Positions 1 through 20,000 of a DNA stretch of 20,000 nucleotides are shown here, in pieces. Source of the DNA: an uncultured virus (IMG/VR IMGVR_UViG_3300025809_000015) (Duplodnaviria > Heunggongvirae > Uroviricota > Caudoviricetes). The DNA is taken from the IMG/VR virus record IMGVR_UViG_3300025809_000015. One strand, given 5' to 3'. A program made the translations under genes and the position numbers. The notes under the pieces were generated by a model, which had not been told where the DNA came from, ran no database searches, and worked only from the letters and a program-made list of their open reading frames with translations. Within the stretch, counting starts at the first letter, position 1, and each line of letters begins with the position of its first letter.

Positions 1-3000
1 AAGGATCTGTACCTTGCGCAGATAAGCTAATGTCACCGCCAGATATCCAATTAGCAGTACTTACAACTGCTTTACCTTGTTGTAGTGTTGCAGTAGAAAC
101 CATTGCACTATTATAAGCAGTAACATATCCTCCATAATCTCCACCAGCACCAGTAGCTCCTATAAATCCAGTACCCGATCCACCTTGAGGACCAGCAGCT
201 CCGCTTGCTCCTTGGTTACCTATTGCACCACCAACTCCCGTTGCACCTTGATTACCTATTGCACCACCAACTCCGGTTGCACCTTGTATACCTATTGCAC
301 CACCTTCTCCAGTAGCACCTTGTAAACCGATTGCTCCTTGTGATCCGCTTGCACCTTGTGTTCCTGTTTTACCAACTTCTCCTGTTGCACCTTGTAAACC
401 GATTGCTCCTTGTTTACCAATATCTCCAGTTGCTCCTTGGTTACCTATTGCACCACCTTCTCCAGTAGCACCTTGTAAACCTATAGATCCTTGTGATCCG
501 CTTGCACCTTGTGTTCCTGTTTTACCAACTTCTCCTGTTGCACCTTGTAATCCAATTGCACCTTGGTTACCTATTGCACCAGTTGATCCAGCAAAACCAG
601 TTTCGCCTTTTTCTCCAGTCGCACCTTTTAAACCGATTCCTCCCTGAGAACCTGTTGCACCTTGTGTTCCTGTTTTACCAACTTCTCCTGTTGCACCTTG
701 TAATCCAATTGCACCTTGGTTACCTATTGCACCAGTTGATCCTGTTTTACCAACTTCTCCTGTTGCACCTTGTGTTCCTGTTGCTCCCTGAGAACCTGTT
801 GCTCCTGCACTACCAGATTGTCCTGTTGCTCCAGTAGCTCCAGTAGCTCCAATAAAACCAGTAGCTCCAATAAAACCAGTAGCTCCATTAAATCCAGTTG
901 CACCAGTGGCTCCTTGGAATGAAGTACCGTAAGCAGTAAATTCTAAAGTAAAGTCAATTCCTGACCCCCAGTTAGAAGTATAAGTTAATGGAGTAATTGT
1001 TAAGTCATATACATTACCTACTAAAGATACGGCAGTTACTACACCATGTAAAATTTGTTGATTATTACCAGCCGTTAAAATAACAGCACCGAATCCAGTA
1101 GACGCTTGCCCTGTATCATCAAATGTATTAAGGAATGTAGTTTGATCTAATCCTAAGCTATCTGTTTTATTAATATACAGACTTGTGGTTGCAGCATCAT
1201 AATAAAATTTACCAGCGGCTGGTGTAGTTGTTGCTGTAGTTGATTGCCAAGGTAAACCGTTTCTTGGGCCGATTGCTCCCGTTGCTCCAGTTGCTCCAAG
1301 TCCACCAGCGGCACCTTGAGCACCACTTGCACCAGCAGCACCCTGAGCTCCAGTTGCACCAATTCCTCCACCTCCACCAGAAACAGTAGTCCATTTTAAA
1401 GTGGCTGTACTTCCAGCTACAGCTGATATTTCTAAAACTTGATTTTGAGTACCCATTGCTAAAGGCCAAACATAATTAATATTATTAGCTAAAGTATTAG
1501 GTGCTTTAAAAGAAGTATAATTACTTCCATCATCATCATTAAAAATCAATATACCAGTTCGACCGCTACCATTACCTGCTAAAACAATTTGACCTTCTGA
1601 ATCAGTAGCACCACCACCAACTGTAAATTGTGGTGTAAGGCCTACACCAATTTGTTCAAACTTAAATAAATTTTTAGTACCACCATTAGTGTTTATAAAT
1701 GTAAGAGGGTTATTTGTAGCACTACCATAAAAATCTAAAGTCCTAGGTTCTTCTACAGTTAAATCTGTATTTCCAATGTTAACACTAGCTGGTGGGTTTG
1801 CAGCATTAATTGTTATTTCATCAGTTGCTTCATTTACACTGAATGTAATATTTGTACCAGGTAATAAATCAACATCACTACTTGCAACACCGTCACTTAA
1901 TGCAATACTTACGCCTCCACTAGTTAAACTAATAGCATTTAAATTGTATGCAGCAAGAGCGGCATTTTCCCATTGGCCTGTTGCTGAATTATATACTAAG
2001 AGTTGATCATTTTGAACATCAGTAATAGTTACATCAGATAAACCAGCTAAAGTAGAAGATCCTCCGCCTCCTCCACCACCTGCTTCAACATCTACAGTTC
2101 CTCTATATAAATGTCCGTTAGCAGAATTAATCCATAATGTTCTATCAGAAATAGTTCCACCACTCACATCATTACAAAGCGGTCTGTTTGCAAAAGTTGT
2201 AGATGGAAGAACTAATCCTCCTTTATCAATATTAACACAACCTACAAAATAACCAGCCCATGTACCACTATCAGCAACCAAGCCTGTTAAAATAGTAGAC
2301 GATGTAGCGTCAGTTTGTGTATCTATAACATTAGAATATAATCCTACTCTCTGAGGATTTGTTCCAGTACCCGTGAATCCAATTATTTGACCAACATTAA
2401 GTGCTACACTTCCACCAACTTTATTATCAAGTGAAATATTAGTTCCAATATATTTAGAAGCAAAAGCACCAGTTGCACTGTCTGTTTGTAATTGTTGAGC
2501 ATAATAAATTTCAGCTCCTCTATCCATCCATTGATATATGTTAACACCTTCAGTTGCAGTAGGTGTCTTATAAGTCATACGTAAACCGTACCCATCCGTT
2601 AATGAAGTGTTACCAACAAAATCATGTTGAGAGTCTATATCTGATGATATTGCTACTACTGTATTTTGTTCACTTATACCAGTTAAAAGGTGTTTACCTC
2701 TAAGTCTAACGCTTGCATCTAATGTACCACCTTGGTTTGTGTAAGATGTAAGAGTATATCTACCAGTAGATTCAAATCTTCCGGTTGTACTTGAGGCTGC
2801 TGCATTCACTAAAGGTATTCTATAACCAACAGCTGTTGTCTGTAAAGAACTAGTTGCAACATTAGGTACATATAGTTCATTGTTTAGAGATATGCTTAAT
2901 GCATCTACTGTTAAACCGCCTAATCCAGTACTTCCTATATTAATACCAAAAGATTTATCAGTTCCGTAAATACCAGATGTTGCTTGGATAACACTATTTA

Positions 3001-4024
3001 ATGCATATGTCTGAGAAGCATTTCCAGTAGGAGATGAATTTCTTAATTGTAATTGATGAGTAGTTGCAGCATTATCAAAATGAATACCTGTTCCAGTATC
3101 ACCTACTCTATTAAATTGTAATTGTCCTGCACTATTATTAAGACTAACAGTTCGATTAGCAGCACCAATACTTCCGTCATTAGTATAAAGATTAACTTGT
3201 CCTAAAGAACCTATTGCTATCGGTGTCCATAAACCTGCACCATTATTCCATTGTAAAATATCATTAGGGTTAGGTGCATTTGTTGATACATCAGATAACA
3301 TACTAATCAATGGTGCTCCACTATTTAATTGAGCCAAGTCAACTAAACCTTCATTAAAATTATACTCAATATTTTTTTGTCCAGAATTTGTACTTATAGA
3401 TAATGCAGCACCGGTTCCAGTATTCGTTGACTGAAATCCGTAAAATTGTAAATTAACACCAACCTTACCAGAATAAACATCCTGATGGCCAGCTCCCGCT
3501 CCAATATTTTCACCAACATTTACCTCACCTGGATTTGATGCTAGTGTGTTTATTAATTTTATTGTTTTAGAAGATAGATTATATTGCAGCTGCATCCCTT
3601 GCCCGGCAATAAAATTAAAAGTATCATTAGGAGTAGTTGATTGTATTAATGCATCATTACCAGATTGCAGTGCCCCAGATGGGGATGTAGAATTAACATT
3701 GATTTTACCAAAGCCATTAGCTCCTTGTATATTAATGTTACCTGAACCTATACCTCCAATCATATCCCACTGTGCAGTATTAAATACACCTTGGGTAGTT
3801 CTAACATTTGCTCTCCACCATGCTAATACTTGATCTTCACCTGTAGTCGCAGGATCATCTACAATAACTGGGTGGTATACAATGTTTCCTATTTCATATG
3901 TCCTATCATTCTCCCAAGGGTTAGCCACCATTTTAAAATTAGTATCTACCTCAGCATTAGTTAGCTCTCTTTTTATCTCTGTTCTAAAAAGAATATATTC
4001 TTGTAGGTTAAATGACGTTGCCAT
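1..4024 (-). CDS. Large tail fibre / virion structural protein with collagen-like repeats (5' part, >1340 aa, runs off the left edge)
   Basis: ATG at 4024 gives MATSFNLQEYILFRTEIKRELTNAEVDTNF; the same frame was open at every segment I translated, down to base 2. It contains phage fibre motifs (LTNAEVDTNF; two LSDV...L.(W/Y)N repeats; YTSFKAP...YVWP...QVL) and G-X-Y tracts. Absent from the ORF track because no stop lies in the window. Confidence 0.88.
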   Translation of the reverse strand, partial: MATSFNLQEYILFRTEIKRELTNAEVDTNFKMVANPWENDRTYEIGNIVYHPVIVDDPATTGEDQVLAWWRANVRTTQGVFNTAQWDMIGGIGSGNINIQGANGFGKINVNSTSPSGALQSGNDALIQSTTPNDTFNFIAGQGMQLQYNLSSKTIKLINTLASNPGEVNVGENIGAGAGHQDVYSGKVGVNLQFYGFQSTNTGTGAALSISTNSGQKNIEYNFNEGLVDLAQLNSGAPLISMLSDVSTNAPNPNDILQWNNGAGLWTPIAIGSLGQVNLYTNDGSIGAANRTVSLNNSAGQLQFNRVGDTGTGIHFDNAATTHQLQLRNSSPTGNASQTYALNSVIQATSGIYGTDKSFGINIGSTGLGGLTVDALSISLNNELYVPNVATSSLQTTAVGYRIPLVNAAASSTTGRFESTGRYTLTSYTNQGGTLDASVRLRGKHLLTGISEQNTVVAISSDIDSQHDFVGNTSLTDGYGLRMTYKTPTATEGVNIYQWMDRGAEIYYAQQLQTDSATGAFASKYIGTNISLDNKVGGSVALNVGQIIGFTGTGTNPQRVGLYSNVIDTQTDATSSTILTGLVADSGTWAGYFVGCVNIDKGGLVLPSTTFANRPLCNDVSGGTISDRTLWINSANGHLYRGTVDVEAGGGGGGGSSTLAGLSDVTITDVQNDQLLVYNSATGQWENAALAAYNLNAISLTSGGVSIALSDGVASSDVDLLPGTNITFSVNEATDEITINAANPPASVNIGNTDLTVEEPRTLDFYGSATNNPLTFINTNGGTKNLFKFEQIGVGLTPQFTVGGGATDSEGQIVLAGNGSGRTGILIFNDDDGSNYTSFKAPNTLANNINYVWPLAMGTQNQVLEISAVAGSTATLKWTTVSGGGGGIGATGAQGAAGASGAQGAAGGLGATGATGAIGPRNGLPWQSTTATTTPAAGKFYYDAATTSLYINKTDSLGLDQTTFLNTFDDTGQASTGFGAVILTAGNNQQILHGVVTAVSLVGNVYDLTITPLTYTSNWGSGIDFTLEFTAYGTSFQGATGATGFNGATGFIGATGFIGATGATGATGQSGSAGATGSQGATGTQGATGEVGKTGSTGAIGNQGAIGLQGATGEVGKTGTQGATGSQGGIGLKGATGEKGETGFAGSTGAIGNQGAIGLQGATGEVGKTGTQGASGSQGSIGLQGATGEGGAIGNQGATGDIGKQGAIGLQGATGEVGKTGTQGASGSQGAIGLQGATGEGGAIGIQGATGVGGAIGNQGATGVGGAIGNQGASGAAGPQGGSGTGFIGATGAGGDYGGYVTAYNSAMVSTATLQQGKAVVSTANWISGGDISLSAQGTDP
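140..916 (-). repeat. Collagen-like (Gly-X-Y)n coding repeat with 153-bp higher-order unit
   Basis: Translates as GATGEVGKTGTQGASGSQGAIGLQGATG...; 502-589 is identical to 655-742, and matching blocks start at 349/502/655 and 291/444. Confidence 0.93.
1265..1378 (-). repeat. Short collagen-like tract
   Basis: GGGGGIGATGAQGAAGASGAQGAAGGLGATGATGAIGP in the fibre frame. Confidence 0.85.
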
Positions 4025-4058
4025 TGATTTAAATATTTTTTTATTTATTCTTCTTCTT

Positions 4059-4066
4059 TATATATT
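4059..4066 (-). promoter_or_regulatory. Putative late promoter AATATATA (T4 TATAAATA-like)
   Basis: Lies ~35 nt upstream of the fibre ATG; the same octamer precedes the genes starting at 4641 and 9848. Confidence 0.5.
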
Positions 4067-4641
4067 TAGTTTGGGGGATATTCCTCAATCTTAACATCAT
4101 TATATGGAAACTGCGAAGTATCTCTTACAGAAGTAAATGCCTCTCTAAATGATTTAAGATACCAAGTGTTTTCTGACCAACCTGGTACTGCATAACATGG
4201 TGAATAAATTCCAGTTACATAAATATATTTTAGCTCTGAATAATACTTTACATAATCAGTAACTGCATTCTTTATTAATTGAATTTGTCTGTCTATAAAT
4301 ACCTGTCTACCGGAGTTTCGTTGTCTATCATATGCAGAGCCTGTTTCAAGTTTTAAATTATTAGTAACATCTATTGCTTTAAATTCAGTACTAAAATCAT
4401 AAAGATCACTCGCGGCTAAGAAAAATGAAATAGAAACCAAATCTCCTAGATTACAATTATCAAGAGGCTTATAATTTTTGTTATAATACTTTTCCATTGC
4501 AGCAACATCTGCAAAATCAATGTACTCATGTTTTACCCTATTAAAAAAATCAACCTTAATACTTGTAGAGGTTATTTTATTTTTTTTCAAAAAGGTAAAG
4601 AAGTCTAAAGCTAGTTTAAATGTTATTCCTTCTAAAATCAA
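4066..4641 (-). CDS. Hypothetical protein, possibly late/virion-associated (TTG start)
   Basis: 191-aa ORF directly upstream of the fibre gene, with AATATATA at 4660-4667. Confidence 0.7.
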   Translation of the reverse strand: MILEGITFKLALDFFTFLKKNKITSTSIKVDFFNRVKHEYIDFADVAAMEKYYNKNYKPLDNCNLGDLVSISFFLAASDLYDFSTEFKAIDVTNNLKLETGSAYDRQRNSGRQVFIDRQIQLIKNAVTDYVKYYSELKYIYVTGIYSPCYAVPGWSENTWYLKSFREAFTSVRDTSQFPYNDVKIEEYPPN

Positions 4642-4666
4642 TGGAGTCTACTTTTTTGTTATATAT

Positions 4667-5140
4667 TCAGTCTTTGATTAGATGGTAGTCATCTATAAGA
4701 TAGGATATAGGTCCATAAGTGATTTTACATTGTTTAAAAATTTGTAAATGATCTAAGTTACGATAATCATCAATCCAATATACATGTTTAAATCCTGCAT
4801 TAACTAAAATCTTGGTACACATTTTGCAAGGAGATAGAGTTAAAAGAACTATGTAATTTTCCGGATCATGCTCTTTAAATTTAGCAATCATATTTACCTC
4901 AGCATGAATAAAGCCACTTTCGCCTGGTTCCAAACTTTCTTCTTCAGTTCCAGTTTCTATATTATTATGAGCCCCACTATATGATCCGTTATAACCAAAA
5001 CTGGCAATTTTACTAAAATCTTTTCTTAATGCAATACAACCTACTTTAGTTGTAGAAGAATTAGAAAGATCTTTAATATTATTTAAAATATTTTTAAAGG
5101 TTTCAATTTTTATCTGAAGTCGCTGAATTTTGGTATCCAT
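4667..5140 (-). CDS. dCMP deaminase (cytidine/deoxycytidylate deaminase family)
   Basis: KVGC, GYNG, HAEVN and LSPCKMC zinc-binding motifs. Confidence 0.9.
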   Translation of the reverse strand: MDTKIQRLQIKIETFKNILNNIKDLSNSSTTKVGCIALRKDFSKIASFGYNGSYSGAHNNIETGTEEESLEPGESGFIHAEVNMIAKFKEHDPENYIVLLTLSPCKMCTKILVNAGFKHVYWIDDYRNLDHLQIFKQCKITYGPISYLIDDYHLIKD

Positions 5141-5691
5141 TTGCTCTTAATTAATTTGGCTCTCATTTTTATACCAGGTTCTTTACTTAATGATTTTGCT
5201 AATTTAATGTTATCCTCATCATCATCAAAAAAGGTGAAGTCATTAAATCCCATTTCTATAAATTTTCTAAATGCTTCCTTTTTTCTTTCTGCCGTTGATC
5301 CTTTAAATCCTAATGAGGTATCATTAATAGCAAATATGTATTGTGGATTTATGTTAATTCCATTATGAGCTAAAAATTGCTGAATAAGCTTAGAATCATC
5401 TCTTGCTGTTATAATACCAACAGCCTTGCCCTTTTGTATAGTTCTTTTTAAAATAGAAAATACCCATTCAATAATTTTACCACCTTTAAGAATATCTAAA
5501 CTTTGAAAATCTGAAAAGTCCATCTTATCATTTGGTCTTTTCCTAAATGTATTAAATTCTTGTGGAGTAAGTTCAGTAGAAAAACCTGTTTTAGGATTAT
5601 GAACTTTAATTTTACTGCGAGTAACTACAAGAGTATCATCCACATCAAATATGGTAATTGCATTTCTTTTATTTGCTTCAAATAGCCTCAC
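5110..5691 (-). CDS. HAD-superfamily hydrolase (GTG start)
   Basis: Motif I FDVDDTL, motif II ITAR, motif III K (RKK) and motif IV FFDDD; N-terminus MRLFE. Confidence 0.75.
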   Translation of the reverse strand: MRLFEANKRNAITIFDVDDTLVVTRSKIKVHNPKTGFSTELTPQEFNTFRKRPNDKMDFSDFQSLDILKGGKIIEWVFSILKRTIQKGKAVGIITARDDSKLIQQFLAHNGININPQYIFAINDTSLGFKGSTAERKKEAFRKFIEMGFNDFTFFDDDEDNIKLAKSLSKEPGIKMRAKLIKSKWIPKFSDFR

Positions 5692-5764
5692 TTTAAATTT
5701 TCCTTTTATTATTTATCAATTAAATATGTAGAACACATTAGATGTACTTAAAAGGTGTCTGCGA

Positions 5765-7090
5765 TTAGCAATCCCTTCCGTTAGCATAAACATGTTTTAA
5801 TACAGGAAATCTTAGACTATATCCTCCGTTTTGATTTTTGCTTTCCTCAAAATACTGAATAGTTACAGTCTTACCAATAATATCTTGTGGAGATTCATAA
5901 TACATTTCTCTTTGTTCTTTAGAAAATCCTGATCCTACACTAACTCTACATCCTTTATGTTCAATTATAATACTGCTTAAACATTCTCTTTCTACCTGTT
6001 TACCATTTTCTGTCCATCGGATATTTCCGTTGATTGCATCTAGGACAGTATATTCTGCATCATGGAATTTTTTAACCTTTAGTAGATTATGGCTTCTTTT
6101 ACCTTCATAGCCTACATTCTTTCTAACCATGATTCCTTCAAATCCTGCCTCTTCAGCATCCTTTGCCATTTCAGTAAATTGTTCCTCGGTAGTTAATTGT
6201 TCTTGTGGTAAGAATTCTAACATATCAGAATTAATATTTTCTGGTAAACTATTCTTTCCTAATTCTAATCTAAATGTTAATGGTGTAGTTCCAATCTTAT
6301 TATCAAATTGTTCTAAAGTTAAATAATCAAATACAAAGAATTTAGGATTATCTATTTGATGATCCTTCTTTCTGATTTGTTTCATAATTCCTTGGAAGTC
6401 TTCATTACCATCTTTATCAACCATACAGATTTCTCCATCTAGGATAAAATCACCACCTATCTTAGAAATTTCATTTGCTAAATTATCTAGCGTTAAAAAT
6501 TCTTTACCACTTCTAGAATAGAATGTTACTGTATTCATTTCTTTTCGGCAAATACATCGAACTCCATCTAATTTTCTGGAACCGTACCAATCTCCACTTT
6601 GAAAATCTACTCTTTTTACATTATAAGGATTTGCTAATGCAACCTTAAATGTTGGAATTAAATCAGGGTGTACTGCTTTATTAATTGATGTTGTATTAGC
6701 ACCCATTTTAAGGTCTCTATCAATAATGTTGTAGATAAGAGTTTCATATTGTTTGTTTTCTAAAATAAATCTGTTAACATTTGCAATCGCAGTATGACCA
6801 GTACAAACTCTATTTCTTAAATCATCCAATAAAGTAAAAATACTTCCATAAGTATTAGGGTGACCTAGTAAATCGAAATTCTTTTTGCAATTCTTGGATG
6901 TAACATTATACTTAAAGTAAGGATTATAAGTATAGTAGAAAATATTTTGTAGAAATTCTCTATCGTCATTTTCTTCTGAGTTATCAGCATACTTTTTGAT
7001 AGTTGCAATTTTATGATTACCTGAAGATGAATCATTCATTTCATTAATGAAAGATTGTAGATAATCAAAGTTGTTTGTTAGTTCAGTCAT
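5765..7090 (-). CDS. lig: ATP-dependent DNA ligase
   Basis: KLDGVR (motif I), LDGEI, FVFD, EGIMVR, LLKVK, and OB-fold VGSGFS...SLRFP. Confidence 0.96.
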   Translation of the reverse strand: MTELTNNFDYLQSFINEMNDSSSGNHKIATIKKYADNSEENDDREFLQNIFYYTYNPYFKYNVTSKNCKKNFDLLGHPNTYGSIFTLLDDLRNRVCTGHTAIANVNRFILENKQYETLIYNIIDRDLKMGANTTSINKAVHPDLIPTFKVALANPYNVKRVDFQSGDWYGSRKLDGVRCICRKEMNTVTFYSRSGKEFLTLDNLANEISKIGGDFILDGEICMVDKDGNEDFQGIMKQIRKKDHQIDNPKFFVFDYLTLEQFDNKIGTTPLTFRLELGKNSLPENINSDMLEFLPQEQLTTEEQFTEMAKDAEEAGFEGIMVRKNVGYEGKRSHNLLKVKKFHDAEYTVLDAINGNIRWTENGKQVERECLSSIIIEHKGCRVSVGSGFSKEQREMYYESPQDIIGKTVTIQYFEESKNQNGGYSLRFPVLKHVYANGRDC

Positions 7091-7118
7091 ATTCCGTTTT
7101 GTTTAATTTATTATAATA

Positions 7119-7184
7119 TAAATATAATACATTTTCTTGGGATCTGAACTATAAATTCTTGTTATTTTAAAAAAGTTATTAACA
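7119..7184 (-). promoter_or_regulatory. Class A phage promoter (TTCAGA-N16-TATATTTA) with upstream TGTTAATAACTT element
   Basis: TCTGAA at 7143-7148, TAAATATA at 7119-7126 and AAGTTATTAACA at 7173-7184 (plus strand); near-identical copy at 15651-15716. Confidence 0.8.
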
Positions 7185-7198
7185 ATTATGAAACAATG

Positions 7199-7271
7199 TT
7201 GTCCGACTAGGGATCGAACCTAGACTCTTCTGGACCAAAACCAGACGTGTTGCCAGTTACACCATCGGACA
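7199..7271 (-). tRNA. tRNA-Gln(UUG)
   Basis: TGTCCGA/TCGGACA acceptor (U1-A72), GTGT/ACAC D stem, TCTGG-TT TTG GT-CCAGA anticodon arm, CTAGG-TTCGATC-CCTAG T arm; no encoded CCA. Confidence 0.95.
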
Positions 7272-7281
7272 ATTAAGTCCT

Positions 7282-7863
7282 TTAATATTCTGTATCAAAA
7301 AAGAATGTTTGAAATAACCTACCATCATATTTGTCTTTACCAAAATATTCTAACGAAGTATGAAACATATCTCCTCTATATAAAACCAATCTATTATAAA
7401 TAGGTGCTGTCATTGCAGTCATTTCCCACGCATCATAATTTCTTGCATCAGCGTTTACCTTATCAAGTCCCTTTTGATCGTAATTACCATTTTTTAATCT
7501 TGGTGCAGTTTCCCAGCCTGTTTCCTTATGCCTAAATAAACCAGTACCACCATTAGCCGGTGCATCAGGTGTTAAGTATAAAACACCTGCCCAGTTTGTG
7601 GTTTGGTCTGCATGAATCCAACTAGAATCTTTTTCTGTTGTATATTGAAATGCTGTAGTGTAAGCATCACCAAAATATGTTATCTCTCCACCGTGACTTT
7701 GTATAATTCTTTGTATTACTTCTTTACAATCCCAGTGATGAACTGGCTTAGTTCTTTGGCCAGGAAAATTACCCCTAGTTCCAAATTCTTGAGCTAAGGC
7801 ATATTTTCTAATCTCATCTGGTTCATTATAAAAATTGTCTGTTATGATTAGGCTTGTTTGCAT
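7282..7863 (-). CDS. 2OG-Fe(II) oxygenase-like protein (DUF6445-like)
   Basis: HxD (IHAD), GVLYL, GGT, YNRLVLY, distal His (MFH) and RLFQTFF. Confidence 0.8.
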   Translation of the reverse strand: MQTSLIITDNFYNEPDEIRKYALAQEFGTRGNFPGQRTKPVHHWDCKEVIQRIIQSHGGEITYFGDAYTTAFQYTTEKDSSWIHADQTTNWAGVLYLTPDAPANGGTGLFRHKETGWETAPRLKNGNYDQKGLDKVNADARNYDAWEMTAMTAPIYNRLVLYRGDMFHTSLEYFGKDKYDGRLFQTFFFDTEY

Positions 7864-7898
7864 AGTTAATTATTTGTTTATTTATTTGTGCTTTTATT

Positions 7899-8183
7899 TT
7901 ATACTTCTTCATCATTTGGAGTATCTAAGAATAATAACTGTTTAAGCTTCTGTAAGTTAGTACATTTTTCGTATGCTTCTATTTCCTCAAAATATTTTAT
8001 CATTCCATTAATAGCTTTAAGTTTCAGTTCTACAGAATCTTTTCTTTTTAAAACTTGACTAGGGCTTTGCATCATTACAGCATATGATAGATTCATAAAC
8101 TCATCAAAGTTTGTTTGCTCTAGTGTTAACAACAAGCTTTTAATAAAATCATCCCCAAAACCCATTCCGTGATTACTTTCCAT
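7899..8183 (-). CDS. Hypothetical protein
   Basis: 94-aa ORF overlapping the dnaJ stop; YFEEIEAYEKC helix. Confidence 0.7.
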   Translation of the reverse strand: MESNHGMGFGDDFIKSLLLTLEQTNFDEFMNLSYAVMMQSPSQVLKRKDSVELKLKAINGMIKYFEEIEAYEKCTNLQKLKQLLFLDTPNDEEV

Positions 8184-8997
8184 TATGTTTATCTTTTATT
8201 TTTTGTATTGCTTTTTTATCTTCTTCATCTAAATCAGTAGGTATGTCTACTATAATACTTATAAGTAAATCTGAAAACTTACCTTCTTGTTTATAAATAG
8301 GAAACCCTTTACCTTTAACTCTTAATACTTTTCCATTAGCCGTCCCAGGAGGAATATTAAATGTTATGGTTTTGTCAAAACAATCAATAGTTTCCTTACC
8401 TCCTAATATTGCATCAAACAAATTTATGTTTTTAATTGTATGCAAACCTTGATTATCTATAAAAAAGTTATTATCATTTATAACCTCTATTGTCATTATA
8501 AGATCACCACTCAATTCTTCAGTCTGTCCTCTTTGTCCTAAACCTTTTAATCTTAACTTTTGCCCACTTCTTATACCTGGTGGAATATCAACCTTTATAG
8601 TTTTCATACCTAGGCTAACATCTCTGCTAGTACCATAATAAGAATCAGCAAGTGTTATACGTAAAACTCCACTGGTATTTCTACCTCTTTGATTATAACC
8701 ATATCTTGCATTAAAGGCTCCACTAAAATTTTGATTTCTAAGTAAATCCTCGAACATGCTTTCAGAAAAATCTCCACCAAACCCTCCACCAAATGGATTA
8801 GATTGTCTTTGGTCATATTCAGTTTTCTTTTGGGGATTTCCTAGTGTTTCATATGCATCAGCAATTTCTTTAAATCTTTCTTCATTACCCTCGGCCTTAT
8901 CAGGGTGATATTCTTTAGCTAACTTTCTATAAGCTTTTTTAATATCACTTGCTGATGAAGATTTATTTACTCCTAATATGCTATATGGATCTTTCAT
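8173..8997 (-). CDS. dnaJ: DnaJ-class chaperone (CbpA-like: J domain, G/F linker, C-terminal domain, no Zn finger)
   Basis: DPYSILGV...IKKAYRKLAKEYHPD...F.EI..AYE.L; PFGGGFGG; IPPG, LRLKGLG, GDL. Confidence 0.93.
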   Translation of the reverse strand: MKDPYSILGVNKSSSASDIKKAYRKLAKEYHPDKAEGNEERFKEIADAYETLGNPQKKTEYDQRQSNPFGGGFGGDFSESMFEDLLRNQNFSGAFNARYGYNQRGRNTSGVLRITLADSYYGTSRDVSLGMKTIKVDIPPGIRSGQKLRLKGLGQRGQTEELSGDLIMTIEVINDNNFFIDNQGLHTIKNINLFDAILGGKETIDCFDKTITFNIPPGTANGKVLRVKGKGFPIYKQEGKFSDLLISIIVDIPTDLDEEDKKAIQKIKDKHNGK

Positions 8998-9341
8998 TAT
9001 TTCCAGAAAAGTTGTATTCCTATTAAGCTACATGCTAAGAATAAAGATACTATTGTTTTTGTAGTAATACCTTCACCTAAAAGATACCAAGTTAAAAATG
9101 TAAAAGAAATAATACCAGAACCAAATGCTATAAATCTACCAGGCCATAAAAGACCATCATAATGTTCTACAATAAACCTAGTACCATAAATTAATATGTA
9201 ACTAATAGTTGTACCAAATATAATTGATACCGCAAAAGGATTCTTTTTAAACCAAGGCCATACAAATTGACCATTAGTTTGTACCCATATCATTGTTTGG
9301 CCTAAAAAGAATAAACAAAACGCTGCTATTAATTTATTCAT
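8997..9341 (-). CDS. Small four-helix membrane protein (DMT/SMR-like)
   Basis: 114 aa with ~4 hydrophobic segments and an LLGEGIT..K motif; translationally coupled to dnaJ. Confidence 0.65.
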   Translation of the reverse strand: MNKLIAAFCLFFLGQTMIWVQTNGQFVWPWFKKNPFAVSIIFGTTISYILIYGTRFIVEHYDGLLWPGRFIAFGSGIISFTFLTWYLLGEGITTKTIVSLFLACSLIGIQLFWK

Positions 9342-9600
9342 CTATATGATATTTATAACCTTGCCTTGACATATGATCCATGTGACTTTCCATTTGCTTT
9401 GCAGTTATCCATACTGAAGGTTCAGGTTCTACTCTTCCATCTTCTCTTTTATCAAATGCTTTATTTAAAAACCATTTCTCTTTTTTACTTTCCCACCAGA
9501 ACCATACCTTTTGCCATGATCTAGGTTTTTTCATATAAACTTTATTACCCTTATCCATGTGAGCAATAAATTGTTTATATGTGATATCCTTTTTAGGCAT
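9334..9600 (-). CDS. Hypothetical protein (Trp/Lys-rich)
   Basis: 88-aa ORF overlapping both neighbours. Confidence 0.7.
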   Translation of the reverse strand: MPKKDITYKQFIAHMDKGNKVYMKKPRSWQKVWFWWESKKEKWFLNKAFDKREDGRVEPEPSVWITAKQMESHMDHMSRQGYKYHIDE

Positions 9601-9778
9601 TCTTATTTGATTCTTTTATTGTAAGCTTTTGTATTCTTTCTTCTAAAACAAATTTCTTTTCTTCTAATTTGTTTTTTCTTTCTAACTGAATCGCAATTCT
9701 CTCTAAGACATTTACCAATTTAGGTATATCTCCGTCTATTAATTTACGACCCATTTGTGTTCTAAAAAATTCTGACAT
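9593..9778 (-). CDS. Hypothetical protein
   Basis: Likely start MSEFFRTQMGRKLIDGDIP at 9778 (the track start at 9802 lies in the promoter region). Confidence 0.7.
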   Translation of the reverse strand: MSEFFRTQMGRKLIDGDIPKLVNVLERIAIQLERKNKLEEKKFVLEERIQKLTIKESNKNA

Positions 9779-9792
9779 AATTATGTTTATTT

Positions 9793-9830
9793 TTATATGC
9801 ACAAACTCAAAGTTTGTTTACAAATATATA
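9793..9830. promoter_or_regulatory. Divergent promoter region: leftward TAAAC-N17-ATATAA, rightward AATATATA, central palindrome
   Basis: ACAAACT-CAA-AGTTTGT at 9801-9817 and AATATATA at 9823-9830. Confidence 0.55.
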
Positions 9831-9847
9831 AACAAATAAAACTAATT

Positions 9848-10300
9848 ATGAGTAAGATACCAGAGTTCGATAAATTTAATGAAACTATCGTTGCAGCAGG
9901 TTTTGGTCAAATGGGAATCAATAATTTTGCACTAGGTGGAGCAACACCACAAACAGGTTATAGTATGACTCCGATAGCCGGTATAGTAGAATCATGTTCA
10001 AATCATGTAGCACAAGAAGCAGATACTTATGAAAAAAATGATAATGACGAACATAAAGCCGATTCATATCTTAAAGAAGCTAAGAAGCATATTAATGAAG
10101 CAATAGATAAAGCTTATGAATCTTATTCTGCTACTAATGAAGCAATGGTTCAGGTTGCAGGAAAAGATAAACCATCAGGAGCTAAAGTATTAGCATCTGT
10201 TATTGTAGATCATTTAATGGATAAGAAACTTGTTACAAGAGCAGGTGAGAAAAAACTTACAGCTGAAATTCAAGATCTAATAATTAAATCAACATTTTAA
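9848..10300 (+). CDS. Hypothetical protein, putative capsid-internal protein
   Basis: Likely start MSKIPEFDKFNE at 9848, after the late-type motif. Confidence 0.75.
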   Translation: MSKIPEFDKFNETIVAAGFGQMGINNFALGGATPQTGYSMTPIAGIVESCSNHVAQEADTYEKNDNDEHKADSYLKEAKKHINEAIDKAYESYSATNEAMVQVAGKDKPSGAKVLASVIVDHLMDKKLVTRAGEKKLTAEIQDLIIKSTF

Positions 10301-10301
10301 T

Positions 10302-10757
10302 ATGGCAAGCATAGACTTAATACCAGGATTTGAATCCTTTAATGAAAATGACAATACTATTGACAATCTTAATAGTATGGCAAATACTGATTTAGAAAGA
10401 ATTGGTGATTACGCAGATATGATTAAAGATAGGATGTCACAAGGCCAACAATTGGATGCTTGGATGTATTCTAAAATTTCAGACTCGGTTAAAAATCTAA
10501 ATTCAGTTCATGATACTATGGATGGTAAAGATGGAATTGATGAAGCAGAGAAACATGAATTTAATCCAAATGAAACTGCTGAAAGATTAAAGAGAAGAGA
10601 ACAACAAAATATTGAAAGGTTCAGAGCTGCACAAGATAGAGAAGATCCTTTTGCTGTTCAATATTATCAATTAAGAATATCTTTAGATAAGATGGATTTA
10701 CAAAGATTAAAAGTCCAAACACAAATTCATCAGCTTAAACAAAAATACAAAAAGTAA
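10302..10757 (+). CDS. Hypothetical protein, putative capsid-internal protein
   Basis: MASIDLIPGFESFNE leader; LDAWMYSKIS helix. Confidence 0.75.
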   Translation: MASIDLIPGFESFNENDNTIDNLNSMANTDLERIGDYADMIKDRMSQGQQLDAWMYSKISDSVKNLNSVHDTMDGKDGIDEAEKHEFNPNETAERLKRREQQNIERFRAAQDREDPFAVQYYQLRISLDKMDLQRLKVQTQIHQLKQKYKK

Positions 10758-11092
10758 TGATAAGTAATTTTAATAGCTTTTTAAATGAAAAGAATTTCCA
10801 GGTTGTAATTCCTCATAAAGAAAAAGGTTCTGTTGTAGCCAACTTTAAAGCTATGCCTGGATCTACAAGAGATACTGCAGGTAAACTTATTCTAATGGCT
10901 AGAGATTCTAAAGCTTTAGATCAATTGGAAGGATTACCTAATTTTCATATACAGCAAAATTTAGAAGATGCTCTTAATAAAGAATTTAAAAGAGAAGGAA
11001 TAATTGAATTTAGAACTGATGCCGGATATCCTGGTGCAGGTTATGCATTTGATTTAATTCTTGATAAAATAGTAAAAAGATTAAACAGATAA
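10757..11092 (+). CDS. Hypothetical protein, putative capsid-internal protein
   Basis: MISNFNSFLNE leader; TAATG coupling. Confidence 0.75.
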   Translation: MISNFNSFLNEKNFQVVIPHKEKGSVVANFKAMPGSTRDTAGKLILMARDSKALDQLEGLPNFHIQQNLEDALNKEFKREGIIEFRTDAGYPGAGYAFDLILDKIVKRLNR

Positions 11093-11322
11093 TGGACCCA
11101 CAAGAAACTAAAGATGAAAATGCAATAAGACATTACAAAGGGAGCGTTGCTCAGTTTAAACAAATGTTTGATGATTTAGCGGATGGCAAAAATACCAACG
11201 CTTATGATACCCCAGAATACCAAGGATATGATGGTGTACATCCAGTAAGAGGTGAAATAAAAAGTCCACACTGGGAAGAGACTAATGAAAACCACATCCC
11301 ATTATTTAAGAATTTTAAATAA
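11092..11322 (+). CDS. Hypothetical protein
   Basis: 76 aa, TAATG coupling; ends TNENHIPLFKNFK. Confidence 0.7.
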   Translation: MDPQETKDENAIRHYKGSVAQFKQMFDDLADGKNTNAYDTPEYQGYDGVHPVRGEIKSPHWEETNENHIPLFKNFK

Positions 11323-11357
11323 ACTAAAAAAGACCACTCAATGAGTGGCCTTTTAGT
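11323..11357. terminator. Probable bidirectional intrinsic terminator
   Basis: ACTAAAAAAGA-CCACTC-AAT-GAGTGG-CCTTTTAGT hairpin flanked by A and T tracts, between convergent genes. Confidence 0.8.
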
Positions 11358-11371
11358 CTTATAGCTTTTTA

Positions 11372-11884
11372 TTATTTAAGCTTAATATACTTCTTTTTAT
11401 TTTGAATATACATTTCTCCAATCGGAGCCTCTACTAATTGTCTACCTAATACATTAAATATCCTATAGTCAACTTTTTCGGTAGAAGTTAATTCCTCTAT
11501 GTTAGTTGGATTACCCATTCTATTATAAGCTACCCAAGTACTATCAGTTAAATCATAGATTAATGAATCACAATGATTACATAAAGTAGCAGTTCCAAAC
11601 CAATATACAATAGCATCATAACATAATTTAACTGTGTCTGTCATATTGATTAGTGGAAATGAATAAGGGTTATTACCTTGTGGTGTATAGCATGTTATTG
11701 CATTACATGCTGTAAAGTTCCAATCTATAGAATCTATCATATTAGGGGATAGTCCATTAGTACTCCCAGACACCATTAAAGGTAAACCTTCCATTGAGGT
11801 ATATGATAATGAGTCACATAAATTGTTTTGTGCTTGTAATTGTAGGCCAAGCGAAACCATTAACATCCATAAAATCTTCTTCAT
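11372..11884 (-). CDS. Secreted protein with Sec signal peptide and T9SS-like C-terminal sorting motif
   Basis: MKKILWMLMVSLGLQLQA|Q signal; Cys-rich body; PTNIEE linker; C-terminus IFNVLGRQL...GEMYIQNKKKYIKLK. Confidence 0.75.
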   Translation of the reverse strand: MKKILWMLMVSLGLQLQAQNNLCDSLSYTSMEGLPLMVSGSTNGLSPNMIDSIDWNFTACNAITCYTPQGNNPYSFPLINMTDTVKLCYDAIVYWFGTATLCNHCDSLIYDLTDSTWVAYNRMGNPTNIEELTSTEKVDYRIFNVLGRQLVEAPIGEMYIQNKKKYIKLK

Positions 11885-11898
11885 CTTTTTTTGTTTAA

Positions 11899-11925
11899 TT
11901 ATATAGAGAGCTTAATTTTTGTTTA
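11899..11925 (-). promoter_or_regulatory. Class B putative promoter TAAAC-N16-ATATAA
   Basis: TAAACAAAAATTAAGCTCTCTATATAA upstream of 11884; similar to the element upstream of 9778. Confidence 0.45.
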
Positions 11926-11952
11926 GGTTCAACTCTCGAGAACCTTATAACT

Positions 11953-12390
11953 TCAAGAGTAAGTTATTTCTATATTTCCACCAGTATGATCCATCACCCA
12001 TATGTTTTCTTTTATCATTTTTTGAGCATGCAAGATTTCTGCTTGATATTCATTCCAATCTTCTTCAGCTGTAATCTGATCTTTTAAATCTTGAGCTATT
12101 TTAAGAGCTTCATCAATTGCATATTGACCAACATCACAACCTGCTGGAACTGTATGACCTTTGTACCTACCCATACCTGCGGTCTTTTTAGATTTAGGCT
12201 CTACTAGTCTTAATTCAGATCCTATAAATTCTGCAATAAGTTTTGAGCTAGCATAAATTTCTTTTACTGCTTTTCTGTCTGGCATTAAGTCATTTTCACT
12301 TTCCATAATTTTTGCTATGTATGCCTTTGGGTAATCAACATCGTATTCAGTTTCTTTCCCATTCATATATACTACTTTTACTATTACCAT
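11953..12390 (-). CDS. Hypothetical protein
   Basis: 145-aa ORF in an operon context. Confidence 0.7.
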   Translation of the reverse strand: MVIVKVVYMNGKETEYDVDYPKAYIAKIMESENDLMPDRKAVKEIYASSKLIAEFIGSELRLVEPKSKKTAGMGRYKGHTVPAGCDVGQYAIDEALKIAQDLKDQITAEEDWNEYQAEILHAQKMIKENIWVMDHTGGNIEITYS

Positions 12391-12393
12391 ATC

Positions 12394-12909
12394 TTATAAA
12401 TTTAATGTTACATAATTTTGAACTTTCTTCCAATAATGAGCAGTTGCAGATTTCTTGTATCCTTTAGGCCCACCGTTCCAATTCCTAGCCATCTTTTCAT
12501 AGGAACTTTTTAAGTGATAAGCATCAGCCCAGATATTAAACATCTCAATTGATAAATCACCACTCTTTCTATCACTATTTTTAAATCTTTTATCTAATCC
12601 TTGTTTTCTTAGTATCCTATTTACTTCTCTAACCATAATAGGCCTGATTTGTAAAAGTCCTACTGAAGGTGTGCCTAAATTAATATCTCCAATTGTTGCA
12701 GGATTACCACCGCTTTCTACAAAAGCCATAGCTTCTATTAACTCTTCTCGGTTATCTATCTTTCCGTTGATGAGGTTAACTTCTTCCTCCATAATTTCAT
12801 TAAACATTTCAACCTCCTCCTTTAAAACATCTTGTACATGACTTTGTGCAATCTCCTGTGAACCCGTCATAGTTACTAAAAACGTTGATACTAATAAAAC
12901 ATTTTTCAT
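12394..12909 (-). CDS. Lysozyme-like / lytic transglycosylase (SLT / i-type-like) with hydrophobic N-terminus
   Basis: Catalytic VESGGN, GLLQI, RNWNGGP.G...YWKKV; likely start MKNVLLV at 12909 via TAATG overlap. Confidence 0.85.
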   Translation of the reverse strand: MKNVLLVSTFLVTMTGSQEIAQSHVQDVLKEEVEMFNEIMEEEVNLINGKIDNREELIEAMAFVESGGNPATIGDINLGTPSVGLLQIRPIMVREVNRILRKQGLDKRFKNSDRKSGDLSIEMFNIWADAYHLKSSYEKMARNWNGGPKGYKKSATAHYWKKVQNYVTLNL

Positions 12910-13451
12910 TATCTGTATATTTTTGAGTTTTTCCAATTTCTAAATGCATGAGTTACTTCTTCATCTAAAGTTTCATCTCTAACAACCTCTTTCTTTTTTG
13001 GTAAGGGTAATAATGTATCTATTATTGTTTTAAGATTATAAAGATGCTTAGAATTAATTAACTTACTATCATATTGCTGTTGTGCATATTTTAAACACTT
13101 TTCGCGATTTTCTAAATCAATTAATTCTCCTACTCTTTTTAATGCTCTTTGGTAATCTTCTTCAGTTGGTACTCTCCATACTGCAACATTACCAAGTGAT
13201 GTAATTTTAGTTGCACCGCCGCTTCCACCTTTCATACCTGCCATGATCCCAAAACCGCTTCTCTTAGCAAGTTTGTTTATCTTATCAGCAGATTCTTTAT
13301 CCATGATTTGAATTGTATTTCCTGTTTTATGATAGATAACATCAACACAACTAACTGCCTCAGCAGTTGAGCAGTTAACACAAACTTTAGTTTTAGGTAA
13401 AACTTTTAGTCTTGCAGCATGAATCTCTTCTTTACATTTAATACAATTCAT
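12909..13451 (-). CDS. TraR/DksA C4-type zinc-finger protein with C-terminal extension
   Basis: CIKC.EEI...RL..LP.T..CVNC at the N-terminus. Confidence 0.75.
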   Translation of the reverse strand: MNCIKCKEEIHAARLKVLPKTKVCVNCSTAEAVSCVDVIYHKTGNTIQIMDKESADKINKLAKRSGFGIMAGMKGGSGGATKITSLGNVAVWRVPTEEDYQRALKRVGELIDLENREKCLKYAQQQYDSKLINSKHLYNLKTIIDTLLPLPKKKEVVRDETLDEEVTHAFRNWKNSKIYR

Positions 13452-13756
13452 TATCTACACTTAACAGTTGATATCTTTGAAGTTCCAGTATTAATCATAT
13501 TTACAACTGCGCCCCAATTTTGATCATCAGCTTCCCATTCAATATCATGAGGAGTATGTTTCATAGACCAATTGCTAAGTGAATGTCCATTTCCGTTCAT
13601 TTTAAAATCACCATCAGAATTCTTTTTGAATTTTAGGAAGTGTTTGTTATCACACATGCAGCTAATAGTTTCAAAAATAACTTCTCTTAGATTTTCACTG
13701 TCGTAAAGTTCTGTAAATATTGGTGGGTTTTGTAATAGTTCTTGATACTTACTCAT
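13451..13756 (-). CDS. Hypothetical protein
   Basis: 101-aa ORF, first gene after a class A promoter. Confidence 0.75.
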   Translation of the reverse strand: MSKYQELLQNPPIFTELYDSENLREVIFETISCMCDNKHFLKFKKNSDGDFKMNGNGHSLSNWSMKHTPHDIEWEADDQNWGAVVNMINTGTSKISTVKCR

Positions 13757-13784
13757 GTTTTATTTTTTAATTATTAATATAGTA

Positions 13785-13849
13785 TAAATATAATCAATTT
13801 TTCGCGATTGTAGCCATACTTCTCTAATTATTTTTAAAAGTTATTAACA
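13785..13849 (-). promoter_or_regulatory. Class A promoter variant with upstream TGTTAATAACTT element
   Basis: TAAATATA at 13785-13792 and AAGTTATTAACA at 13838-13849; the upstream hexamer is degenerate. Confidence 0.65.
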
Positions 13850-13851
13850 AT

Positions 13852-14190
13852 TTATTTAAAGATTGTACCAACTAAATTAATTGCAATCTCTTCTAACTTA
13901 GTTGGGGTTCTACCAGACCACATGTTGTTTTCTTCTAAGTCACAAGCCCAATCATTAAGAGGCTGTCTTAAAAATAAAATGTCTACATGGTCTACTACAA
14001 ACTGTTTAACTTCTGCACCGTTAGGTAATCTACATTCAAATGCTAATAGTGAATATGCCGCATAGTTATATCTAATTGCTAGTAGATGAAAACCCCAAGA
14101 GTTATCTCCATCATGTAATTGTAAGTCAAGCAGTCTTATTGATAAATTCCACTTTCTAGTTAACCATGCTATCTTTTGTAATATTTTCAT
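13852..14190 (-). CDS. Hypothetical protein
   Basis: 112-aa ORF. Confidence 0.7.
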   Translation of the reverse strand: MKILQKIAWLTRKWNLSIRLLDLQLHDGDNSWGFHLLAIRYNYAAYSLLAFECRLPNGAEVKQFVVDHVDILFLRQPLNDWACDLEENNMWSGRTPTKLEEIAINLVGTIFK

Positions 14191-14195
14191 TTTCT

Positions 14196-14483
14196 TTAAT
14201 TTAATTTTTGTAAAACATTTTCAATTTCTTCTTTTGATACCCACCCTGCAACAAGCTCTTCACCACAATCAATATATTTACTTGTAACAAAACCACCACC
14301 CTTACCATTTTCAAATATTCCTACTTCAAATGAACAGTACTCAGTGGAGTCTAGACCATCTTCTCGTGGGGTGCTATAGACAAAACTACCAGCCTGAATA
14401 CTTATAGTTACATCTTTAAATTTTGCAGTGGTTCCAACACCACCATGGGTTTGTTTTTTAAATTTTAAATCTTTAAATTCCAT
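14196..14483 (-). CDS. Hypothetical phage protein
   Basis: 95 aa; ISIQAG...YSTPR...FEVGI...VAGWV pattern. Confidence 0.72.
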   Translation of the reverse strand: MEFKDLKFKKQTHGGVGTTAKFKDVTISIQAGSFVYSTPREDGLDSTEYCSFEVGIFENGKGGGFVTSKYIDCGEELVAGWVSKEEIENVLQKLN

Positions 14484-14492
14484 ATCTTTATT

Positions 14493-15074
14493 TTAAAAGT
14501 CACCAGGAGCTACTTGAAAACAGCTTAAGCCGTTATCCCTCCACATATTTACTACTTTAGTTCTATCATCAAATACACAAAGTATTCTATCCTTTTTATC
14601 ACCAGGAAATATATCATCCAACCAACCTTGCTTTAACTTATCATCTGGCATAAATGCCCACGGATGGCCAGTCGGTCTCATCTTCATTATATTAAATGGA
14701 ACATTATGTTTATCCAACCATGCGGCTGTCGCATCTTTAGTAGCTTTACTCCTTCCTGAGAATATAACAATAGTAAACCCTTGTGCATCTAAAGTTTTTG
14801 CCATTTCAATAACTGAGTGGTTAGGTAAATCTAATTTAATATTATCAGGATCAAAAAATGTATCCCAATCCATTTTGCCATTTGATTTAGTAGAGAGTTT
14901 TCTCCTATCATCAATAAGAGCAAGAGTACCGTCTAGGTCAAATATTACTACGTCTTTTTTCATATCTTTTGTTTTAATTGGTTGTGCATACCATAAAGGG
15001 TTTGGAAGTTCGGAATAATGATCCCATAACTTTTCCTCCAAAACATTAATGGTTATGTCGTTATCTAAATCCAT
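14493..15074 (-). CDS. HAD 3'-phosphatase resembling the T4 PseT/Pnkp phosphatase domain (alternative start 14963)
   Basis: FDLDGTLA, FSGR, MRP...D..LK, FDDR..VV.MWR..GL.CFQVA.GDF. Confidence 0.88.
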   Translation of the reverse strand: MDLDNDITINVLEEKLWDHYSELPNPLWYAQPIKTKDMKKDVVIFDLDGTLALIDDRRKLSTKSNGKMDWDTFFDPDNIKLDLPNHSVIEMAKTLDAQGFTIVIFSGRSKATKDATAAWLDKHNVPFNIMKMRPTGHPWAFMPDDKLKQGWLDDIFPGDKKDRILCVFDDRTKVVNMWRDNGLSCFQVAPGDF

Positions 15075-15178
15075 TTTATTATTGTGAACAATAAAATTGT
15101 TGTATATAGACAGATTGCAAAAATCATTACAATATCTATAGATTCAATATTCTTTAAGTATTTTTTCATTGCTTTCAT
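15065..15178 (-). CDS. Small membrane protein (37 aa)
   Basis: MKAMKKYLKNIESIDIVMIFAICLYTTILLFTIIKWI; fills the gap between genes; not in the ORF track. Confidence 0.6.
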   Translation of the reverse strand: MKAMKKYLKNIESIDIVMIFAICLYTTILLFTIIKWI

Positions 15179-15179
15179 A

Positions 15180-15620
15180 TTACTCTGATTCATTAGCCCA
15201 TTCATTATCTAAATCAGCAGAGCATTCAATTACAGTACCTGAACTGTTTGCATGACTAATCATATCATCACAGAGTTTATTTAGGTTTTCTAATGTACCT
15301 TCAAATCCAGGTATATCATTTGTTGCATATTTCCCTTCATTGTTAAACTGATCCCTTATTTCTTTAGTAAGTTCTGCTACAGAGATTTCCTCGTCGCCGA
15401 TAAAGTCAACTTCATGTTCTCTATATTCATATTTAGCATGTTCATTGCTTTTTGCAGATACAAGGTTTGAACAAACCTCTTTTAGATTGTCACAGTACGT
15501 AATCATATCACCTTCAATATCCTTGATGATAAATGTTTGCCCACCTTTTGGTTTCCAATGTGGAGTTTGAGTGTCTGAGTAATTTTCGTAGTACTGAGTA
15601 AAAATTCTTAATGTTGCCAT
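15180..15620 (-). CDS. Hypothetical phage protein
   Basis: TQYYENY...PHWKPKGG N-terminus; first gene after a class A promoter. Confidence 0.78.
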   Translation of the reverse strand: MATLRIFTQYYENYSDTQTPHWKPKGGQTFIIKDIEGDMITYCDNLKEVCSNLVSAKSNEHAKYEYREHEVDFIGDEEISVAELTKEIRDQFNNEGKYATNDIPGFEGTLENLNKLCDDMISHANSSGTVIECSADLDNEWANESE

Positions 15621-15650
15621 AGTTCCGTTTTTGTTTTAATTATTATAATA

Positions 15651-15716
15651 TAAATATAAACAATTTATTCGAATTCTGAACCATAAATTCACGTTATTTT
15701 CAAAAAGTTATTAACA
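15651..15716 (-). promoter_or_regulatory. Class A promoter with upstream TGTTAATAACTT element
   Basis: TAAATATA at 15651-15658, TCTGAA at 15675-15680, AAGTTATTAACA at 15705-15716. Confidence 0.8.
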
Positions 15717-16058
15717 ATTTTTAAACCTTTTGATTAGAGTTTCATCGTTAGGATTATTTTTAAGATCTTTAATTAGCAATTCTGCATATGCAAAGGAAAT
15801 TTCATTTCTTTTAACTTCTTCTAAAACACCACATGTAAATTCTTTACATTTGGATGGGCGGTTTTCATAAATCTTGCATAAATTACAGTTGTCTAACTGT
15901 TCACAGCCACCTGGGACTTGCCAGGAAAAACCAAAGTTAGTTTTTTCCTTTACAACATTTTTAAATAAATGATGTTTTGATTCTTCGACATATACACCTG
16001 GCCATAATGTACCATTACAGCATAAGCCACAATCTAAACATAAATCAGTTGCTTTCAT
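15711..16058 (-). CDS. YkgJ-family cysteine-cluster (Zn/Fe-chelating) protein
   Basis: CLDCGLCC ... C..L....C.IYENRPSKC..F.C. Confidence 0.85.
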   Translation of the reverse strand: MKATDLCLDCGLCCNGTLWPGVYVEESKHHLFKNVVKEKTNFGFSWQVPGGCEQLDNCNLCKIYENRPSKCKEFTCGVLEEVKRNEISFAYAELLIKDLKNNPNDETLIKRFKNC

Positions 16059-16240
16059 TTATTATTTTGCTTCTGCTGGTATATTGCTTTTTGTTTTTGC
16101 TTTCTTTTAGTTTCGGAAGGTTTAACAAATTCTTTTCTTGCTTTAATATCTTTAAGGAGCCTAGTCTCTCTACATTTTCTTTTGTACTTTTTTAATACTT
16201 TGTCGATTGATTCTTTTTCTCCTTTTTTGATTATTAGCAT
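16055..16240 (-). CDS. rpsU: Ribosomal protein bS21 (Bacteroidota type)
   Basis: MLII....ESIDKVLKKYKRK......K....RKEFVKPS..KR....KA.Y; 61 aa, very basic. Confidence 0.92.
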   Translation of the reverse strand: MLIIKKGEKESIDKVLKKYKRKCRETRLLKDIKARKEFVKPSETKRKQKQKAIYQQKQNNK

Positions 16241-16276
16241 ATTTAAGTTTTTGTTTTTATATTTATTAGATTAAGG

Positions 16277-16353
16277 TCGGGAAGATGGGACTTGAACCCA
16301 TATGTAACCAATTACTCTTTCTACAAGGTATAAGCTTGAGGAGATACATCCCG
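16277..16353 (-). ncRNA. tRNA-like RNA lacking a canonical D arm, with UAU anticodon-like loop
   Basis: CGGGATG/CTTCCCG acceptor plus A-CC; CAAG-CTTATAC-CTTG arm; GTAA-TTGG-TTAC hairpin; ATGGG-TTCAAGT-CCCAT T arm. Confidence 0.8.
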
Positions 16354-16361
16354 AGTCGCGG

Positions 16362-16435
<74 letters not shown>

Positions 16436-16441
16436 AGATGA

Positions 16442-16612
16442 TTAGGATGTTATAACTGCTATTATTAGTGTAACAGCTAATCCTATGATTGCAATAAAAG
16501 CTCCTATATAACTAGCTCTTAATTGTTCCTTAGATCTTCCTTGTCTATACATATTATTTTCTTTAATCTTTTTCAAGTATTCTTTACCGTTATTTGCAAA
16601 ATGATTCATCAT
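16442..16612 (-). CDS. Small membrane protein (56 aa; alternative start 16552)
   Basis: MMNHF...MYRQGRSKEQLRASYIGAFIAIIGLAVTLIIAVITS; not in the ORF track. Confidence 0.65.
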   Translation of the reverse strand: MMNHFANNGKEYLKKIKENNMYRQGRSKEQLRASYIGAFIAIIGLAVTLIIAVITS

Positions 16613-16613
16613 A

Positions 16614-16853
16614 TTATTCTAATTCTCCATTTGACCAAGCTTCATATACAACAGCCATTAAGCCATCATCTGTATCTGCTTCTGAAAATCCTGATTCTGC
16701 ATCCCATTCAAAGAATTCAGTTCCTTTAGGATTTTCTGCAATCCTAACAGTTATATTTTGTCCATCAATTTCCAAATCATATTCTTTAGTAGTTGCCCAC
16801 CAAACTTCTTTGGAATCGTTTACAGTTAGTTCATATTCTTCCGGAGCTGCCAT
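16614..16853 (-). CDS. Hypothetical acidic protein
   Basis: 79 aa, Glu/Asp-rich. Confidence 0.72.
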   Translation of the reverse strand: MAAPEEYELTVNDSKEVWWATTKEYDLEIDGQNITVRIAENPKGTEFFEWDAESGFSEADTDDGLMAVVYEAWSNGELE

Positions 16854-16855
16854 TA

Positions 16856-17113
16856 TTAAATTTTTGTTAGTTTTTCTCTATCAATGTTTTGATCAAAATA
16901 AGAAGGTATTCCTTTTGGTAGTTTACACTTTAAACCCTCAGGTCTAACTTGTACTTTTCCATTTCCACAGAATGTAATTACCTCGCCAATAAATTCTTTA
17001 TCTCTAAATACTGGAAGTACTTCACCTTTTCTGCAAGTCTTTCCTTCTGGGTGAGGTACTGCTGTCATTGGTCTAATCCATTTTACTTTATCGCCTTTTT
17101 TAATTTCTGCCAT
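16856..17113 (-). CDS. Hypothetical protein (KOW/SH3-like start)
   Basis: IKKGDKVKW...GEV...V.V; first gene after a class A promoter. Confidence 0.7.
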   Translation of the reverse strand: MAEIKKGDKVKWIRPMTAVPHPEGKTCRKGEVLPVFRDKEFIGEVITFCGNGKVQVRPEGLKCKLPKGIPSYFDQNIDREKLTKI

Positions 17114-17141
17114 GTTATTTTATAGTTTAATTGTTATAATA

Positions 17142-17171
17142 TAATTATAATCTATTTGCATTAATTCTGAA
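17142..17171 (-). promoter_or_regulatory. Class A promoter TTCAGA-N16-TATAATTA
   Basis: TAATTATA at 17142-17149 and TCTGAA at 17166-17171. Confidence 0.75.
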
Positions 17172-17337
17172 AGTTCTTTTTAAGAAAGATCCATAAAACT
17201 AAATAAATGCATAAAGCTGCAGGTATAACAAATAGAAAGGCTACTCTCCATAAGATTGAAGGTATTCCTGACCATTCTCCTAAACCTTGGCATACACCAC
17301 CAATGTATCCGTTTCCTCTATATAGTTTTGTATTCAT
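17161..17337 (-). CDS. pspC: PspC-domain membrane protein (58 aa)
   Basis: MNTKLYRGNGYIGGVCQGLGEWSGIPSILWRVAFLFVIPAALCIYLVLWIFLKKNFQN matches the PspC pattern KLYR..IGGVCxGL..R..Y...W; not in the ORF track. Confidence 0.85.
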   Translation of the reverse strand: MNTKLYRGNGYIGGVCQGLGEWSGIPSILWRVAFLFVIPAALCIYLVLWIFLKKNFQN

Positions 17338-17353
17338 ATCTTTTTATCTTGGG

Positions 17354-17439
17354 TACCGCTGGAGGGACTCGAACCCTCACTCGCCATTCGGCAAAACAGA
17401 TTTTAAGTCTGTCGTGTCTACCAATTCCACCACAGCGGC
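17354..17439 (-). tRNA. tRNA-Leu(UAA)
   Basis: GCCGCTG/CAGCGGT acceptor, GGTAGAC D loop, ACAGA-CT TAA AA-TCTGT, long variable arm, GAGGG-TTCGAGT-CCCTC. Confidence 0.96.
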
Positions 17440-17446
17440 ATTCGTT

Positions 17447-17695
17447 TTAGAATTGCATATCTAAACCAACCATACTACGGTGTTCTTCTGGTAAGTTATA
17501 CTTTATCAAAAATTCTAACATCTTACTTCTACTTCCTCCCATTGTTGAGCTCCATTCTTCAACAACAGTTTCATTACCATTGCGAGTTTCTATAATGTCA
17601 TACCAATAACCTAGAATATGATCAAATCCCCAATTGAGGTCGACATAAAGATTGTCTTCAGCTATTCCGTGCATTCTTGAATTGTACCTACTCAT
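17447..17695 (-). CDS. Hypothetical protein
   Basis: 82 aa; WGFDH.LGYW motif; first gene after a class A promoter. Confidence 0.75.
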   Translation of the reverse strand: MSRYNSRMHGIAEDNLYVDLNWGFDHILGYWYDIIETRNGNETVVEEWSSTMGGSRSKMLEFLIKYNLPEEHRSMVGLDMQF

Positions 17696-17717
17696 TTTTA
17701 ATTTGTTTGTTATACTA

Positions 17718-17747
17718 TAATTATAATCTATAAAGGTTTATTCTGAA
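17718..17747 (-). promoter_or_regulatory. Class A promoter TTCAGA-N16-TATAATTA
   Basis: TAATTATA at 17718-17725 and TCTGAA at 17742-17747. Confidence 0.75.
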
Positions 17748-17749
17748 AG

Positions 17750-17941
17750 TTAATCTTTACTATTATATCCTATTATAAATTTAATCATACAATATGGCCA
17801 TGCGGTGATCCAAAAGAATCTTTGCCAATTGTTAGTATCTTCTCTACCTGGAGTATCAAACTTTTTCATCAAGTATTCAAACCCAGCTGAAAAGATAATA
17901 CCACAAAGCATGTAAATTGCTATATAATTAATTGTTGTCAT
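17750..17941 (-). CDS. Small membrane protein
   Basis: 63 aa, two hydrophobic segments, AWP motif. Confidence 0.68.
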   Translation of the reverse strand: MTTINYIAIYMLCGIIFSAGFEYLMKKFDTPGREDTNNWQRFFWITAWPYCMIKFIIGYNSKD

Positions 17942-18206
17942 TTTCTAAATTTTTAATATACATATATCTTTCATATTCATCCCTAACAGAATCTCTTTTA
18001 GTATAAATATGCAATGTATCATTTAATATTTCCCAATGTAAGATATCGTCTACCGAGTCTAATACATCTAAGTTTTGACAAGGTATATCTAAAGGTTCTT
18101 CATTTACTATTGATTTTTCTATTGTACTTAAACACATAAAACCAAATAGTAAAGCTAAGATTCCAAATATTACAATCCTTAATTGAGTTTTAATTACTTT
18201 TGTCAT
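17928..18206 (-). CDS. Hypothetical protein with N-terminal TM helix
   Basis: 92 aa; IVIFGILALLFGFMCL. Confidence 0.68.
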   Translation of the reverse strand: MTKVIKTQLRIVIFGILALLFGFMCLSTIEKSIVNEEPLDIPCQNLDVLDSVDDILHWEILNDTLHIYTKRDSVRDEYERYMYIKNLENDNN

Positions 18207-18209
18207 AAT

Positions 18210-18398
18210 TTATTTTACCCATTCTAAGTAAGCCATATTATAGGCAGATACCTTATCTAACTCAGGATCATCCTTCATAAATATTGCAGCTGTTGTTATA
18301 ACCTCTTGTTTTAAATTATAGGCATTGGCTTCTGTTAATATTTCTTCTATTTGAATGTTCTCTTCTATGAAGTCCCATTCTCTTCCACTATTAATCAT
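18210..18398 (-). CDS. Hypothetical phage protein
   Basis: 62 aa; IEEILTEANAYNL...AY.EWVK. Confidence 0.72.
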   Translation of the reverse strand: MINSGREWDFIEENIQIEEILTEANAYNLKQEVITTAAIFMKDDPELDKVSAYNMAYLEWVK

Positions 18399-18792
18399 TT
18401 GTTATCTTTTTTAAATAAGGTTTTCGGTCAGCCATTTGTAACCAATAGTTTTCACCGTAATGAGTACAAATTTCTTCGTCTTTTTTAATGTCTCTTTTTG
18501 CTATGTAATCAAAATGCATATTCTCTTCACTATCAATCCAATAAGCATTATGATTATCATCATGATTGTAAACACAACCTCCACCAGTAGGAAGTACTAA
18601 AGTTATAAACTTACCTTCTTGTGGATAATTAAAAACATAGTCATATATCATACCTAGCTCGGATACTTTAGTATCAACAGGTATAAGATAACATTTTTCA
18701 ATTAGTTCTCCTTCTTTAATATCTTCTGCTGCGTAGACTCCCATACCCTTGCCTTGCGTTTCTTTAAGATATATTTTAGTTGTTCTATTCAT
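18391..18792 (-). CDS. SET-domain protein-lysine methyltransferase
   Basis: GKGMGVYA..DI.EGE, YNH...N, IAKRDI...EEI..HYG..YW. Confidence 0.9.
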   Translation of the reverse strand: MNRTTKIYLKETQGKGMGVYAAEDIKEGELIEKCYLIPVDTKVSELGMIYDYVFNYPQEGKFITLVLPTGGGCVYNHDDNHNAYWIDSEENMHFDYIAKRDIKKDEEICTHYGENYWLQMADRKPYLKKITND

Positions 18793-18794
18793 AA

Positions 18795-18965
18795 TTACTT
18801 TTTACAGCTAGCCTCTGCGCTAACTCCAATAACAAGGAGTATACAAGCCAGTGGGATATGACCTACAAAACCTTCGCCTTGCGCAACTGCCCAAGTTAGT
18901 AGAGAGATGCCCACTAACATACAAGCTAGCCAGCTCTGTTCTTTTATTTTATTCCATCTTTTCAT
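18795..18965 (-). CDS. Small two-TM membrane protein (56 aa)
   Basis: MKRWNKIKEQSWLACMLVGISLLTWAVAQGEGFVGHIPLACILLVIGVSAEASCKK; not in the ORF track. Confidence 0.6.
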   Translation of the reverse strand: MKRWNKIKEQSWLACMLVGISLLTWAVAQGEGFVGHIPLACILLVIGVSAEASCKK

Positions 18966-19047
18966 TTCTTATTATTTATTATTAGTATTTGCATTCTTTA
19001 TAGGGCGGTCGCACATCCGTCGCACATTTTATACTGAAAGCACATAG

Positions 19048-19185
19048 TTAACCAATCAAGTCCGTAATCAAATGCCAAAAAGCAAATGATACACCGTAGA
19101 CTATTAGACCACATAAACATGCCATAAAACTCCATCCACAAAACCAGATACAGCTCTCACAAAATCGTAGTACTTTATTCCTCAT
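19048..19185 (-). CDS. Small Cys-rich membrane protein (45 aa)
   Basis: MRNKVLRFCESCIWFCGWSFMACLCGLIVYGVSFAFWHLITDLIG; overlaps the upstream stop; not in the ORF track. Confidence 0.55.
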   Translation of the reverse strand: MRNKVLRFCESCIWFCGWSFMACLCGLIVYGVSFAFWHLITDLIG

Positions 19186-19555
19186 CTTTAAATACATTTT
19201 TTAGTTTAACCTGCTTCTTAGCTAACTCAGCTTCTTCCATCATATCATCAAACCCGTCATCCCAATAGTAATCTACAACTTCTTCATAATCCTCTATATC
19301 AACATGAGTAATAGTCGGTACATTATCTGGTATAACGAATGCAGTAAATTCTACACCACTACCATATCTAGGTCTATTAGCCAACGCATATTTAAATTCG
19401 CTATTAGCAAAACCTATAGTAGTAGCATTACCGTAATAGACCGCGTTGACTCCGTCTTCCTTATAGTGTCCACCAGTCGCGCCGCATTGGCAGGTCCTGG
19501 TAGTCTTTGATAGTTTCACGATGTCCTCGCAAGAGTTACAGAGTAGTAGTTTCAT
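19175..19555 (-). CDS. Hypothetical Zn-binding phage protein
   Basis: CNSC.D......TCQCG..GG.Y; acidic C-terminus. Confidence 0.75.
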   Translation of the reverse strand: MKLLLCNSCEDIVKLSKTTRTCQCGATGGHYKEDGVNAVYYGNATTIGFANSEFKYALANRPRYGSGVEFTAFVIPDNVPTITHVDIEDYEEVVDYYWDDGFDDMMEEAELAKKQVKLKNVFKDEE

Positions 19556-19561
19556 TGTTTC

Positions 19562-19714
19562 TTATTTGCGCCAGTTGTTAATAGTATTACCACAGTACAA
19601 CACGGATACTACCAGACCAATGTATACAACGAATCGCAGAGATAGGGCGATGTTGTCTAGGGCTAGTTTGATTGATGTCACATCTGTTGAGTTTTGAGTA
19701 AGGGCTTCTAACAT
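19562..19714 (-). CDS. Small membrane protein (50 aa)
   Basis: MLEALTQNSTDVTSIKLALDNIALSLRFVVYIGLVVSVLYCGNTINNWRK; directly after a class A promoter; not in the ORF track. Confidence 0.62.
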   Translation of the reverse strand: MLEALTQNSTDVTSIKLALDNIALSLRFVVYIGLVVSVLYCGNTINNWRK

Positions 19715-19743
19715 ATTTTTCTTTTTTAAGTTGTTATTTAAAT

Positions 19744-19773
19744 TAAATATAACAAGTGTACCTCAACTCTGAA
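19744..19773 (-). promoter_or_regulatory. Class A promoter TTCAGA-N16-TATATTTA
   Basis: TAAATATA at 19744-19751 and TCTGAA at 19768-19773. Confidence 0.75.
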
Positions 19774-20000
19774 AGTGTTATAAGACTTTTTTTACACATA
19801 TTTTTTTCGGGCTAGTTTTTTTCTGGACTAGAAATGCGTATTATAGACATCTATTTACTAGTGAGATCTGGAAGTAGCTCATTTTCTAGACTGGAAATTT
19901 TTGAAATGGTAAAAGTCATGCGCCCAGTAGACCTCTAGATTCCCAAGAGAAAAATACACTTAAAGAGAAAGATACTCTTAACTTATCTCTTAGCCCTTTG

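Follow-up and report, generated by a model that had tools for sequence, protein, structure and literature searches.

Isoleucine tRNAs of the canonical type occur as isoacceptors with the anticodons GAU, CAU (with lysidine), and UAU. In Cyanidioschyzon merolae and some archaea, certain tRNA genes are permuted at the acceptor ends, with their ends inside the tRNA and the 3′ half preceding the 5′ half, and their expression proceeds through a circular intermediate to a mature tRNA that is canonical. Metazoan mitochondrial D-armless tRNAs, such as mt-tRNA-Ser(AGY), and the armless tRNAs of nematodes have lost the D stem together with the contacts between G18 G19 and the T loop, and function with co-adapted mitochondrial factors (PMC7609411; PMC4013460). 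Allo-tRNAs, the 8/4 or 9/3 tRNAs of bacteria and phages, are described as having a 12-bp acceptor branch with an 8/4 or 9/3 split between the acceptor and T stems, long variable arms, and a normal D hairpin (Mukai et al. 2017, PMC5389517). The natural non-canonical tRNAs listed in a 2020 review are of the Sec, allo, Pyl, and mitochondrial types only (PMC7609411). Our search of the full-text literature, with subscription-only papers outside its scope, found no description of a tRNA of the kind analyzed here.

The locus in question is a 77-nt tRNA-like gene of an uncultured virus (IMG/VR IMGVR_UViG_3300025809_000015). It is located on the minus strand of what we call the window, i.e., the whole stretch of 20,000 nucleotides that was analyzed.

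The element, its neighbors, and its detection

The gene occupies positions 16277–16353, and its letters are exactly those that the original prediction had given. The predicted 7-bp acceptor stem with one U·U, the discriminator A, the T arm, and the hairpin with UAU in its loop can all be read on the minus strand, and the letters GUAA-UUGG-UUAC are indeed present 3′ of that hairpin. Searched with our model R1, the gene, which we annotate as a putative core-permuted tRNA-Ile(UAU), scored 99.2 bits (E = 1.6e-25), and the next-best match within the window reached 18.8 bits. A canonical tRNA-Arg(UCU) lies upstream on the same strand at 16362–16435 (ARAGORN; RF00005, 71.7 bits); since its Rfam end is at 16362, the gap between the two genes is 8 nt, in agreement with the spacing claimed for them. 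Downstream, the same strand carries, at a distance of 36 nt, a phage bS21 gene (16055–16240; PF01165, E = 7.8e-12; phrog_21469). We detected no separate transcription unit, as promoter-like sites numbered 8 versus 8.6 expected and terminator-like sites 0.

As had been anticipated, standard tools passed over the window copy: neither ARAGORN nor Rfam at the gathering score made a tRNA call on it. An assignment to an existing Rfam family, which had been named as a point against novelty, found no support either, as a search of 16200–16460 at E ≤ 10 returned no tRNA call and no RF00005 match for this copy. Plus-strand Rfam matches named "Plastid" at or near the element (16.5 bits, E = 0.56; 21 bits, E = 0.041) were rejected as chance-level. 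Among the relatives, RF00005 gave 24.5 bits for the copy of Kehishuvirus tikkala, which is below the 29-bit cut-off, and 30.3 bits for that of Streptomyces phage Mildred21, and ARAGORN calls overlap 2 of the 226 family copies. The tRNA gene finders miss the element because its inner arms are joined in a non-textbook order. Folding of the single sequence was uninformative: the minimum free energy of the window element was −15.8 kcal/mol, close to the average of −15.55 for shuffled versions (z = −0.08), and a fold as good was reached by 83 of the 200 shuffles. The comparison of related sequences shows more than chance.

The family and the architecture of its D region

The family assembled for the comparison comprises 226 copies, of which 132 are distinct. 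Its sources are phage contigs of marine, gut, rumen, and soil origin, about 80 Streptomyces phages, one crAss-like phage, and one phage of 462 kb. The copies are unannotated in the approximately 80 cultured Streptomyces phages, in the crAss-like phage, and in hundreds of marine contigs; a few copies with Arg anticodons carry the labels Phe, Val, or OTHER. A 25-mer taken from the T arm and acceptor had no exact match in viral contigs because these stems vary. In blastn against GenBank phages, the window's own element retrieved two records only, and the actinophage copies were reached only with other family members as queries. A first search pattern for a second subfamily gave three false matches. 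A scan of a genome collection yielded 43 loci, all in metagenome-assembled genomes of scattered phyla and none labeled as an isolate; R1 found a member in 41 of the 42 loci searched (L254, which overlaps L253, was omitted) and none in L262. We take these loci for phage contigs that ended up in bins rather than for genes of the hosts.

The nearest relative of the window copy (G001) shares with contigs from RNA libraries a paired T-arm change at 16288 and 16298. Metatranscriptome contigs from three runs of three studies span the element and its neighbors, one of them covering 16086–16428; DNA carry-over is possible in these libraries, and the ends, the strand, and CCA are invisible in them.

In alignment A2, which holds 100 distinct sequences and in which column n corresponds to window position 16354 − n, 97.2% of the pair cells were paired versus 71.7% in shuffles, and compensatory changes were seen in 17 of 20 pairs. 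The covariation of 0.669, versus 0.179 after shuffling, was reached by none of 500 shuffles. RNAalifold, unprompted, returned the same structure, including the D-like stem described below. The search patterns themselves partly imposed the invariance of several core columns; only columns 31 and 33–37 were fixed in both of the first two scans, and a later scan left these free as well.

The acceptor stem, the T arm, and the anticodon arm appear to be ordinary. The 5′ strand of the acceptor stem, CGGGAUG (16347–16353, columns 1–7), pairs with CUUCCCG (columns 70–76), with all seven pairs compensatory and 95% of the cells paired; the 3′ strand and the discriminator A73 (16277, column 77), which is invariant in A2, together occupy 16277–16284. 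The T arm, AUGGG-UUCAAGU-CCCAU (16285–16301, columns 53–69), has compensatory changes in four of its five pairs, its stem (columns 53–57 with 65–69) is 98.6% paired, and the T loop of the family reads UUCRANY. The anticodon arm (16324–16338) consists of the stem CAAG/CUUG and the 7-nt loop CUUAUAC, with the anticodon UAU at 16330–16332; three of its four Watson–Crick pairs are compensatory, and the flanking U·U (columns 15/31) is kept in 131 of 132 distinct sequences. Canonical anticodon stems have 5 bp, and the limitation to four Watson–Crick pairs plus a U·U weighs against a working tRNA. Loop columns 20, 21, 23, 24, and 25, i.e., C32, U33, A35, U36, and A37, are invariant in A2. The earlier reading of this hairpin as an anticodon arm, with an anticodon for Ile, is supported.

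The D arm, in contrast, appears to be re-wired. The local D hairpin that positions 10–25 form ahead of the anticodon arm in canonical tRNAs is absent; the one helix with support in the D region joins columns 11–13 with columns 37–39, across the anticodon arm. The strands of this 3-bp D-like stem are CUC (16341–16343), equivalent to positions 23–25, and GAG (16315–16317), equivalent to positions 10–12, and the assignment is backed by covariation and by RNAalifold. The stem is closed around the anticodon arm, and 396 of its 396 cells in the 132 distinct sequences are paired, with four pair types (CG 113, AU 11, UA 8 at the first pair; UA 78, CG 41, GC 7, AU 6 at the second; CG 131, UG 1 at the third). 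Two of its three pairs are compensatory in A2, and it is fully paired in 95 of 95 sequences of an independent sample with columns 31–39 left free. Thus, the earlier description of the element as D-armless cannot be kept: a D-stem equivalent forms by long-range pairing around the anticodon arm, in A2 in 300 of 300 cells.

The trinucleotide UAU at 16344–16346 (columns 8–10) would be equivalent, with numbering by analogy, to U8, A9, and U22; columns 8 and 9 do not vary among the 132 distinct sequences, and column 10 has U in 128 of them and A in the other 4. A conserved linker, AGAAA (16318–16322, columns 32–36), leads from the anticodon arm to the 3′ strand of the D-like stem, and in a scan whose pattern did not constrain columns 33–37, 117 of 118 copies had GAAAG there. 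The relocated D-loop-like strand, UAAUUGGUUACAU (16302–16314, columns 40–52), was recognized by invariance and covariation and contains the equivalents of A14, R15, G18 G19 (16308–16309), U20, A21, and Y48. This strand (AAUUGGUUA) comes after the D-like stem, and its R15 covaries with Y48 in the manner of the Levitt pair (columns 42/52: AU 111, GC 11, other 10; n = 132). U8, A14, and the GG are invariant across the family. The original prediction was right in placing the GG, which a normal tRNA carries in its D loop, on the 3′ side of the anticodon arm.

Read from the 5′ end, the usual 3′ half of the D stem (CUC) comes first and continues directly into the anticodon stem; the anticodon arm is followed by the GAAA linker and the partner strand GAG, and then by the D-loop-like strand (A14, R15, G18 G19, U20, A21), which passes through Y48 into the T stem. 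Because the D-like stem encloses the anticodon arm and the D-loop-like strand is placed after it, the D/anticodon domain is circularly permuted. By analogy with canonical tRNA, the nucleotides that build the L-shape, i.e., U8-A14, R15-Y48, and G18/G19 with the T loop, would all be kept, and the stack from the D-like stem to the anticodon loop would have the canonical number of layers (4 + 1 + 5).

Anticodons, identity nucleotides, and alternative readings

The anticodons of the 132 distinct sequences are UAU (91), GAU (31), and CAU (10). Scans of viral contigs in the same frame for copies with a base other than A at position 35, or other than U at position 36, gave no matches, and an off-anticodon scan of a metagenome collection gave one true member in 20 matches, with the anticodon UCU. 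A restriction of the family to Ile nevertheless proved too strong, as relatives with Arg anticodons exist, which came to light only through the covariance model, in Mildred21; both zero-match scans missed them because the patterns required CCT, GAAAG, and TAR-NN-GGT, which are absent there. The six Arg-anticodon relatives (ACG, UCG, UCU) come from Streptomyces, Microbacterium, and Rhodococcus phages and have A after the GG (6/6), C35, and A/G73, whereas the Ile-type copies have U after the GG and A73. Table 1 in PMC9976931 gives A20, C35, U/G36, and A/G73 as the bacterial Arg identity set, and A73, U20, A35, U36, and A37, with G or modified C (lysidine) at position 34, as the Ile set. The base after the GG and positions 35 and 73 track the anticodon, in a pattern that matches these synthetase identity rules.

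In the window copy, A73, A35, U36, and A37 are all present, and all four are invariant in A2; a U20-like base follows the GG. Position 34 is U, where the Ile set asks for G or modified C; modification is invisible in DNA, and canonical phage tRNAs of the Ile(UAU) type exist, e.g., in Kehishuvirus tikkala. The same table lists U21, G16, U12-A23, C4-G69, and C29-G41 as other Ile determinants (PMC9976931); the window copy has U at the G16 equivalent, G-C at the 12-23 equivalent, G-C at 4-69, and A-U at 29-41. These are minor determinants in E. coli, which is not the host; the absence of two of them, G16 and C4-G69, from the window copy weighs against the Ile reading. Position 4-69 is C-G in 63 of 100 sequences of the family, unlike the G4-C69 of the window.

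The genomic setting resembles that of tRNA genes. A canonical tRNA on the same strand lies within 150 nt upstream in 110 of the 226 copies (median gap 7 nt) and downstream in 75 (median gap 11 nt), and C follows A73 in the genome in 224 of 225 copies, versus the corresponding site in 541 of 558 canonical tRNAs of the same loci. AUA makes up 134 of the 334 Ile codons in the window's ORFs, and the three canonical tRNAs of the window read other favored A-ending codons, AGA, UUA, and CAA.

From its sequence, the element is probably a working, AUA-decoding elongator tRNA-Ile(UAU) of structurally non-canonical form. The original prediction had offered decoding and decoy functions side by side; we favor the decoder because the identity nucleotides track the anticodon and because of the tRNA-array setting, the tRNA-like 3′ trailer, and the codon use. 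The element would be transcribed together with tRNA-Arg, and perhaps with bS21 too, excised by RNase P and 3′ trimming, and completed with CCA. Charging by the host IleRS would then rely on A73, A35, U36, A37, and U20, and the product would supply AUA decoding to an AT-rich phage. More broadly, a second natural tRNA topology may well be in use among phages whose hosts belong to at least four groups (marine bacteria, Bacteroides, Actinomycetota, and the hosts of huge phages from rumen and gut). Ile and Arg elongators with a permuted D/anticodon domain would then be fully functional, receiving their amino acid from host synthetases and passing EF-Tu and the ribosome.

The tRNA content of individual phages is varied. 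The 462-kb phage LR756500.1 has 27 ARAGORN tRNAs for 18 amino acids and no canonical Ile(GAU) or Ile(UAU), and its element has the anticodon GAU. Mildred21 carries canonical Ile(UAU) and Ile(GAU) beside a permuted GAU copy at 73703–73779, its Arg-type genes being at 91367–91442 and 94857–94933, and a few other loci also hold a canonical tRNA-Ile with the anticodon of the element. We therefore rejected, as a general rule, the idea that the element fills in a missing isoacceptor, which holds for LR756500.1 but fails in Mildred21. In Kehishuvirus tikkala, which infects Bacteroides cellulosilyticus and has its element at 95577–95653 of OQ198717.1, an odd tRNA at 90123–90211 blurs the gap-filling reading.

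It is possible, though unlikely, that the element is instead a tRNA mimic that is processed but does not decode. It might then serve as a regulatory RNA, or draw away, as decoy or sponge, some host factor with a specificity for tRNA-Ile, be it an anticodon nuclease, a modification enzyme, or an acetyltransferase toxin. The non-canonical architecture would fit such a role, as would the presence of the element beside a canonical tRNA-Ile of the same anticodon in Mildred21 and the few other loci, and a gene with a polynucleotide kinase-phosphatase domain of the tRNA-repair type lies 1.2 kb from the element in the window. Additionally, the core, including the GAAA linker (117/118), is far more conserved than that of ordinary tRNAs and could be a protein-binding surface. 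However, a decoy would have no obvious need for three Ile anticodons, for an identity switch with the anticodon (U20 with NAU, A20 with NCG/UCU), or for a canonical length of the anticodon branch. In LR756500.1, the element is the sole GAU-type Ile candidate in a near-complete tRNA set, and no defense gene or specific partner was linked to the element in the loci examined. That the rewiring was selected for removing a feature used by host tRNA-directed nucleases or other tRNA-sensing defenses seems to us doubtful.

The fold that was proposed originally, in which the tRNA lacks a D arm and presents the GG in the loop of a local GUAA-UUGG-UUAC hairpin at the variable-arm position, is very improbable. 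Its four pairs are complementary in the window itself, and it is present in the single-sequence minimum free energy fold. However, covariation gave a divided answer: the acceptor, T, and anticodon stems covary heavily, whereas the GG hairpin showed no compensatory pair in 100 distinct sequences and is not predicted by RNAalifold. Two of its pairs are mismatched: pair 41-48 in 40/100, and pair 39-50 in exactly the 8/100 in which column 39 changes while keeping its pairing with column 11.

The reading of the element as a decaying pseudogene or a functionless fragment of a rearranged tRNA gene can practically be dismissed, even though tRNA finders make no call on the window copy and one clearly decayed paralogue is known (L241, 912–987, 41 bits), since homologues with covarying stems, whose lack would have refuted the original prediction, amount to 132 distinct sequences; compensatory changes affect four of their helices as well as one tertiary pair, and they are spread over phages of marine, gut, rumen, and soil hosts. 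Moreover, the element of G001 differs from that of the window by one compensatory pair only, though the flanking ORF has diverged. In support of the earlier view that this is not simple decay, the changes are those of an intact, selected tRNA-derived RNA.

If the decoding interpretation is true, the L-shape, and not the cloverleaf order, would be what translation requires, and there would be tRNA genes that escape ARAGORN, Rfam, and most of the annotation in GenBank. The number of tRNAs counted in phages, and their estimated capacity to decode AUA and CGN, would then change, the element could offer an orthogonal scaffold for engineering, and the idea that phages reshape tRNAs to escape tRNA-targeting immunity would gain a concrete test. 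As cultured phage systems carry the element, direct testing is possible.

Comparison with known tRNA types

The family shares most of its parts with the canonical tRNA-Ile of bacteria and phages (RF00005): the 7-bp acceptor stem, A73, the 5-bp T stem with its UUCRANY loop, the length of 77 nt, the location in tRNA arrays, the 7-nt anticodon loop of the form C-U-NAU-A-N, and U8, A14, R15, G18 G19, A21, and Y48. Unlike canonical tRNA-Ile, it has no local D hairpin; the D-stem equivalent is built around the anticodon arm and is followed, on the 3′ side, by the D-loop equivalent. The element resembles the C. merolae and archaeal permuted genes in that segments of a tRNA are permuted. In contrast to that type, its gene ends are the acceptor strands; the rearrangement lies inside the gene and would still be there in the mature RNA.

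With the mitochondrial D-armless tRNAs, which are presented as still acting as tRNAs (PMC7609411; PMC4013460), the element shares the lack of a D hairpin between the acceptor and anticodon stems. It differs from them in that the D-like stem (396/396 cells), the invariant GG, and a standard T loop are kept in a re-ordered form, in genes of bacterial phages. As in the case of allo-tRNAs (PMC5389517), the element is natural and non-canonical, occurs in metagenomes and phages with UAU among its anticodons, and is missed by standard tools. In contrast to allo-tRNAs, it has a 7/5 split of the acceptor and T stems, and it is the D arm that is re-wired.

The element and its surroundings in the window

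Re-reading of the window reproduced exactly the minus-strand sequence quoted in the original prediction for 16277-16353. The acceptor stem of this 77-nt element is CGGGAUG/CUUCCCG with one U·U, followed by discriminator A, the T arm is AUGGG-UUCAAGU-CCCAU, and the anticodon hairpin is CAAG-CUUAUAC-CUUG, with GUAA-UUGG-UUAC located 3' of it. A canonical tRNA-Arg(UCU) (16362-16435, minus strand; ARAGORN and Rfam) has its discriminator 8 nt before the element, and a phage bS21 gene (16055-16240, minus strand; PF01165, E 7.8e-12) begins 36 nt past its end. As had been expected, standard tools did not call the element: ARAGORN placed one tRNA each for Gln, Arg and Leu in the window, Rfam at gathering score found the identical three only, and even at E<=10 over 261 nt the Rfam tRNA model did not match the element. 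Its single-sequence fold was no more stable than that of shuffled sequences (z = -0.08; 83/200 shuffles equally stable). Because of the missing calls and this shuffle-like stability, the element taken alone could be a product of chance or decay.

By gene content (DNA ligase, dCMP deaminase, endonuclease V-like protein, bS21, PNKP phosphatase domain) the window resembles a region of a T4-like marine myophage. An excerpt of a published study describes S21 as a core gene of pelagimyophages, some of which encode tRNA(Ile)-lysidine synthetase (PMC7029224). Downstream of the tRNA cluster, at a distance of 1.2 kb, a gene (14493-15074, minus strand) encodes a 193-aa protein whose sole match is to the phosphatase (HAD) domain of polynucleotide kinase-phosphatase, a T4 tRNA-repair enzyme type (PF25109, E 1.8e-28; phrog_505). 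Small phage ORFs on the minus strand flank the tRNA region, with a SET domain (18391-18792, E 5e-13), a PspC domain (17161-17337, E 2.9e-13) and a CxxCxxCC zinc/iron-chelating domain (15711-16058, E 7.4e-09).

Relatives and covariation of the stems

G001, the nearest virus record, shares 91% identity with the window over 684 nt; its element differs at two positions only, the two sides of a single T-stem pair that changes from G-C to A-U, and its upstream ORF has diverged. The core 26-mer is present in at least 120 viral contigs, and a looser pattern returned 110 further stretches, part of them chance matches in coding DNA. Searches with blastn placed the element, unannotated, between tRNA-Trp and tRNA-Met in the tRNA array of the crAss-like phage Kehishuvirus tikkala (OQ198717.1), and also in the 462-kb uncultured phage LR756500.1. 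Other family members used as queries matched 81 and 86 GenBank phage records (78-82 from Streptomyces phages, one from a Rhodococcus phage), and among the matches listed none had an annotated feature beneath it. A scan of prokaryotic genomes, one per species, gave 43 loci, all in metagenome-assembled genomes of scattered phyla and none with an isolate-genome label; one 'Paceibacterota' scaffold (362,763 bp) is identical in size to an IMG/VR phage contig. We read these 43 loci as phage contigs in bins. A covariance model of the family, R1, found a member in 41 of 42 of them, L262 being the one without; L254 was left out of this search because it overlaps L253.

In total, 226 copies with 132 distinct sequences were extracted. 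Members scored 71-99 bits with R1 and canonical tRNAs at most 28 bits, and the window contained one copy. Four scores were intermediate: 41 bits for one decayed copy, and 31-35 bits for three copies of a second subfamily. The decayed paralogue (L241 912-987), with disrupted D-like and anticodon stems and GA in place of GG, lies beside an intact copy (727-803).

Base pairs were counted for two candidate structures in a gap-free alignment of 100 distinct sequences (A2; 77 columns, column n being window position 16354-n). The acceptor, anticodon and T stems, common to both structures, covary strongly, with compensatory changes at 7/7, 3/4 and 4/5 pairs. The GG hairpin (columns 39-42 with 47-50), placed by the original prediction in the variable-arm position, did not share this behavior: it had no compensatory pair, and pairs 41-48 and 39-50 were open in 40/100 and 8/100 sequences. 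The eight sequences with a broken 39-50 pair are those in which column 39 changed jointly with column 11. These two columns belong to a 3-bp D-like stem spanning the anticodon arm, formed by columns 11-13 (CUC in the window, just 5' of the arm) and 37-39 (GAG, on its 3' side). It is paired in 300/300 cells of A2 and in 396/396 of the larger set of 132 sequences, with CG 92, AU 7 and UA 1 at 11-39 and UA 70, CG 22, AU 5 and GC 3 at 12-38 in A2. RNAalifold, given the alignment alone, returned exactly this structure. The RNA is not D-armless and GG is not the loop of a variable-position hairpin; the proposed move of the D-loop function to the 3' side of the anticodon arm holds.

Since portions of the core had been constrained in the earlier patterns, the scan was repeated with columns 31-39 free. 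It gave 120 matches, 118 of them tRNA-like; the D-like stem was fully paired in 95/95 distinct sequences, and columns 33-37 read GAAAG in 117/118. For the whole structure, 97.2% of cells were paired versus 71.7% in shuffles, and the covariation score was 0.669 versus 0.179, a value reached by 0/500 shuffles. Sliding the partners by 1-3 columns lowered pairing to 40-46%.

The second, rarer subfamily comprises five permuted Ile(GAU) sequences (L235 1811-1887, L249 1599-1675, L271 1644-1720, L422 582-658 and L423 582-658) in which the anticodon stem has 5 bp, the D-like stem is ACC/GGU and the GG strand differs from that of the first. In these, 99% of pair cells are paired and 10/20 pairs are compensatory, the D-like stem being invariant. 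In three loci a UAU copy of the first subfamily follows 100-300 nt downstream. L423 (582-969; IMGVR_UViG_3300033049_000020) carries three consecutive permuted Ile-type genes; the middle one (664-754, GAU) has 15 nt inserted directly behind its GG motif, and the last (890-969) reads UAU.

Anticodons, identity nucleotides and genomic setting

The 132 distinct sequences carry the anticodons UAU (91), GAU (31) and CAU (10), position 34 having been unconstrained from the second scan onward. Viral contigs searched in the same sequence frame never showed a base other than A at position 35 or other than U at position 36; these zero results hold for the narrow subfamily alone, since CCT, GAAAG and TAR-NN-GGT were obligatory in the patterns. 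In the metagenome collection, 20 matches had position 35 other than A: 19 were due to chance and one was a true member with UCU. This first-subfamily member (L412, contig JACCDR011049599.1; loop CUUCUAA, Arg) retains the Ile-type U after GG; it may represent an ongoing anticodon switch or a defunct copy, or stem from a sequencing error.

R1 also finds genes of the same architecture with Arg anticodons in actinophages. Mildred21, a Streptomyces phage (NC_042008.1), has one with UCG (91367-91442; L425 13368-13443; 69.5 bits) and one with ACG (94857-94933; L425 16858-16934; 65.9 bits). Further genes, scoring within 48-73 bits, read ACG in Microbacterium phage A3Wally (MZ150783.1 ~93609-93685; L429 1495-1571) and Rhodococcus phage Trina (MF668286.1 104372-104450; L430 1495-1573), and UCU in Streptomyces phages Yaboi (NC_048730.1 86686-86763; L428 401-478) and Francob (PP537961.1; L431 401-478). 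Their D-like stems are CCG/CGG, ACC/GGU, UCC/GGA and CGC/GCG, with 0 non-standard pairs flagged in the alignments. GenBank labels three of the six tRNA-Phe, tRNA-Val(aac) and tRNA-OTHER, the other three being unannotated; ARAGORN called none of the three permuted genes of Mildred21 (Ile(GAU), Arg UCG, Arg ACG).

The base after GG is A in 6/6 Arg-type genes and U in Ile-type copies. As excerpted, Table 1 of PMC9976931 gives bacterial Arg identity as A20, C35, U/G36 and A/G73, and includes A73, U20, A35, U36 and A37 in that of Ile. Therefore, the relocated loop holds an isotype-specific position-20 nucleotide that fits the anticodon. This match is the strongest indirect evidence that the strand would act as a D loop and that the RNAs would be charged by their cognate synthetases.

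A canonical tRNA lies within 150 nt upstream on the same strand in 110/226 copies (median gap 7 nt), and one lies downstream in 75/226 (median gap 11 nt); ARAGORN calls overlap just 2/226 copies. C directly follows A73 in 224/225 copies and in 541/558 canonical tRNAs of the same loci, a similar rate, so the 3' trailer of the element resembles that of its neighbors.

In the window ORFs (GC 32.8%), AUA accounts for 134/334 Ile codons, and the three canonical tRNAs read the favored A-ending codons AGA, UUA and CAA. LR756500.1 has 27 ARAGORN tRNAs for 18 amino acids, with neither a canonical Ile(GAU) nor a canonical Ile(UAU) among them, and the anticodon of its element is GAU; in tikkala, the element reads GAU and canonical Ile(UAU) is present. 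Gap-filling is contradicted in Mildred21, where canonical Ile(UAU) and Ile(GAU) stand beside the permuted GAU gene. In the region 73167-73779 (L424 2959-3571), that permuted gene begins 15 nt past the stop of an annotated tRNA nucleotidyltransferase gene, of the CCA-adding enzyme type.

A tikkala tRNA (90123-90211, minus strand; L399 2624-2712; RF00005, 55.7 bits), annotated tRNA-His, called Ile(aat) by ARAGORN and looking Ile-like in its variable region and T arm, has 23 nt between its anticodon-stem strands; its anticodon loop may harbor a small intron or an insertion. LR756500.1 encodes a tmRNA (~94.5 kb; L400 33512-33922; tag GNNAEMRMAA) and a CUA-anticodon tRNA labeled Pyl by ARAGORN (~110.7 kb; L401 10653-10721), likely an amber suppressor.

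Part of the stretch occurs in six metatranscriptome runs, four of which were compared with the window; being assembled contigs, the matches indicate no more than presence in RNA libraries. In three runs from three different studies, one contig each covers the element together with its neighbors (16086-16428, 16129-16609 and 16167-16419), and two of the three share the compensatory T-stem pair of G001. Within 15600-17600, no terminator-like site was found and promoter-like sites were at chance level. As contig 16086-16428 carries tRNA-Arg, the element and bS21 without a terminator-like site between them, a tRNA-tRNA-mRNA co-transcript is a possibility.

Permuted wiring compared with canonical tRNA

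In the window, GAG is directly followed by U-A-A-U-U-G-G-U-U-A-C-A-U. The A after the first U of this D-loop-like strand and the GG are invariant, as is U8 (132/132). The second A covaries with the base preceding the T stem (AU 111, GC 11, AC 5, GG 3, AA 2), as is typical, at the sequence level, of an R15:Y48 Levitt pair. If canonical numbers are assigned by analogy, the chain would run through the acceptor, U8, A9, U22, (C23 U24 C25), C26, U27 and the anticodon arm, then U43, N44, GAAA, (G10 A11 G12), U13, A14, A15, U16 and U17, and finally G18, G19, U20, U20a, A21, C, A, U48 and the T arm. With this order, the D/anticodon domain is circularly permuted.

The element is almost certainly a conserved, structured tRNA-derived RNA with permuted wiring, and it probably becomes charged and serves in decoding. 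It is best explained as a functional tRNA-Ile(UAU) whose D/anticodon domain is circularly permuted, the architecture being phage-wide and used for Arg too. Full-text searches of the openly accessible literature yielded no description of a permuted tRNA of this kind; an excerpt of a review from 2020 on naturally occurring non-canonical tRNAs deals with the Sec, allo, Pyl and mitochondrial types, and the words 'phage' and 'permut' are absent from it (PMC7609411).

The strand that closes the D hairpin in canonical tRNA comes first here and runs into the anticodon stem, like normal 22-25; the strand that opens it is found past the anticodon arm, with the D loop next in the chain. Counted from the top of the D-like stem down to the anticodon loop, the stack has 4+1+5 layers, equal to canonical tRNA, and on this basis the L-shape contacts are plausible by analogy.
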